From positions 1,833,669-1,897,668 of the forward strand of contig OY821640.1 of assembly GCA_963682125.1 (NCBI GenBank): a DNA stretch of 64,000 nucleotides. The letters are read 5' to 3'. Positions within the stretch are counted from its first letter, which is position 1. Each line of letters begins with the position of its first letter. Shown here piece by piece: positions 1 through 64,000 of this stretch. The position numbers were made by a program, and so were the translations under genes. Source of the stretch: Methyloprofundus sp. (GTDB lineage: Bacteria; Pseudomonadota; Gammaproteobacteria; Methylococcales; Methylomonadaceae). The notes beneath the pieces were generated by a model. The model was not told the DNA's origin and ran no database searches. It saw only the letters and a list, made by a program, of their open reading frames with translations.

Positions 1-149
1 GTTAAAATCAGGGCTAAACCATAAAGCGTATGCTATCAATAAAAGACTACTCGGAAATACCAGTTTTTTAATCATTTAAACCTTCTAAATTAGAGTTGGG
101 ACTATAGCGCCTATCAAACGTCAACTAACTTGTCCGGTTCCTTAGGAAC

Positions 150-300
150 GTGCACGAAACAACCTCCCGATTTCTAACTAGTCTTTTTGCACCAGGAAGG
201 CTGTTCTCATTCGTTGCGTAGAATAACTATGCGCCTCATGAGAGCAAACTGCCTAGTACAAAAATCCTGCGTTATAACTTCGGGATGTTATTCCGAGCAC
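150..300. repeat. Palindromic MITE-like element (~150 bp)
   Basis: Imperfect terminal inverted repeats GTGCACGAAACAACCTCCCGA / TCGGGATGTTATTCCGAGCAC enclose a long internal imperfect hairpin (TTTTGCACCAGG...TTCTCAT / ATGAGAG...CCTAGTACAAAA). Confidence 0.5.
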
Positions 301-318
301 CCTCCTTATTTATTTTAC

Positions 319-425
319 TTAAGCTGCTTTACGCCTCGGTTCGTGTAATAAAATATTTTCTATGTATGTATACATTCATCAGCTTTTGGTAGCCTAGCAT
401 TTGATGAAGTCGTTTGTGATTATAA
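319..425 (-). pseudogene. IS3-family transposase C-terminal remnant
   Basis: Minus strand reads YNHKRLHQMLGYQKLMNVY, resembling the integrase-core end motif YNxxRxHxxLxY. A shifted frame ends RKAA*, like the IS3 OrfB end (LKAA*) at 49798. Confidence 0.55.
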
Positions 426-635
426 AATTCATCATTAGGGTAGATGTCCATGGTATTCGATATTTTATGCGCGAATACGTTTTAGAATACCAACCAACAA
501 AGAAGAAAACTCCTCTGGTGACCAGGAAAAACCAGAAACTGGAATAGAATAGGCTCAGTTTCACTCAATCTGAGTAGAATAGGAGAAACAGCTTAAATAA
601 TTTAATTAACAGGCTATCAAGATTTAACCCTCTAC

Positions 636-1079
636 CTAATTTTTCTTAGGAAAAAAAGAATCATCTAATATTTGAGTAATTGAATATGGGTTTTCACCTG
701 GAAATACACTTTTAGATAACCCTGTTTCGCTTCTTGCTTCGCCGACTGCCTGCTTATATGCCATAGGAATCATTCCCTCTATTTTTTGTCTCAGGCTCGG
801 GTTATCTTCAAGTAACGCAAAAAGCTCAAGTCTCTGGTTTGATAAAGTGACTTCCCAGCTAACACTCCTAAAATTGGGCTGATATTCCCACTTTAAAAGG
901 TGCTGCAGTATGCGTTTAAGCCTGCTTCTAAGCTCTGATTTCTCTCTTGCACCCATTATTAATATTTCCTCTTCTAAGTGCTTTAAATCTAACTGATCAA
1001 AGGTTTTACTTTTTAATGCCTGAGCCATCTCTACAGTCCAAGCATAAAAGTCTTTATCATATAATTCTGCTGAGTTCAT
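636..1079 (-). CDS. DUF29 domain-containing protein
   Basis: LYDKDFYAW...DLKHLEEEI..MG..EKSELRSRL..ILQHLLKW motif typical of DUF29. Confidence 0.85.
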   Translation of the reverse strand: MNSAELYDKDFYAWTVEMAQALKSKTFDQLDLKHLEEEILIMGAREKSELRSRLKRILQHLLKWEYQPNFRSVSWEVTLSNQRLELFALLEDNPSLRQKIEGMIPMAYKQAVGEARSETGLSKSVFPGENPYSITQILDDSFFPKKN

Positions 1080-1289
1080 TATTCAAGCTCCAATTATTCT
1101 CTTAAGTATCAGGCTAATAGCAAATAACATTCCAATGATATTTCTTTATGAACGGAGGTTACACACCAATTATTATGAACGAATCACTTATGATTTGTTC
1201 AATTCTACACAGCTCACATTGTATCAGAGGTGTGCGTAATTTATACCCTCTCTAATTTTTATCCTTCTTGGAAAATAATGGAGCAGATT

Positions 1290-1354
1290 AGTGCCTTCCC
1301 TCTATTTAATAACACCTTTAAATACGATCAGTATCTTGATTTCGTTTGGGTATA
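1290..1354 (+). mobile_element. IS630-type right-end remnant with ERIC-like terminus
   Basis: ATCTTGATTTCGTTTGGGTATA is identical to the IS630 terminus at 37778-37799. It is preceded by a short frame FNNTFKIRSVS* resembling the IS630 C-terminus. Confidence 0.6.
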
Positions 1355-1535
1355 GACTCCTTCTGTATTGGAGAAGGTCGATTCTTGACAAGTTGTCAAG
1401 AATAACTTAGTCTAAAAAATCGCTAAATTTAACTAAAGAATAAAAATGCAAGTTGTTCAAGTAGGTCAGTTAAAAAAAGATTTCTCAACTATTTTAAAAG
1501 CAGTTCAAAATAATGATGAAATATTTATTATTGAA

Positions 1536-2651
1536 TTGATGTTACGCACCCTAATGATATTTCCATTAAAATAGTAGGCTATGAAAACACCTGATATTTT
1601 TGACTTATACACCGATTACCTGATCACTTCATTTAGCTATACAACAGCGACAGGATTGTCAGGCTTAGTTGATAATGCGATCAGTCATGACCCAGTCACT
1701 TGGTTTCTTTCTCAACAAGATTTCACCTCTAAAGAGCTTGGGAAGGTGATCAAAAAAACAGTGAGAGAAATTGAAACGGGTGAGGGTGTTTTAATTTTTG
1801 ATGACACCCTCCAAGAAAAGCCACATAGCAAGGAGAACGACCTCATTTGTTGGCATTATGATCATTGTGTTAATCGTTCAGTGAAAGGCATTAACTTGCT
1901 GAATTGCGTGTATTATTCAAAGGAAACAAGCTTGCCTGTTGCTTTTGAATGAGTCAAAAAGCCCCCCCAATTTTGTGACATAAAAACTCAGCGTGAAAAA
2001 AGAAAAAGTGAGGTAACAAAGAATGAACAATGACGTGATATGTTAAAAGTCTGCTGTCAAAACCAGCTTAAATGGCGTTATGCCTTGGCAGATAGCTGGT
2101 TTTCTTCCTCTGAAAATATGAAATATATCCATGCAACCTTAGAAAAACAATTTATTTTTGCTTTAAAAAGCAACCGTTTGATTGCTTTAAACAAAGAAGA
2201 TAAGGCAAAGGGTCGTTATACACGTATTGATTCTATTCAATGGTCAGAAAATCCTGTGCAAGGCTGGGTTAAAGGGCGGGAGTTTCCGGTCATTTTTCAC
2301 CGTCAAGTCTTTACAAACAAAGATGACAGTACAGGGACTCTTTATCTGATCAGTAATGATTTAAGCGCAACGGCAGCCCCCCTTGAAACAATCTACCAAA
2401 AACGGTGGAAAGTAGAGGTCTTTCATAAAAGCATAAAATCAAATACCAGCATGGCAAAATCACCCGCAAGAACAGTGAGAACACAAAGTAACCCTATCTT
2501 CATGTCGCTTTATGCGACTGCTCGATTAGAGATTCTCAGTGCCCAGCAAGGGCTGAACAAGTTCGCTTTAAAATCGAAACTTTATATTAATGCTATTCGA
2601 CAAGCTTTTGATGAATTGCAACAATTAAAGTCGGCTACTGCTTAACATCAG
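1536..2651 (+). mobile_element. IS701-family (ISAba11-like) insertion sequence, copy 1, transposase interrupted by two in-frame TGA
   Basis: ORFs 1581-1952 and 2040-2645 are in one frame with DDE motifs (IFDDTLQEKP, LADSWF, RWKVEVFHKSIK). Termini (C/T)TGATGTTACGCA...TGC(G/T)TAACATCAG. Near-identical copies at 18678 and 51228. Confidence 0.9.
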
Positions 2652-3747
2652 TTAAGCAGTAATGCAATTAAACTTTCATTGCGTGATTTAGCCTGCTTTA
2701 AAGCACTGGCTTTGTTAAATTCATCGTGTAGTTGATTTAAAAAGAGTGGCTCTATTAACTTTAAAATATTGGTTTCGCTGGTGTAATGTGCGCCTAAATT
2801 TCTACGGGCTTTTTTGTGCATGATCGATTGAAACAAACTACCAAATATTGCAGGGCTGATGTCTTTCCAATTAAACAGGCAGCATTGGATCAGCTGCTCG
2901 CGCATATCGCTTGTAAAGCTGGGTAAATCAATACGTTCGTTAAAAAGATGCCCGTTTACATAAGGGAAAGCGTTTAATTCATCGGTTAGGTGTTTATTTC
3001 TTTCGTTTGCTGCTTTATCGAGCACTTGAAACAGTTTATGCAGGTGCATATCGGTATCATTACCGGATTCATCCGTAAATTGCATTAAATACCGAGTAAA
3101 TTGGTGACGGTTAAAAACGCCTGTATCTTCTGCAAATAAGATGAATAATATCCGCACCATAAAAACTTGTAGTTGATGCCCTGTATAACCACTTTGCTCT
3201 AGTGCATCATGTAATGCGCCTAATAATTCAGCGGCTTTTTCATTAAGGTCATACTCAGTAATATCTTCAACTTCATTGCCTTGCATAAAGTCAAATAGAT
3301 GTAGGTTGCTGGGTAATTCATTTAAAGTGAAGGCATAATCTTTATCATCATCGAGGTCATAAAGTCGAAAGTCATTCAAATCACAAACCATGACATAACG
3401 CGGTAGGTCTTGGTCTTTTAGACCTTTAAAGTAGCCAATACCTTGTCGATAGGCTTTATCTAGGTTTTGCCCTGTTGATTTCATTTCAACTAGTAATGTG
3501 TACCGCGCCAAAATAAATCAATCCGCTTGGTTGAGCCTTTTTCTTCTAATTTAACCGCTTGTTCAAAGCTGGCAACACGGCGACGGCTTATGCCAAAGAT
3601 ATTAAAAAAGTCATTCAGAAAACTTTGTGCTTCTGCATTTTCTTTAACGGCATTGTCATAGTCAATAATGAACTGGTGCGCGTTATTTTTAATATCGCGG
3701 TAAGATAAGGTCATGTTGCTTCCTGAAATTAACAAATCATTTTGCAT
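2652..3747 (-). pseudogene. MmeI-like type IIL restriction-modification enzyme, 5' fragment (frameshifted and IS-truncated)
   Basis: ORFs 3490-3747 and 2648-3511 join as ..RIDLFWRGT-LLVEMKS..LDKAY..LPRYV.VCD..; later FPYVNGHLF, W.DISPAIFGSLFQ and RRNLGAHYTSE.NILKLI are MmeI-type motifs. A 2-bp CA duplication shifts the frame, and the gene stops at the IS end before the methyltransferase core. Confidence 0.85.
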
Positions 3748-3892
3748 AAACTAAATTATGCTTATCATATCAGCTTATGAATTAGGAAATCTCACCACCC
3801 AATTAGTGATGGCCTAATCGAAGCTACAAGCTTATTTCACTGTATAATAAAAGTTCAGTTTTATGTATTTCCGTAAACCTTATTAATCATTT

Positions 3893-4774
3893 ATGAGCAC
3901 TGAATTTAAAAGCATTGGTATTTTAGGTAAACATAGCGACCCTAAAATTGCCAAAACCCTAGAAACTCTTTACCAATGTTTAAAATCACAATATAAAATC
4001 ATTGTTGACCCTAGCAGTACTCCTTTAATACCTAATTTTTCGGGGGCAACTCACCCTATCGAAAGTTTAACACAGCATTGCGATGTATTGATTGCTGTTG
4101 GGGGCGACGGAACATTTCTAACTGCCGCTCGTGCAGCGGCAGGTTCAGATATTCCTTTAATCGGCATTAATTTAGGTCGTTTGGGATTTTTAGTTGATAT
4201 TTCTCCTGATGAAGTTATCACTAAAGTGAATGCTATTTTGCAGGGGCAGTATCGCAAAGAGCAGCGTTTTTTATTGCGTACAAAAATCATCCGTAACCAA
4301 CAGGTTATTCATGAAGAAACTGCCGTGAATGAAGTGGTGATTCACCGTTGGATTACACCGAGTATGATCGAACTAAACACCACGATTAATGGTGTATATC
4401 TCAATACCCAGCGCTCAGATGGTTTGATTATATCTACGCCAACAGGTTCGACTGCCTATGCACTTTCTGCAGGCGGCCCTATTATTCACCCATCACTCAA
4501 TGCTTTATTGTTAGTACCGCTAAATCCACACACCTTATCTAACCGCCCTATTGTGATTGATGGCTACTCTGAAATTGAAATTAATTTTGTTAAAACAAAA
4601 GAAGTCAATGCTCAAGTAACCTGCGATCATATCGCCATTCCTGGGGTATTAATTAGTGATACAATTTTAATTAAAAAGGACTCTAAACCCATTACAATTC
4701 TGCACCCTGAAAGCCATGATTTTTTTCACGCTTTACGCCATAAACTTAACTGGAGCAGCGGTTACCCTTCTTAA
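3893..4774 (+). CDS. nadK: NAD kinase
   Basis: GGDGT, GINLGRLGFL, NE and DG.I.STPTGSTAY.LSAGGP motifs; upstream of recN. Confidence 0.95.
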   Translation: MSTEFKSIGILGKHSDPKIAKTLETLYQCLKSQYKIIVDPSSTPLIPNFSGATHPIESLTQHCDVLIAVGGDGTFLTAARAAAGSDIPLIGINLGRLGFLVDISPDEVITKVNAILQGQYRKEQRFLLRTKIIRNQQVIHEETAVNEVVIHRWITPSMIELNTTINGVYLNTQRSDGLIISTPTGSTAYALSAGGPIIHPSLNALLLVPLNPHTLSNRPIVIDGYSEIEINFVKTKEVNAQVTCDHIAIPGVLISDTILIKKDSKPITILHPESHDFFHALRHKLNWSSGYPS

Positions 4775-4789
4775 GCGCCCCCTTTAATT

Positions 4790-6469
4790 ATGCTACAAAA
4801 TATATCCATTCTTAACCTTGCTGTTGTTGATGCTTTAGATTTAAATTTAGAAACGGGCTTATCTGTCTTAACGGGGGAAACTGGTGCTGGAAAATCAATC
4901 CTGTTAACAGCAATTGGCCTTGCTTTAGGTGATAGAGCTGATGCTGCTTATATTCGCCCTGATTGCTCACGCGCTGAAATTAATCTTACTTTTGATTTAA
5001 GTGATGCGCCCGACGCACAAATGTGGCTAGAGAATAATGAATTTGATAACGATGAAAAACAATGTTTGATTCGTCGAACTTTACGCCAAGATGGAAAATC
5101 TAAGGCCTATATTAATGGTCGCCCTGCAACCTTGCAGTCTCTTAAATTATTAAGTTCTCAGCTAATAGAAATTCACGGGCAACATGCGCATTTAACTTTA
5201 TTAGATAATGCAGAACAAAGCCGATTGCTTGATAGTTTCGCTAAAAATTCAGATTTATTAGATGATATTAACCAAGTCTATTTGCAATGGCGTGCTGATT
5301 CACATGAGTTATCCGCACTAATAAAATCATCAACCGAGCAAAGTAACCAAGAAGATTTATTTACTTACCAGCTGAATGAACTACAGGAATTGGATTTAGA
5401 TAATTACGATTATGATGCGCTGATTGCTGAGCATACCAAACTTGCCAATTTAGAAGAAATATTAAACTGCGGACAACAACAATTAGAATTATTGTCTGAT
5501 AATGAACAGCTGTCAGCGAATCAAATAATTAATCAAAGCATTAGTGTGATCAGTGATTTAATTCCTCTCGCAAAAGGTTTAGAGGAACCCAATAGCCTTT
5601 TAATTGAAGCACAAATTCAAATTACTGAAGCCGTTCAGCAGCTACGGCATTTTTTAGAATCACAAGAATTAGATCCACAGCGTTTACAGATTTTAGATGA
5701 GCAAATAGGTATCATCCAAAACCTATCACGCAAACATCATGTAAACCCAGAAGAGTTACCTAATGTTGCAACACAGCTTAAACAAAATCTAGATGGTTTA
5801 AGCCACAGCAGCGAACGTATCGATAGTTTAAAAAGTCTCGTTAAACAACAGACGTTACAATATTTTTCTTTAGCCACAGAACTTACTCTTATTCGCAGCA
5901 AAGCCGCGAAAAAATTATCTCAGCTTATTTCAGATATGATTAAAGAACTAGGTATGCCGCAAGGTGAATTTAGCATTAGCATTGCCCCCCAAGCGATTGA
6001 GCAACCCAAAATTAATGGTGTCGATAAAATTGAATTCTTAGTCAGTGCAAATAAAGGTCTACCATTACGCCCTCTCGCTAAAGTCGCTTCAGGTGGTGAA
6101 TTATCTCGTATTAGCCTCGCTATCCAAGTGACGACTTGCCACGATACTAATGCTCCGACGATGATTTTTGATGAAGTGGATTCAGGAATCGGTGGCGGAA
6201 TTGCTGAGATTGTTGGGCAAAAGTTACGGGCTTTAGGCAACAATACTCAAGTGCTTTGTGTCACTCACTTAGCACAAGTCGCCACCCAAGCGCATCAACA
6301 CTTATTTGTTTATAAAGATAACGACAGTGAAATGACTACCTCTAATGTTAGAACTTTATCAACCGAGCAACGCGTAGAAGAAACAGCAAGAATGCTAGGT
6401 GGAGTCAATATAACTAACTCCACTTTGGCGCATGCAAAAGAAATGTTAATGCAGGGCATTGAGCAGTAA
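4790..6469 (+). CDS. recN: DNA repair protein RecN
   Basis: Walker A GETGAGKS, SGGELSR signature, FDEVDSGIGG, CVTHLAQVA. Confidence 0.95.
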   Translation: MLQNISILNLAVVDALDLNLETGLSVLTGETGAGKSILLTAIGLALGDRADAAYIRPDCSRAEINLTFDLSDAPDAQMWLENNEFDNDEKQCLIRRTLRQDGKSKAYINGRPATLQSLKLLSSQLIEIHGQHAHLTLLDNAEQSRLLDSFAKNSDLLDDINQVYLQWRADSHELSALIKSSTEQSNQEDLFTYQLNELQELDLDNYDYDALIAEHTKLANLEEILNCGQQQLELLSDNEQLSANQIINQSISVISDLIPLAKGLEEPNSLLIEAQIQITEAVQQLRHFLESQELDPQRLQILDEQIGIIQNLSRKHHVNPEELPNVATQLKQNLDGLSHSSERIDSLKSLVKQQTLQYFSLATELTLIRSKAAKKLSQLISDMIKELGMPQGEFSISIAPQAIEQPKINGVDKIEFLVSANKGLPLRPLAKVASGGELSRISLAIQVTTCHDTNAPTMIFDEVDSGIGGGIAEIVGQKLRALGNNTQVLCVTHLAQVATQAHQHLFVYKDNDSEMTTSNVRTLSTEQRVEETARMLGGVNITNSTLAHAKEMLMQGIEQ

Positions 6470-6471
6470 AA

Positions 6472-7440
6472 CTATGTTTTAAATTGTATTTTCATCGCAG
6501 AAATAAATTCATTGAGTTGGCCTTTAGCAAGCGCATTAATACCCGCTGCAGCTTTTCTACCGCCACCCGTTGGAAATTGACTAGCTAATTCATCTGCACC
6601 CATTTTGCGGTTGAGTGGCGCACGTATACTCACTAAATAATGCTCTGCATCTTTTTCAGTTAATATTGCATGTGCTCTATCGGGATAACGATTTGCTAGT
6701 TCATTTGCCCAAACACCACTAACGCGTCGCGCCCATTTTTCATTGGGAAATTCAATAACAGCAATATCATCATCACTTTCTATCAATGGCATCGCCGCGG
6801 CTTTACTCATATCTTCACTATAGCCTTTTGATAAAGTTTTAAATGTCTCTAAATCTTGCTCAACAAACTCAAAGGGAGTATCAAATAAGCTTAACTTCTT
6901 ATATAACTCAGCCGGCGCAAAAAAAAAATCATCCAGACTTGCACCATAACCGTTGTAATTAAGCAATGTTCCTAGCTGCTTTAATAGCTCTATTTCAACG
7001 TCTTTATAACCTGCTTCTAAAGCCAGACTACGTGCTTTAGAAGTTAAGTTATCGCCAAAAGCTGCGGTAATTGCCCATGCAAGATATTTCCCTTGTAACT
7101 GTTCATTAACAATTAAAGAGGTACAAGTATCTGCAGATAAGTCTATATGCGTCTGTAAATTATCATGCTTAATTAAATCACCTGTTTTATGGTGATCAAA
7201 ATAGCTGATATTCGCGCCTTGCTCTAGCAATCGAGCAACATCTTGGGCATTTTTTTCAAAGGAAATATCTAAAACAGTAATTTGTGTGTTTTTACCATCT
7301 GCAATATTCTTTAATAAAGAAATATCACGCTTAACACCCGTTACCAAGGTTGATTCTTTCGGCGACTGCCGTCTTAACTGTACTAAAGCACACAAGCCGT
7401 CTGCATCGCCATTAAAAACATCAATATTTTGCTCTATCAT
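6472..7440 (-). CDS. DHH-family phosphoesterase
   Basis: DVFNGDADG, VLDIS, YFDHH motifs and C-terminal GGGRKAAAGIN (DHHA1-like). Confidence 0.8.
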   Translation of the reverse strand: MIEQNIDVFNGDADGLCALVQLRRQSPKESTLVTGVKRDISLLKNIADGKNTQITVLDISFEKNAQDVARLLEQGANISYFDHHKTGDLIKHDNLQTHIDLSADTCTSLIVNEQLQGKYLAWAITAAFGDNLTSKARSLALEAGYKDVEIELLKQLGTLLNYNGYGASLDDFFFAPAELYKKLSLFDTPFEFVEQDLETFKTLSKGYSEDMSKAAAMPLIESDDDIAVIEFPNEKWARRVSGVWANELANRYPDRAHAILTEKDAEHYLVSIRAPLNRKMGADELASQFPTGGGRKAAAGINALAKGQLNEFISAMKIQFKT

Positions 7441-7441
7441 T

Positions 7442-8041
7442 TTAATTAATAATTTTGTTATCTTTTAAATAAATGATGATTTTATCAGCACACTCTTCAA
7501 TACTCAGTTCAGCTGTATTAATGATAAGCTCAGGATTTTTAGGTATTTCGTATTCTGAATCTATCCCGGTAAAATTTTTAATTTGTCCACTGCGTGCTTT
7601 TTTATATAGCCCTTTAGGGTCACGCTGTTCACACACTTCCAATGAAGTATCCATATAGACTTCAACAAACTCATGCTGCTGCACTAAATCTTTTACTAAC
7701 TGACGATCCGCTTTAAAAGGAGAGATAAAAGCTGTCATTACCAACAAACCTGCATCAATCATTAATTTAGATAGCTCTCCAATCCGACGAATATTTTCTA
7801 CTCGATCCTCATTTGAAAAAGCTAAATCTTTATTCAAACCATGGCGTACATTATCACCATCTAATAGATAGGTATGATGTCCTAATTCAAATAACTTTTG
7901 CTCGACAGCGCTAGAAATAGTCGATTTACCTGAACCACTTAAACCTGTAAACCAAAGAATGCAGGGGCGTTGTTTTTTTTGTTTAGAGCGCTCATCTTTT
8001 GTGACATTATGTTGATGCCAGACTATATTTTCATTTGCCAT
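7442..8041 (-). CDS. cysC: Adenylyl-sulfate kinase
   Basis: [46 protein letters not shown]. Confidence 0.95.
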
Positions 8042-8058
8042 AATTATTTTTTAAATAA

Positions 8059-8234
8059 CTGATGTTACGCACCCAATGCCACCGTAGGGCTGCCCCTTGT
8101 GGCTACCCGCATATCACAGCGTTAAAGGGTAGCCGTTGTTGGTGGATGTTGTGTCCATTCTGGGCAACCACAAGGGATTGCCCCTACAATGACAACTCAC
8201 ATCTTAGAATATTGTTACTTATGCGTAACATCAG
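8059..8234 (+). mobile_element. REP-doublet MITE (family A) with IS701-type termini
   Basis: TIR CTGATGTTACGCA / TGCGTAACATCAG; internal inverted GTAGGG..CCCTTGTGG..CCC pair; flanked by direct repeat TTAAATAA. Confidence 0.9.
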
Positions 8235-8343
8235 TTAAATAAGGATTGATAAATTAGAGTATATTTTAGCTTAAGAAACATACACTAGAACTAGTGGCAA
8301 GTATATACTGCTAACTATTAATATAAATAATTCTGAGGCGATT

Positions 8344-8984
8344 ATGGCTTTATTTGATGGCTTACAACGACAATTACGCTCTGTTATTGATAGGCGCGCC
8401 ACCACGTGGCTCGCCTAAAGATTTTGGGACTCCTGTCGCAAAAATCAATTCGCCACGCGGCGAATCAATAATGCCCCGATACGCCCTGCGTTCGGATCAA
8501 CTACGCACAAAAGCTGCTTCGTTAATCCTACCTCAAATGGCTCTACGGCTCTCCGGGATAAAATTTTTACCTCCTGAGCGAACTTACAGTTCACTTCAGA
8601 TTGGTAAATTTCCCTTCGCCTATCGCGGACTAAAAATCACCCCTGATTTTCAGCGGATGAAGATACTCTAAGGCACATTAATCGTATTTCTGATTTAATT
8701 GCCGAGTCTCATGCAGCTAAAGCTGTCGGTTTAGACTATGCAAAAATACAGCAATTGGAAGCCATGCGTGAAGCAGCTAGAAATGAAGGTGGCGGTGCAG
8801 GGCTTGGGTCAATTAATGGCTCAATCAATTAACTCTCCTACGCCGCCCCCAACCACAGCAACTAAACAATCCAGTGATGACTTAATGGCAAAACTTATCC
8901 AGCTAAAAAAAATGTTTGCTGCCGGAGCTGATTACCGAACAAGAGTACGCAGCTAAAAAACAAAGCATTTTGGACAAAATGTAA
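8344..8984 (+). pseudogene. SPFH-domain/SHOCT protein remnant (central part lost, frameshifts)
   Basis: ATG 8344 gives MALFDGLQRQLRSVI, then the repeat 8391-8655, then DEDTLRHINRISDL..QQLEAMREAARNEGGGAG. A frameshifted SHOCT-like end follows: DDLMAKL.QLKKMF..G/LITEQEYAAKKQSILDKM*. Confidence 0.65.
8391..8655 (+). mobile_element. Diverged copy of the 283-bp TIR-less element (family R)
   Basis: Starts TAGGCGCGCC and ends CCCTGATTTTCAGCG like the copies at 20837, 38853 and 50346; shares internal blocks CAACTACGCA, CTGCTTCGTTAA, CTACCTCAAATG, CAGTTCACTTC. Confidence 0.8.
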
Positions 8985-8985
8985 T

Positions 8986-9645
8986 ATGGCACGCTGTAAA
9001 TCATGCTCAGCACCTTTATTGGCAAACATAAATCGCTGCCAATACTGTAATGTGCATAACGATGTAGATTTACGGGGGAAGCATAAATATAGTGTCACGG
9101 CACAGCAATCCGAGCGCATCTGCCCGCACTGCGGGACTCCATTACAAAGCATTAAATTACAAATGCAGGGTGATTTCGAAATAGAACGCTGCAAAACCTG
9201 CTTTGGTTTATTTTTTGATCCCGGTGAAATAGAAAGTTTATTAGATAACAGCGTGACAAATGTTGCAGATATTAATCTAAAACTCATTAAAAACATTAAT
9301 AAAGACCGCTATCAAGGTCACCGTGGTGTTAAGTATGTTAAATGCCCTTGCTGTCGAATTTTAATGAACCGTATTAACTTCGGTCATCGTAGTGGCGTTA
9401 TTCTTGATCATTGTTCCAAACATGGTGTTTGGGTTGATAGCGGTGAAATAACGCATTTAATGGAGTGGAAAAAAGCTGGGGGTGCATTATTAAATGCGCA
9501 GAACCAAGAGCAAATCAAACAAAAAACTAAAACACCTCACCCTTCAACTTCATATAACAGAAAAAGTAACTACCTCAACAGTCGCATGGCTGAGCCAGAT
9601 TTAATTAGCGATATTTCTTCCTTAATTTTCAAGTTATTTGGTTAA
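8986..9645 (+). CDS. zf-TFIIB-type multi-zinc-ribbon protein
   Basis: CxxC pairs; CPHC..IERCKTCFGLFFDPGE and CPCC..LDHCSKHGVWVDSGE repeats. Confidence 0.75.
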   Translation: MARCKSCSAPLLANINRCQYCNVHNDVDLRGKHKYSVTAQQSERICPHCGTPLQSIKLQMQGDFEIERCKTCFGLFFDPGEIESLLDNSVTNVADINLKLIKNINKDRYQGHRGVKYVKCPCCRILMNRINFGHRSGVILDHCSKHGVWVDSGEITHLMEWKKAGGALLNAQNQEQIKQKTKTPHPSTSYNRKSNYLNSRMAEPDLISDISSLIFKLFG

Positions 9646-9705
9646 AATGACAGTATTACAGTTCCCTTTTAAATGAAGCACTTCCAAGTTACCTAAGTTA
9701 TTTCA

Positions 9706-9887
9706 CTGATGTTACGCATAAGTAACAAGGCATAATTTTCTAAGATGTGAGTTGTCATTGTAGGGGCAATTCCTTGTGGTTTCCCATAATGGACACAATA
9801 TCCAAAAACAACGCACCCCTTTAACGCTGTGATATGCGGGTACCCACAAGGGGCACCCCTACCGTGGCGTTGGGTGCGTAACATCAG
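9706..9887 (-). mobile_element. REP-doublet MITE (family A), reverse orientation
   Basis: Reverse complement of 8059-8234; same 13-bp TIR; flanked by direct repeat TTATTTCA. Confidence 0.9.
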
Positions 9888-9923
9888 TTATTTCATACAT
9901 GTTCCTAAGAAGCGTGCATGAAA

Positions 9924-11312
9924 TTACAATTCTAATTTTCTTAACTTTTCAACTAAATTTGTGCGGCGCATATTGAGCTTTTTTGCAGCATGAGCAACGA
10001 CACCATTACTCTCTTCAAGCGCTTGCTGAATAAAACTGACTTCAATGTCATGAAGGTGTAATTTTAAATCAATGCCATCATCAGGAAGAGCATTGACAAA
10101 TCTATTTTTTAGCACTTTTCCTGATGCTGTTTCAGCCTCTTCTCCAGAATATTTTATATAATCTTGGAGGTCTTCTTTGGCTAATTTATCAACACTAATT
10201 TGCCTGATTTTCTTTGGTAAATCTATTAGCTCAATTGCCCCATTGGGTTTAATAATTGTTAATCGTTCAATTAAGTTAGCTAATTCCCGAACATTTCCAG
10301 GCCAATGATAAGCATTTAATGCAGTAACAACGTCTGCACTTAAACTGATACTTACTTTCTCCGCTATCTTGCGCTGCTTAATTAAATCATCAATCAATAA
10401 GGGGATATCTTCGGGGCGCTCTCGCAATGCCGGAACTTCTATTGGGAAAACATTTAAACGATAAAATAAATCTTGGCGAAATAAACCTTTCTCAATGGCA
10501 TCTTCTATATCCCGGTGGGTCGCAGAAATAATCCTCACATTACAATGATAGGTTTTATTTCCCCCAACACGCTCATAAGTACGTTCTTGCAATATCCGTA
10601 ATAATTTGACCTGCATAGGCATGTCCCCTATTTCATCCAGAAATAAGGTCCCCCCTTCTGCCATTTCAAAACGCCCTTTGCGTGTAGCCAAAGCACCAGT
10701 AAAAGCACCTTTTTCATGACCAAATAATTCACTTTCTAAAAGTTCTGCAGGAATTGCACCACAGTTAATCGGTACAAAAGGTTTATTTTTTCGGGATGAT
10801 TCTTGATGTAAAGCACGAGCGACTAGTTCTTTCCCTGTTCCTGATTCACCCAAAATTAATACAGTTGAATCTGAGTTGGCCACCTGTGAAATTAAAAAAC
10901 AAACTTGTAAAATAAACTGACTATTACCTATCAAAGGATTTTTCTGATTAGCACTAGCATGCAATAAAGTATGACTCGGCTGAATTTTTAGCTGCTGAAA
11001 GTTCGACATCAATTCAGAATAAGTAACCGGCCATTCCTGAACGGACTGAACTAAAGCTTGTATAGCCGTCGCCTGCTTTAAAGGTTCACCCTTCGCTACT
11101 AATAAAATAATGGGTAAGCTCACTGGGCTACGGTTAATTTCTTTTATTATTTTAGCTTGTTGTGCGGTGCCAGAGCCAACAAAGATCGCGAAACTTTCAT
11201 CTAACAAATCAAAACAGTTGCAAAAATCCCCTGAATTAAAAATTGCTGTTTGATATTCAAGAAATTCAATGACTGCAGAAAATTGCTCCTGTCTCTCTTT
11301 GATTGTCATCAA
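9924..11312 (-). CDS. fleQ: Sigma-54-dependent transcriptional activator, FleQ-like
   Basis: [37 protein letters not shown] and C-terminal Fis-type HTH; N-terminus is not a canonical receiver domain. Confidence 0.7.
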
Positions 11313-11692
11313 TTAAAATAATACGCGCTACAGCCATGCTAAATAATGCCTTATTACACTTTTAAAATAGGGTTAAAGGCTAGTAAATCATTATTTAATG
11401 ATACTGTCAAAATAATGTCACCTATAATTAAAATTGCAATATTTAAACCTAAATAAAAATATCCTTCCTTAAATATCACAGGGTTATTTTTGCGTCTTAA
11501 AGTCATATTACTTAAAATTTTTATGTAAAAAATTTGATGTAAAAACAACTTTTTTATTAATATGTTACGAAGAATTTTAAATGTGTAATATCGCTTATCC
11601 CCTCATCTAAACCATAGTTTTAAGTCGTTAAACTTGACATTGATTGCACATCATAGAAACTATATGCAACTTAACCAACAAAACGCACCTAC

Positions 11693-12940
11693 TTGAACGA
11701 TATTCCTCTTAGCATCCTTTTTGGCGTTCTCGCTTTTTTACTTTTTTTATCGGCTTTTTTCTCAAGCTCTGAGACAGCCTTAATGACGCTTAATCGTTAC
11801 CGCTTGCAACACCTTGTTAAACAAGGTCATAAAGGCGCTAAAAAAGCACAACGGCTGCTTGCTCGTCCTGATCGCTTATTAGGTTTAATTTTATTAGGTA
11901 ATAACTTCGTCAATATTTTGGCTTCTTCATTAGCAACGATTATTGGCTTACGCCTAATGGGTAATGAGGGTGTTGCTATTGCAGCTGGAGCTCTAACACT
12001 TGTCGTGCTTATCTTCTCTGAAGTTGCACCTAAGACATTAGCCGCATTAAAGCCTGAGTTAATCGCATTCCCTGCTGCCTGGATATACAGCCCCTTACTA
12101 AAAATCTTTTACCCCATCGTCTGGTTTGTTAATTTAATCGCTAATGGCTTGCTACGCACCTTTGGTGTAAAGGCTAGTGAGCATAAAAATACTACACTCA
12201 ACAAAGATGAATTAAAGAGTATCGTTTCAGAAACTGACTCCTTAATGCCTGAGAAATATAAAAATATGTTACTTGGCATTATTGATCTTGAAAGCGCAAC
12301 GGTTGAAGATATTATGACACCACGCAATGAAATTCATGGTATTGATATAGAAGAATCAATAGAAGATGTTATTCAGCAAATTAAAAAAAGTCCTTATACT
12401 CGCATCCCTGTTTACAAAAAAAGCATCGATCGCGTTATTGGATTTTTAGACTTAAAAAGAATTTTAACTCGCTTTTTTGATGAAGAGCACTTAAGCAAGC
12501 AAGATATCACTAATAATTTAATTACCCCTTTCTTTATCCCTGAAACAACACCTTTACACAAGCAAATTCAAGATTTTAAATTTGAACAAATCCGCATAGG
12601 TTTAGTTGTAGATGAATATGGCGATGTACAAGGCCTCGTAAGTTTAGATGATTTGCTTCAAGGTTTGGTAGGCGAACTGATGGTTGAAGAAGCTGATGTG
12701 AAAAAATCTGCAGATGGAAGTTACCTTGTTAACGGTAGCGTTACCATTAGAGACCTTAATCATATAACGCAGTGGGATTTGCCAACTGAAGGCCCTAAAA
12801 CAATTAACGGTCTTATTATTGATTTTATGGAGACCATTCCACAAACAGGTGTTAGCTTATTACTTCACGGTCATCAACTAGAAGTTATTAGCTGTAATAA
12901 ACATGCTATCACCCAAATTAGGTTTTTACCCCAAAATTAA
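11693..12940 (+). CDS. HlyC/CorC (CNNM-CBS-CorC) family transporter
   Basis: SAFFSSSETAL..LNRYRL, GNNFVNI, EVAPKT, IMTPR, VVDEYGD; TTG start. Confidence 0.9.
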   Translation: MNDIPLSILFGVLAFLLFLSAFFSSSETALMTLNRYRLQHLVKQGHKGAKKAQRLLARPDRLLGLILLGNNFVNILASSLATIIGLRLMGNEGVAIAAGALTLVVLIFSEVAPKTLAALKPELIAFPAAWIYSPLLKIFYPIVWFVNLIANGLLRTFGVKASEHKNTTLNKDELKSIVSETDSLMPEKYKNMLLGIIDLESATVEDIMTPRNEIHGIDIEESIEDVIQQIKKSPYTRIPVYKKSIDRVIGFLDLKRILTRFFDEEHLSKQDITNNLITPFFIPETTPLHKQIQDFKFEQIRIGLVVDEYGDVQGLVSLDDLLQGLVGELMVEEADVKKSADGSYLVNGSVTIRDLNHITQWDLPTEGPKTINGLIIDFMETIPQTGVSLLLHGHQLEVISCNKHAITQIRFLPQN

Positions 12941-12982
12941 ATTCTGTTAATTAACGCGATTTTTATAAGCTAGGAATTCATC

Positions 12983-13348
12983 ATGCCAGAAGAAAATGAA
13001 AAGCGACAATTTCACCGTTGTTTTTATAACAAAGCAGCCACTTTAAGCCTAAATGAATATCAGTGGGATTGTGAATTAGTTGATATTTCCATACATGGCT
13101 GTCTACTGCGTTTTAAAGAAACTTGGGAAGCGCAAGATCCTGAGACAATTTACACATTAAAACTAGTCTTATCTGAGTCAAAAATCATTATTATGAATTT
13201 AACTATTAATCATGCAGTTGATAATGAAGTTGGCTGTAAATGTATACATATTGATCTTGATAGTATTTCTGAATTACGCCGCTTAGTCGAATTAAATTTA
13301 GGTGATAGCGACCTGTTAGAAAGAGATTTACTTGCATTAAGCCATTAA
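12983..13348 (+). CDS. PilZ domain protein
   Basis: EKRQFHR (RxxxR) and DISIHG (DxSxxG) c-di-GMP motifs; LRRLVELNLGD tail. Confidence 0.85.
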   Translation: MPEENEKRQFHRCFYNKAATLSLNEYQWDCELVDISIHGCLLRFKETWEAQDPETIYTLKLVLSESKIIIMNLTINHAVDNEVGCKCIHIDLDSISELRRLVELNLGDSDLLERDLLALSH

Positions 13349-13360
13349 ATTAGTCTATTC

Positions 13361-13453
13361 CACCGTTAAGTGTTGAAAAGTTCAAGTCGCTTTTGAAAAG
13401 TCTTATTCAAAGGGGGAAGGCTTAAGAGCTAATAAAATCTACACTTAACGGTG
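13361..13453. repeat. 93-bp MITE-like element with perfect 13-bp TIR
   Basis: CACCGTTAAGTGT ... ACACTTAACGGTG. Confidence 0.6.
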
Positions 13454-13582
13454 CCATAGCCTTGGTTTCTGGTATATGTCATACAAAAAAACCTGCTAGA
13501 AGCATGCTGGGTGCCGTAGTGAGAAATACGCCTCTTCAAATCGTCGCTATATTTCGACAAATTATTTAGTGTACACTCCTAA

Positions 13583-13958
13583 CTGATGTTATGTATCAGT
13601 AACAAGGCATAATTATTCTAAGATGTGAGTTGTCATCGTAGGGGCAATCCCCAATGCCAGTAAGTTAAGCGCAAGTAATTGATATTTAATAACTAAAATA
13701 CTTGTTTTGTCGAAATATAAGAGAAACTTTAGCTTCTAAAGGATTGATGTTATTAGAGTGGTTAAAAAAACCTCGTTTTTATACCAAAAAACTCTATTGG
13801 TATTAATATGTTACGCTTAACTTACTGGCATTGGGGCAATCCCTTGTGGTTGCCCAGAATGGACACAACATCCACAAACAATGGCTACCCTTTAACGCTG
13901 TGATATGCGGGTACCCACAAGGGGCACCCCTACCGTGGCATTGGGTGCGTAACATCAG
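13583..13958 (-). mobile_element. REP-doublet MITE (family A) interrupted by an IS4-derived MITE
   Basis: Family A halves 13583-13651 and 13834-13958 flank the insert. Confidence 0.85.
13652..13833. mobile_element. IS4-family-derived MITE (182 bp)
   Basis: TIR CAATGCCAGTAAGTTAAGCG / CGCTTAACTTACTGGCATTG; perfect 10-bp target duplication GGGCAATCCC (13642-13651, 13834-13843). Confidence 0.85.
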
Positions 13959-13978
13959 TTAATAATTCACCAATAATA

Positions 13979-15349
13979 ATGGCAAAAAAAAACACCTCTT
14001 TTGTTTGTACCGAATGCGGCAATGATTCTACTCGATGGGCAGGGCAATGCAGTGCTTGTAAAGAATGGAATACTATTAAAGAAATTCGCCTATCTAAAGC
14101 TAATCCAGCAGAAAAACACGCAGGTTATAGTGGTACCAAAAGTACAACCCAATTCCTTTCTGAGGTCACTTTAGAAAAAACGGAGCGTTTATCTTCAGGC
14201 ATTACTGAGTTTGACCGTGTTTTAGGGGGCGGAATCGTACATGGCAGTGTGATTTTAATTGGTGGTACGCCCGGCGCAGGAAAAAGCACCCTACTACTAC
14301 AACTTATTGCTAATACCGCTGATAATGGCGCAACTGTGCTTTATGTATCAGGTGAAGAGTCTTTACAACAAATAGCTGAACGCGCTATACGTCTAAATTT
14401 GCCACTTGATAAAATACAAATGCTCACTGAAACTTCAGTACAACGCATTTGCGATGTTTTAGCAGAAATAAAACCCACTATTCTGGTTATTGACTCCATT
14501 CAAGTCATGTATACAGAAAGCTCTGATACGACACCTGGCTCAGTCTCACAAGTTAAAGAATCTGCTAGTTATTTAACCCAATATGCAAAGCGTCATGGTG
14601 TCTGTATTTTTATGGTGGGTCACGTCACTAAAGACCAATCGCTTGCAGGCCCAATGACTTTAAGCCATATTGTTGACACCCAACTTATTCTTGCCTCAAC
14701 AGATGATGCTCGATTTAGAGTATTGCGCGCTGATAAAAATCGCTTTGGTAGTGTCGGTGAACTGGGTTTTTTTGCCATGGACAGCACAGGGCTAAAAGAA
14801 GTTAAAAACCCGTCAGCTATGTTTCTTAACCGCACAGAAAACCCATCATCAGGCAGTGTAGTCACCGTATTATGGGAAGGAACACGACCTTTATTAGTTG
14901 AAATTCAAGCCTTAGTCACTGAATGCCAATATGGCAATCCACGTCGTTTAGCAGTTGGCTTTGACCAAAACCGCTTAGCGATGCTATTAGCTGTTTTGTC
15001 TCGCCACGCAGGAATTTTTACCGCTAGTGATGAAATTTATGCCAATGTAGTTGGCGGCATTAAAGTCACCGAAACCAGTTCAGATTTAGCGATTCTTATT
15101 AGCATTGTGTCTAGCTTAAAAAACATTATTGTTCCACATGACTGCTTCTTCTTTGGTGAACTGGGGTTAAATGGTGAAATTCGCCCTGTTGCAAATGGCT
15201 ATGCTCGCCTTAATGATGCCGCAAAACATGGCTTTAAACGCGCCATTATTCCAAAAGCAAATGCGCCTAAAAATTCCCTAGCAGGATTACAGGTTTATCC
15301 TGTTAGTAGCTTATCTGAAGCGTTAACAGCACTTGATGAAATTAGTTAA
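13979..15349 (+). CDS. radA: DNA repair protein RadA/Sms
   Basis: N-terminal C4 zinc finger, GGTPGAGKST, DKNRFG (KNRFG) motif, Lon-like C-terminus. Confidence 0.95.
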   Translation: MAKKNTSFVCTECGNDSTRWAGQCSACKEWNTIKEIRLSKANPAEKHAGYSGTKSTTQFLSEVTLEKTERLSSGITEFDRVLGGGIVHGSVILIGGTPGAGKSTLLLQLIANTADNGATVLYVSGEESLQQIAERAIRLNLPLDKIQMLTETSVQRICDVLAEIKPTILVIDSIQVMYTESSDTTPGSVSQVKESASYLTQYAKRHGVCIFMVGHVTKDQSLAGPMTLSHIVDTQLILASTDDARFRVLRADKNRFGSVGELGFFAMDSTGLKEVKNPSAMFLNRTENPSSGSVVTVLWEGTRPLLVEIQALVTECQYGNPRRLAVGFDQNRLAMLLAVLSRHAGIFTASDEIYANVVGGIKVTETSSDLAILISIVSSLKNIIVPHDCFFFGELGLNGEIRPVANGYARLNDAAKHGFKRAIIPKANAPKNSLAGLQVYPVSSLSEALTALDEIS

Positions 15350-15375
15350 AACTCTTCCTTACCAAGCATAGAAAC

Positions 15376-15443
15376 CTGCCCCAGAATAGGAGTCCTATTG
15401 CGGAAAACTGATTTCCCTCGCTACACCTCCTATTCTCAGACAG
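15376..15443. repeat. Short inverted repeat element
   Basis: AGAATAGGAG (15383) / CTCCTATTCT (15427) with imperfect outer extension; AGAATAGGAG also occurs near 577. Confidence 0.4.
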
Positions 15444-15502
15444 ACTCCTAGCGATAAGGTTATAATACTCAGGATTATAATAATAAAATAACAGGCTAAG
15501 TT

Positions 15503-16024
15503 ATGTTGGAAATAAAATACTCTTTCCGTGAAAAAGATCTAATTCATTACAATGAATTACAAATAGCTCAATCGGAAGATTTGCAGAAAAAACTAAGAAA
15601 GAATCGTCTGTTTTTTCCGGGAGTGCTCGCTATTTTAGGGCTATTTTTATGGTCTTATTACAGTGATTACCGCACAGCGGTTTATGTTATTACTATTGCC
15701 ATTTGTTGGGCTGTTGTTATCCCTCAAGTTATCATTTTAAGCTTCCGCCGCCAAATTTTAACCAGCTACACTGAAAAAGAAAAAAATGCGATGTTTGGCC
15801 AATACGAATTACGCATTGACCCTAAATCTTTAGCAGAAAAATCGCCTAGCGGTAAACACAAAATGCCTTGGAAAGAATTACTACGTGTTGATTATGTGCA
15901 AGATTACATACATATTGTTATTGATAACGGTGCTGTTTTAGTTATTCCTGTTGAAACCGTTATTGAAGGTGATATCAGAGAATTTGCTAAGCAAATTAAA
16001 AAAATGATTGATTTATACGGTTAA
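15503..16024 (+). CDS. YcxB-like membrane protein
   Basis: Two central TM helices and C-terminal ..W..L..V..Y..I.......LVIP pattern. Confidence 0.6.
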   Translation: MLEIKYSFREKDLIHYNELQIAQSEDLQKKLRKNRLFFPGVLAILGLFLWSYYSDYRTAVYVITIAICWAVVIPQVIILSFRRQILTSYTEKEKNAMFGQYELRIDPKSLAEKSPSGKHKMPWKELLRVDYVQDYIHIVIDNGAVLVIPVETVIEGDIREFAKQIKKMIDLYG

Positions 16025-16257
16025 TAATAAAAACACGGGGTGCAACTTAATGCACCCCACTTTAATTAAACCAAATAAGCACTATCCCTCGCTTGTATAT
16101 ACAAGCGACACGCATCAACACACATTGCTTTAGTCATAAATGGTCCACTGATTCTATCTACAGTAAAAAACCACCAGCCACTTTCATTAATATAATAACG
16201 ATCCTGCGGTTTAAACACAGGATGTAGTTTCTTCCTTTTCATCTATATGATTTATCT

Positions 16258-18144
16258 ATGCTAAGTTTTAAAAATATTACACTACGTCGTGGCACTCGAG
16301 TTTTATTTGCCAATACCAGCTTTACATTACATAAAGGGCAAAAAGTAGGTATTACCGGTGCAAATGGCGTGGGTAAATCTAGCTTTTTTGCGCTACTTCG
16401 CAATGAAATACAAGCAGATGAGGGTGATTTTACCATGCCTCCTCACCTAGAGGTTGCCCATGTTGCCCAAGAAACACCCGGGACAGAACAAGCTGCTATT
16501 GAATATATTATTGATGGCGACCAAGAACTACGTAAACTTGAAAAGGAAATTAGTCTAGCCGAGCAAGCTAACGATGGCATCAAACAAGCTGAGCTATTCA
16601 GTAAAATGGAAATTATCGGTGGTTATACTGCTAGAGTTCGTGCAGCTCGTTTAATGAGTGGCCTAAGCTTTAAAACATCACAAGAAACACATTCAGTTAA
16701 CTCTTTTTCTGGTGGCTGGCGTATGCGTTTAAATTTAGCACAAGCACTAATGTGTCGCTCTGATGTTTTATTATTAGATGAACCAACCAATCACCTTGAT
16801 TTAGATGCAGTTATTTGGCTGCAAGATTGGCTTTGCAAATACACAGGAACTTTATTGTTAGTCTCACATGATCGGGAATTTTTAGATACTATTACCGATC
16901 ATATCGTACATATAGAGCACCAAGTCGCCACAATATACACCGGTAATTATTCTAGCTTTGAAAAAATGCGTGCCGAGAAATTAGCTCAGCAACAAAGCTC
17001 ATTTGAAAAACAACAACGTGAAATTGCCCATATTCAAAGTTACATCAACCGCTTTCGAGCCCAAGCAACCAAAGCTAAACAAGCACAAAGCCGAATAAAA
17101 TCTTTAGAGCGTATGGAAATTATTGCGCAAGCACATGTTGATTCCCCGTTTCACTTTAGTTTTTCTACCCCAGAAAAATTACCTACACCCATGATCAAAT
17201 TAGACAAAGCAGATATAGGCTATGGTGAGTCACCTATACTAAAAGATGTTGACCTCTTTATAGCACCTGACTCACGTATTGGCCTACTCGGCCCTAATGG
17301 CGCAGGTAAATCAACTCTGATAAAAGCACTCGCAAATGAACTAACGGTTACATCGGGTGAAATTCAACATGCCAGCACCTTAAAGCTCGGATATTTTGCC
17401 CAACACCAACTAGAACAATTGCATTTAGACATGAGTCCTTTATGGCATCTGCAAAAAATCAACTCAAAAGCGACCGAAAAAGACTTAAGAAACTTTTTAG
17501 GAGGCTTTAACTTTAAAGACGATAAAATTTTCGACCCCATAGAACCCTTTTCTGGCGGTGAAAAAGCGCGATTAGTACTCGCTCTAATTGTTTATCAAAA
17601 CCCTAACTTATTATTACTTGATGAGCCGACCAATCATCTTGATCTTGAAATGCGTCATGCATTAAGTATGGCTTTGCAGGATTACAAAGGTGCAATCATT
17701 ATCATATCGCATGATAGACATATGCTACGCTCCGTGACCGATGAACTGTATTTAGTTGCTAATGGTAGTGTTACTTCATTTGATGGTGATTTAGATGATT
17801 ATCGCACTTGGTTAAACGAACAAAAATTATTAGCTAATACGCCGACTGGTAATGCAGATAATAATCCAGCAATTAATAAAAAAGAACAACGTAAGCTTGA
17901 TGCCGAGCGCCGTAAACAATTAAAACCTTTATATGATGCATTAAAAAAAGCGGATAAAAACCTAGAAAAATATTATGCCCAGCAGAAAGAATTTGAAGAG
18001 CAGTTAGCGGATAGTTCTATTTATGAAGCAAATAATAAAGATAAACTCAAAAAAATTCTATTAGAAAAAGCTCAAGTGGATTTAGCACTAGAAGAAACTG
18101 AACTGGAATGGATGGAAATTAGTGAACAATTAGAAATTGAATAG
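16258..18144 (+). CDS. yheS: ABC-F family ATPase (YheS-like)
   Basis: Two ABC domains (GANGVGKSS, FSGGWRMRL, LLDEPTNHLD; GPNGAGKST, FSGGEKARL) and a C-terminal coiled coil. Confidence 0.85.
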   Translation: MLSFKNITLRRGTRVLFANTSFTLHKGQKVGITGANGVGKSSFFALLRNEIQADEGDFTMPPHLEVAHVAQETPGTEQAAIEYIIDGDQELRKLEKEISLAEQANDGIKQAELFSKMEIIGGYTARVRAARLMSGLSFKTSQETHSVNSFSGGWRMRLNLAQALMCRSDVLLLDEPTNHLDLDAVIWLQDWLCKYTGTLLLVSHDREFLDTITDHIVHIEHQVATIYTGNYSSFEKMRAEKLAQQQSSFEKQQREIAHIQSYINRFRAQATKAKQAQSRIKSLERMEIIAQAHVDSPFHFSFSTPEKLPTPMIKLDKADIGYGESPILKDVDLFIAPDSRIGLLGPNGAGKSTLIKALANELTVTSGEIQHASTLKLGYFAQHQLEQLHLDMSPLWHLQKINSKATEKDLRNFLGGFNFKDDKIFDPIEPFSGGEKARLVLALIVYQNPNLLLLDEPTNHLDLEMRHALSMALQDYKGAIIIISHDRHMLRSVTDELYLVANGSVTSFDGDLDDYRTWLNEQKLLANTPTGNADNNPAINKKEQRKLDAERRKQLKPLYDALKKADKNLEKYYAQQKEFEEQLADSSIYEANNKDKLKKILLEKAQVDLALEETELEWMEISEQLEIE

Positions 18145-18677
18145 AGACTGTTACTAACTATGTGTAACTACTTAGCAAATTAAGCATTATTATTTCCAAT
18201 AATTTTAAATGTACTAAGTAAATCACAAAAAAAATTTCCATGCCCCCTAAACTACCAGCATAGTTTTTAACTAACCGAGGGCTCACTCATGAAATTAATA
18301 ATTTTCCCACTAAGCCTATTAGTGACTGATGTTACGCACGCCACGGTAGGGGTGCCCCTTGTGGGTACCCGCATATCACAGCGTTAAAGGGTAGCCGTTG
18401 TTTGTGGATATTGTGTCCATTATGGGCAACCACAAGGGATTGCCCCAATGCCAGTAAGTTAAGGTTAACCCATTGATTATTTTATTATAATTCCTTATAT
18501 TAGCATAAAGCAGTGGAAAATTCAATAAAAAATATTTATGAAGAGTTAAATAACACCCTAAACAGCTTTTATTCGCAATCGTATCCTCAGTTTTCCAACG
18601 TTAATCCTCTATTTACTTAACCTTAGAAAGCACTCAAATCAAACAGAACTAGACCAATTTTTCAAGCTGATTAATAA

Positions 18678-19792
18678 CTGATGTTACGCACCCTAATGAT
18701 ATTGCCATTAAAATAGTAGGCTATGAAAACACCTGATATTTTTGACTTATACACCGATTACCTGATCACTTCATTTAGCTATACAACAGCGACAGGCTTG
18801 TCAGGCTTAGTTGATAATGCGATCAGTCATGACCCAGTCACTCGGTTTCTTTCTCAACAAGATTTCACCTCTAAAGAGCTTGGGAAGGTGATCAAAAAAA
18901 CAGTGAGAGAAATTGAAACGGGTGAGGGTGTTTTAATTTTTGATGACACCCTCCAAGAAAAGCCACATAGCAAGGAGAACGACCTCATTTGTTGGCATTA
19001 TGATCATTGTGTTAATCGTTCAGTGAAAGGCATTAACTTGCTGAATGGCGTGTATTATTCAAAGGAAACAAGCTTGCCTGTTGCCTTTGAATGAGTCAAA
19101 AGCCCCCCCAATTTTGTGACATAAAAACTCAGCGTGAAAAAAGAAAAAGTGAGGTAACAAAGAATGAACAATGACGTGATATGTTAAAAGTCTGCTGTCA
19201 AAACCAGCTTAAATGGCGTTATGCCTTGGCAGATAGCTGGTTTTCTTCCTCTGAAAATATGAAATATATCCATGCAACCTTAGAAAAACAATTTATTTTT
19301 GCTTTAAAAAGCAACCGTTTGATTGCTTTAAACAAAGAAGATAAGGCAAAGGGTCGTTATACACGTATTGATTCTATTCAATGGTCAGAAAATCCTGTGC
19401 AAGGCTGGGTTAAAGGGCGGGAGTTTCCGGTCATTTTTCACCGTCAAGTCTTTACAAACAAAGATGACAGTACAGGGACTCTTTATCGGATCAGTAATGA
19501 TTTAAGCGCAACGGCAGCCCCCCTTGAAACAATCTACCAAAAACGGTGGAAAGTAGAGGTCTTTCATAAAAGCATAAAATCAAATACCAGCATGGCAAAA
19601 TCACCCGCAAGAACAGTGAGAACACAAAGTAACCCTATCTTCATGTCGCTTTATGCGACTGCTCGATTAGAGATTCTCAGTGCCCAGCAAGGGCTGAACA
19701 AGTTCGCTTTAAAATCGAAACTTTATATTAATGCTATTCGACAAGCTTTTGATGAATTGCAACAATTAAAGTCGGCTACTGCGTAACATCAG
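18678..19792 (+). mobile_element. IS701-family IS, copy 2 (inside the IS4 transposase gene)
   Basis: ORFs 18723-19094 and 19181-19786; flanking direct repeat TTAATAA; the IS4 frame ..FKLIN/KEKEASQVVTK rejoins across it; extra 1-bp deletion in an A-run. Confidence 0.9.
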
Positions 19793-20836
19793 TTAATAAA
19801 GAAAAAGAAGCCTCTCAAGTGGTTACAAAATCCGCCTTTTTTCAAGCCAGAAAACAGCTTTCTTACAAAGCGTTTATTGAGCTTAATCGACAAATAATAG
19901 ACACTACTTACAAATCGTATGATCACTTAAAAACATGGCGTGGTTTTCGCCTTTGTGCCGTTGATGGAAGCTCAATTCGCCTCCCAAATACGCCTGACAT
20001 TACGGCACATTTTGGCGTTCACAAAGGGCGTAAAGAGCAAGCTAATTGCACGATGGGAATAGCATCAATTTTTTATGATGTTTTGAATTATTTGGTCATT
20101 GATTCCTGCATTCATCCTAGCGGTTATTCAGAGCGTGCCTGTGCCTCAGAACACGTGCAGCATGCGACTCAAAATGATTTAGTCATTTATGATAGAGGTT
20201 ACCCTGCATTTTGGTTGTATGCATTTCATATTAAACAGAAAAGTTTCTTTTGTATGCGAGAAAAAACAAAGCTTTCATAAAAAGTAATAAAAGAGACGAT
20301 ATTATTGAAATAAAACCTAATAAAAAAGCCATTAAAACATGCCTTGATAGAGGCTTGTCAACAGAGGTTATTAAGCTCAGATGAGTCCGTGTTGACTTGC
20401 CTAATGGGGTGGAAGTTTTAATCACAAATATGATGGATTGCGAAGCCTATGAAGTGGACTTATTTAAGGAGTTATATTATCTTCGCTGGGGCATTGAAGA
20501 AAATTATAAACGCCTAAAACAGTGGGTAGAAATTGAGAACTTTTCAGGCAAATCTGTTTTGTCAATTCAGCAAGATTTTTATGCCAAAATAGTTGCCTCA
20601 AATTTAACCGCTTTGATGGAAATAGCCGCACAAAAAAAAGTGGATAAAAGAACTCATGATTTAGAGTTAAATTACCAAGTAAATTCAGCCCAAGCTTTGT
20701 CAAAAAGGAGGCATCGACTCGTTACTTTTATTCTTGATGCACACAAGGACATTTTGCAAAGAATTGAACAAGTTATTGACTATATTTCTGTCACTATAGA
20801 AGCCCTTAGAGTTGGGCGGTCTGCGCCGAGAGCATT

Positions 20837-21119
20837 TAGGCGCGCCATTCCTACTTCATGAAACATTGGGATGTCCTATCGCTAATCTTCATTCAGCACA
20901 GAGCGATTTATGGGGGCCCCAGTTCGTCCTGCGTCCAACTCAACTACGCAAAAAACACTGCTTCGTTAAGTCTACCTCAAATGACTTGACGGCTGTCGGG
21001 ATAACTACTTGCCTCCCGAGCGAACTGACCAGTTCACTTCGGATTGGCGAATTTCCCTGTCGCCTACTGCTGACTAAAAATCATCACTTCGCTACGCTCC
21101 GTTTCCCTGATTTTCAGCG
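20837..21119 (+). mobile_element. 283-bp TIR-less element (family R)
   Basis: TAGGCGCGCC...CCCTGATTTTCAGCG, near-identical to 38853-39134 and 50346-50628. Confidence 0.9.
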
Positions 21120-21304
21120 ATAGAGCTTTAAGAATGATATTCATTTTTCAGCCTATAAAAGCTCTTTGTAATTAATTAGTTACGCTTAACTTACTGGCAT
21201 TGGGGATTACCCCTACGATGACAACTCACATCTTAGAATAATTAGACCTTATTACTTATGCCTAACATCAGTAATTAACTTAATCAAAAACCCCTCACCT
21301 AAGC

Positions 21305-21360
21305 AGAAGACCGCTGTTCCGTTTAGTTAACACCACATATCTTCATTAATTTTGGGTATA
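21305..21360. repeat. Partial ERIC-like MITE overlapping the zipA stop codon
   Basis: GAAGACCGCTGTTCC..TTTAGTTAA..ATCTTCATTAATTTTGGGTATA matches the right half of 55345-55482. Confidence 0.75.
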
Positions 21361-22161
21361 AAGCTGTAACCTAGCCTCCAAGTTATTAACCGTTCCTTCT
21401 GTTAAAGGCTGCTTATCTGAATCAAGAATATCGCCATGTAATAACGCTGATAATTGTCCTAAAGTATTAATTAAATCATCAAACACAGCAGCAGCATCTT
21501 CTACTTCTCTTGGCTGCATAAAAAAGTTTACCCCAGGGCAATGATAAGTTTCCCAGTGTTCTTTAGGGAAAGTCCCTTCTCCCATCATGCTTGCAACAGC
21601 ATAATCTACACGATTTTCACTATCTAAACGTTCAAAGACTTGCACACTGCCAAAAACTAAACCAACATAGTCAAAGGCATCTAATAAATCTGGCCCTGTA
21701 AATTTCTCGCCTTGTTTAGCAACAAGACTAAATTGTAATAAAGCAGGTAATACTTTTTTTTCTACGACAGGCGGCGGTGTAGATTTAGCTGTATTTTGTG
21801 TCGCTGTTTGCAGGTACTCAGGATTTAAACGTGCTCTTACTTCTCCTGTAGATGAAGCTGTTTCAGTTGCATGCTGATATTCTTCTTTGCTATCTAAAGA
21901 AACACCCGTACCTGCATGTTTTTTGCCTAAAGGAATAACTTCAAAATCATCCTTTTCTGGTTGTAGTGAAACAATATCAAAATCATCATCATTGATATTC
22001 ATCACCAAGCGTGAGTCTATATTATCAAAAGGATCATGGTCATCGTAAAAATTAATCTCTCTGCGTTTTTTCTTACTTTTAAACAAACCCCACACTAACA
22101 TTAATAAAATTACGCTAGCCCCTACTGCAATAATCACTATTCTTAATAATTCTTTATCCAT
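21346..22161 (-). CDS. zipA: Cell division protein ZipA
   Basis: N-terminal TM anchor (MDKELLRIVIIAVG), acidic/Pro linker, C-terminal ZipA domain; downstream of smc. Confidence 0.8.
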   Translation of the reverse strand: MDKELLRIVIIAVGASVILLMLVWGLFKSKKKRREINFYDDHDPFDNIDSRLVMNINDDDFDIVSLQPEKDDFEVIPLGKKHAGTGVSLDSKEEYQHATETASSTGEVRARLNPEYLQTATQNTAKSTPPPVVEKKVLPALLQFSLVAKQGEKFTGPDLLDAFDYVGLVFGSVQVFERLDSENRVDYAVASMMGEGTFPKEHWETYHCPGVNFFMQPREVEDAAAVFDDLINTLGQLSALLHGDILDSDKQPLTEGTVNNLEARLQLYTQN

Positions 22162-22162
22162 C

Positions 22163-25100
22163 TTAACTTTCCGCCATTTGAACTGCTTCTTGAATATCGA
22201 CCGCTACCATACGCGAAACACCCGGTTCTTTCATGGTAACCCCTGCTAATTGATGTGCAATTTCCATTGTTACTTTATTATGTGAAATATATAAAAACTG
22301 CACAGTTTCTGACATTTCTTTTACCATTTCTGAAAACCGCCTAACATTGGCTTCATCCAATGGCGCATCCACCTCATCCAGCAAACAAAAAGGTGCTGGA
22401 TTAAGCTCAAAAATTGAAAATACTAATGCCACGGCAGTTAACGCCTTTTCTCCACCTGATAACAGATGAATTGAACTATTTCGTTTACCTGGTGGCTGAG
22501 CAATAATATTAACACCACTTTCCAACAAATTATCATCCGTTAAACTAAGGTACGCCTTGCCTCCACCAAATAATTTAGGAAACTTAGTTTGTAATCCAGC
22601 ATTTATTTTATCAAAAGTTTGCTTAAAACGCTGCCGACTTTCATTATCAATTTTAACAATGGCCTCTTCAAGCATCAATAAAGAAGCTGTTAAATCTGCA
22701 TGCTGCGTATTTAAAAAATCCATGCGCTCTTTTTGCGCTTTATGCTCATCAATTGCGGTTAAATTAATACTTCCCAACCTGGCAATGGTCACTGCTAGCT
22801 CATCAATTTTATTTTTCCAGCTCAGCTCTTCAGCTTGCTCTGGAATTGCCTTGATGACTTGCTGGATATCTACATCGACACTAAATTCATCCAACTGCTC
22901 TTTTACCGTTTGTTGACGCACACGGCTTTCTTGCTGCTCAAGTCGAACACTTTCCAGTAACTCTTTCTTTTTCTCAACACCTTGCTGTACAACTAAAAAT
23001 GTTTCAGCATCATTGGCAATTTTTTCCTCTAATTCTGCTTGCTGCTCCCGATGATATGCTAAAGCTTGCTCTAATTTTGTTTGCTGTTTAATAAACTCAA
23101 GCAACTCAGTACGTTTATCATCCATAGGCTCAGATGTATGCTGTAATTTTGCACTTAAAGCATTCATTCGCTCCTGCACTTGCTCAAGCTGCTCATTAAT
23201 GCGCATTATTTGTTTTTCTGTCAACACTTCAGCTGACTTTAAGCTCGCTATTTTAGCTTGCAAACTATGTAGCTGCTGCCTGCAATCATTTAATTGTTTA
23301 TTGCTTTGCTCGACTTCTGATTGCAGCGCATTATCTTTTTGCTCTAAGCGGTATTGCGTATCTTCTAGGCCTTCTAATGCCATTTCAGCTTGCTCTTTAA
23401 TCATTCCAGCCTCTTCACAAACCTCCCGACTATCTAAAAGCTGGCTATTAATATCATCTATTTCAGCGTTAATTTGCAGCAACCTCTGCTGCTGCTCTTC
23501 TGTGCGTGCAGAGTGAGCGCTAAACTCAGCAGTCTTTAATGAAAGTTCCGTACTAAATTGCTTGTCCTGTTCTTGTAAAGACTCACGTTTTTGTTCTGAA
23601 GTTTTTAAAAAAGATTCCACCGCCTCTAATTGGTCTTCCGAAACAATAACTTGTGCTTGCAAAATAACCTGCTCTTCTTTTAACAGACGTAACTCTTTTT
23701 CACGCTGTAATACCCCAGTTTTAGCATCACTTTCACCGATAACTTTAATCCAGCCATACCCCATCCATGTGCCTTGTGGAGTGATAACTGACTCATAGTG
23801 CTTAATTTTTTCTACAATAATTCTTGCTTGCTCAGAATTATCCGCACAATAAATGCCCGACAATAACCCCTGCAAATTCCAAGGGGTTTGGATTTTATCT
23901 AATAACCGAATTAAGCCATTATTTTCCGCAGTTTGAGATTCCATTTGCGTTTCAAACAAACTCACAGACTGATTACTTAATGAAGCTAATTCTTGAATAA
24001 GCTGATCGGCGCTATCAATACAAACCGCCTCTAAGTAACTACCTAATACCGTTTCTACTGCATTATCCCAACCACTCTCTACCTCAATAAATTCAGCTAG
24101 ACGTTGATTATCAGTCAATGCCATTCTATCAAGCCAATGGCTAAGTTTTTGCTTATCTTTCCCCATTGCATACTGCTGCAACAACTCCAAAGAAGTAACC
24201 TTGCCTTTTATACCCTGTAATTCAGATCGATGCGTATGCAAAGTATCATGCTGCAATTTAATCTCTTGCCTAAATTCTTTAATAGAGATTTGTTCAGCAT
24301 TCATGCTTAATTGCAATTGTTTTCGCTGCACTTCAATCACATTAATTTCTTGATCTAACTGCTCAATTTCATCATGTAAGCTTTGCTCATTAAGCTCTTC
24401 TTGCTCACCTTGTAATCGTTGCAAACGACTTTGCAATTGAAAGCTTTGGTTTTCTAATTGAGCAATTTGCATGCGCTTAACTTCGGCTTGTTCTCGATAG
24501 CTCGCAGTTTGATTTTTATACGCCTCCCACTCCTGCTGCCATGCTAAACGCTGTGCTTGTATTTCTTGCTGCGCTTCATGCAAATCATCCTCACGCTCTT
24601 GAGCAATAAAGGCCGCTTCTTCCGTTTCTTGTAAAAGCATTTTATGCTCTTCCAGCTGCATAACATCCTCAGCTAAGGTTTCTTGCAATTGTTGCACTTG
24701 GCTTGCTAATCGCTGGCTTTCTACTTTTGCTTCTTCATGTGATTGTTCATTATGCGTAATTAGCTGCTGTAATCGATTAATTTCAGTGGCAAGCTTATAA
24801 AAATTTTCCTGTTCACTATCAATTGTGATGCCCTGATTTTTATGCTGTTCTCGTAAAGTTTCCAGTGTTTCTTGTAATTCCTTACGCTCTAAAAATAAAT
24901 GATTATGAGCTACCGCCACTTCTTGCAATTTATTTTCTAACTGCTGATAACTGGCTTGATGTGAATACCAGCGCATTGCTAATAATTCCAATTTAAAAGT
25001 CCGCTCCTGTGCTTTTAAATCAGTGTATTTTTTCGCTTTTTCCGCTTGTTTCTGTAGATTTTTAAGCTGTTTTTCAATCTCATCGCGTACATCATCTAAT

Positions 25101-25678
25101 CGCTCAAGATTTTCGCGCGAATGACGAATGCGTATTTCAGTCTCATTACGACGCTCTTTATACTTAGTAACACCCGCCGCTTCATCTATATGAGTACGTA
25201 GCTCATCAGGTTTAGACTCTACAAGACGAGAAATCGTACCTTGCTCAATAATCGCATAACTACGCGCCCCTAAACCGGTCCCTAAAAATAAATCGGTGAT
25301 ATCTTTACGACGACATTTTGACCCATTAAACTGATAAACGGATTTGCCATCACGACTAATTTCTCTTTTGATCGCAATACTGGTGTATTTAGCATACTCA
25401 CCACCCGCCTTACCTTCGCTATTATCAAAGACTAATTCAACAGAAGCCGTACTCACTGCTTTACGCCCTGAAGAACCATTAAAGATAACATCCGTCATAC
25501 TTCCACCGCGCAAGTGCTTAGCTGAGCTTTCACCCATCACCCAACGTACTGCATCGATAATATTAGATTTTCCACAACCATTTGGCCCAACAATGCTGAT
25601 TAAGTTACCTTTAATCGGTACCGTGGTTGCATCAACGAATGATTTAAATCCTGAAAGTTTAATTTTTTCCAGCTTCAT
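22163..25678 (-). CDS. smc: Chromosome partition protein SMC
   Basis: MKLEKIKLSGFKSF (likely start 25678), GPNGCGKSN, long coiled coils, LSGGEKAL, LDEVDAPLD. Confidence 0.95.
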   Translation of the reverse strand: MKLEKIKLSGFKSFVDATTVPIKGNLISIVGPNGCGKSNIIDAVRWVMGESSAKHLRGGSMTDVIFNGSSGRKAVSTASVELVFDNSEGKAGGEYAKYTSIAIKREISRDGKSVYQFNGSKCRRKDITDLFLGTGLGARSYAIIEQGTISRLVESKPDELRTHIDEAAGVTKYKERRNETEIRIRHSRENLERLDDVRDEIEKQLKNLQKQAEKAKKYTDLKAQERTFKLELLAMRWYSHQASYQQLENKLQEVAVAHNHLFLERKELQETLETLREQHKNQGITIDSEQENFYKLATEINRLQQLITHNEQSHEEAKVESQRLASQVQQLQETLAEDVMQLEEHKMLLQETEEAAFIAQEREDDLHEAQQEIQAQRLAWQQEWEAYKNQTASYREQAEVKRMQIAQLENQSFQLQSRLQRLQGEQEELNEQSLHDEIEQLDQEINVIEVQRKQLQLSMNAEQISIKEFRQEIKLQHDTLHTHRSELQGIKGKVTSLELLQQYAMGKDKQKLSHWLDRMALTDNQRLAEFIEVESGWDNAVETVLGSYLEAVCIDSADQLIQELASLSNQSVSLFETQMESQTAENNGLIRLLDKIQTPWNLQGLLSGIYCADNSEQARIIVEKIKHYESVITPQGTWMGYGWIKVIGESDAKTGVLQREKELRLLKEEQVILQAQVIVSEDQLEAVESFLKTSEQKRESLQEQDKQFSTELSLKTAEFSAHSARTEEQQQRLLQINAEIDDINSQLLDSREVCEEAGMIKEQAEMALEGLEDTQYRLEQKDNALQSEVEQSNKQLNDCRQQLHSLQAKIASLKSAEVLTEKQIMRINEQLEQVQERMNALSAKLQHTSEPMDDKRTELLEFIKQQTKLEQALAYHREQQAELEEKIANDAETFLVVQQGVEKKKELLESVRLEQQESRVRQQTVKEQLDEFSVDVDIQQVIKAIPEQAEELSWKNKIDELAVTIARLGSINLTAIDEHKAQKERMDFLNTQHADLTASLLMLEEAIVKIDNESRQRFKQTFDKINAGLQTKFPKLFGGGKAYLSLTDDNLLESGVNIIAQPPGKRNSSIHLLSGGEKALTAVALVFSIFELNPAPFCLLDEVDAPLDEANVRRFSEMVKEMSETVQFLYISHNKVTMEIAHQLAGVTMKEPGVSRMVAVDIQEAVQMAES

Positions 25679-25771
25679 TACTGGTAAAATACCCGATTTA
25701 TTAAAATCAGTCATTATACTTTATGCAGACATAAGGTAGACGGCTAAATCATATTTGAAAGATAGATTATT

Positions 25772-26161
25772 ATGGCAACAACACCTAGCAAAGATTTACA
25801 AGCATTTGATAACCCGCAACCAGGACGTGATTTCACCATCCGCATTGATACTCCTGAATTTACTTGCCTCTGCCCTTTAACCGGCCAACCTGACTTTGCT
25901 ACAATCACCATAGAATATGTACCAGACAAACTTTGTATTGAGTTAAAAGCACTAAAACTTTATTTCTGGACCTTCCGCGAACGTGGTGCATTTCATGAAG
26001 CTGTGACCAATGAGTTTTTAAACGACATCGTTAAAGTAATTCAACCCAATTTCATACGTATAAAAGCGGACTTCAATGTACGTGGTGGTGTTTATACTTC
26101 TGTCATCGTAGAGCACAGAAATCCTGATTGGATTACGCCTGAGTTAGTACAACTACCTTAA
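25772..26161 (+). CDS. queF: NADPH-dependent 7-cyano-7-deazaguanine reductase (short type)
   Basis: [30 protein letters not shown] motifs. Confidence 0.95.
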
Positions 26162-26229
26162 TATATTCTATTCTTTAGCCTGCACTCCTCTTGTAGGCTA
26201 AAAATTTACACCCCCTATTTTAGAAAAAC

Positions 26230-26454
26230 ATGCCGACAAACAAAACTAAAAACCCAGATGATATTATCTGCGGCTGCACAGGTACGACCAAAGAAAAAGT
26301 AAAACAACTGATACAATCTGGTATTACCGATGTTAATGATATTGCTAGTAAAACAGGCGCAACTACGGGATGTGGGTCTTGCGATATAGATATTGTTGCT
26401 TTTGTAGAAAATGTAAAAGACCAGAAAAATAAGTCTAATACACATACAAACTAG
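26230..26454 (+). CDS. BFD-like [2Fe-2S]-binding protein
   Basis: ICGC...TGATTGCGSC pattern. Confidence 0.8.
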   Translation: MPTNKTKNPDDIICGCTGTTKEKVKQLIQSGITDVNDIASKTGATTGCGSCDIDIVAFVENVKDQKNKSNTHTN

Positions 26455-26460
26455 GCAAGC

Positions 26461-26574
26461 TATACTCAAGCTACTTGAAGATGCCAATTTAAAAAACTGC
26501 GAGCTTTAGTCGCAAAATACTTGATCTGTAATTACAGTGACTTCCTCGCTCGTCACCTCCTAGTTAAAATCACG
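26461..26574. repeat. Truncated ERIC-like MITE
   Basis: TATACTCAAGCTACTTGAAGATGC start and TAGTTAAAATCACGC block match 55345-55482; right terminus absent. Confidence 0.7.
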
Positions 26575-26640
26575 CCCCCTACCAAAATCATCAGACATAA
26601 AAAAACCCCGCTATATTTGCATATAACGAGGTTCTAAATA

Positions 26641-26716
26641 TGGAGCTGATGATGGGAATCGAACCCGCGACCTGCTGATTACAAATCAGCTGCTCTACCG
26701 ATTGAGCTACATCAGC
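26641..26716 (-). tRNA. tRNA-Thr(UGU)
   Basis: GCTGATGTAGCTCAATCGGTAGAGCAGCTGATT-TGT-AATCAGCAGGTCGCGGGTTCGATTCCCATCATCAGCTCCA: 76 nt, cloverleaf, TTCGA T-loop, encoded CCA. Confidence 0.97.
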
Positions 26717-26762
26717 TAAAGAACCGGTATTATAAGGAGTGTTCTCATTTATGTAAAGAACT

Positions 26763-28831
26763 TTATCTTGCTCGGTGGATTTTTTTCTTATGTGGCACCC
26801 ATTTATTATTGTTTTCAGTACGTTGTGTTCTAAATGACTTTCCTTGTGGTTTATTAGTGTTGCGCGCACTGCCACCTTCTTTTGGGTTCCAATTAGGAAT
26901 TAGCTGCTGTTTACCATTACCAATTAAATCTGCCCTACCCATTTTTTTTAATGCTTCTCTTAATAAAGCCCAATTTTTAGGATCATGATAACGCAAAAAT
27001 GCTTTATGCAAACGACGCTGTTTGATGCCTTTGGGAATTGAGACATCAGAATCACGACCACGTGTTACTTTATGCAAGGTATCTTTACCTGAATAATACA
27101 TCGCACTGGCAATAGACATCGGTGAAGGCAAAAAGGCTTGCACTTGGTCTGCTCGAAAGCCATTTCTTTTAAGCCATAAAGCTAAATTCAGCATATCCTT
27201 ATCTTCAGTTCCTGGATGTGCGGCAATAAAGTAAGGAATCAAGTATTGCTCTTTTCCGGCTTCTTTGGAATACTTTTCGAACATTTTTTTAAAGGCATCA
27301 TAAGTTCCCATGCCTGGTTTCATCATTTTATTTAAAGGGGCATCTTCGGTGTGCTCTGGCGCAATTTTCAAATAACCACCCACATGATGTGTGACAAGCT
27401 CTTTTACATATTCGGGAGATTTTACGGCTAAGTCATAGCGTAAACCAGAAGCAATAAAAACCTTCTTAATGCCTTTTAAAGCGCGCGCACGTTTATATAA
27501 TTTTATTAGAGGTGTGTGGTTGGTGTCTAGGTTGTCACAAATCCCCGGAAAAACACAAGAAGGCTTACGGCAAGCTTCTTCTATTTTTTCATCCTTACAA
27601 GCTAAACGATACATATTGGCAGTTGGCCCACCTAAATCAGATATATTTCCTCTAAAAGTAGGTGATATATCACGAATGGCTTCTATTTCTTTGATAATCG
27701 AATCTTCTGAGCGACTTTGAATAATTCGCCCCTCATGTTCTGTAATCGAGCAAAAAGAGCAGCCGCCAAAGCAACCACGCATAATATTAACGGAATGCTC
27801 AATCATTTCAAAGGCAGGAATATTAGCTTTTCCATACTGCGTATGCGGTAAGCGTGAATACGATAAACCAAATACTCCATCCATTTCACTAGTTGTCAGC
27901 GGAATGGGGGGAGGATTAATCCATAACAGCCGCTGCATATGCTTCTGCAACAAAGGCCTTGCATTACCTGGGTTAGTCTCACCATGCATCACCCGCGACG
28001 CATGTGCGTACTGTACGGGATCATCTTTAACAGTATCGTAATCTGGTAATCGAATAATTGTTTTTAGGCGCTGGTCATTACTAATTTTAGAGCTTTCAAT
28101 CTCCGTAGTTTTACGCCCTTCTTCTGCTTTGCTCGCACAAGCTGAATCCTCTTCCATTTGATAGGGATTTTTAGGCTTGATAACAAGCCCCGGTTTATCA
28201 ATATCTGATGAATCTTTAATCGCCCAATCAAAAGGCACTTGTTTTACAAAATGTACGGTTCCGCGTATGCCTTTTAAGTCAGTCACTAATTCATTTGCAG
28301 CTAAGCAATGTGCTATCTCGACAATTTGCCTTTCTGCATTCCCATAAACTAATAAGTCAGCTTTAGAATCCAATAATACTGATTTTCTAACCTTATCTGA
28401 CCAATAATCATAGTGTGCTATACGTCGTAAACTGGCTTCAATACCACCAATAATAATAGGCACTTCTTTATATGCCTCACGGCAGCGATGTGAATAGACA
28501 TTAACCGCTCTATGGAATCCATATTGCCACCGGTTACTCCAAAAAAGAGATTAGGCTTTCCTAGGCGCTTAAAATCATCCGCACTTTTCCAATCAGGTTG
28601 AGAGATGATACCCACTCGAAAACCTTGAGCTTCTAATACACGCCCGATCACTGCCATACCGAAACTTGGGTGATCAACATAAGCATCCCCAGTTACTAAA
28701 ATCACATCACAGCTATCCCAACCTAATGCCTCCATTTCTTCCATCGACATAGGAAGCTCCTTTGCCGATCCAAAACGTTGTGCCCAATATTTTCGGTATG
28801 AAAAAATATGCTTGGCATCTAAAATATTCAT
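26763..28831 (-). pseudogene. ygiQ: YgiQ-family radical SAM protein, frameshifted by an internal deletion
   Basis: ORF 28418-28831 ([15 protein letters not shown]) and ORF 26763-28463 ([10 protein letters not shown]). The frame changes at ..[29 protein letters not shown]. Confidence 0.8.
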
Positions 28832-29634
28832 GATTTGATAACTCTTTTTAATACACTACTATTATTTCTTTTTAAATCTTTTATAAAATTTAAAAATTCA
28901 ATCTGATATTGTTCATCAAGCTGTTTAGCTCTTGTTCTTAAGGCTTTCATAGAAAAATCAGGATGTCCTTCTGCAAAAGCTAAAGCAATGATATTACCTC
29001 GTCCACGCACCGGTAAAAATAATATTTTCCACTCAAAAACCGTACCCATTTCCCATGCAATTTGCTGAAACAATTCTTTATCATTACCCCATAAATTAAT
29101 TACCAACATGCCTTTATTCGATAATAAGATTTTGCAGGCAGAAAATAAATTAGACCCCTGCATGGTATCCGCCATACCGACATCATCAAAAGCATCGATT
29201 ATAATTAAGTCATGCTGTTCAGAGTTTAGCCTACTTTGCTGTTTGATATATTCTGCGCCATCACCTACTTTTATTTTAAGGCGAGGCTCTAAAGGCAGCT
29301 GAAAAAATCGCCTGGCAACTTTTATGATTGCCTGACGAAATTCTATGGTTTTTATTTGGCAATTGGGGAATTGATACAATAAATATTTGGTTAATAAGCC
29401 ACCACCTAAGCCTATCATCAAAACATCATCGGGTTGCTCTTTAAAAAGTAACCAGCTCATCATTGCCTTTGCATAAGCGGAGTGCAATAGCTGAGGCTCT
29501 GCTATGAACATGCTACTTTGTCGTGGACTTGTACCAAAATATAAAGAACGCACGCCGTCGGTAGTTTCTACAATTTCAATAAGGCCTTGCTCATCAAATT
29601 CTTGGTGAACGAGTTGGCCATCATATTTTTGCAT
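28828..29634 (-). CDS. Spermidine synthase-like SAM-dependent transferase
   Basis: RSLYFG...[20 protein letters not shown]; likely start MQKYDG at 29634. Confidence 0.8.
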
Positions 29635-29671
29635 GCTAACGGGACTTTTGAAGGGATGAAAAATACATTCT

Positions 29672-29711
29672 CGTAGGATGGGCACGTCGTACCTCCTTTG
29701 CCCATCCTACG
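29672..29711. repeat. Single GTAG-type REP hairpin
   Basis: CGTAGGATGGGCA ... TGCCCATCCTACG perfect 13-bp stem. Confidence 0.75.
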
Positions 29712-29725
29712 TAAAACTAAGACTC

Positions 29726-31048
<1,323 letters not shown>

Positions 31049-32242
31049 TTAATTTAATGGGACAAGAACCCAGTTCTCATCAATTTTTTCTAATTTTTGG
31101 TTACATGCTAATTGCTTAGCTGCGTCTTGTTGCCCTGATAATTCTTTAATTACAATGCAACCTGTCGCGCGTAATTCACGAACTTTCACATCTAATGACG
31201 AGTCACCTTTGGCAATAGGCGCTAATATTTTATTAACTGCTTCGTCAGAGGCTTTAGTTTTACTTAATCTTGCCAGTACTTTTAAATCAGCACTAAATCC
31301 AGTTGCAGGTCTTGCTGAGCCAAAAATCTGCCCGATATTATCATACCGGCCACCACGTGCTATTTCTTTACCCACTTGTGGAACAAATGCCGAAAAGACT
31401 ATCCCTGTGTGATAGTGATAACCTCGCAACTCTGCTAAATCAAAACTAATCGTTAACTGTGGGTAGTTACTCTGTAAAACATCTGCTAAACCTTGTAGTT
31501 CAGTTAATGCACTTTTAATATCACCACTCACTGCCGATAATAATTGCAATGCACGCTTAAGAACAGTGCTATCCCCATTTAACTTCGGCAATTCTAAAAA
31601 TATTTTATAAAGTTCAGGTTTAAGCTGATAGCTATCTAATAAAACCTCTAACTCAACGTTCGATTTACATTGCAGTACATTAAATAATTCAATTTCTTGC
31701 TCTGCAGTCAAACCTGCTTGCTCTACTAGTCCGCGATAAATACCGACATGTCCAATATCAAGATGTACATTTTGTAAGCCAGCTTGAGCTAAGATTTCCA
31801 GCATTAGTTGCACAACTTCTGTATCACTATCTATTCCAGTATGGCCAAATAGTTCCGCGCCTATTTGCATAGGAATTCTAGTTTTATCTAATGAATTCCC
31901 GCGTGTGTGCATTGTTGTGCCTACATAACACAAGCGTGAAGATTGTTGATGACTCAGGCTATGCGCATCAATCCGTGCAACTTGTGGTGTCATATCAGCA
32001 CGAATACCTAGCATTTCACCGCTTAATTGATCTGTTATTTTAAATGTTTGTAAATTTAAATCATGCCCAGACCCTGTTAACAGTGAATCAACATAATCAA
32101 TAAAAGGGGGATTTACTTTTTCATAGCCCCAGCACTCAAATACATCCAATAATTGGCGGCGGATTTTTTCTAAGTGTTTTGCATCTTCAGGAAGTACTTC
32201 TTCAACACCTTCAGGCAATAACCACGGATCTCTATGCAACAT
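31049..32242 (-). CDS. hisZ: ATP phosphoribosyltransferase regulatory subunit
   Basis: WLLPEG.EE.LP, IRADMTPQVARIDA, GGRYD..G..FG..RPATGFS; upstream of purA. Confidence 0.92.
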   Translation of the reverse strand: MLHRDPWLLPEGVEEVLPEDAKHLEKIRRQLLDVFECWGYEKVNPPFIDYVDSLLTGSGHDLNLQTFKITDQLSGEMLGIRADMTPQVARIDAHSLSHQQSSRLCYVGTTMHTRGNSLDKTRIPMQIGAELFGHTGIDSDTEVVQLMLEILAQAGLQNVHLDIGHVGIYRGLVEQAGLTAEQEIELFNVLQCKSNVELEVLLDSYQLKPELYKIFLELPKLNGDSTVLKRALQLLSAVSGDIKSALTELQGLADVLQSNYPQLTISFDLAELRGYHYHTGIVFSAFVPQVGKEIARGGRYDNIGQIFGSARPATGFSADLKVLARLSKTKASDEAVNKILAPIAKGDSSLDVKVRELRATGCIVIKELSGQQDAAKQLACNQKLEKIDENWVLVPLN

Positions 32243-32262
32243 TTTTTTATCCAATACACACA

Positions 32263-32296
32263 AAAAACGCTCTACCAAGGCAGAGCGTTTCTTTTG
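32263..32296. terminator. Probable intrinsic terminator after hflC
   Basis: AAAAAACGCTCT-loop-AGAGCGTTTCTTTT hairpin. Confidence 0.55.
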
Positions 32297-32352
32297 TTAA
32301 ACACAGGTGAATTTATAACAGACACCTTTATTAATTTTAACTTAAGCTTAGT

Positions 32353-33210
32353 CTATTTTGCTTTTTTAAAGTATTTAAAAAATTCAGAGTTTGGCTCTGT
32401 CACCATGATATTTGATGAATTTTCAAACGATTTTTTGTAAGCACTCATACTACGATAAAAAGCATAGAACTCAATATCAGCACCATATGATTTTGCATAA
32501 ATATCAGCAGCTTTAGCATCACCCGAACCTTTTTCAATTTCAGCATCTCGGTAAGCATCCGCTAAAATAATTTCTTTTTGCTTATCTGCATCCGCACGAA
32601 CTCTTTCTGCTGCTTCCGATCCTTGAGATCTGAATTCACGTGCAACTCGTGCTCGCTCAGCTTCCATTCGACGGTAAACTGATTGGCTGACTTCACTTGG
32701 CAAATCAATACGTTTTACTTGTACATCGACAATTTCAATACCTAAATTAGCTGCATCCTTACGTGTTGAAGCAATCAATGCTTTTTGTACCACGTTACGA
32801 TCTGTAGAAACTAATTGTTTAATATCTCGTTTACTAAACTCACTACGAAAAGCATCTTTAATAATTTGATCTAAACGTATATTTGCTTGGTAAACATCCC
32901 CAGCAACGGCAGTATAAAAAACTCTTACATCGCCGATACGCCATTTTACAAATGAATCAACAATAACGTTTTTCTTTTCTGATGTTAAAAAACGTTCCGG
33001 TGAAGAATCTAGCGTTAAAATACGTGCATCAAATTTCTTAATATTATTGATGAAAGGTAATTTAAAATGCAAACCCGGTGAATAATCAAATTTAACAATT
33101 TCCCCTAATTTAAATTTAATCGCCTTTTCAGTCTCTGACACAGTAAATGTACTCATCATTAAAACAGTGAATACCGCACCAATGCCGACTAATATTTTAT
33201 TTTGTGACAT
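32353..33210 (-). CDS. hflC: Protease modulator HflC
   Basis: SPFH domain, FLTSEKKNVIVD, RMEAER, FY.FYRSM.AY. Confidence 0.95.
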   Translation of the reverse strand: MSQNKILVGIGAVFTVLMMSTFTVSETEKAIKFKLGEIVKFDYSPGLHFKLPFINNIKKFDARILTLDSSPERFLTSEKKNVIVDSFVKWRIGDVRVFYTAVAGDVYQANIRLDQIIKDAFRSEFSKRDIKQLVSTDRNVVQKALIASTRKDAANLGIEIVDVQVKRIDLPSEVSQSVYRRMEAERARVAREFRSQGSEAAERVRADADKQKEIILADAYRDAEIEKGSGDAKAADIYAKSYGADIEFYAFYRSMSAYKKSFENSSNIMVTEPNSEFFKYFKKAK

Positions 33211-33211
33211 G

Positions 33212-34414
33212 TTAGCGCCCTCTCTCTACACGCCCACGACTAGAGCGTGGTTGATTAATACTACGGCTTGGCGCTGATTTTGTAGTCGACGTATACTTAT
33301 TCGACTGTTGCTGCACCGCACGATTTGATGATTTATCCACTAATTTATCTAGTGGTAAGTACATCATATTGTTAGATCCTTTCACGTCAACTAACACAGT
33401 ATCCGTACCACTCATAACAGCTTCTATCGTATCTAAATAAATACGTTTACGCGTTACTTCCGGTGCTTTTTTATACTCTTTTAGAATTTGTGAAAATCGA
33501 CTCACATCCCCTTCTGCTGCAGAGATAATACGAGATTTATAACCTTCTGCTTCTTGCGTAAGCCTTGCTGCAGCACCACGCGCTTTAGGTACAACCTCAT
33601 TTGCATAGGCTTCTGCTTCATTAATCAAACGCTGTTTATCTTCACGCGCTTTAATGGCATCTTCAAAGGCACTTTGAACTTGCTCAGGCGGCTGTGCATC
33701 TTGTAAATTAACGCTGGTGATTAAAATACCTGAATCATAAGAATCCATCACCTTTTGAATCTCAACTTCAATATCCGCAACAATTTGACTACGACCTTCT
33801 GTTAAAATGAAATCCATCGTATTCGCACCGATTACACCACGCTCTGAGCTCTCTGTAACCTGCTTTAATGTCGCTGTTTGATTCTTAATATTAAATAAAT
33901 ATTTTTTAGCATCATTCACTTGATATTGAATCGCTAAACGAATATCAACAATATTTTCATCTTTAGTCAGCATCAACGCTTCTTTAGGGACTGAGCCTTT
34001 ACCTCGTTGACGACTTCCACCAGAGCGATAACCCACTTCTAGGAATCGTTGTTGAGAGATATTAATTAATTCTACTTTTTCAATCGGCGAAGGAAAATGC
34101 CAATTTAAACCGGGCTGAGTGGTTGCAACATATTCGCCAAAACGCATTTCAACACCACGATTTCCCTCATCAACAATGTAAAACCCACTTGCTGACCAAA
34201 GCGCAACCGCACCAATCGCTAAAAAACCTAAGCCTTTTAATGAAGGTGCTGAACCACCGTTGTTATCACCGCTATTCTTACCGCCACCAAAAAGACCGCC
34301 TAATTTATTTTGCAGTGAGCGCATCGCTTCATCTAAGTCAGGAGGAGTATTTTCTGTATCACGCCCACTCCAAGGATCTTTTTTCTTATCACCGCCTGGT
34401 TCATTCCAAGACAT
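33212..34414 (-). CDS. hflK: Protease modulator HflK
   Basis: MSWNEPG..DPW..PPDLDE, MLTKDENIV, AF.DAIKAREDK. Confidence 0.95.
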   Translation of the reverse strand: MSWNEPGGDKKKDPWSGRDTENTPPDLDEAMRSLQNKLGGLFGGGKNSGDNNGGSAPSLKGLGFLAIGAVALWSASGFYIVDEGNRGVEMRFGEYVATTQPGLNWHFPSPIEKVELINISQQRFLEVGYRSGGSRQRGKGSVPKEALMLTKDENIVDIRLAIQYQVNDAKKYLFNIKNQTATLKQVTESSERGVIGANTMDFILTEGRSQIVADIEVEIQKVMDSYDSGILITSVNLQDAQPPEQVQSAFEDAIKAREDKQRLINEAEAYANEVVPKARGAAARLTQEAEGYKSRIISAAEGDVSRFSQILKEYKKAPEVTRKRIYLDTIEAVMSGTDTVLVDVKGSNNMMYLPLDKLVDKSSNRAVQQQSNKYTSTTKSAPSRSINQPRSSRGRVERGR

Positions 34415-34524
34415 TAGTTAACTCCAATTTTTTACCACAACATTGATAATCTTTACCCACCAATTACATCAGCGAGCATTAATTTATTAATTATCCTAAA
34501 AAACACTACTTAATACAATCTTTG

Positions 34525-35790
34525 TCAGTCAATTTCTTTAAAAGAAACATCACTTAAAATTCCTAAGTTCTGCTGATCTATGTTTACCACTAAATCCCAA
34601 CCCCCTTCTTCGGTATATTCTTCCTTAATTATATTAGCCATTGAAAATAGCTGCGACCTAAGTCCACCTTGCAATGGAGATAGTCGACAAGAAATTTTAA
34701 TGCAATTGGTAGAGAATAACTCCGTTAGTACATCTGCTAACAAGTCTAAACCTAGCTTTTTTTCTGCTGAAATCCACACTCTTATAGGTATGCCGTCTTC
34801 ATCTCTATCAACCCGTGGCGAGAAATCATCTAATAAATCAATTTTATTAAACACTTCTAACTGCCGATTATCCCCTGCACCAATTTCTTTGAGTACTCGA
34901 TTGACTTCCTGAATTGTTTCATTACGGTACTCATCATTAACATCAATAATATGCATTAATAAGTCTGACTCGATTGCTTCCTGCAAAGTTGACTTAAATG
35001 CCTCAACTAATTCATGCGGTAAATGCCTAATAAAACCGACCGTATCTGCTAGCACTACTTTTGTACCAGAAACGAGTTTAAACTCTCTTAGTGTGGGGTC
35101 TAGCGTAGCAAACAACTGGTCAGCCGCATAAATATCTGCACCTGTTAAGCTATTAAATAGAGTTGATTTCCCCGCATTGGTATAACCTACCAAAGAAATA
35201 CTAGGCGTTTCTGAGCGTTTCCGACGAGCCCGCCCTTGATGCCGCTGTTTAACGACCGTTGCCAAGCGGTTTTGAACCAATTTGATGCGCTGCCCAACTT
35301 GACGACGATCTGACTCTAGCTGAGTTTCACCCGTACCACGCATTCCTATACCGCCTTTTTGGCGATCTAAATGCGACCAACCTCCAGTAAGGCGAGAGGA
35401 CAGGTGATTTAATTGTGCAAGTTCAACTTGTAACTTGCCATCATAACTTTTTGCTCGTAGCGCAAAGATATCTAAAATCAAGCCATTGCGGTCAACCACA
35501 CGAAACTCTAATTCAGCTTCTAAATTACGCTCTTGGCTTGGCGTAAGCACATGATTAAACAAAACTAAATCAGCTTCTGTTTCTGCTATAACTGCCTTTA
35601 ATTCTTCTAATTTACCTGAACCTATAAAATAGCGAGGGTCTGGGGAATTTCTTGAGCCTGTTAAGACATGCACAACTTCAGCGCCTGCTGATTTTGCTAG
35701 TTCTTTTAACTCATTTAAATCTTCTTGTCCGTGATAGAGATTTATATGCACTAAAACAGCACGCTCTCCAGATTCTGGGCGATCAAACAA
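34525..35790 (-). CDS. hflX: GTPase HflX
   Basis: GYTNAGKSTLFN, LFATLDPT, DTVGF, NKID. Confidence 0.95.
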   Translation of the reverse strand: MFDRPESGERAVLVHINLYHGQEDLNELKELAKSAGAEVVHVLTGSRNSPDPRYFIGSGKLEELKAVIAETEADLVLFNHVLTPSQERNLEAELEFRVVDRNGLILDIFALRAKSYDGKLQVELAQLNHLSSRLTGGWSHLDRQKGGIGMRGTGETQLESDRRQVGQRIKLVQNRLATVVKQRHQGRARRKRSETPSISLVGYTNAGKSTLFNSLTGADIYAADQLFATLDPTLREFKLVSGTKVVLADTVGFIRHLPHELVEAFKSTLQEAIESDLLMHIIDVNDEYRNETIQEVNRVLKEIGAGDNRQLEVFNKIDLLDDFSPRVDRDEDGIPIRVWISAEKKLGLDLLADVLTELFSTNCIKISCRLSPLQGGLRSQLFSMANIIKEEYTEEGGWDLVVNIDQQNLGILSDVSFKEID

Positions 35791-35819
35791 AATAAATCTC
35801 CCTTATAGTTTTTTTAAAC

Positions 35820-36056
35820 TTACTCAAATTCATTCTCTTTAACTGAAATATTGATTGGTTTCCCAGGTACTATTGTCGATACAGCATGTTTATAAACCAT
35901 TTGTACCATAGTATTTTTTAGCATAATGACGTATTGATCAAAAGAATCAATTCGCCCTTGTAATTTAATTCCATTAACTAAAAAAATTGAAACCGGAGTA
36001 TGCTCTTTTCTTAATGTATTTAAGAAAGTATCTTGCAAATTTTGATTTTTCGACAT
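35820..36056 (-). CDS. hfq: RNA chaperone Hfq
   Basis: [36 protein letters not shown]. Confidence 0.97.
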
Positions 36057-36130
36057 CCCTTCTCTCCTTATTTATTATTATCATTTACAAGATATAGGGG
36101 CGCACTGTTAAAAAACAAGCAAATGAATGG

Positions 36131-37135
36131 CTAATCATTGCTTAAATTTTTTATTTGCTGACTTGCTGCAATAAAAGCCCCCAAAACACCGAGCAATGTA
36201 GATAGCATAATAAATAAAATCGTTTCATTTAAAGCCATAAAACGTAATTGATACTCACTATGATAGAGTGCCAGCAATTGCTCCACAGGAGACTCTAACA
36301 ACAATACAATACTAGTAACAATAAGCCACGCTAAAATACCTGCAAGACTTCCATACCAAAAACCTGTGTACAAAAATGGTCGATAAATATAAGCATTACT
36401 CGCACCCACTAGCTTTTCTATCATAATTTCATCGCGCCGTGTCTGTAGCTCAAGCCGAATACTATTGCCCGTTATCAAAATGACCGCAATAATTAACAAT
36501 ACAGTAACCGCACGAATAAAATTACGCGCTATTTGCATCATGGCTTGCAACCTTGAAACCCACTGCATATCCATTTGCGCAAATTCAACGGCAGAATGAG
36601 CTTCTAACATTTTAAGCCATGATGAAAAATCATTATTCATCGCTATTTCAGCCACAGGAAAAACCTGTATTACTCGTGGTAGTGGGTTGTGTGTTAAAGC
36701 ATTTAAAGCGCCACCAAAGCCACTGTACGCTTGAAACTCATCCAATGCCTGCTGCTTTGAAATGTAGTGAACTTTATCAATTTGGGCTTTATTTTTTAAT
36801 TGTCCCGCTAAAAGCATTGCCTCTTCATCTGTCACATGATCATGTAAGAATAACGAAATCTGTCGCCCCATTTGCACATCATCAAAAACTTGCTGACTAT
36901 TATTCAATATGACATAAAACCCGCCAGCTAATGACATGGCGATGGCAATAACAAGTATCGTCATTGCTGATGAAGCAGGCGTTTTCCATAATCGTTTGGC
37001 ACTACTAAATAAAGCAAAATAATGCGTCATCAAGATAGTAAATAAAATCCCCTTCCGCTCTCTTAATACTTTCGGGGGTTTACTCAATGCTTCACGATGA
37101 TGCCGCTTTATTTTATGTTTTTTAGAGGGTCTCAT
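36131..37135 (-). CDS. ftsX: Cell division permease FtsX
   Basis: Four TM segments, periplasmic domain NPLP, KLVGA...I.RPFLY.G. Confidence 0.9.
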   Translation of the reverse strand: MRPSKKHKIKRHHREALSKPPKVLRERKGILFTILMTHYFALFSSAKRLWKTPASSAMTILVIAIAMSLAGGFYVILNNSQQVFDDVQMGRQISLFLHDHVTDEEAMLLAGQLKNKAQIDKVHYISKQQALDEFQAYSGFGGALNALTHNPLPRVIQVFPVAEIAMNNDFSSWLKMLEAHSAVEFAQMDMQWVSRLQAMMQIARNFIRAVTVLLIIAVILITGNSIRLELQTRRDEIMIEKLVGASNAYIYRPFLYTGFWYGSLAGILAWLIVTSIVLLLESPVEQLLALYHSEYQLRFMALNETILFIMLSTLLGVLGAFIAASQQIKNLSND

Positions 37136-37796
37136 AGGCCTCTTTCAACATCCGCCCATGATTTAATTGCAATACTTTATGTTTTGTCTGTGCAACAATC
37201 CCAGCCTCATGAGTTGCGATCAATATACTCACACCAACCTGTTGAAATTGCTCAAATAAATTCATAATTTCAATGGATAGTTCAGGGGTTAAATTTCCCG
37301 TTGGTTCATCAGCCAAAATTAAAGCTGGTTTATTAACAACGGCTCTGGCGATTCCAACTCGTTGCTGCTCTCCACCTGATAAGGCTAATGGATATTTTTT
37401 TTCCTTTCCTAACAAGCCTACTTTATCAAGTGCCGCACGCACGAGCCTTGCAAGATCATAATGCCCAACCCCAGAAACCAATAAAGGCAAAGCAACATTG
37501 TCAAACACTGTTCGGTCAGCCAACAACTTATAATCTTGAAATATTAAACCCATTTTTCTACGCAAAGCAGGAATATCTCCTTCTCGTAAACGACATAAGT
37601 TCTGTCCATCAAAGAGCATCTGACCTCTTGAACAGCGCTCCATAAGAGCAACCAACCTTAATACTGTACTTTTTCCTGCACCTGAATGCCCTGTTAAAAA
37701 GGCAATTTCACATTTATTTAAATGAAAACTCACATCAATCAACGCATTATTCGCTGTATAACGTTTGAAGACATGATTATACCCAAACGAAATCAA
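37122..37796 (-). CDS. ftsE: Cell division ATP-binding protein FtsE (5' end supplied by IS630 terminus)
   Basis: GHSGAGKST, LSGGEQQRVGIARA, LADEPTGNL; TTG start at 37796 lies in the IS630 TIR; native ATG is stranded at 39141. Confidence 0.85.
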   Translation of the reverse strand: MISFGYNHVFKRYTANNALIDVSFHLNKCEIAFLTGHSGAGKSTVLRLVALMERCSRGQMLFDGQNLCRLREGDIPALRRKMGLIFQDYKLLADRTVFDNVALPLLVSGVGHYDLARLVRAALDKVGLLGKEKKYPLALSGGEQQRVGIARAVVNKPALILADEPTGNLTPELSIEIMNLFEQFQQVGVSILIATHEAGIVAQTKHKVLQLNHGRMLKEAYETL

Positions 37797-38846
37797 GATG
37801 CAGAGCTTAACACCTGAAAATTATCGTTAATTCTTTCGTTTAAAGAGTCGGCAATACTAGGTAATGTCCGATCAAAAAAATGATTTATTTGATGTCGAAA
37901 TTCCTTAGCCGTTGCAAAATATTTATTATTCCGTGCGTGTTCATTCATGACCTTCCAGAGTCGTTCTATCGGATTTAAATTAGGACTGTAAGGTGGTAAA
38001 TAATGGAGTTTAATATTTAATTCTTTTGCTTTTTCAACCACAACGCTCCATCGAGCACAATATTTATGCAGTGACTTGATGCGTATTGAGCCTTTATTTT
38101 TTCAAAAAAATCAATAATAGACTCACCATTGACGGTTTTATATTGATGGGGGACCGCTTCAGATAAAAAGCCCAATCGAATGGCTCCGATGATATTTAAT
38201 CGAGTTCGACTGCCTGTTGTTTCAATGACTTTATCAACGCCTGTTTTAATCCAGCCAGAGGTGACTTTTGTGGCTTGTGTTGGAGGGACTGCATCAATGA
38301 ACAAGAGTGGTTCATCACACGCCAGAGAAGCCTTTAGCGCTTCGTATTCACGTATAAATTCAGCTTGCTTCTCAGCGTTAAACTTATGAGGTACACCTTT
38401 AGGTTGCTTATAGCTAAACCCCTGTTGGTGAAGCCATTTATTCATCCCTGAAAGACTATATTGAATAGCATAGACGGACAGAACATAAGCAACAATTTGA
38501 TGGGTATGAACGTCAGTAATTTCAGATAAATGTTGAATCAATTTTTCTGTCTGGTCAGCCTTTAAAAGGCTTTGTGAGCCCCCATTTTCAGGGGCTAACT
38601 AAAGTCCATCAGATGACGCGAAATGGTAGAGTCATGTTTTCTTAAAGCTTGGGCAATTTGTGTGATTGACCAGCCTTCTGAGCTGAGTAATATGGCTTTA
38701 ATTCGATCGCACTCATGTACATCACGGACTTTATTATGCCGCAATTCTAATGCCTTTTTTTGTTCGGAGGTGAGTGTGATTTTCATATTTTGTATAGCTT
38801 GACTTGATTTTTCTCATTTATCAAGCATCTTCAATGATTTTGGGTA
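37780..38846 (-). mobile_element. IS630-family insertion sequence (frameshifted transposase)
   Basis: Fragments 38595-38786 (HTH), 38017-38541 (FIDAV, SRTRLNIIGA) and 37793-38041 (LPPYSPNLNPIERLW); TA duplicated at both ends; termini TATACCCAA..AAGATGC. Confidence 0.9.
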
Positions 38847-38852
38847 TAAAAC

Positions 38853-39134
38853 TAGGCGCGCCATTCCTACTTCATGAAACATTGGGATGTCCTATCGCCA
38901 ATCTTCATTCAGCACGGAGCGATTTATGGGAGCCCCAGTTCGTCCTGCGTCCAACTCAACTACGCAAAAAATACTGCTTCGTTAAGTCTACCTCAAATGA
39001 CTTGACGGCTGTCGGGATAACTACTTGCCTCCCGAGCGAACTGACCAGTTCACTTCGGATTGGCGAATTTCCCTGTCGCCTACTGCGGACTAAAAATCAT
39101 CACTTCGCAAGCTCCGTTTCCCTGATTTTCAGCG
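38853..39134 (+). mobile_element. 283-bp TIR-less element (family R; 282 bp here)
   Basis: Inserted within codon 3 of ftsE with no duplicated bases. Confidence 0.9.
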
Positions 39135-39146
39135 TCAGCATAAGCC

Positions 39147-41069
39147 TTACTTTTCATCTTCCATAAAAAGTGCATCAACAAAATTTTCAGCATTGAAATC
39201 CTGTAAATCATTAATACCTTCGCCCACACCCAAAAACCGAATTGGAATACCCTGTTGTTTTGCAAGTGCAAAAATAATGCCACCTTTTGCTGTGCCGTCT
39301 AACTTAGTTAATGCAATTCCAGTTAAGTTAACGGCTTTATTAAAATGCTCTGCTTGAGAAAGTGCATTTTGCCCAGTCCCCGCATCCAATACCAATAAGA
39401 CCTCATGAGGTGCCGTTTCATCGAGGCGAGATATAATGCGCTTAACTTTCTTTAACTCTTCCATTAAGTGAGATTTTGTATGCAGCCTTCCTGCCGTATC
39501 GGCAATCAATACATCAACACCTTTAGCCTTAGCTGATTCTACTCCATCAAAAATAACTGAAGCTGAATCCGCTCCTGTATGCTGAGCAACAACATGTATA
39601 TTATTTCGCTCACCCCAAACTTGTAATTGCTCGACTGCCGCAGCTCTAAAAGTATCGCCAGCAGCAAGCATTACGCTATGCCCTTCACGCTGCAACCTTT
39701 GGGCTAATTTGCCAATTGTTGTCGTTTTACCGACCCCATTAACACCAACAACCAAAATAACAAAAGGGCCTTCTTGTTCAGGAATCACTAAAGGCTGATT
39801 AACTGGCTTTAAAATTTCTAATAATTGTCCTTTTAATAAACCTTCTAGTGCCGCCGCATCCTGTAATTGGTGTTTTTCTACATCTTCTTCAATTTTAGCA
39901 ATAATTTCAGTTGTTACATTCAAACCAACATCAGCCACCAATAAACTTGTTTCGATTTCTTCAAGTAGATCTTCATCAATACTTCTATTGCTTAAAGACA
40001 GGCCAGATAAAACGGCTCCAAAACCACTGCGAGTTTTCCCTAGTTGTGATTTTAGCCGCCCATACAATGACTCTAAAGGTTCAGCTTCAGAAATCGGCTG
40101 TATTTTAGCGTCTATTTCTACTACGCTAGTTTCCTCAAGACTAATTTCTTCCTCGTCCTGAGTAAAAGCAGCATAACGCGTATAAAAATGAATCAGCAAC
40201 AACACTATCATTAGCAAGATAGCAATAACACTATGCGCAGAAAGCAACCAAATAGGCAGTGCAAGTTTTACAGCCGCAACCCCAGTTGCAACCAACAGCA
40301 AGAGCAAAAAACTTCCCGTAGTCGCTATCCAGCGAACTCGTTTAACTTTATGCTGAGTAACTGAAAGTAGTACCCAAGTTAATGTTAAAAAATTAACCAC
40401 CGCAAAAAGCCTATGCACCCAATTAACAGCAACTTTTGCATTAAAAGAGAGCGGTGATAAAAGATCAAAGAAATAACGGTAATCAGCTACCGGCCACCAA
40501 GAACCATTACATTGAGGGAATCCAGAACAAACTAGCCCTGCATGATTTGCAGTTAACCAAGCCCCGACAATTAGCTGGCAAGTTAAAAGTGCCATCGCAA
40601 TTTGTAAAAAATAAGACTTAGTTTGGTTTTTTATTTTTTCATAATTAAGCTGGCTTCTTACTAGCAAATAAATAGCAATACCAACGATTAAGCCATTGAT
40701 TATATATTGGGTAAAATAAGCCAATGCCTGACTAGGCAAAATCGTGACATTAATGGCTAAGTAAATCTGTACAGAAATTAGGGGCAGTAATGCAAATGAG
40801 GCAACAGTAAGCTTAGTACGATTTTTAGCTAGAAAAAGGCTTAAAATTATCACCCCTACAATGATTAAGCTCATAAAAATGAGACTTGAATAATAAATAA
40901 TACTTGCCGTCGCAATATCTGCTATTCCAAAATCAACAACTTGCGTATAATACGCTATTAAACTATGACAACTTTGTTGATCAAGCCCCCCCAAAGACCA
41001 TTGATATAAATTTGCTGTTATTGCCAGCAAACCTAAAAAACTTAAAATAAATGTAAACAACCTAAACAT
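39147..41069 (-). CDS. ftsY: COX15/CtaA-like membrane domain fused to SRP receptor FtsY
   Basis: C-terminal NG domain (GVNGVGKTTT, DTFRAAA, DTAGR, TKLDGTAKGG). The N-terminal ~300 aa have ~8 TM segments with QLIVGAWL..N.AGLVC..FPQCNG, NWVHR and AHS; no internal stop. Confidence 0.9.
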   Translation of the reverse strand: MFRLFTFILSFLGLLAITANLYQWSLGGLDQQSCHSLIAYYTQVVDFGIADIATASIIYYSSLIFMSLIIVGVIILSLFLAKNRTKLTVASFALLPLISVQIYLAINVTILPSQALAYFTQYIINGLIVGIAIYLLVRSQLNYEKIKNQTKSYFLQIAMALLTCQLIVGAWLTANHAGLVCSGFPQCNGSWWPVADYRYFFDLLSPLSFNAKVAVNWVHRLFAVVNFLTLTWVLLSVTQHKVKRVRWIATTGSFLLLLLVATGVAAVKLALPIWLLSAHSVIAILLMIVLLLIHFYTRYAAFTQDEEEISLEETSVVEIDAKIQPISEAEPLESLYGRLKSQLGKTRSGFGAVLSGLSLSNRSIDEDLLEEIETSLLVADVGLNVTTEIIAKIEEDVEKHQLQDAAALEGLLKGQLLEILKPVNQPLVIPEQEGPFVILVVGVNGVGKTTTIGKLAQRLQREGHSVMLAAGDTFRAAAVEQLQVWGERNNIHVVAQHTGADSASVIFDGVESAKAKGVDVLIADTAGRLHTKSHLMEELKKVKRIISRLDETAPHEVLLVLDAGTGQNALSQAEHFNKAVNLTGIALTKLDGTAKGGIIFALAKQQGIPIRFLGVGEGINDLQDFNAENFVDALFMEDEK

Positions 41070-41073
41070 TCAG

Positions 41074-41670
41074 TTACCCTATTTGAGAAATTCTAAGTAA
41101 TTTTTTTAAGTCGCCTTTAACCGCATATGGGTCAAAATCAGCACCATAATGCATCATTAAGTTACCTAAAGGATCCATTATAATAATCGCACCATTTGAA
41201 ATTCCTTCTGGCTTATACGCTTTAATTTTTTCCAATAAACTCTTACTTGGTTGCAACTTTAATAACCGCAAATCATCTTCCCACCAACTTGAAAAGCTAG
41301 CCTCTTGCTTGCCTTCCATGACAATCAAAGCACGTCTAACTCGTGTTAAATCCTTATTCAGCATCAGCCTAATTTGTTTTGTCGCATGCATAGCATCCTT
41401 ACAAAGCTGGTCACATATGCCACCTGAAATAAAGTTCAACATAACCCAATGCCCACTCAGTTCCTTTATATTTTTCACAGTAAATGCGTCCATTCCAGAA
41501 AGCTCAGACCTTTCTGTTGTAATAATGGGTTCAATCAAGTCCCCTCTATTGGTTGAAGGAAGACGAAAAGTACTACTTTCAGTTAGCCCCCATGCAATCA
41601 TAAAAGGAATAATAGACATGAGTGCAACAATAATAATTGTACGTTTATTTTTATTTGTTTGATCAATCAT
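41074..41670 (-). CDS. Conserved cytochrome-oxidase-cluster membrane protein (thioredoxin/SCO-like fold)
   Basis: TM anchor, N.G.LI.P, CxxxC, IMDPLGNLMMHY, DLKKLLRISQIG; sits between SURF1 and COX15 as in gammaproteobacterial cox clusters. Confidence 0.75.
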   Translation of the reverse strand: MIDQTNKNKRTIIIVALMSIIPFMIAWGLTESSTFRLPSTNRGDLIEPIITTERSELSGMDAFTVKNIKELSGHWVMLNFISGGICDQLCKDAMHATKQIRLMLNKDLTRVRRALIVMEGKQEASFSSWWEDDLRLLKLQPSKSLLEKIKAYKPEGISNGAIIIMDPLGNLMMHYGADFDPYAVKGDLKKLLRISQIG

Positions 41671-42406
41671 TTTTGTGTGTTTTACAACTTATCCATAGTG
41701 TTAAAAAAAATAAAGTAGTTGCTAATGCAAACCACTGAAATGCATAAGCCCTGTGTTTTTCTAAGGGCATTCGCGTATTGATTTTCCAATCTCTTATATA
41801 ACCATTCGCTTGGTCAGCCTTTAACTGTACCTGGAATGGGTAAAATAAATATTCAAACTTTTTAGTCAATTTATCTGTATTAACAATCTGCACGACTGAT
41901 GGCCAGCCATCACTTGCTACATCTGCACCTTTCAATATTAAGCCTACAGAGGGAAATTCATTAACGATTCCTACCAGAGAAACCTCAGCATTATTCTCGG
42001 GCATACTGATATCGGGTAACAGCTTTCTAGCTTTATCTGTCGCAACCCAGCCTCGGTTTACCAACACCACTCTTGCGCTGTTTGAAATAATAAAAGGAGT
42101 CATGACAAACGCCCCCACCTTCCCCATATATATTTGATTATCTACTAGTAATTGATGCTTGCTATCGTATTTCCCTTCAAGTAATACAGGGCGATACCTA
42201 TACTCAGTTGGTTTTTTTAACAACTCCGTTAATGAAACAGGCTTTTCCATTAAGCGTAACGATTGGGTTGCTAAGAATAACTCTTTTTCATCAGCTCGGC
42301 TAAGCTGCCAAAAGCCAAGGCGCAACAATAAGCTAAATACGGCTATAAAAATAACCAATGGTATCCAATGTATTTTCCATTGAAAAGTAAAGAGACTGAA
42401 ACGCAT
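41663..42406 (-). CDS. SURF1 family protein
   Basis: LGFWQLSRA.EK, VLVNRGWV, H..YAFQWF. Confidence 0.9.
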   Translation of the reverse strand: MRFSLFTFQWKIHWIPLVIFIAVFSLLLRLGFWQLSRADEKELFLATQSLRLMEKPVSLTELLKKPTEYRYRPVLLEGKYDSKHQLLVDNQIYMGKVGAFVMTPFIISNSARVVLVNRGWVATDKARKLLPDISMPENNAEVSLVGIVNEFPSVGLILKGADVASDGWPSVVQIVNTDKLTKKFEYLFYPFQVQLKADQANGYIRDWKINTRMPLEKHRAYAFQWFALATTLFFLTLWISCKTHKND

Positions 42407-42574
42407 ATTTTCTAATTAAAAATCGAGTGCAATCGAATATTATACTACTTAATAAAAAATTGGGGCTATAATCAATTAAATTTACCAGCTTATTTCAACT
42501 CACGAATCCCCCTAAAGGAACGAGTTTTCAATAAAAATCTCGTTTCTAAGGCAATCAAACTCTCAGTCTAAATT

Positions 42575-42826
42575 ATGATAAAAATTCTTATTATCCTAGT
42601 CTTCATCACTATCATCATCAGTCTTGGGATGGCTTTATTTCAACTGATTAAAAATAAAAATTCTTCAAAAAAAACAGTTAATGCCTTAACTTACCGCATA
42701 GCCATTTCTCTCACTCTTTTTATACTGTTAAGTATAGCTTTTATGTCAGGTGTCATTAAACCAACAGGTATTGGTATGCAAATGCATTTACAACAACAAG
42801 CAGAAGCACAAAACAAGACTCAATGA
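42575..42826 (+). CDS. Twin transmembrane helix small protein (DUF2909-like)
   Basis: Two TM helices with SLG.AL..L...TV.ALT.RI..S; divergent from SURF1. Confidence 0.8.
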   Translation: MIKILIILVFITIIISLGMALFQLIKNKNSSKKTVNALTYRIAISLTLFILLSIAFMSGVIKPTGIGMQMHLQQQAEAQNKTQ

Positions 42827-42881
42827 GTCACTCATAAAAAGCCGTAGAAACTAACTCCCAAGGAATGGAATCATGTGGAAC

Positions 42882-43017
42882 TAAGTAAGTACCAAAAATT
42901 AATTTAACATTTTGTAGAATGGATAGAATGAAGTACCTGTTTTTTAGGTACGTAGTGAAACCCATCAATCTTACCAAGAATGATGGGTTTCGCAAAAAAA
43001 CGCTCTACCCATCCTAC
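42882..43017 (-). repeat. REP-doublet MITE (family B), partial reverse copy
   Basis: Reverse complement of 63661-63845 including CGCTCTACCCATCCTAC. Confidence 0.75.
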
Positions 43018-43042
43018 AGAAATTCTGTAATATCAAAGCTAT

Positions 43043-43819
43043 TTAACCTCCTTTTAACTCCATAAATCCATGCAATCCTCGCTTAGACTTCACTGCTAAC
43101 CATTCTTTTAAATAGCTAATTTCTGGGGTATTTTCTAAGTGCTCAATACTTTCATTTTTTCTTAATAATCTAAATGCCGTATTAATCACTTTATATCGAT
43201 CTCCCTTAATACCCGCACGCTTTAGACCAATGGTATTTAAACGATAATGCTTTGCTGGATAACCTGCGATTAAGCAGAAAGGCATCACATCTTTATTTAG
43301 GCCTGTTGTGCCTTGAACGATAGCATAAGAACCAATACGGCAAAACTGATGCGCGACAACACTACCACCCATAAAGACACGATCATCAATTTCGACAAAA
43401 CCACCAATAGCAACATTGTTAGCAAAGATTGTATGGTTACCAATAATACAATCATGTGCGACATGGCTGTTATTCATAAAAAAACAATTTGAGCCGATAC
43501 GAGTGACCGCATTTTCAAGCGAGCCTCGATGCGCAGTAAAGCCTTCTCTAAAGGTATTGTCATCACCAATTTCTAAATAAGAAACCGTACTTTCATCAAA
43601 GCTAGTATCTTGTGGTAAATCCCCCAAAACAACGTGTGCATGCAGAGTATTTCTATCACCCATTTTAGTATAGGGGCGAATCACCACATGCGCACCTAAC
43701 TTGCAATTATCGCCAATACTTACATTATCTTCAATCACTGCAAACGCACCTATCACGACATTTTCGCCAATAACCGCAGTTTCTGAAATATAAGCGCTAG
43801 GGTGAATACTTTGATTCAT
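43043..43819 (-). CDS. lpxA: Acyl-ACP--UDP-N-acetylglucosamine O-acyltransferase
   Basis: Hexapeptide repeats, PQD, N.FRE..T.HRG, SHVAHDC (catalytic His region). Confidence 0.85.
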   Translation of the reverse strand: MNQSIHPSAYISETAVIGENVVIGAFAVIEDNVSIGDNCKLGAHVVIRPYTKMGDRNTLHAHVVLGDLPQDTSFDESTVSYLEIGDDNTFREGFTAHRGSLENAVTRIGSNCFFMNNSHVAHDCIIGNHTIFANNVAIGGFVEIDDRVFMGGSVVAHQFCRIGSYAIVQGTTGLNKDVMPFCLIAGYPAKHYRLNTIGLKRAGIKGDRYKVINTAFRLLRKNESIEHLENTPEISYLKEWLAVKSKRGLHGFMELKGG

Positions 43820-43825
43820 TGAGTG

Positions 43826-44710
43826 TTATCCTCGTGGATGAAATTTTGAATGAAGTTCTTTTAATCGCTCATTGGCGATATGAGTATAAATTTGTGTGGT
43901 TGATAAATCACTATGCCCTAATAAAAGCTGTACAACTCGCAAATCAGCACCATGATTAATTAAGTGTGTTGCAAAAGCATGACGCAGTGTATGCGGTGAT
44001 AAGTGCGCATTGATTTCAGCTTTTTTAGCGTAACGCTTGATGATATGCCAAAACGCTTGGCGTGTCATGCCTGCGGCTCGATTCGTCACAAAAACCATCT
44101 CACATGGCCGTTCTGATAACAGTGCTCGACGGCTACCTTGCAAGTAGGCTTCTAAATAAAAAATAGCCTCTTCGCCAATAGGCGTTAAACGCTCTTTATT
44201 GCCTTTGCCGGTTACACGCAATACACCCATTCTTAAGTTAACTTGGCTAAGTGTTAAATTAACCAATTCAGAAACGCGCAATCCTGTTGCATAGAGCATT
44301 TCTAACATGGCCTTATCGCGCGCGCCTAAAACGGATGTTATTTCAGGCGCATTGAGCAGTAAATCGACATCTTTTTCAGATAGCGTATGCGGTAAGGGCT
44401 TACCTATTTTAGGCGGCTCAATTAATGCGGTTGGGTCAATTTTTATCTGCTTTTCACGAATTAAATAGGCATAAAAACGGCGTAAACTTGATAAAATTCT
44501 TGCTGATGAACGTGCGCTAATACCTTCATCATAACGCTGACTTAAAAAGTTGCTAATATCTAATTTTTCAACGTCGACTAGCTCCTTTTTCCCTAAACTT
44601 TTTTTAAATATGCGTAAATCACTCGCATAAGCGTTTAAGGTATTTTTGCTCAGTCCATTTTCTACCCATAGGGCATCAATAAATAAATCAAGCAATTCAC
44701 TAGAAGTCAT
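43826..44710 (-). CDS. xerD: Tyrosine recombinase XerD
   Basis: ENGLSKNTL.AY.SDL, LYATGLRVSEL, GKG.KER, SPHTLRHAFATHL..HGADLRVVQ.LLGH.DLSTTQIY. Confidence 0.95.
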   Translation of the reverse strand: MTSSELLDLFIDALWVENGLSKNTLNAYASDLRIFKKSLGKKELVDVEKLDISNFLSQRYDEGISARSSARILSSLRRFYAYLIREKQIKIDPTALIEPPKIGKPLPHTLSEKDVDLLLNAPEITSVLGARDKAMLEMLYATGLRVSELVNLTLSQVNLRMGVLRVTGKGNKERLTPIGEEAIFYLEAYLQGSRRALLSERPCEMVFVTNRAAGMTRQAFWHIIKRYAKKAEINAHLSPHTLRHAFATHLINHGADLRVVQLLLGHSDLSTTQIYTHIANERLKELHSKFHPRG

Positions 44711-44720
44711 TTATATAAAT

Positions 44721-46211
44721 TTACAATGCAGCTAAAGTGGCTTCTAATTTATCACAGTATGTTTTCAGCACTTTAATACGCGCATACCGTTTATCATTGG
44801 CTTCCACCAATGTCCATTTTGCTGCCTGCGTACTGGTGCGCGCCACCATATCATTAACAGCTAAAGAATAATCCTCCCAGCGGTTACGATTTCTATAGTC
44901 TTCTTCGGTGATCTTATGTTGCTTATAACTAATCTGCTCGCGCTCTTTAAAGCGTTTTAATTGCTCGTCAGGATCTATATGCAGCCAAAATTTAAGCAGC
45001 ACAATACCATGCTCAGTTAAAGCCTCTTCAAAATGGGTGATTTCAGAATAAGCCCGCATCCATTCATCTTGCGAGGCAAACCCTTCGACTCGCTCGACTA
45101 AAGTACGGCCATACCAACTACGATCATAAATCGTTACCCTGCCTGCACGCGGCATGTGTCGCCAAAAACGCCATAAATAATGTTGTTTACGCTCTTCATC
45201 TGTCGGCGCGGCTACCGAAATAACCTCATAATTTCGGGCATCTAAAGCATGTGTTAAACGGCGAATAGCACCACCTTTACCACCAGCATCCCAGCCTTCA
45301 AAAACCAAAACACTAGATATTTTTTTAGCCTGCGCTAATCGCACCAATTTATTTAACTTACCTTGATAGTAATTCAGCTGTTCGTTATAGGTTTTTTTAT
45401 TTAACTGTAAACCTAAATCCAGCGCATTTAATACATTTAACTGATGACCACCCGCGTCAGGTAAAGTAAAGCGCTGCTGCTTGTTCGCTTGCTCTTGCTG
45501 CCGGCGCTCTAAATGCAGTTGTAATTGATCACGGAGTTGCTGCCCTACCATTAAACTACTATAACGATAATCACCACCCTCTATAATCAACCATGGGGTT
45601 TGTGCGCTACTACTGACTTTTAAGACCTTTTCTGCCACAGCGACAAAGCTATCGTACTTTTTTAAATGTTTTTTATCTCGATCAGTGACTTGCCATGCGG
45701 TATCTGGATTATCTTCTAGCTGCTTTAAGCGTTTTTTCTGCTGATCTTTTTTAAGGTGTAACCAGCATTTAATAATTAAAGTGCCATCATCTGCCAGTTC
45801 TTTCTCTAACTGATTAATATGGTTTAACTGCTTCTGTAATTGTGCATCATCAGTTTTGTTAAAGACTCGCTGTGCAATCGGCTCGCTATACCAAGAACCC
45901 ACATAAATACCAATAGTCCCTTTGGGTGGCATTGTACGCCAAAAACGCCAAAATTCAGGACGATCTCGCTCTTCATCAGTGGGTGAGTCATAAGCATTTG
46001 TACGCATAAATCGCGGGTCTAACCATTCATTTAGACAGCTAATCACGTCCCCCTTACCACCACCGTCCACACCTGAAATCAATACAATTACCGAGCAATC
46101 CTCAATTGATAATTGCCGCTGTAAATCCAGTAGCTGCGTACGTAATTTAGGTACTTTTTCTAAATATTCAGCTTTACTAACTTTATGACCTAATTCGGCA
46201 ACTTCAAACAT
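44721..46211 (-). CDS. pap: Polyphosphate:AMP phosphotransferase (two-domain PPK2)
   Basis: Two PPK2 domains (GVDGGGKG; FEGWDAGGKGGAIRR, DRSWYGR.LVERVEG). Confidence 0.9.
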   Translation of the reverse strand: MFEVAELGHKVSKAEYLEKVPKLRTQLLDLQRQLSIEDCSVIVLISGVDGGGKGDVISCLNEWLDPRFMRTNAYDSPTDEERDRPEFWRFWRTMPPKGTIGIYVGSWYSEPIAQRVFNKTDDAQLQKQLNHINQLEKELADDGTLIIKCWLHLKKDQQKKRLKQLEDNPDTAWQVTDRDKKHLKKYDSFVAVAEKVLKVSSSAQTPWLIIEGGDYRYSSLMVGQQLRDQLQLHLERRQQEQANKQQRFTLPDAGGHQLNVLNALDLGLQLNKKTYNEQLNYYQGKLNKLVRLAQAKKISSVLVFEGWDAGGKGGAIRRLTHALDARNYEVISVAAPTDEERKQHYLWRFWRHMPRAGRVTIYDRSWYGRTLVERVEGFASQDEWMRAYSEITHFEEALTEHGIVLLKFWLHIDPDEQLKRFKEREQISYKQHKITEEDYRNRNRWEDYSLAVNDMVARTSTQAAKWTLVEANDKRYARIKVLKTYCDKLEATLAAL

Positions 46212-46302
46212 AATGGCTTCTTAATATTGCGAGGATTTTTGCTACCATACCATGAGACCCCTTATAATGATGAGATTAAAAATGGATATCTAAGGAAACG
46301 TT

Positions 46303-46731
46303 TTGGAAAATTTCACTCCTATTTCTGCCTTGTTAGGTGGTGCTTTAATTGGATTAAGTGCCAGTTTATTGCTTTTATTAAATGGTCGCATGGCAGGTAT
46401 CAGCGGCATTATGAATGGTTTATTTAACGCACCCAAAAAAGAAGAAATATGGCGCGGTTTATTTTTGCTAGGGCTGATTGCCGGAGCTGCAAGCTTTCAA
46501 TTTTTAAGTGATGGCAGTTTACCTTTACGTGAAAACTACCCCGTCTGGGCTATTATTATCGGCGGATTTTTAGTCGGTTTTGGTACGCACATGGGTAGTG
46601 GCTGTACTAGCGGCCATGGCATTTGTGGTATTTCTAATTTTTCAATACGCTCAATCACAGCAACAATTACTTTTATGGCTAGCGGCATGATCACGGTTTT
46701 TATCTTCAAACATTTATTAGGAGCTTTGTAA
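46303..46731 (+). CDS. YeeE/YedE family sulfur-compound transporter subunit
   Basis: GG.LIG...NGR.AGISG, LVGFGT.MGSGCTSGHGICG. Confidence 0.85.
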   Translation: MENFTPISALLGGALIGLSASLLLLLNGRMAGISGIMNGLFNAPKKEEIWRGLFLLGLIAGAASFQFLSDGSLPLRENYPVWAIIIGGFLVGFGTHMGSGCTSGHGICGISNFSIRSITATITFMASGMITVFIFKHLLGAL

Positions 46732-47144
46732 TGAAAACCAATTTAGTTGCATTGCTAGCAGGTATTATTTTTGGTTTAGGGCTTGCTGTCTCACAAATGG
46801 TGAACCCTAATAAAGTGTTAAATTTTCTTGATATTACCGGAAATTGGGACCCTAGTTTAGCTTTTGTTATGATGGGGGCTTTAGGTGTTGGCATACTTAG
46901 CTTTCGCTTAATATTAAAACGCCCCACTCCATTTTTTGATGATGCATTCCACGTATCACATAAAATAACGATAGATAAACCTTTAGTGATTGGCTCAGCT
47001 GTTTTTGGTATCGGCTGGGGAATGACTGGGTACTGCCCAGGGCCTGCGGTTGCAAGCTTAGGTTTATTTTCTGTTGAAGCCGTCATTATGGTGATATCAA
47101 TCTACGTGGGATTTTTCAGCCACCGATTTTTAATTAAAAAATAA
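46731..47144 (+). CDS. YeeE/YedE family partner subunit
   Basis: G.IFG.GL..S.M.NP.KV..FLD..G.WDPSL, FGIGWG..GYCPGP. Confidence 0.85.
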   Translation: MKTNLVALLAGIIFGLGLAVSQMVNPNKVLNFLDITGNWDPSLAFVMMGALGVGILSFRLILKRPTPFFDDAFHVSHKITIDKPLVIGSAVFGIGWGMTGYCPGPAVASLGLFSVEAVIMVISIYVGFFSHRFLIKK

Positions 47145-47945
47145 ATGGATTTATTAGCGTTTGACTTAATGCATATTGCTGCAGGCAGTTTAGTCGGTTT
47201 TATTATCGGCTTAACAGGTGTCGGCGGCGGCTCTTTAATGACCCCTATTTTGGTACTCGGCTTTGGTATATCACCCGCTATTGCGGTAGGAACAGATTTA
47301 CTTTATGCCGCAATGACTAAAGCTAGCGGTGTATTTTTTCATCACCGTAATAAAACCGTTGATTGGAAAATTGTTGGCTTATTAGCATTAGGCAGTGTGC
47401 CCAGCGCATTAATTACCGTTTCTCTTTTAGAGTATTTAAAAGCAGCGGGGCTAAATTCTGACCGATTAATGATGCTAACTTTAAGTGTCATGTTGGTTTT
47501 AACGTCATTTATTATTTTGATAAAAGGTCGTTTAGTTTCTTATGTTAGTCATAATCACAGCGACTCGGCTTTTGTGGCCGCACTTAAACGTTACCGTCCC
47601 CACCTGACTGTTTTTTCAGGCGCGGCCTTAGGTATTTTAGTCACCATCTCCTCAGTAGGCGCAGGAGCAATAGGTTCCGCTATTTTATTTTTGCTTTACC
47701 CTAGAAAAAAACCCATTCAAATTGTTGGAACTGATATTGCTCATGCCGTGCCACTAACTGCTATTGCAGGCATGGGACACTTGCATTTAGGATCGGTTGA
47801 TTTTGACTTATTAACGGGTTTATTAATCGGTGGAATTCCTGCTATTTATTTTGGCAGCTTATTTGGCCGATATATTCCAGACCGATATTTAAAATCATTT
47901 ATTGCACTTTTACTATTTGCAATGGGCGTTAAACTGGCTCTTTAA
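47145..47945 (+). CDS. TauE/SafE family sulfite exporter
   Basis: GLTGVGGGSLMTP, AVGTDL, VGTDIAHAVPL. Confidence 0.9.
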   Translation: MDLLAFDLMHIAAGSLVGFIIGLTGVGGGSLMTPILVLGFGISPAIAVGTDLLYAAMTKASGVFFHHRNKTVDWKIVGLLALGSVPSALITVSLLEYLKAAGLNSDRLMMLTLSVMLVLTSFIILIKGRLVSYVSHNHSDSAFVAALKRYRPHLTVFSGAALGILVTISSVGAGAIGSAILFLLYPRKKPIQIVGTDIAHAVPLTAIAGMGHLHLGSVDFDLLTGLLIGGIPAIYFGSLFGRYIPDRYLKSFIALLLFAMGVKLAL

Positions 47946-48043
47946 GGTTTTTTTTTAGAAGATAGGCAGAATAAAGCATTTCTTTCTGATAAAATAACAG
48001 GCTGAACTAATTTTCTTATCAAAAAAATAAGTAGGTATTTAAA

Positions 48044-48367
48044 ATGACCTTTGTCGTTACTGAAAACTGCATTAAATGTAAATTCACTGATTGTGTCGAT
48101 GTTTGTCCTGTTGACTGTTTTCATGTAGGTCCTAACTTTTTAGTTATTGATCCTGATGAGTGTATTGATTGCACATTATGTGAGCCTGAATGCCCTGCTG
48201 AAGCAATTTTCTCTGAAGATGAACTACCTGAAGGTCAAGAACAGTTCATTGAACTTAATGCAGAGCTTGCTAAATCATGGCCTGTTATTTCTGAAGTTAT
48301 TGAGCCATTAGACGATGCAAAAGAATGGGATGGTAAGCCAGGTAAACTTGCTTTATTAGAAAAATAA
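48044..48367 (+). CDS. fdxA: 7Fe ferredoxin
   Basis: [30 protein letters not shown]. Confidence 0.92.
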
Positions 48368-48389
48368 GTTTTTCATTTTTCTAAACAAT

Positions 48390-48429
48390 AAAAAGCCCGA
48401 ATAAACATAGCTGTTTATTCGGGCTTTTT
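48390..48429. terminator. Bidirectional intrinsic terminator
   Basis: AAAAAGCCCGAATAAAC-ATAGCT-GTTTATTCGGGCTTTTT perfect stem. Confidence 0.85.
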
Positions 48430-48535
48430 GTTTAAGGAACGTGCACGTTCCTAAGCAAGCAAGGGCTAGAACGAGTAAAGAACTTCATCCCAGCCTCATT
48501 AATCTGGATCATAGGTAGCGCACGTCATACTACTA

Positions 48536-50051
48536 TCATTCACCATAATGTGTTTTTGAACGTACAATAATCACAATACTGATGTGGATACACTATTTAG
48601 GACACAAAAACTAAGATTTACCCCCTCAATATAGAGTACCCAAAATGACTAAGAAAAAGCTAAATACTTACACGCTCGAATTTAAAGAATCTGCTATTAA
48701 ATTAGCCTGAGATTCTGATGAATCTATCCCTCAAATCGCTAAAAATTTGGGCGTTAATTCCAACACTCTTTATACTTGGGTTCATAACGCTTCAAAATCC
48801 AAGGGTAATACTAACGTGGCTAGCAACGAGTCGAATGAAAATGAAATAAAACGATTGAAAAAACAAGTCCTTAGATTGACCCAGGAGCGCGATATTTTAA
48901 AAAAGGCCGCGGCGTACTTTGCGCAGGAAATCGTGTGAAGTACGCCTGGGTTGCTCAACATAGTGCTGATTTTTCTGTGCATTTAATGTGTCAAAGCCTG
49001 AATATTTGTCGTAGTGCTTTTTATGCGTGGAAAAAAGCCCCCTTGTCCGCTAAAGCTGAGGAAGATAAAACCTTAACAGAAGTGATTAAAACAAGTTTTA
49101 ACGAAGGCCGTGAATGCTATGGTACGCGTCGCATACAGCAAGATTTAATCGATCAAGAACTCACGGTGAGTCGCCGCCGTATTGGCCGGTTAATGAAGAC
49201 AGAAGGAATGCAGGTTAAAACAAAGCGAAAGTTTAAAGCAACCCCTTATTCTGATCATGACGATCCTATTGCCCCTAACCTACTCAATCGAGCATTGACA
49301 GTCGATAAACCGGATACTTGCTACGTGGGTGATATTACTTATATTGCGACAAGAGAGGGCTGGTTGTACCTTGCTACCGTCATCGATTTATATTCACGTC
49401 GCGTGGTGGGCTGGTCAATGGCAGACAATATGAGAACGTCACTGGTAAACGATGCATTATCTATGGCGCTTAACCAAAGAAAACCAGCGAATGACTGGCT
49501 CTGGCACAGCGATAGAGGCAGCCAATATGCCTCAGAAAGCCACCGTGCGCTACTCACAGCTAATGGCATCACACAAAGCATGAGTCGCAAAGGAAATTGT
49601 TGGGATAATGCCGTTGCTGAAAGTTTCTTCCATAGCCTCAAGACAGAGCTGGTGCATCATTGTGACTTTGCAACCCGCGCAGAAGCAAAGCAAGAAATCT
49701 TTGAATATATCGAGGTTTTTTATAACCGTAAACGACGTCATTCAGCGAATGATTACAAGTCACCTGCTGATTACGAAATGTCGCTAAAAGCAGCTTAATT
49801 TTGTGTCCATAAAAGTGTTGACACATCATACACCTATCTTTTTCTATTTTATAGAGCACTCTGTCTTGATAAGACAGTCTTACCGAATAATACCCCTTCA
49901 GACTTCCCACTAAGGGCTTGCCACTTTCTGGTTTAAGGGCAATTTTATACCTTAAAATATCTTTTAACTTCGCTTTCAACTTTGGAGATAGGCTTTGAAT
50001 ATCCTTTTTAGCTTTCTTGGTAAATTGCAATTGGTAAACTGAGCATGTCAT
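48536..50051 (-). pseudogene. RelE/YoeB-family toxin disrupted by IS3
   Basis: Removing the IS and one TAC copy restores an 87-aa ORF ending ..YKIEKDRCIVIIVRSKTHYGE*. Confidence 0.85.
48580..49828 (+). mobile_element. IS3-family insertion sequence
   Basis: TG..CA termini with imperfect ~30-bp TIR; 3-bp TSD TAC; orfA 48645-48938 with premature TGA at 48708; A6G slippery site 48899-48905; orfB 48935-49798 (GDITY, HSDRGSQY, CWDNAVAESFF). Confidence 0.95.
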
Positions 50052-50314
50052 TACTGCTCTTCACCAAAAACATCTTCAAAGCTCACTAAATCTCTTTGTA
50101 CAATCTCTTTTTCTGCCTCTGAAAAATCTTCTTTAAACTGGGGTTGAGATAATAAATACAAGGTTTCCTGTAAACTTTCATACTCATCTGCAGACATTAA
50201 AATAGCATTTCCTGATTTATGCTGTACTTCAAAAATTTCATGTGTTTGATTACTTTGCTTAATCAGATCAAAAAAAGACTTTCTCGCCTCTGTTGCTGTT
50301 AAATTAATCATCAT
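50051..50314 (-). CDS. Phd/YefM-family antitoxin
   Basis: TATEARKSFFDLI..., LMSADEYESLQETLYLLS; 1-nt overlap with the toxin start. Confidence 0.9.
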   Translation of the reverse strand: MMINLTATEARKSFFDLIKQSNQTHEIFEVQHKSGNAILMSADEYESLQETLYLLSQPQFKEDFSEAEKEIVQRDLVSFEDVFGEEQ

Positions 50315-50345
50315 ATATCTCCATTCCTAATTTCACGTACCATTA

Positions 50346-50628
50346 TAGGCGCGCCATTCCTACTTCATGAAACATTGGGATGTCCTATCGCCAATCTTCA
50401 TTCAGCACGGAGCGATTTATGGGAGCCCCAGTTCGTCCTGCGTCCAACTCAACTACGCAAAAAACACTGCTTCGTTAAGTCTACCTCAAATGACTTGACG
50501 GCTGTCGGGATAACTACTTGCCTCCCGAGAGAACTGACCAGTTCACTTCGGATTGGCGAATTTCCCTGTCGCCTACTGCGGACTAAAAATCATCACTTCG
50601 CTGCGCTCCGTTTCCCTGATTTTCAGCG
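50346..50628 (+). mobile_element. 283-bp TIR-less element (family R)
   Basis: Near-identical to 20837-21119; lies 32 bp upstream of the antitoxin start. Confidence 0.9.
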
Positions 50629-50647
50629 ATAGTACCACTATTCTTTT

Positions 50648-50708
50648 AAATACTCATCCTTCAAAATCACATAATGGCTCGCTGAATATTCTAAAAACTC
50701 TTTTTCTT
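50648..50708. repeat. 61-bp direct repeat of the yrdA-like gene 3' end
   Basis: 59/61 identical to 52530-52590; encodes EKEFLEYSASHYVILKDEY and continues LKE*. Confidence 0.9.
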
Positions 50709-50734
50709 ACTCTTTTACGCATACGAGACTTTTG

Positions 50735-51043
50735 CTAAATTGCCTTAATTTGTTTTGTTGTAACCTTATGAATAATTGAAGATATTAAAGTTTGATAAGG
50801 CAAACCATTTTCAAAAGCAATCACCTTTATTTTCTCTATATCACTTTCAATTAATCTAATATTTAACGACTTCTTTCTAGTTTTTTGTACTATGGTATCT
50901 ACTGCCACTTGCTTATAAAATAGCTTTTCTCCTTCAAGCACTTTGGGTAATAGTGGCTGGTATTCCCCGTTATCAATTTCATTCTCAAGCTCTTGAAAAA
51001 AAGCTAATTCTTCAGCTGAATATATTTCAGGTTTCTTTTTCAT
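50735..51043 (-). CDS. CopG/BrnA-like antitoxin
   Basis: KSLNIRL...DIEKIK..A...GLPYQTLISSIIH ribbon-helix-helix tail. Confidence 0.8.
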   Translation of the reverse strand: MKKKPEIYSAEELAFFQELENEIDNGEYQPLLPKVLEGEKLFYKQVAVDTIVQKTRKKSLNIRLIESDIEKIKVIAFENGLPYQTLISSIIHKVTTKQIKAI

Positions 51044-51047
51044 AATT

Positions 51048-52440
51048 TTAGTCTTTAAAATAAAACTTTGTATATTTTTTGCTTGGGCAAATGGTTTTTA
51101 AAAAATAGCGTTCTTTTTCTTCTACAAATGGCACTATATAAGCATATTCATTAACATTCACCACAAAACACCTTTGCTTTTCATGCGTAGGACTGGAAAT
51201 AATATCGAGTAATTTTTCATTTTTTAACTGATGTTACGCACCCTAATGATATTTCCATTAAAATAGTAGGCTATGAAAACACCTGATATTTTTGACTTAT
51301 ACACCGATTACCTGATCACTTCATTTAGCTATACAACAGCGGCAGGCTTGTCAGGCTTAGTTGATAATGCGATCAGTCATGACCCAGTCACTCGGTTTCT
51401 TTCTCAACAAGATTTCACCTCTAAAGAGCTTGGGAAGGTGATCAAAAAAACAGTGAGAGAAATTGAAACGGGTGAGGGTGTTTTAATTTTTGATGACACC
51501 CTCCAAGAAAAGCCACATAGCAAGGAGAACGACCTCATTTGTTGGCATTATGATCATTGTGTTAATCGTTCAGTGAAAGGCATTAACTTGCTGAATGGCG
51601 TGTATTATTCAAAGGAAACAAGCTTGCCTGTTGCCTTTGAATGAGTCAAAAAGCCCACCCAATTTTGTGACATAAAAACTCAGCGTGAAAAAAGAAAAAG
51701 TGAGGTAACAAAGAATGAACAATGACGTGATATGTTAAAAGTCTGCTGTCAAAACCAGCTTAAATGGCGTTATGCCTTGGCAGATAGCTGGTTTTCTTCC
51801 TCTGAAAATATGAAATATATCCATGCAACCTTAGAAAAACAATTTATTTTTGCTTTAAAAAGCAACCGTTTGATTGCTTTAAACAAAGAAGATAAGGCAA
51901 AGGGTCGTTATACACGTATTGATTCTATTCAATGGTCAGAAAATCCTGTGCAAGGCTGGGTTAAAGGGCGGGAGTTTCCGGTCATTTTTCACCGTCAAGT
52001 CTTTACAAACAAAGATGACAGTACAGGGACTCTTTATCGGATCAGTAATGATTTAAGCGCAACGGTAGCCCCCCTTGAAACAATTTACCAAAAACGGTGG
52101 AAAGTAGAGGTCTTTCATAAAAGCATAAAATCAAATACCAGCATGGCAAAATCACCCGCAAGAACAGTGAGAACACAAAGTAACCCTATCTTCATGTCGC
52201 TTTATGCGACTGCTCGATTAGAGATTCTCAGTGCCCAGCAAGGGCTGAACAAGTTCGCTTTAAAATCGAAACTTTATATTAATGCTATTCGACAAGCTTT
52301 TGATGAATTGCAACAATTAAAGTCGGCTACTGCGTAACATCAGTTTTTAATGCAAATACGACATCTTCAAATGAAATATTCCTGCCCTCCCTTAATAGGT
52401 TATTTTTATCTTCATCCCACTGAAAAATTTTTGCTAACAT
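51048..52440 (-). pseudogene. BrnT-like toxin disrupted by IS701 copy 3
   Basis: Rejoined frame MLAKIFQWDEDKNNLLREGRNISFEDVVFALK-NEKLLDII..QRCFVVNVNEYAYIVPFVEEKERYFLKTICPSKKYTK (89 aa); not in the ORF track. Confidence 0.8.
51228..52343 (+). mobile_element. IS701-family IS, copy 3
   Basis: ORFs 51273-51644 and 51732-52337; flanking direct repeat TTTTTAA. Confidence 0.9.
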
Positions 52441-52507
52441 ACCGCACTCAAAAATAAAATATCGTATCTACATAGTAGCCCATTATTTAATAAATACAAG
52501 TTTACAA

Positions 52508-53050
52508 TTAACCTCCCTCAAGTTCCGCCAAATACTCATCCTTCAAGATCACATAATGGCTCGCTGAATATTCTAAAAATTCTTTTTCTTCCTTGGTTAG
52601 CTCTCTAGATTTTTTAGCTGGCACTCCCATATATAAGTAACCACTTTCTAATACTTTACCAGCGGGAACTAATGCACCAGCACCCAACATGACATAATCT
52701 TCCAGTACCGCATTATCCATAATAATGGCTCCTATGCCGACTAAGCAATAATCCCCTACTGTACATGCATGCACAACCGCACGATGCCCAACAGTGACAC
52801 CTTTGCCAATCTTTAACGACGCATCTTTAGGCGTGTATTTTCCTTTATGCGAGACATGTAGTACTGAGCCATCTTGAATATTGCTTGCTGCCCCAATTTT
52901 TATTGCTGCAACATCACCACGAATGACCACAGTCGGCCAAATAGAAACATCATCAGCTAATACTACATCACCGATAATGACAGCGCTATCATCAAGATAA
53001 ACTCGCTTTCCAACTTGAGGTTGCTTGCTTTTAAAACTTCGTAATGCCAT
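52508..53050 (-). CDS. yrdA: Gamma carbonic anhydrase family protein
   Basis: IRGDV..I.IG..SNIQDGSVLH, GHRAVVHACT; likely start MALRSF at 53050. Confidence 0.85.
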   Translation of the reverse strand: MALRSFKSKQPQVGKRVYLDDSAVIIGDVVLADDVSIWPTVVIRGDVAAIKIGAASNIQDGSVLHVSHKGKYTPKDASLKIGKGVTVGHRAVVHACTVGDYCLVGIGAIIMDNAVLEDYVMLGAGALVPAGKVLESGYLYMGVPAKKSRELTKEEKEFLEYSASHYVILKDEYLAELEGG

Positions 53051-53183
53051 TGTTTGAACCTTTATCAAATCAATAAAAGCTTAATCATACGAGTTTATTA
53101 AAATGATGTAAAAATGAATCAGCGATACTTATGAATTTTAGTTATAGTTACTGCAATTATTAAATAAAACTTTAGACCCTTTC

Positions 53184-55220
53184 ATGAGCAACCCTTTATT
53201 AAGCAACTCTGATTTACCTCTTTTCTCACAGATTAAACCTGAGCATATTGTTCCTGCAATGGATCAATTATTAACCGATGCCCGCACGACTGTAGAACAA
53301 GTACTTGCCGATAACAGTCACTATACTTGGGATAACTTAATTGCCCCCATTGATGCTATCGAAGATAAAATCAGTCGCGCTTGGTCGCCTGTCAGCCATA
53401 TGAACTCCGTCACTAATAATGATGATTTACGTGATGCCTATAATGAATGCTTACCTAAGTTAAGTGAATACTCGACTGAGATGGGCCAACATGATGCTTT
53501 ATTTAAAGCCTATAAAAGCATTGCTGATAGCGACACTTATGCAAGCTTAGATATTGCGCAACAAAAAATCATCCAAAATTCATTACGTAGCTTTCGTTTA
53601 TCGGGCATCGCTTTAGATGATGAAAAAAAAGCACTCTATAAAGATATTAATTTAGAATTATCACAACTTACCAGCCGTTATGAAGAAAATTTATTGGATG
53701 CAACCAATGCTTGGAGTAAATTAATAAAGAAAAAGACTGCTCTAGCGGGTCTACCTGAATCTGCATTACAGCAAGCTAAACAAACTGCAGAAATGGAGGG
53801 TGAAAAAGGCTGGATGCTAACTCTGCAATTCCCTTCTTATCTTGCTTTCATGACTTATGCCGATGATCGTCAATTACGTTCAGATATGTATAAAGCATTC
53901 TCGACTCGTGCATCAGAATTAGGCGCTGACCAAGACTGGGATAATACCGAAATTATGGATAGTCTCATTGCTTTACGCCATAAAAAAGCACAGTTATTAG
54001 GCTTTAACAATTACGCTGAATTATCACTAGCCACCAAAATGGCCGATACGCCTAAACAAGTCACCGACTTTTTAGAAGAGCTTGCAGAGAAATCTTTACC
54101 CCAAGCTAAACAAGATTTAGCAGACTTAACAGCATTTGCTTCTGAACAATACGGAGTCAATAAGCTATTTGCTTGGGATATCGGTTATTTTTCCGAAAAA
54201 ATGCGCCAACATGCGTATGACTTATCTCAAGAAGAAGTTAAGCAATATTTCCCTGCACCCAAAGTACTCTCTGGGTTATTCAAAGTCGTAGAAAAACTTT
54301 ATGGTTTACAAATAAGTGAACAACAAGGTATTGATACTTGGCATGAAGAAGTACGTTTTTTCCAGATTTTAGATAAAGCAGGTAAATTACGCGGTAAGTT
54401 TTATATAGACTTATATGCGCGCGCGCAAAAACGTGGCGGTGCATGGATGGATGATTGCGTAGGCCGTAAAAAAACAGCGGATGGCTTACAAATCCCAGTC
54501 GCTTACCTAACTTGTAATTTCACACCACCTACAGCAAATGATCCTGCCTTATTAACCCATGATGAAGTCTTAACCTTATTTCATGAATTTGGCCACGGCC
54601 TACAACACATGCTAACTCAGGTTGACCACTTAGGCGTATCGGGTATTAATGGCGTGGAATGGGATGCTGTGGAGCTGCCTAGCCAGTTTATGGAAAACTG
54701 GTGTTGGGAAAAAGAAGCATTAGACTTAATTTCTGGACATTACCAAACAGGCGAAGTGCTACCGGAAGCTTTATTTAAAAAAATGTTAGCGGCTAAAAAC
54801 TTTCAAGCGGGTATGTTAATGGTTCGACAATTAGAATTCAGTTTGTTTGATTTTAGACTGCATCAAGAATACGACCCTGAAAATGGCGCACGTATTTATG
54901 AAGTACTCGATGAAATTCGTCAGCAAGTATCAGTGATGCTTCCCCCCGCCTTTAATCGATTTGCTCACAGCTTTTCACATATTTTTGCAGGTGGCTATTC
55001 CGCAGGTTATTACAGCTACAAATGGGCAGAAGTCTTATCTAGCGATGCTTATTCTTTATTTGAAGAACAAGGAATTTTTAATCAAGTAGCAGGACAATCC
55101 TTTTTAGAAAATATTCTAGAAACTGGTGGTAGTGAAAATGCCATGGATTTATTTGTTAAGTTCCGAGGCAGAGAGCCAAAGATTGATGCACTACTGCGCC
55201 ATAATGGTATTGCTGCTTAA
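53184..55220 (+). CDS. prlC: Oligopeptidase A
   Basis: M3 peptidase motif FHEFGHGLQH, DAVELPSQFMENW, FAGGYSAGYYSYKWAE. Confidence 0.95.
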   Translation: MSNPLLSNSDLPLFSQIKPEHIVPAMDQLLTDARTTVEQVLADNSHYTWDNLIAPIDAIEDKISRAWSPVSHMNSVTNNDDLRDAYNECLPKLSEYSTEMGQHDALFKAYKSIADSDTYASLDIAQQKIIQNSLRSFRLSGIALDDEKKALYKDINLELSQLTSRYEENLLDATNAWSKLIKKKTALAGLPESALQQAKQTAEMEGEKGWMLTLQFPSYLAFMTYADDRQLRSDMYKAFSTRASELGADQDWDNTEIMDSLIALRHKKAQLLGFNNYAELSLATKMADTPKQVTDFLEELAEKSLPQAKQDLADLTAFASEQYGVNKLFAWDIGYFSEKMRQHAYDLSQEEVKQYFPAPKVLSGLFKVVEKLYGLQISEQQGIDTWHEEVRFFQILDKAGKLRGKFYIDLYARAQKRGGAWMDDCVGRKKTADGLQIPVAYLTCNFTPPTANDPALLTHDEVLTLFHEFGHGLQHMLTQVDHLGVSGINGVEWDAVELPSQFMENWCWEKEALDLISGHYQTGEVLPEALFKKMLAAKNFQAGMLMVRQLEFSLFDFRLHQEYDPENGARIYEVLDEIRQQVSVMLPPAFNRFAHSFSHIFAGGYSAGYYSYKWAEVLSSDAYSLFEEQGIFNQVAGQSFLENILETGGSENAMDLFVKFRGREPKIDALLRHNGIAA

Positions 55221-55344
55221 TTTTAAGCGGTATCATCACTAAAAATCAGGGATGATTTCAGCGATGGTCGAATGGGGGGAAAGTGCTATTATTCATTCCC
55301 CCTATGAAAACGTCATTCCTTCATGCTTTTAGAAGGAATCTATC

Positions 55345-55482
55345 TATACCCAAGCTACTTGAAGATGCAGGCTTAATGGAACCGCGATCTTTAGTCGCGG
55401 AATGCTTGATATGTGATTGCAGCGGCTGAAGACCGCTGTTCCATTTAGTTAAAATCACGCATCTTCATTTATTTTGGGTATA
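55345..55482. mobile_element. Complete ERIC-like MITE (138 bp incl. terminal TA)
   Basis: Ends TATACCCAAGCTACTTGAAGATGC / GCATCTTCATTTATTTTGGGTATA, the same architecture as the IS630 termini. Confidence 0.85.
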
Positions 55483-55632
55483 GACTCCCGATTAAAGACT
55501 TCGGGAGAGACGTTTTACAAGCATATAAAAAATACATTCAACGATTAATTATAAAACTCCACACTTAATGATGACATAGCCATAAAATTAAAATGTATAA
55601 TTTATCTTTTCACTAAATTTTAATCTCATATT

Positions 55633-56943
55633 TTGAATAATAACTCTACTTTTGTTAATTGGTTTAGGGACTCATCTCCTTACATCCATGCTCATCGTCA
55701 CCGTACCTTTGTTATTTATTTTGGTGGTGAAGCATTATTAGATGATAATTTCAAAAATCTTATTCATGATTTTGCCCTACTCAATAGCTTGGGCATTCAT
55801 TTAATTTTAGTTCACGGTATTCGTCCGCAAATTGATAACGCACTTAAAAAAAGTAAACAATCCTCACAATTCCAAAATTCACTGCGTATTACAGATAAAC
55901 ATACTTTACAGTGCGTTAAAGAATCAGCAGGTTTGGTGCGTGTTGATATTGAATCATTACTCTCTCAAGGGGTTGCTAACTCACCTATGTCAGGTGCAGA
56001 ACTTAGAGTTGTCTCAGGGAATTTTATTACGGCACAACCTTTAGGCGTTATTGACGGTGTGGATTTTCAAAACACTGGCAAAATTCGCCGCATTAATAAT
56101 ACCGCTATTCAACAACAGCTAGACCTAGAAAATATTGTACTTATTTCCCCTATTGGCTACTCACCCAGTGGTGATTTATTTAACCTCTCTGCCGAACAAG
56201 TTGCTACAGAAATCGCTATTTCTTTACAAGCTGAAAAGCTAATATTAATGACTGAGCAAAGCTTTCAATCTGCAACAGGTGAATTAATTGCCCAGATGAC
56301 AACAGAAGAGACCAAGCAGTTTATTAATCAAGAATCACAACTAGCAAGCAGCACCCAACACGCATTAAAATCAGCCATACATGGTTGCCAATCAGGTGTT
56401 AAACGTGTGCATATTCTTAATCGATTAATAGATGGAGCTTTATTAACTGAGTTATTTAGCAGGGATGGCATAGGAACACTAATTAGCTCTACTCAATTTG
56501 AGTTTTTACGCTCAGCTGTACTCTCTGACATACCAGGGATATTAGAATTAATATCCCCATTAGAAAAAAAAGGCATCTTAATTTCACGCTCACCTGAACA
56601 ACTTGAAATTAATATAGCTGATTATATTATTATTGAACGCGACGGCTTAATCATTGGCTGTACTGCCTTACACCCAATAAAAAACAGTCAAATGGGGCTT
56701 ATTGCCTGCCTCGCTATACACCCTGACTATCAAAAATCAGCACGTGGAAATCAATTACTAGAACAACTTTTAAAACAAGCCCAACAAAAATCTTTCACAC
56801 AGGTTTTTGCTTTCTCCACACAATCAATGCAATGGTTTATAGAAAGAGGCTTTAGTGAACAAGAAGCGACGCAATTACCCACTCACCTACAAGCAACTTA
56901 CAACCCTTTACGTAATGCCAAGGTACTAAGAAAGCAAATTTAA
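55633..56943 (+). CDS. argA: Amino-acid N-acetyltransferase
   Basis: FVNWFRDSSPYI.AHR..TFVI, ELFSRDG.GT, C-terminal GNAT; TTG start. Confidence 0.92.
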   Translation: MNNNSTFVNWFRDSSPYIHAHRHRTFVIYFGGEALLDDNFKNLIHDFALLNSLGIHLILVHGIRPQIDNALKKSKQSSQFQNSLRITDKHTLQCVKESAGLVRVDIESLLSQGVANSPMSGAELRVVSGNFITAQPLGVIDGVDFQNTGKIRRINNTAIQQQLDLENIVLISPIGYSPSGDLFNLSAEQVATEIAISLQAEKLILMTEQSFQSATGELIAQMTTEETKQFINQESQLASSTQHALKSAIHGCQSGVKRVHILNRLIDGALLTELFSRDGIGTLISSTQFEFLRSAVLSDIPGILELISPLEKKGILISRSPEQLEINIADYIIIERDGLIIGCTALHPIKNSQMGLIACLAIHPDYQKSARGNQLLEQLLKQAQQKSFTQVFAFSTQSMQWFIERGFSEQEATQLPTHLQATYNPLRNAKVLRKQI

Positions 56944-57002
56944 CACCCTAGGTGTGTTACTAAATAGTCCTGAATATTAATTTAACGTTTTATAAGGGCA
57001 AC

Positions 57003-57185
57003 TAAGTACTTGTACATAATTACTCTAACATTTTGAGATGACGAATTTTAGTAGGATGGGTAAAGCGTTTTTTTGCGAACCCCATTATTCTGGCAGTGAT
57101 TGATGGGGTTCACTACGCGCCTAAAAAACAGGCACTTCATTCTACCCATCCTACAAAATATTAAATTAATTTTTACTATTTACTT
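57003..57185 (+). repeat. REP-doublet MITE (family B)
   Basis: TAAGTA...TACTT ends; internal GTAGGATGGGTA ... TACCCATCCTAC inverted pair; near-identical to 63661-63845. Confidence 0.85.
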
Positions 57186-57307
57186 GCAAGGAATTGCCCC
57201 TACCTATTTTCTTACATTGTACGAACGGGTAATGAAACAACAGCCAAAAGGCAAAAATAAACAAAAAAAAGCGTAAAATTTTATATCGCTTTACACCTTA
57301 GAAAATA

Positions 57308-59256
<1,949 letters not shown>

Positions 59257-59421
59257 GTTGAGTCCACACCCTGATAAAATTAATTTTTTGCAATGCAATG
59301 CAATGCAGGTTTTTAGCCTAAATCTGCAACAAGCTACAAACCTGCGCTGCATTTTATTCACTATTTAGTTAACAACAACGCCCCATCACAGATTTCATCC
59401 ATGACGAGGCGTGTTTATTTA

Positions 59422-59453
59422 TAATAAATCTGGTATTAAATCACCAGATTTAT
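59422..59453. terminator. Hairpin between dnaK and dnaJ
   Basis: AATAAATCTGGT-loop-ACCAGATTTATT perfect 12-bp stem. Confidence 0.55.
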
Positions 59454-59465
59454 TCAGGCGATATA

Positions 59466-61400
59466 TTATTTCTTATCGTCTTCTTTTACTTCTTCAAACT
59501 CAGCATCAACAACACTATCATCTGCTTCTGGAGCAGCCTGATCAGCAGCACCGTCAACATCAGCCGCGCCTTCTGCACCTGCTTGTTGTGCGTAAGCACG
59601 TTCAGCTAGTTTGCCTGATAATTCAGTTAAAGCGGTTGTTTTAGCTTCAATTGCATCTTTATCATCAGCTTTAACCACTTCTTTTAACTCTTCAATCGCC
59701 GCTTCAATTGCTGTTTTTTCTTCATCAGTCACTTGCTCAGCAAGGTCTGTTACAGATTTTTCAGTTGCATTGATCATACCTTCTGCAGTGTTACGTGCAG
59801 AAACTAATTCAGTCACTTTTTTATCTTCTTCAGCATGTGCTTCAGCATCTTTTACCATGCGTTCCACTTCTTCATCCGATAAGCCACTAGAAGCTTTAAT
59901 CACGATAGACTGTTCTTTGCCTGTTGCTTTATCTTTTGCTGATACATTTAAAATACCATTGGCATCAATATCAAAAGCAACTTCAATTTGCGGTGTGCCA
60001 CGTGGTGCTGGTGGAATATCTGCTAAATCAAAACGACCTAGAGATTTATTTCCTGATGCCACTTTACGCTCACCTTGTAAAACATGAACCGTTACTGCAC
60101 CTTGGTTATCTTCAGCTGTTGAGAAAACTTGTGCTGCATTGGTAGGAATCGTAGTATTTTTATCGATAAGTTTAGTCATTACACCACCCATCGTTTCAAT
60201 ACCTAATGATAGAGGTGTTACATCTAATAATAAAACATCCGTAACATCACCACCTAATACACCCGCTTGAATCGCAGCACCTAGCGCAACCGCTTCATCA
60301 GGGTTAACATCTTTACGTGGCTCTTTGCCAAAGATGCTTTCAACCATTGCCTGTACTTTTGGCATACGTGATTGACCACCGACCAAAATAACATGGTCAA
60401 TTTCAGATGCTGATAATCCAGAGTCTTTTAAAGCCGTCACACAAGGGCCTTTAGTACGTTCAACTAAGTCATCAACTAAAGACTCTAATTTAGCGCGTGT
60501 TAATTTCACGTTTAAATGTTTAGGGCCAGATGCATCAGCGGTAACATACGGCAGGTTAATATCCGTCGCTTCTGCTGAAGAAAGCTCAATTTTAGCTTTT
60601 TCTGCTGCTTCTTTTAAACGCTGTAGAGCTAATGGATCATTGTGTAAATCAATGCCATTGTCTTTTTTAAATTCAGCAACTAAAAATTCAATGATGCGTA
60701 AATCGAAATCTTCACCACCTAAGAAAGTATCGCCGTTAGTCGCCAATACTTCAAAAGCATGCTCGCCTTCAACTTCTGAAATTTCAATGATTGATACATC
60801 AAATGTACCACCACCTAAATCATACACAGCAATAGTAGAATCGCCTTCAGGCTTATCCATACCAAATGCTAATGCAGCAGCTGTTGGCTCATTGATGATA
60901 CGTTTAACATCAAGACCTGCAATGCGACCTGCATCTTTGGTTGCTTGACGCTGTGAATCATTAAAGTAAGCAGGAACAGTAATAACAGCTTCTGTTACTT
61001 CTTCACCTAAAAATGCTTCTGCATCTTTTTTCATTTTCATCAAAATACGTGATGAAATTTCAGGTGATGCCATTTTGTTACCGTGACACTCAACCCAAGC
61101 ATCGCCGTTGTCTGCAGGTACGATTTTATAAGGCACCATTTTGATGTCTTTTTGTACGGCATCATCTTTAAATTTACGACCAATTAAACGCTTAATTGCG
61201 AATAATGTATTTTCTGGGTTGGTTACTGCTTGACGTTTCGCCGCTTGCCCAACTAGTACTCCATCATCTTTAGTAAAAGCGATGATTGAAGGTGTTGTAC
61301 GCGCGCCTTCACTATTTTCGATAACACGAGATGTGCCATTTTCCAGAACAGCAACACAAGAGTTAGTTGTTCCTAAATCAATTCCGATCATTTTAGCCAT
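59466..61400 (-). CDS. dnaK: Chaperone DnaK
   Basis: [25 protein letters not shown] tail; likely start 61400. Confidence 0.98.
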
Positions 61401-61447
61401 GGAAAGCTCCAAAAAGGTTTATATTATTTTTTAATAAGTTGCATCTG

Positions 61448-61475
61448 ATATAAGGTTAAATTTTCTATTTTCAAG
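61448..61475 (-). promoter_or_regulatory. Sigma-32-type promoter upstream of dnaK
   Basis: CTTGAA-N14-CCTTATAT (consensus CTTGAA-N13-14-CCCCATNT). Confidence 0.55.
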
Positions 61476-62115
61476 CCTGTTCATCAATTTTCGCAGAATC
61501 ATCACCAGCAATTGCTTGTGCAACCACAACCATTGCTGGACGAATCAAGCGTCCATTTAAAACATAACCTTTTTGAAAGACATTAATAACTGAGTTTGGC
61601 TCGGCATCAGGTGACGGAACCATCGTCATTGCTTGGTGAAATTCAGGATTGAACACTTCACCAACAGGGTTAATCGCTACTATATTAAACTTTGCAAACA
61701 CGGACTCAAACTGTGCAATGGTTAACTCACTGCCTTCTTTTAATTTCACAACTTCAGGTACATCACTCGTTGCAGCTTGAATACCTAATTCTAAAGAATC
61801 AATCACCGATAATAATTCTTTAGCAAATTTTTCTAAACCGTATTTATGCGCACTGTCTAAATCTTTTTGTGTGCGACGTTTAAGGTTTTCCATTTCCGCT
61901 TGTACACGCAATGCTTTGTCTAAATTATCTGCTGCTTTTTGTTCAGCTTTAGCTAACTGTTTTTGTAAGTCTTCAATAGAAACTTCTGCTGTTTCAGACT
62001 CAATCGCCACATCATTTTCCTCTACTTCACTATCAAGTTCTGCTGCTTGCTCAAGAACTTCTTCAATCAAGTCGCTATCTGACTGACTCTCAGATGATTG
62101 TTGATCATTACTCAT
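61471..62115 (-). CDS. grpE: Nucleotide exchange factor GrpE
   Basis: LR.QAEMEN..RR, F.PEFHQAM, QKGY.LNGRLIRPAMV.V. Confidence 0.97.
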   Translation of the reverse strand: MSNDQQSSESQSDSDLIEEVLEQAAELDSEVEENDVAIESETAEVSIEDLQKQLAKAEQKAADNLDKALRVQAEMENLKRRTQKDLDSAHKYGLEKFAKELLSVIDSLELGIQAATSDVPEVVKLKEGSELTIAQFESVFAKFNIVAINPVGEVFNPEFHQAMTMVPSPDAEPNSVINVFQKGYVLNGRLIRPAMVVVAQAIAGDDSAKIDEQA

Positions 62116-62160
62116 TTATGTATTGCTCCACGTTTAGTGCACTCTAAAAAGATAGCTTTA

Positions 62161-62188
62161 ACATGGGGCTTATTCGATTGTATTCAAG
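62161..62188 (-). promoter_or_regulatory. Sigma-32 promoter upstream of grpE
   Basis: CTTGAA-N14-CCCCATGT, a match to the RpoH consensus. Confidence 0.8.
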
Positions 62189-62225
62189 CTTTTCTACAAC
62201 AATTTTCTAATTTAAGAAACGCCCT

Positions 62226-63599
62226 TTATATTGCTAAGAAAAAATAACAAACCCCACTCACTACAAATGCCAGCATAATATTTAACATCAAGCCTTCGCG
62301 CGCCATATCTTTGATATGAAATTTATTTGTGCCATAAACAATCGCATTTGGTGCTGTTGCTACTGGCATCATAAACGCACAACTAGCACTAATCGCTGCA
62401 GGCATCATTAAAATTTGAGGATCAATACCTGTAGCCATACCAGCCGTTGCTAAAATTGGCATTAATAGTGTTGCCGTTGCGGTATTACTGGTAATTTCAG
62501 TTAAAAAAGTGACGCATAAACAAAGTACTAATATCAATGCATAGACAGGTAAACTGGATAAACCAGCTAACATTTCACCCATCATCAAGCTTAAACCCGA
62601 TGCCATAAAGGCTTTTGCAATAGCTATGCCACCCGCAAATAACAGCAACATGCCCCAAGGGATATTGCTGGCCGTTTTCCAATCTAATAAGCTACCTTTG
62701 TTTTCACCACTGGGTGTAATAAACATCAAAACCACGCCCAATAATGCAATCGTGCTATCACCTACGCCATTTAAACCAAAATAATCACTCCAGAGTTTTC
62801 GTGTCATCCATGCTACTGCCACCAAACCAAATACCAATAAAACTCGTTTTTCAGCTATTCGCCACGGCTCTTGCTCGGGTATGTTAAAAACTAATTTTGT
62901 AGATATATTGCGCGTTAACCATAGGGCAATTAATGGCACCCCGATAACAACGATTGGCACACCAATTTTCATCCACGCCAGAAAATCAAATTCCTGACCT
63001 GTGGTTTCTTGGTAAATACTTATAAATATAATATTAGGCGGCGATCCAATAGGCGTACCTACTCCACCTAAACTTGCAGCATAAGCAATACCTAACATCA
63101 AAGCCGTGACGGTCGCTTTATCTTCAATTCCTTGCAAAGCAGCCAAAGCGATAGGTAATAAAATCAGTGTTGTTGCGGTATTTGATATCCACATGCTTAA
63201 TAGTGCAGCGGCGACCATAAATCCAATCACCACTCGCTTACCGCTATCGACCCCAACGAGCCTAACCATATAAATAGCTAAGCGCCTATGTATACCACTT
63301 TTTTCTAATGATTTAGACAGCATAAAGCCACCCATTAACAAAAGTATTACATGGCTACCTAAAGCAGCTGATACTTCTTTATGAGTGAGCACACCCGCAA
63401 AGGGAAATAGTGCAAAAGGTATTAATGATGCCACGGGAATAGGAATCGCTTCAGTTACCCATAAAATAACCGTTAACAATGTAATTGCCACCGTCCAGGC
63501 TAACTTGCTTGGCTGCTGATAAAAATAAATTAATATCACTGCAGAAATAAGTGCCGCCAATAAAGCACTAAGCAGTATAAATATTTGTTTTTGTGTCAT
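62226..63599 (-). CDS. SLC13/DASS family transporter
   Basis: SMWISNTATT, GTPIGSPPN, EITSNTATA, PVATAPNAIV. Confidence 0.9.
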   Translation of the reverse strand: MTQKQIFILLSALLAALISAVILIYFYQQPSKLAWTVAITLLTVILWVTEAIPIPVASLIPFALFPFAGVLTHKEVSAALGSHVILLLMGGFMLSKSLEKSGIHRRLAIYMVRLVGVDSGKRVVIGFMVAAALLSMWISNTATTLILLPIALAALQGIEDKATVTALMLGIAYAASLGGVGTPIGSPPNIIFISIYQETTGQEFDFLAWMKIGVPIVVIGVPLIALWLTRNISTKLVFNIPEQEPWRIAEKRVLLVFGLVAVAWMTRKLWSDYFGLNGVGDSTIALLGVVLMFITPSGENKGSLLDWKTASNIPWGMLLLFAGGIAIAKAFMASGLSLMMGEMLAGLSSLPVYALILVLCLCVTFLTEITSNTATATLLMPILATAGMATGIDPQILMMPAAISASCAFMMPVATAPNAIVYGTNKFHIKDMAREGLMLNIMLAFVVSGVCYFFLAI

Positions 63600-63660
63600 T
63601 ATTTACCCGAAATTAGCGCGAGGTTTACTCAGCCATTGACTAACCAAAAGCAAGGCATTG

Positions 63661-63845
63661 TAAGTACTTGTGCATAATTACTCTAACATTTTGATATGAC
63701 GAATTTTAGTAGGATGGGTAGAGCGTTTTTTTGCGAAACTCATCATTCTGGCAGTAATTGATGGGGTTCACTACGCGCCTAAAAAACAGGCACTTCATTC
63801 TACCCATCCTACAAAATGTTAAATTAATTTTTTGCTATTTACTTA
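63661..63845 (+). repeat. REP-doublet MITE (family B)
   Basis: TAAGTA...TACTTA ends; near-identical to 57003-57185. Confidence 0.85.
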
Positions 63846-64000
63846 TTAATATATGCGCTCGCTTATTTTGCCACAACTACAGCTTGCATGCAATAACTCT
63901 TGCAACTTGTTCACGGCTGGCCTTGGACTGGAAAGCACTTAAAATTTTACAATAAAATTATTGCCTACTACTCAGTGAAAAACTAGATATTACAGATGGG

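Follow-up and report, generated by a model that had tools for sequence, protein, structure and literature searches.

How does a pair of REP hairpins come to lie between the ends of an IS701-type transposon, and what has moved such an element? GTAG-type REP doublets are normally linked to HUH RAYTs and lack target duplications. The window analyzed here, a stretch of 64,000 nucleotides (C1:1833669-1897668) from the closed 2.68-Mb genome of Methyloprofundus sp. (G000; 38% G+C), which is crowded with mobile DNA, contains four short elements in which such hairpins and IS701-type ends are combined. The original prediction was that a REPIN had been captured by a DDE transposon and now spreads independently of RAYT. 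The observation on which it was based is confirmed, and the capture reading is supported, each inferred part having passed an independent test. Judging from sequence comparison, a REPIN-like doublet has probably become the core of a DDE-mobilized type-II MITE, named MITE-A in the following.

The four copies, starting at 8059, 9706, 13583 and 18326, are real and measure 176-184 bp after removal of inserts. The terminal sequence CTGATGTTACGCA was found with up to two mismatches at 15 sites in the window (1.33 expected; 0 of 100 shuffles reach 15), six of which bound three IS copies of 1115-1116 bp, while the rest bound the four small elements. The features are as follows:

8059..8234, + strand: MITE-A copy 1, 176 bp, intact, both TIRs exact
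8059..8079, + strand: L-end terminus of copy 1; its first 13 nt, CTGATGTTACGCA, are identical to either end of IS-A
8084..8108, + strand: REP unit L of copy 1, GTAGGGCTGCCCCTTGTGGCTACCC (family consensus GTAGGGGTGCCCCTTGTGGGTACCC), a GTAG-tagged hairpin
8162..8187, − strand: REP unit R of copy 1, the 26-mer GTAGGGGCAATCCCTTGTGGTTGCCC, containing the preferred 10-bp target of element B, GGGCAATCCC
8222..8234, − strand: R-end terminus of copy 1, CTGATGTTACGCA
9706..9887, − strand: MITE-A copy 2, 182 bp, intact, inverted, both TIRs exact
13583..13958, − strand: MITE-A copy 3, 376 bp (184 bp without insert), left TIR with two mismatches
18326..18445, + strand: L part of MITE-A copy 4, interrupted within REP unit R by IS-B (18446-21202)
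21203..21271, + strand: R part of MITE-A copy 4, with CTGATGTTAGGCA (reverse strand) at its end, right TIR with one mismatch
1536..2651, + strand: IS-A copy, 1116 bp, without duplication, TGA at codons 124 and 151
18678..19792, + strand: IS-A copy nested in IS-B, 7-bp duplication TTAATAA
51228..52343, + strand: IS-A copy, 7-bp duplication TTTTTAA, used as reference for family searches

Copy 1 is located between the ORFs 7442-8041 (−) and 8354-8671 (+) and copy 2 between convergent ORFs; the three window copies examined in this respect are all intergenic. The perfect 8-bp duplications proposed for two copies proved exact, with TTAAATAA at 8051-8058 and 8235-8242 for copy 1 and TTATTTCA at 9698-9705 and 9888-9895 for copy 2. 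Copies 3 and 4 have no flanking duplications of their own, and copy 3 holds a nested 182-bp MITE-B (13652-13833) with the 10-bp duplication GGGCAATCCC/GGGATTGCCC. After removal of the inserts, every copy can be aligned to a consensus of 184 bp, in which no ORF of at least 50 aa was found. The inverted pair of GTAGGG(G)..CCCTTGTGG..CCC hairpins is present at 8084-8108 and 8162-8187. Each unit folds as GTAG followed by an 8-bp stem with a CTTGT loop, and in the centroid fold of the whole element terminus pairs with terminus and unit L with unit R. Between subtypes the REP stems covary (GGGCAA../..TTGCCC, GGGTGCCC/GGGTACCC and GGGCGGGT/ACCCGCCC).

The termini are those of the IS701 elements, as had been claimed, with 13 of 13 nt matching both ends of IS-A. 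At the L end the likeness is longer, since the first 16 nt and a following AATG match the left end of IS-A save one missing T (20/21 nt against the local IS-A left end). No similarity to IS-A was detected in the interior of MITE-A, and the shared sequence is limited to the termini. IS-A itself is assigned by its 354-codon frame to the NCBIfam model NF049921 (transpos_IS701_2; 327 bits, cut-off 250) and scores 46.7 bits against Pfam DDE_5 (cut-off 27). In G000, 86-88 full copies of 96.5-100% identity are present. Duplications of 7 bp flank 15 of them and duplications of 8 bp another 12-13; 47 copies have none, yet their flanks still fit TTA-N(1-2)-TAA, which points to recombination between copies. 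Relatives with the same terminus and 7/8-bp duplications occur in Leucothrix (80% aa identity), a Campylobacterales MAG, Ghiorsea, Psychromonas, cyanobacteria, Methylobacter and Polaromonas. The 7-bp duplications read for IS copies of the window are borne out for 18678-19792 and 51228-52343; the copy 1536-2651 has none. The contrast drawn between an 8-bp duplication of the MITE and a 7-bp one of the IS reflects the small sample, as both elements give 7 or 8 bp genome-wide.

The extent of terminal similarity bears on how the doublet came to be enclosed. It is possible, though rather less than probable, that a REPIN inserted into a full IS-A whose transposase gene was later deleted, or that IS-like ends were recruited around a resident doublet. 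Both ends of MITE-A exceed the 13-bp core of IS-A, the L end by the near-complete match given above, and at the R end the sequence CTGATGTTACGCATAAGT is similar to the left ends of the Leucothrix and Campylobacterales relatives (CTGATGTTACGCAGTAAGT). Further, degeneration of an IS is the usual explanation for type-II MITEs (PMC10969869). However, the REP unit and the R terminus are separated by 42 nt without any match to IS-A, and no intermediate, i.e., an IS-A copy with a doublet, is found among 86 copies. Each of these routes would lead to the same final element.

BLAST searches in G000 returned L parts and R parts of MITE-A, about 17 of each, corresponding to about 17 copies. Both ends are kept at ten loci, and six of these complete copies have perfect duplications (8, 7, 7, 8, 8 and 7 bp), so that most do not lack them; four of the ten are without. 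Unrelated IS-A flanks match over at least 7 bp by chance in 2.2% of 7140 pairs. MITE-A and IS-A have the target consensus TTA-N(1-2)-TAA in common, and orphan MITE-A ends likewise adjoin ...TAA; such orphaned halves presumably arose by recombination between copies of element B. One further copy (C1:2650567-2650749) had both termini replaced, its left side abutting the end of another IS4-like element (CTTAACTTAATGGCAGTGA).

The locus of copy 1 has orthologs in three genomes of the same genus (about 85% identity). For this one locus an exact empty site was detected in the sister species G208 (contig C28), which has a single TTAAATTAA and no MITE: it reads ...TTTTAAATTAAGG... / ...tcatagtttTTTTAAATTAAggttaaa... 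where G000 has TTAAATAA, the MITE and again TTAAATAA. The orthologous intergenic region of copy 2 is likewise without MITE-A. A repeat of about 270 bp at 8389-8655, 150 bp from copy 1, is also absent from the orthologous G208 locus; it is abundant in G000 and across the genus, and we take it to be the 283-bp element at 20837-21119.

Copy 1 and the copy at C1:2549076 share a derived 8-bp deletion and 96.6% identity and differ in their duplications, which indicates that transposition of MITE-A continued after the deletion arose. Identity among copies is 81-97% (mean 92%); they therefore predate the present burst of IS-A, and the nesting order in the window (MITE-A, then element B, then IS-A) agrees with this. 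Duplication length and target matching IS-A, the empty site and the deletion-sharing copies support the view that MITE-A would have spread by a DDE route.

Whether it spreads at present is another matter. In every full IS-A copy the transposase frame is interrupted by TGA at two codons, 124 and 151, where relatives, including one of the same genus (G055), encode Leu (VAFELVKKP and KNEQLRDML). Recoding of TGA to Trp (code 4) opens the frame and was considered, but was rejected since the relatives have Leu and no tRNA with a UCA anticodon, nor a suppressor tRNA, was found in G000. The TGA codons are nonsense mutations, not recoding. As all of about 88 copies share both, the two nonsense changes preceded the copy burst; a burst despite them might be due to read-through, to a helper copy since lost or to a split enzyme. 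Present-day activity of IS-A and MITE-A is doubtful given two TGA codons in every full IS-A copy. Of the claim that the element “now spreads”, past spread is thus borne out by duplications and the empty site and present spread is not.

In terms of class, MITE-A agrees with type-II MITEs (definition in PMC10969869 and PMC3184786) in being non-coding and below 500 bp, in TIRs shared with an IS, in the duplications and target of its partner and in the empty site; a functional transposase in trans is missing in G000, which bears on present activity and not on classification. The structure of its core is that of a REPIN (PMC3116915; for GTAG REPs, PMC3733652), namely GTAG-tagged imperfect palindromes of 20-40 nt, inverted and with a short spacer; in the context of G000 there is no cognate RAYT flanked by the same REP, and neither high copy number nor dispersal without termini and duplications.

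The origin of the core can be traced beyond this genome. The 26-mer GTAGGGGCAATCCCTTGTGGTTGCCC was detected with up to three mismatches in 31 of 121 family genomes, representing 15 of 36 genera, often with no mismatch at all, and its reversed control gave zero matches in the same search. Exact conservation of a 26-nt unit across many genera is unusually wide for a REP sequence and implies strong constraint or horizontal spread. In other genomes the unit usually belongs to an inverted doublet, its partner being either an identical hairpin or a different one of the GTAGGGGC type with a covarying stem. Among 201 family genomes, the full MITE-A was found in G000 only, and two metagenome scans for its junctions (TIR + REP; REP + R arm) gave no matches. 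In the sister species G208 and G078, the similarity is confined to MITE positions 26-132 and in no case includes the terminal parts. With the spacer and both unit subtypes included, the doublets of G208 show an 80% match over 104 nt and are by sequence the convincing homolog of the MITE-A interior, the spacer of family C described below being a weak one. Naked doublets in sister species and a wrapped form in G000 alone of the 201 family genomes are what capture of a REPIN by a DDE transposon predicts.

One G208 doublet has a compensatory pair, CCCTCGTGG/CCACGAGGG, in its two arms. It is located 40 nt downstream of the stop codon of a RAYT-like Y1 gene fragment (...MPNHFHGIIELNSGDKQLGDIVGAFKS...WHRNYFEHVIRDE...). 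GYDYSQ-type Y1 homologs flanked by the REP class of the MITE were also found in G176 and G037, and in G111 a gene of this type contains a doublet in frame and has a further one upstream of it. Against the RAYT model NF047646, the protein of G111 reaches 64 bits and so falls short of the cut-off (80). The association of GYDYSQ-type Y1 genes with this REP class draws on four genomes (G208, G176, G111 and G037). As a separate observation, a GTAG-tagged palindrome or doublet is contained in frame, in the loop after the HUH motif, in the GYDYSQ-type Y1/RAYT-like genes at L160 63-716 (G111), L164 (G027), L165 (G037) and L162 (G149). The flanks of these genes carry the same palindrome as the gene, and it differs between genomes (GTAGAGACGCGAT..., GTAGAGACAAGGCATGCC..., GTAGAGGCTCCCCTTGTGG...).

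A tblastn search for an ortholog of the G208 Y1 gene in G000 found none, the best match being a classic RAYT with 24-27% identity. This gene (C1:2450225-2450650; NF047646, 185 bits, cut-off 80) is flanked by GTAGGGTGCGTTTTACGCACC units (GTAGGGTGCG...), and these four are the only copies in G000. With one REPIN of GTAGGGTGCGTTTTACGCACC on each side, the region C1:2450044-2450735 is a REPIN-RAYT system without a dispersed population; GGGTGCGTAA also forms the inner portion of the IS-A/MITE-A terminus, which may be a coincidence. About 28 IS200-type Y1 copies are present in G000. Two Y1 genes are flanked by AATAGCTTTAGCTATT palindromes and two others by GGTGTCAGGTCTTGCC repeats; none in G000 is flanked by the REP of the MITE. 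The RAYT-like gene at C1:2504238, the sole Y1 gene of G000 with a unit nearby, was rejected as a cognate, because the unit just upstream comes from a truncated copy of family C and different inverted repeats belong to the gene itself. Independence from RAYT therefore stands as far as the cognate Y1 gene is concerned, which is absent, and needs the reservation that a classic RAYT with a different REP is present.

The census of REP units with and without the TIR wrapper showed that nearly all units in G000 are wrapped. The core CCCTTGTGG occurs at 47 sites (about 7.5 expected), of which about 25 are in MITE-A, about 12 in family C, 2-3 elsewhere and about 7 are unrelated chance matches; REP units number about 40. 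These results make it very improbable that the doublet is still moved by the classic RAYT with the IS-type termini and duplications being incidental. That RAYT is bona fide and its own REPs also begin with GTAGGG. Nevertheless, they are confined to the four units beside the gene, no naked copies of the doublet subtype were found at new loci in G000, and homology among MITE-A copies extends to the IS-type termini every time. Moreover, HUH/Y1 transposition gives no target duplication, in contrast to the 7-8 bp at the IS-A target in six of ten MITE-A copies.

Equally far-fetched appears the reverse direction, in which REP-like doublets elsewhere would have arisen by decay of an original MITE. In Coxiella, truncated copies of QMITE2 have been noted as such remnants (PMC10969869), and truncated MITE-A parts do exist in G000. 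Against such a history, the REP unit is exact in 15 genera and accompanied by the termini only in G000, and in other genera the doublets flank Y1 genes and combine the unit with different GTAGGGGC hairpins. That the hairpins simply belong to the subterminal sequence of an autonomous IS, many of which do have subterminal repeats at their ends, can practically be dismissed, as they are absent from the ends of IS-A and of 17 relatives examined, no coding element bounded by MITE-A termini contains them, and the doublets occur naked in sister species.

Capture by IS-A ends is not the only association of this REP class with transposon termini; three independent wrappers were found around it: the IS701-type one of MITE-A, ends of about 26 bp with TA flanks (family C), and IS4-type termini CACTGCCATTAAGTTAAG in G027. 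Family C is an element of about 330 bp in G000 with imperfect 26-bp termini (AGTAGTCCCGAATATTTAATTTAAC/AGTACTCACGCAAAATTAATTTAAC). The same REP doublet is located close to one of its ends, and it is represented by about four full and about ten partial copies, almost all hit by element B (outside the window: C1:2113834-2114444, 283265-283750, 2601468-2601760 and 1438306 onwards). Its termini and TA flanks have the signature of IS630/Tc1-like elements; an autonomous partner was not found. The copies had been considered naked REPINs, which was rejected when an extended alignment showed the 26-bp termini and TA flanks, and a kinship with the 283-bp element (20837-21119) or with the IS630 at 37778-38848 was discarded as these are unrelated. 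Between the spacers of MITE-A and family C the homology is weak, 9 of 500 shuffles reaching the score.

In G027, which belongs to another genus, REP doublets (GTAGGGGCGGGTCTTGTACCCGCCC and the 26-mer unit) are located between the IS4-type termini (L020, L022, L024, L026 and L181-L185), often in the loop of another palindrome (TCGTTCCCACGCG...). One of four wrapped doublets checked has a clear duplication, and mobility is not claimed for them.

Element B is an IS231-like element of the IS4 type with the terminus CAATGCCAGTAAGTTAAG, 10-bp duplications and GGG-N4-CCC targets. Its inserts in the window are the 182-bp MITE at 13652-13833 and the 2.76-kb IS at 18446-21202, which itself holds an IS-A copy. 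In at least ten MITE-A copies it is inserted at GGGCAATCCC of REP unit R, in both orientations. Including 13642-13843 and 18436-21212 of the window and at least ten further loci in G000, most copies of MITE-A and family C have element B at GGGCAATCCC.

REPINs are regarded as RAYT-dependent, vertically inherited and doomed after loss of the RAYT, and MITEs as degenerate IS copies. The papers searched gave no account of a REP doublet as the core of a DDE-type MITE. MITE-A is like the known type-II MITEs (Nezha, Chunjie, Correia/NEMIS and MITEAba12; PMC10969869, PMC3184786) in size below 500 bp, lack of coding sequence, TIRs shared with an IS, duplications, AT-rich intergenic sites, multiple copies and hairpin folding. 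It differs from them in its core, a recognizable REP doublet which occurs naked beside a RAYT-like gene in a sister species, and in its partner, an IS701-family element with variable 7/8-bp duplications. Chunjie has reportedly been described with both MITE and REP features. With REPINs (PMC3116915, PMC3733652) the interior shares two inverted GTAG-tagged hairpins, a spacer of about 50 nt and the long hairpin, and the sister-species copies of the doublet likewise flank a Y1 gene. Unlike REPINs, MITE-A has DDE-type termini and duplications, its copies number tens rather than hundreds, and the associated Y1 gene is missing in G000. IS ends around foreign cargo, moved in trans by the transposase of the IS, are also found in the IS231-derived MIC231 cassettes of Bacillus cereus. 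MICs carry genes and use IS4-family ends, whereas the cargo of MITE-A is a 105-bp REP doublet and its ends are of the IS701 type. Element B, landing in GGGCAATCCC of unit R, resembles the REP-targeting IS (IS1397, IS621 and ISPpu9/10; PMC3184786, PMC12288879); MITE-A is the converse, a REP pair carried between IS ends.

In the mechanism we propose, a naked REPIN-like doublet (MITE positions 26-130) would have pre-existed in the lineage beside a RAYT-like tyrosine-transposase gene and would have been enclosed between two IS-A ends in G000. The DDE transposase of IS-A would bind the 13-bp termini in trans, cut or copy the element and insert it at TTA-N(1-2)-TAA with a 7- or 8-bp duplication, leading to about 17 copies. 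The doublet would be passive cargo, providing a long hairpin and a favored landing site for element B. We infer IS-A transposase as the mover, the route of enclosure, and that the spread is over or rare today. Counted against this reading are the lack of an intact IS-A frame among about 80 full copies, the complete copies without duplications, the modest copy number, the divergence among copies and the disruption of at least ten of them by element B.

G000 holds more doublet copies than the sister species with the Y1 gene, and they are nearly all wrapped. Tentatively, we consider it not far short of probable that REP doublets in this family repeatedly become cores of DDE-type MITEs, so that a REPIN lineage would survive the loss of its own tyrosine transposase. 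MITE-A joins the REPIN and MITE classes and would show concretely where the “foreign” core of a type-II MITE can come from, as well as offer an example of a non-autonomous element switching its transposase class. With 184 bp and 13-bp termini, it would also be a small, defined substrate for tests of IS701-family transposases. For the genome that carries it, the hairpin cargo would turn the MITE into a magnet for a REP-targeting IS and thereby add to nested insertions and rearrangements.

Follow-up and report, generated by a model that had tools for sequence, protein, structure and literature searches.

The question raised by this stretch of DNA is what moves a sequence of about 283 bp that carries no gene, recurs in near-identical form, and has neither inverted repeats at its ends nor duplicated bases at its flanks. 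The stretch analyzed (the window) comprises 64,000 nucleotides, C1:1833669-1897668, of a closed genome of 2.68 Mb with 38% G+C. The original prediction described three near-identical copies and one diverged copy that all end in TAGGCGCGCC...CCCTGATTTTCAGCG; we verified these exact ends in the window, where the right-end 15-mer has four exact matches against 0.06 expected by chance (Table 1).

Table 1. Features of the element in the window (window positions; ^ marks a cut or insertion point, here and in the text)
Feature	Position	Strand	Remarks
Subfamily A copy, 283 bp	20837..21119	- (working strand)	Inside an IS4-type element; 20 paralogous empty sites; working strand 5'-CGCTGAAAATCA...GGCGCGCCTA-3'
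Subfamily A copy, 282 bp	38853..39134	-	Between the ftsY stop and the ftsE start
Subfamily A copy, 283 bp	50346..50628	-	
Subfamily B copy, 265 bp	8391..8655	-	~79% identity to A; terminal-hairpin loop 20 nt shorter
Target tetranucleotide beside the hairpin end	21120..21123	-	Minus strand C-T-A-T^ before CGCTG; invariant -4 C is plus-strand G at 21123; equivalent G's at 8659, 39138, and 50632
Terminal hairpin, helix 1	21073..21118	-	11 bp, two G-T/G-U pairs, plus a small inner stem; starts at nucleotide 2
Working-strand 3' end, GGCGCGCCTA^	20837..20846	-	C at -4 of the cut here too
Conserved central segment, minus GTCAAGTCAT^TTGAGGTAG	20972..20990	-	IS110 site, unoccupied in this copy
Terminal-hairpin solo remnant (ACTAAAAATCAGGGATGATTTCAGCG)	55238..55263	-	Then ATGG, G at +4

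Across the whole genome, blastn recovered 165 element loci, which together account for 1.5% of its length; 111 are full length (full and partial copies were also put at ~130), with 94 belonging to subfamily A and 17 to subfamily B, and copies are 96 to 98% identical within a subfamily. BLAST searches placed the element in 24 of the 25 genomes of the genus at 73 to 87% identity and with conserved length. We also found a second, more abundant family (family C) and intermediates, which have the hairpin and the architecture in common and differ in the remaining sequence; the elements of all families are gene-less and 265 to 330 nt long. A covariance model of the 61-nt terminal-hairpin module matched 105 of 301 Methylococcales genomes in 30 of 63 genera, mostly of one family, and one relative (G002) holds more than 1,000 candidate copies. 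Public records sharing a 22-nt piece of the element came from methanotrophic symbionts in the gills of Bathymodiolus mussels and from related Methylococcales, and the element was found only in this order. Copies also sit on contigs of a Dormibacteraeota MAG (L131) and a Cellulophaga MAG (L137) and in bins of a thiotrophic and a Cycloclasticus symbiont (L101 and L129); these are most likely mis-binned Methylococcales contigs, and the element could act as a contamination marker.

The family had not been recognized when the window was first read, and it matches no Rfam family: scans of the window at the gathering threshold and of the element at an E value of ≤10 returned only tRNA elsewhere and two chance-level matches. 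A literature search likewise yielded no described repeat in these symbionts and no topoisomerase-dependent element. Truncation at the end opposite the hairpin is frequent among the copies, and there are still shorter derivatives: a 55-nt mini-element joining 36 nt from the hairpin end to 19 nt from the opposite one, a perfect fold-back that consists of the hairpin end only, solo hairpins, and, in another genome, a mini-element of ~105 nt. These forms were seen at C1:1823921-1823975, C1:1453615-1453660, and C1:2051442-2051487 of this genome, in L121, and as the remnant in the window. The mini-derivatives (55 and ~105 nt) retain only the hairpin end and ~20 to 30 nt of the opposite end and, with the solo forms, outline the minimal cis requirements.

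We next looked at the insertion sites. Both flanks of each copy were joined and then searched against the genome, so that an uninterrupted match would represent an empty site. This gave eight clean paralogous empty sites within other repeated IS elements of the same genome, with nothing duplicated or lost (for example, AGCTT^TAAGAATG, matched in 20 paralogues). Another 37 exact empty sites came from loci of the B. japonicus and B. platifrons symbionts and from other genomes, and these also fixed the left boundary of the element families concerned. Insertion is thus exact and free of duplication at ~45 sites in total, which bears out the prediction of a non-autonomous mobile element that lacks terminal inverted repeats and makes no target site duplication; neither of the findings named beforehand as refuting it, a match to a described family or a duplication at empty sites, turned up. 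The copies are not flanked by a shared dinucleotide, which bears on an IS607-type (serine recombinase) crossover without deciding it. These results show that the element is real, abundant, undescribed, gene-less, and mobile.

Two empty sites had been rebuilt from the window itself. The one in the IS4-type element proved right, since 20 uninterrupted paralogous IS copies read GCATT^AAAGAGC with no duplication, one base differing beside the junction (AAAG when empty, ATAG when filled). The ftsE site was borne out only in part: the element does lie directly after the ftsY stop (39147), but the body of ftsE (37122-37796) lies beyond an additional IS630-like insertion. The start of ftsE (window 37122-39149) has two insertions, the 283-bp element at 38853-39134 and the IS630-like one with its ORFs at 37793-38541; the residual ftsE ORF begins at a TTG (37796), and both ftsY and ftsX seem intact. 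We also observed that two of the eight clean filled/empty pairs of this genome differ by one base at the junction from all their paralogues (-2 C>T at C1:72081 and +2 A>T at window 21119-21123, the copy at C1:1854505), with 160-nt flanks otherwise identical. No such change occurs in the 37 sites from other species, and the two differences may reflect the chemistry of insertion or may be due to chance.

A feature of the sites that the original prediction had overlooked is that the fourth base 3' of the right end, in the orientation of the window, is G in 108 of 111 copies. The empty sites also contain this N-N-N-G, which is therefore part of the target. Single-sequence DNA folding neither separated the two strands of the element nor convincingly beat shuffled sequences. 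We therefore based the strand call on comparative evidence. Consensus folding of diverse copies gave ~-52 to -59 kcal/mol for the reverse complement and -22 for the strand as first read, and by this evidence the strand opposite to the one first read is the working strand.

The consensus fold was built on 20 sequences from many species (73 to 100% identical) and has 62 pairs in 15 helices. Fifteen pairs changed on both sides, compared to 2 to 6 in controls in which the partners were slid, and the corresponding numbers of cells with both sides changed were 64 and 3 to 8. Paired cells made up 97.6% of the total, against 34 to 45% with the partners slid and 84.7% on the complementary strand; the last value is lower because 166 of the 1,230 cells are G-T/G-U pairs. 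The fold extends from nucleotide 2 to the last few nucleotides of the working strand. Its first helix, the subterminal hairpin already noted as kept in both subfamilies, was confirmed, and no other module is as well conserved across the superfamily: the stem is swapped on both sides between families (AAAATCA/TGATTTT, AAAATCT/AGATTTT, and TCAGCCC/GGGCTGA), and the hairpin foot CGCTG...TAGTC is constant between them. A long-range helix pairs GGCG with the CGCC of the terminal GGCGCGCC (bases 20839-20842 with 21061-21064 in the consensus fold) and brings the 3' end beside the 5' hairpin. Tandem G-A mismatches and invariant G-U pairs also occur in the fold. Among the internal stems proposed earlier, GAACTG/CAGTTC is supported by covariation, while TCGCCAATC/GATTGGCGA and TCGGGA/TCCCGA fall outside the conserved fold. 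As to the guide-like RNA suggested in the original prediction, the fold lies on the strand opposite to that first read, spans the whole element, and may be one of single-stranded DNA and not of RNA. Even on a conservative reading, the element represents a structured superfamily not described before.

On the working strand, the layout of an inserted copy is C-N-N-N^CGCTGAAAATCA....GGCGCGCCTA^, with a target C at position -4 of the insertion point. This C is present at 108 of 111 copies in this genome and at 92 of 95 sites in other species (97% in two independent sets), at all 29 copies truncated at the far end, at all 30 loci from other genera, and at all mini and solo forms. The element's own 3' end keeps a C at -4 in every family as well (CCTA, CCTG, CCAG, CTAG, and CTAA, and in family C, CCGA, CCGC, and CCAA), so that both cuts obey the C(-4) rule. 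Both site sets further favor T at -5, T/A at -2, T at -1 (where G is almost never found), T/A at +1, and a T-rich stretch downstream, giving a full target logo of T-C-N-T-T^W. Compared with the context of all genomic C's, the preferences for T at -5 (P = 3 × 10−7) and for T and not G at -1 (P = 6.5 × 10−7) were significant.

We then evaluated orientation with respect to replication and to genes. GC skew located the replication origin at ~0.4 Mb and the terminus at ~1.7 Mb, and of the 111 full-length copies, 76 have the working strand as the lagging-strand template (P = 1.2 × 10−4). With respect to ORFs running across the rejoined sites, the copies are oriented at random (35 sense and 28 antisense), and the interrupted ORFs, of up to 1,116 codons, are disrupted in both directions. 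The element is therefore not an intron, and its insertions disrupt genes; a group I or group II intron was rejected on these counts and on Rfam scans that returned no intron family.

Taken together, the site rule, the strand bias, and the fold suggest to us a single-strand transposon moved in trans, with the host topoisomerase I (TopA) as the leading candidate catalyst, a role that we assign to it tentatively and at something short of even confidence. At replication forks, the element would be mobilized as a folded single strand of DNA, in two strand transfers formally equivalent to those of IS200/IS605: the strand would be cut after the C-N-N-N of the left flank and after the C-C-T-A of the right end and then joined, and the same cut-and-join would be repeated between the joined ends and a new C-N-N-N site. 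If TopA acts in this way, the junction between the element's ends would read ...GCGCCTA-CGCTGAAAATC.... The catalyst, supplied in trans, would carry out two strand transfers of the 5'-phosphotyrosine type and would be TopA, the only type IA topoisomerase of the host, while the role of the fold would be to hold both ends together and to leave only one strand competent. The element would then be selfish DNA with no genes and no transposase, whose folded strand offers two C-N-N-N^ sites and which the essential TopA may move to TopA sites at forks, an account that we likewise hold with less than even confidence.

The enzymology bears on this proposal at several points. Bacterial and archaeal topoisomerase I cut single-stranded DNA 4 nt 3' of a C, which a dedicated pocket reads, the preference being set by R169 in the E. 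coli enzyme (PMC3467081), and the enzyme forms a 5'-phosphotyrosine link (PMC7587558). A genome-wide cleavage map in E. coli gave an AT-rich asymmetric TCNTTA/T motif, with cleavage at its TA step, 4 nt beyond the C (PMC9352719). This in vivo motif agrees at every position with the insertion logo of both site sets, T-C-N-T-T^W. Topoisomerase I sites thus resemble those of the element in the C 4 nt 5' of the cut, the T-C-N-T-T^A/T sequence, the AT-rich single-stranded context, and a compatible 5'-phosphotyrosine chemistry; they differ in that the enzyme is known only to reseal the break that it made. TopA would be the most likely catalyst because the C(-4), AT-rich T-C-N-T-T^A/T preference is the selectivity of topoisomerase I and because no transposase tracks the element. 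Since its chemistry has the same polarity as that of the IS200/IS605 transposases, it would give exactly the products observed.

The gene itself is present: topA (L228:417-2735, C1:139416-141734) encodes the sole type IA topoisomerase in this genome, where we found no second one, and also in the copy-rich relative G002. The equivalent of E. coli R169 is kept (an R169A enzyme of E. coli prefers A at -4), and those of R173 and Y177 are Tyr and Phe. We considered whether this variant tracks the element, but the RRALDYLVGF form occurs in 295 of 301 Methylococcales genomes, so that the Tyr/Phe form is order-wide and uninformative. Single-strand folds that direct recombination have precedents in integron attC sites and the attP of CTX phage, where the fold of one strand is likewise needed, mismatches disable the other strand, and nothing is duplicated. 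Those systems use tyrosine recombinases (IntI and XerCD) at attI and dif, whereas the present element inserts almost anywhere and with the logo of a type IA topoisomerase.

Several points weigh against TopA. We know of no topoisomerase-driven transposition and of no mobile element that uses topoisomerase I, and the proposal would need two coordinated cleavages and an exchange of ends. The enzyme is universal, whereas the element is found only in Methylococcales. The fold pairs the cut site at the element's own 3' end, which is GC-rich, and the 5' cut is followed by C and not by A/T. The many invariant G-U-type pairs would suit RNA better than DNA, and the search for another enzyme spanned a handful of protein families. 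Type IA enzymes, moreover, grip both cut ends and so prevent their release (PMC7587558).

A possible but doubtful alternative is a dedicated transposase acting in trans by the same strand-transfer scheme, either a divergent HUH/Y1 enzyme or one of a new family, single-copy in Methylococcales as RAYT is for REPINs and reading a C at -4 by chance. It would explain why the element is confined to one order when TopA is universal, and its long vertical persistence in species-specific subfamilies resembles that of REPIN-RAYT systems. The 5'-phosphotyrosine chemistry is also that of HUH enzymes, whose elements are likewise duplication-free and lagging-strand-biased; both properties are established for IS608. 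The breadth of our protein search, six families, also leaves room for such an enzyme. Each candidate that we considered, however, fell away, and if a dedicated enzyme were at work, the agreement with the topoisomerase I motif at five positions would be a coincidence. Known HUH transposases also read four or five target bases via DNA guides and not one base.

The original prediction had named HUH systems (IS200/IS605 or IS91) or IS110 as the likely movers and had suggested that longer elements with the same ends and an enzyme gene be sought. In our search for an autonomous version, which covered a distance scan of the end motifs, short end-only fragments, low-copy genomes, and 30 loci from other genera, we read ~190 loci. 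All were ORF-less elements of 265 to 330 nt or fragments cut by other IS; none was a longer element carrying an enzyme gene between the same ends, and no gene recurrently adjoins the element. None of the proposed systems found support, as the ends are unrelated, TnpA is missing from several copy-rich genomes, TnpB and Y2 are absent from this genome, and IS110 is a guest.

In its general behavior, the element is close to the IS200/IS605-derived PATEs, which also have no inverted repeats or duplications, strand-specific hairpin ends, a target motif kept 5' of one end and mimicked by the element's 3' end, and a bias to the lagging-strand template. IS200 was rejected as parent or mobilizer nonetheless. 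Its ~30 copies in this genome have unrelated ends, with hairpins (CCCCCAGC-TCT-GCTGGGGG and CCTCCGGC-TTT-GCCGGAGG) 18 and 9 nt from the IS200 ends in the classic geometry, and no IS200/IS605 element shares the ends of the present one. IS200-type TnpA is absent from three genomes with many near-identical copies (G015, G018, and G024; best Y1 E value, 1e-13 to 1e-16). TnpB is lacking too, as PF07282 had no match in this genome, and the omega-RNA/HEARO-type Rfam families did not match the element at an E value of ≤10. Unlike in IS200/IS605, the hairpin lies 1 nt and not ~10 to 20 nt from the cut, only a single base of the target is fixed (C at -4, 97%) in place of a specific tetra- or pentanucleotide, and a 15-helix fold spans the whole element.

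REPINs mobilized by RAYT offer the parallel of gene-less repeats in tens to more than 1,000 copies, clade-wide, with species-specific subfamilies and presumably a single-copy enzyme in trans, but the present element has no doublet of inverted REP hairpins of 20 to 40 nt. Two classic RAYT genes (at C1:958529 and C1:2450099) are flanked by REP-like hairpins of their own and were rejected as movers on this ground. RAYT genes (NF047646) were located at C1:958420-959136, C1:954017-954708, and C1:2450046-2450760, each with its own inverted hairpins (GGAGT-AAATAGCTTTAGCTATT... and GTGCGTAAAACGCACCCTAC...); they form separate REPIN-like systems of low copy number. The only widespread RAYT-like protein, of 258 to 283 aa (the 258-aa type), also failed as mover in the co-occurrence test, being absent from four complete genomes with 6 to 18 or more copies (G136, G078, G104, and G042) and common in families without the element. 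IS91/ISCR elements and Helitrons are similar in having a constant hairpin end that abuts a short target motif, with the hairpin subterminal, a variable other end, and no duplication. They differ in their target (GTTC/CTTG or AT and not C-N-N-N), and the present element is of 0.3 kb and gene-less in every genome examined, while this genome has no Y2 HUH gene (PF04986, no match at an E value of ≤0.1).

We judge it improbable that the fold is instead that of a minus-strand transcript, a ribozyme or protein-binding RNA that spread through an RNA intermediate (by reverse transcription or by reverse splicing into DNA), or that the copies are dispersed genes for functional small RNAs. Fifteen helices with tandem G-A mismatches and invariant G-U pairs are what one typically sees in a structured RNA, and known transposase-binding ends are far less elaborate; the genome also encodes an intact reverse transcriptase of a group II intron, and copies lacking the end opposite the hairpin are common. 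These truncations, however, take the 3' end of the putative RNA, whereas target-primed reverse transcription would take the 5' end. The fold fills the element from nucleotide 2 to its last bases, so that neither a promoter nor a terminator would fit, orientation is random with respect to genes and biased with respect to replication, long ORFs are disrupted in both directions, and no ribozyme or intron family of Rfam matched even at an E value of ≤10. A second reverse transcriptase gene (C1:2328095-2328967, retron- or defense-type by its motifs) is broken by a subfamily A copy. Neither reverse transcriptase gene is linked to the element, and both were rejected as movers.

It is very unlikely that the element is a deletion derivative of an IS110-family element (a MITE) moved by the RNA-guided DEDD recombinase of the latter. 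IS110-family elements similarly lack inverted repeats and duplications and often target repeats, and an IS110-family gene (323 to 328 aa; NF033542, 198 bits) does lie within several copies of the element, splitting them into two halves. This IS110 element has other ends of its own (..CCTATGCTTATAG....CACAGTTCAT), inserts always at one fixed site in the conserved center of the element, GTCAAG(T/C)CAT^TTGAGGTAG (that is, GTCAAG(T/C)CAT^TTGAGG), and has a sister subtype with the same right end at unrelated targets elsewhere. IS110 targets are specific and at least 11 nt long, whereas the present element needs one C, and the ~10 copies of IS110 compare with 165 element loci. IS110 was thus rejected as the mobilizer: the repeat serves it as a landing pad, not as cargo. 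The IS110 element is ~1.2 kb long (C1:1532608-1534101, C1:2579416-2581147, and C1:1972475-1973600), and ~10 copies of the repeat are truncated exactly at its site. By ORF clustering, the IS load of the genome is very heavy, with two DDE families of ~100 copies each, ~40 ISL3-like, ~35 IS630-like, ~29 IS200, 17 of another DDE type, and 10 plus 5 of IS110 type. The large number of interrupted genes fits what genome decay in a symbiont would lead one to expect.

Finally, that the sequence is not mobile at all, its copies having arisen by recombination or segmental duplication or having been kept by the host as a REP-like regulatory repeat, can practically be dismissed: some loci are indeed rearranged, nested, or truncated beside other IS, but 45 exact filled/empty pairs within otherwise identical IS copies, unrelated flanks, disrupted long ORFs, and the higher identity within the genome than between species, which points to separate recent bursts, all stand against it.

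If TopA does move the element, it would provide the first case of a type IA topoisomerase driving a mobile element, and mobile DNA would need no transposase at all. A universal enzyme would then have a latent recombinase activity of relevance to genome instability, and the element would provide a minimal, protein-free cargo design for single-strand DNA insertion. For the symbiont, the element disrupts many genes in the course of genome decay and serves as a landing pad for an RNA-guided IS110 element.

Follow-up and report, generated by a model that had tools for sequence, protein, structure and literature searches.

An IS630-type element whose ends resemble those of the enterobacterial ERIC repeats raises the question of whether it is the element that moves the MITEs in its neighbourhood, and whether its likeness to ERIC points to a particular tie between the two. 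The element lies in the window, i.e. the whole stretch of 64,000 nucleotides of Methyloprofundus sp. DNA that was analysed here, and a reading of the letters without database searches (the sequence-only reading) had named it as a candidate autonomous partner of the local MITEs. The genome is a single contig of 2,684,752 bp (2.68 Mb) with 38% G+C, and a pmoA/amoA-type gene (PF02461, 428 bits) identifies the organism as a methanotroph.

Anatomy of the window copy and of its genomic sisters

The TA-flanked IS630-family element at positions 37778-38848 of the window reads TA-TACCC...GGGTA-TA, and both ends quoted for it by the sequence-only reading are present at its termini (Table 1). The statement that a transposase gene is bounded by these ends holds insofar as an IS630-family gene lies between them on the minus strand, but this gene is broken into open reading frames of 63, 174 and 82 aa. 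Compared to a 1103-bp consensus of 17 genomic copies, the window copy showed an identity of 97% and two deletions, one of 13 bp (AAAAACAAACAAA) between 38601 and 38600 and one of 19 bp (CGGGCTATCATCGATCAAG) between 38046 and 38045, directly after LDGA. Because of the frameshift that the 19-bp deletion causes just past the second catalytic Asp, this copy is unable to make the transposase. The window copy is thus dead and non-autonomous, with a transposase that is split into three open reading frames by two internal deletions.

Table 1. Positions of the IS630-family element, the MITEs and related features in the window.
Feature	Position	Strand	Remarks
Solo IS end, IRR type, TATACCCAAACGAAATCAAGATAC	1331..1354	-	matches the IS end over 22 nt; without IS interior or nearby partner end
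Truncated MITE	21303..21360	+	right 58 bp, 88% identical; end at 21337-21360
Degenerate truncated MITE	26461..26537	+	left 78 bp, 79% identical; about 100 bp from the tRNA gene
tRNA gene	26644..26716	-	Rfam match
TA target-site duplication, left copy	37778..37779	.	outer TA of TATACCC; TA at both termini of 17/17 IS copies and 38/38 MITEs
IRR, end downstream of the transposase, TATACCCAAACGAAATCAAGATGC	37778..37801	+	contains the transposase stop codon; 19/24 compared to IRL
Defective IS630-family IS body	37780..38846	-	1067 bp; 1071 bp with both TAs; intact form 1103 bp
Transposase fragment 3, 82 aa	37793..38041	-	C-terminal part, catalytic Glu of NLNPIERLW; from ORF list and homologue alignment
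Transposase fragment 2, 174 aa	38017..38541	-	second helix-turn-helix, first and second catalytic Asp; from ORF list and homologue alignment; ended by the 19-bp deletion
Transposase fragment 1, 63 aa	38595..38786	-	N-terminal helix-turn-helix; from ORF list; ended by the 13-bp deletion
IRL, end upstream of the transposase, TATACCCAAAATCATTGAAGATGC	38825..38848	-	identical in 17/17 copies
TA target-site duplication, right copy	38847..38848	.	same basis as the left copy
Complete 138-bp MITE	55345..55482	+	TA-flanked long hairpin; left end IRR-like, right end IRL-like
MITE left end, TATACCCAAGCTACTTGAAGATGC	55345..55368	+
MITE right end, TATACCCAAAATAAATGAAGATGC	55459..55482	-

In the whole genome, 17 full-length copies of the IS with a mean identity of 98.5% were found. 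An intact transposase copy, which the sequence-only reading had suggested looking for, occurs nine times among them. The two deletions thus deny the window copy the autonomous role that had been assigned to it, whereas the nine intact copies elsewhere could fill this role. The intact form has a length of 1103 bp counting both TAs, comprises one open reading frame of 341 aa and carries ends that are identical at 19 of 24 positions (IRL compared to IRR). Inverted ends, one reading frame and a length within about 1.0-1.4 kb are as expected for the IS630 family. Its reading frame matched the IS630 model NF033545 of NCBIfam with 215.5 bits (cut-off 100) and, among the Pfam domains, DDE_3 with 119 bits as well as HTH_33, HTH_29 and HTH_23. 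The catalytic motifs FIDAV, LDGAGYH and NLNPIERLW align with those of 10 homologues, and 34 residues separate the second D from the E, in line with the about 34-35 typical of the family. On the evidence of these matches, the element is unambiguously assigned to the IS630 family (Tc1/mariner-type, DD34E) of insertion sequences. At the conserved D-A/S-V-H-P motif by the first catalytic Asp, all copies in this genome have Pro, while the ten relatives have His, a difference that may bear on activity.

The 138-bp MITE family and its ends

The complete MITE of the window bears the two ends that had been quoted for it, and its DNA fold was calculated at -30.7 kcal/mol (z -6.5). The family is non-coding and comprises 38 full-length and 32 partial copies, which are dispersed at unrelated loci in the genome. 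One other copy matches the window MITE completely (100%), and 10 copies reach an identity to it of 98.5% or more. With 92%, the mean pairwise identity of the family lies below the 98.5% determined for the IS, and subfamilies are present, including older ones of 139 bp. Judged by these values, the MITE family appears to be older than the current IS burst, yet to have moved recently. The partial copies reported at 1331, 21305 and 26461 all exist, but only in part as described: a truncated MITE is indeed located at 26461, the truncated MITE at 21303-21360 has its end elsewhere than at 21305, and 1331 marks a solo IS-type end (Table 1). Rfam gave no match at the IS or at the MITE; the tRNA was its sole match in the window.

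Compared to IRL, the MITE right end is identical at 22 of 24 positions and the left end at 20 of 24, while the left end and IRR share 19 of 24. For the right-end variant TATACCCAAAATCAATGAAGATGC, which occurs in several MITE copies, 23 of 24 positions identical to IRL were counted by hand. These differences are confined to positions 10-17, where the two ends of the IS also differ from each other. Altogether, the resemblance of the MITE left end to the downstream end of the IS and of the right end to the upstream end covers about 30 nt each. Past base 24, the right end continues like the IRL of the group (GC.TGATTTT) and the left end like the IRR (GCAGG.TT.A), and because of this continuation the MITE looks like an IS of this group that has lost its internal part by deletion. 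The left end showed a higher identity to the downstream end of enterobacterial relatives (21/24) than to that of the IS in this genome (19/24). The occurrence of this left end in MITEs of congeners as well suggests that the parent was an older IS variant.

All 17 IS copies and all 38 full-length MITEs start and end with TA, and no further flanking duplication is common. The IS copy at C1:396457 is inserted within another high-copy repeat, and its reconstructed empty site, a 42-mer of flank, TA and flank, has 92 uninterrupted occurrences in the genome. These uninterrupted paralogous sites show that the IS went into a TA, which was duplicated in the process, in line with the behaviour of the IS630 family. 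In the case of the MITE at C1:835719, the reconstructed empty site was aligned locally with congener G017, where the orthologous region runs unbroken across the junction, the TATA at this point being the empty site. A within-genome empty site of the window MITE was discarded as not clean, with four paralogues carrying 8 extra bp at the junction. The flanks of this MITE belong to a small hairpin repeat. At the insertion sites, a mild bias towards T at -2 and A at +2 was observed, which is the same for both kinds of element (53% for the IS and 62% for the MITE compared to a background of 31%).

The proposal that an IS630-family element is the partner of the MITEs is therefore supported by the match of the ends at 19-22 of 24 positions, which is as close as the match between the two ends of the IS itself (19 of 24), by the duplication of TA by both and by the fact that the genome has no other substantial source of an IS630-type transposase. 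Another such enzyme as driver of the MITEs was considered and rejected, as tblastn detected no further substantial one; the sole other match below an E of 0.1 was a 94-aa remnant with 27% identity.

Among 30 related genomes, none yielded the 138-bp MITE. The congeners G002 and G011 carry a MITE of 151 bp and congener G006 one of 266 bp, both with the same ends and different interiors. Since the ends are retained while the interiors differ, these elements indicate that the IS group spawned MITEs repeatedly within the genus.

ERIC termini and the end class of the IS630 group

For the comparison with ERIC, a consensus was built from 10 copies taken from an E. coli chromosome, which are mostly TA-flanked. 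Its left end is TATACTCTAAATAATTCGAGTTGCAGGAAGG (beginning with TATACTCTAAATAATTCGAGTTGC), and its right end, read inward, is TATACTCGTCATACTTCAAGTTGCATGTGC (the other end reading TATACTCGTCATACTTCAAGTTGC). The ERIC start that the sequence-only reading had given is close to this consensus without being exact, with two mismatches to the left end. The ERIC ends are identical to the ends described here at 15-18 of 24 positions (MITE 16-18, IS 15-18). Like the local MITE, ERIC (IRU, RU-1 or MITEEc1; 127 bp) forms a non-coding long hairpin of about 130 bp. Its TA-flanked TATAC(T/C)C termini and its inner block TTC(A/G)AGTTGC (in the pattern TT(C/G)(A/G)AG(T/A)TGC at bases 15-24 for both) appear to be of the same class as the ends found here, in a diverged form. 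In contrast, the interiors of the two are unrelated and their host ranges differ.

A profile was calculated from 34 ends of related IS from other organisms, with ERIC and the elements of this genome left out, and was used to score bases 8-27. Two million random sequences served as the null, the TATAC sites of the genome itself containing degenerate real ends. On these bases, the local ends reached 16-24 bits: IRL scored 24.2 bits, a value reached by none of the 2 million random sequences, and IRR scored 16.4 bits (P ~2e-6), while the scores of the MITE ends were reached by random sequences at most once in 2 million. For ERIC, 18.8 bits were determined for the right end (P ~5e-7) and 6.1 bits for the left end (P ~3e-4). 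The ERIC-like character attributed to the termini thus extends past the first nine bases.

The likeness does not include the interior of the MITE. When 5,426 E. coli genomes were searched by blastn with the 138-bp MITE, no ERIC was found and the only match was one of 30 nt to an IS630 end, so that an ERIC-like interior was rejected. The conserved central ERIC core GTGAATCCCCAGGAGCTTACATAAGTAAGTGACTGGGGTGAGCG, to which the ERIC1R/ERIC2 primers are directed and which is present in 5,424 of the 5,426 genomes, is absent from the 138-bp MITE. These comparisons indicate that the local MITE is not an ERIC and that the same IS group gave rise to it in parallel.

The end class TA-TACCC-N7-(A/T)TT(G/C)AAGATGC was present in every IS relative examined. 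It is carried by elements in Colwellia, Psychromonas, Shewanella, Vibrio, Legionella-like and Chlamydiae MAGs, Pectobacterium, Klebsiella and E. coli HH107, and also on plasmids of Salmonella and Enterobacter; altogether, more than 20 other IS elements carry it. The closest transposases are those of Bathymodiolus methanotrophic gill symbionts with 75-76% amino acid identity, and the IS630 elements in the symbionts of B. puteoserpentis and B. platifrons have nearly the same ends, e.g. TATACCCAAAATTATTGAAGATGC. Compared to the 17 copies here, these symbiont assemblies contain 1 or 2. Among the congeners, the IS is found in G009 and G011, likewise with 75-76% amino acid identity, and as fragments in G002. 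The transposases encoded on chromosomes or plasmids of Enterobacterales and Vibrio (among them those of Salmonella pF18S038-1, Enterobacter pRHBSTW-00198_2, E. coli HH107, Pectobacterium polonicum and Klebsiella sp. WOUb02) are of the same size, 53-61% identical over the full length, and their elements bear the end class as TATACCC..TT(G/C)AAGATGC. They represent different species-level IS, and their hosts carry ERIC, while the host described here carries its own 138-bp MITE.

Compared to the ERIC consensus, enterobacterial members of the group match at about 20 of 27 positions (counted by hand), which is as good as or better than the match of the IS in this genome. The ERIC likeness of the IS is hence real without being special, the end type being common to a broad IS630 group. 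It appears, from the comparison of the ends, that a wide gammaproteobacterial IS630 group uses this end class and that the ERIC termini also belong to it. The likeness to ERIC would then stem from a common ancestry of the end class rather than from a special tie to this element.

Probable movement by intact copies, competing explanations and published systems

Both deletions of the window copy, together with the same two base changes, are common to three IS copies (C1:1764095, C1:1871446, which is the window copy, and C1:2194945). These three lie at unrelated loci with different flanks. Two further defective lineages comprise two copies each, one with a shared pair of frameshifts and the other with a shared nonsense change. 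This distribution is most simply read as the result of transposase, made by intact copies, moving the dead ones. Gene conversion between IS copies could spread the deletions without transposition, which is a less economical explanation. Movement of dead copies by the enzyme of intact ones is exactly what the mobilisation of the MITEs requires; together with the target bias common to IS and MITE, it supports this mobilisation indirectly. Signs of recent activity were found for both, namely the mean identity of 98.5% among the IS copies, the two identical MITEs and the 10 MITEs that match the window copy at 98.5% or more.

Based on what is known for the family, the N-terminal helix-turn-helix domains of the transposase would bind the ends of about 24 nt, and the enzyme would excise the element and paste it into a TA, which would thereby become duplicated. 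Any DNA with two such ends should be movable by an enzyme made elsewhere, and such mobility would account for the 138-bp MITEs (arisen, it may be, by internal deletion of an IS of this group), for the spread of the defective IS lineages and for the MITEs with the same ends in the congeners. We infer that the 341-aa transposase binds and mobilises the MITE. Altogether, it is very probable that the window holds a dead IS630 copy, that its intact sisters are the movers of the 138-bp MITEs and that the ends are a conserved class shared with ERIC.

Three other explanations were weighed against this one. The MITEs could be fossils that were amplified by an earlier, now lost IS variant of the same group and are no longer moved by the present transposase. 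The lower pairwise identity of the MITEs (92% compared to 98.5% for the IS) and the older 139-bp subfamilies would fit this assumption, and some of the MITE copies may have spread before the current burst of the IS. Furthermore, 4-5 of 24 positions set the MITE left end apart from each of the two IS ends, and MITEs of G002 and G011 carry the same left end. However, the IS tolerates 5 differences in 24 between its own ends, which likewise lie at the variable positions 10-17, the target bias of MITE and IS is the same, and the two identical MITEs as well as the 10 near-identical ones show that some of the spread is recent. We therefore regard this explanation as unlikely.

A direct pairing, in which this IS would be the specific autonomous partner of ERIC, could be argued from the TA flanks of ERIC and the 15-18 of 24 positions that its ends share with the IS ends. 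It is very improbable, since the same end class occurs in more than 20 other IS (in Colwellia, Psychromonas, Vibrio, Pectobacterium, Klebsiella, a Chlamydiae MAG and on Salmonella and Enterobacter plasmids) and the enterobacterial members match ERIC equally well or better (about 20/27). In addition, the host is a methanotroph and not an enterobacterium, and the MITE interior led to no ERIC in the 5,426 E. coli genomes. That the ends of IS, MITE and ERIC resemble each other by chance, or by convergence on a TA-rich hairpin without shared transposition machinery, is barely credible. Short ends rich in A and T may turn up repeatedly by coincidence and the ERIC left end reaches just 6.1 bits on bases 8-27, but the end pattern TATACCCAAANNNNNTNAAGATGC with up to 3 mismatches has 7 matches in the window compared to 0.14 expected, a number reached by 0 of 100 shuffles. 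Neither the MITE-end scores nor that of the ERIC right end (P ~5e-7) fit a chance origin, and the duplication of TA is common to IS, MITE and ERIC.

The idea of connecting an ERIC-type MITE with a 'CCC-type' IS630 is already published for Photorhabdus. There, MITEPlu5, which is related to ERIC (MITEEc1 in ISfinder), was tied by the similarity of the ends to the 'CCC-type' IS630 elements ISPlu3, ISPlu8 and ISPlu19, the most active elements of that genome (Zamora-Lagos et al. 2018, PMC6267812). All IS copies described here likewise show TA-TACCC at both ends. As in Photorhabdus luminescens, CCC stands beside the TA target, and a hairpin MITE of about 120-140 bp with the same ends duplicates TA and occurs in high copy number. 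The differences lie in the host, here a methanotroph of the mussel-symbiont group, in the far lower copy number (38 full-length copies here compared to 552) and in the interior of the local MITE, which is unrelated to ERIC. The presumed relation to the ISPlu elements is drawn from the published description and from the enterobacterial relatives. Earlier, ERIC had been described as a TA-flanked MITE with target duplication, with no partner transposase named, and the only link between a MITE and a transposase cited there was that of RUP with IS630-Spn1 (Delihas 2007, PMC2229807). In this classic bacterial case from Streptococcus pneumoniae, a TA-duplicating MITE was also assigned to an IS630-family partner by its ends, whereas the IS630 subgroup, the ends and the Gram-positive host differ from those here.

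Within the literature collection searched, no paper linking methanotrophic symbionts and IS630 was found. New in the present case are the host, the MITE family, the quantitative test of the ERIC ends and the finding of the end class across many Gammaproteobacteria and conjugative enteric plasmids. The genome provides a clean IS630-MITE pair with internal controls, in which the IS occurs both intact and dead, the MITE is divided into several subfamilies and the duplication of TA is proven. Mobile-element bursts are part of genome erosion in the mussel-symbiont methanotroph group.

By these data, the ERIC termini appear to fall within the end class of a broad IS630 group that includes elements on enterobacterial plasmids, which supports and widens the proposal made for Photorhabdus in 2018. 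While no new mechanism is revealed, concrete transposases can now be named for testing the long-open question of what moves ERIC. More tentatively, and with slightly less confidence than we would need to prefer it over its opposite, we suggest that the end class might be the portable 'address' of one widespread gammaproteobacterial IS630 group, which would have yielded hairpin MITEs repeatedly and independently (ERIC, MITEPlu5 and the 138-bp, 151-bp and 266-bp elements), and that enterobacterial ERIC may be, or may have been, moved by plasmid-borne members of this group. If this is true, a genome with nine intact transposase genes and near-identical MITEs would offer a live system for the cross-mobilisation of ERIC ends.

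The ftsE start and the neighbouring 283-bp repeat

At its ftsE-proximal end, the defective IS630-family copy reaches into the gene: the ftsE start codon is a TTG within the IS end, which supplies the first six codons (MISFGY) ahead of the native NHVFKRY... sequence. The transposase remnant terminates at a stop codon that shares bases with this TTG start (TTGA). The native ftsE start had already been displaced by the 283-bp element prior to the arrival of the IS. This immediate neighbour of the IS occurs in more than 100 genomic copies with identities of 96-99% and showed no similarity to either the IS or the 138-bp, TA-flanked MITE. Several MITEs are split by a copy of it, among them those at C1:1613397/1613402 and C1:1703362/1703366 (C1:n, coordinates in the single-contig genome).

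Features surrounding the IS and the MITE, with loci of the IS group
Feature	Window position	Strand	Remark
Copy of the repeat hosting IS C1:396457	1534-1687
283-bp repeat	38853-39134		immediate neighbour of the IS
ftsE	37122-37796	-	start region 37776-37800
Two-hairpin repeat hosting the complete MITE	55290-55344 and 55483-55520		hairpins cattccttcatgcttttagaaggaat ... gactcccgattaaagacttcgggagag
IS-group locus L144			Salmonella plasmid pF18S038-1
IS-group locus L145			Enterobacter plasmid
IS-group locus L031			E. coli HH107

Repeats as insertion targets

The IS copy at C1:396457 lies within another repeat, presumably a further insertion sequence, of which about 95 copies are 99-100% identical over 154-162 bp; this insertion served as the internal control for the TA duplication. 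The small two-hairpin repeat around the complete MITE has at least four genomic paralogues as well as relatives in congeners; at the junction, the paralogues are longer by 8 bp (ctatgcac). The region 26461-26716 holds a degenerate MITE fragment and, at a distance of about 100 bp, a tRNA gene (26644-26716, - strand).

Transposase residues, spread of the IS group and origin of the MITEs

Every IS copy of the genome encodes D-A-V-P-P-T-Q (intact example in locus L007, 1516-2541, - strand, at about residue 172), and in ten relatives belonging to other bacteria the corresponding site is a conserved His (D-A/S-V-H-P). The His-less site adjoins the first catalytic Asp, yet the IS reached a copy number of 17.

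Members of the IS group, the gammaproteobacterial IS630 elements with the common end class, have erm(42) as a neighbour on an IncQ1 plasmid; in both Enterobacter and E. coli, the adjacent locus is the mrk type 3 fimbria operon. A relative was present in 249 plasmid records, 145 of them from Salmonella.

Among congeners, a 151-bp MITE occupies the same site in two species (L120 in G002 and L122 in G011), and a 266-bp MITE was found in a third genome (L121 in G006). Since these congener MITEs have the same ends, TATACCCAA..AAG(A/G)TGCAGG, and unrelated interiors, their sequences point to MITEs that would have been born repeatedly from the IS group.
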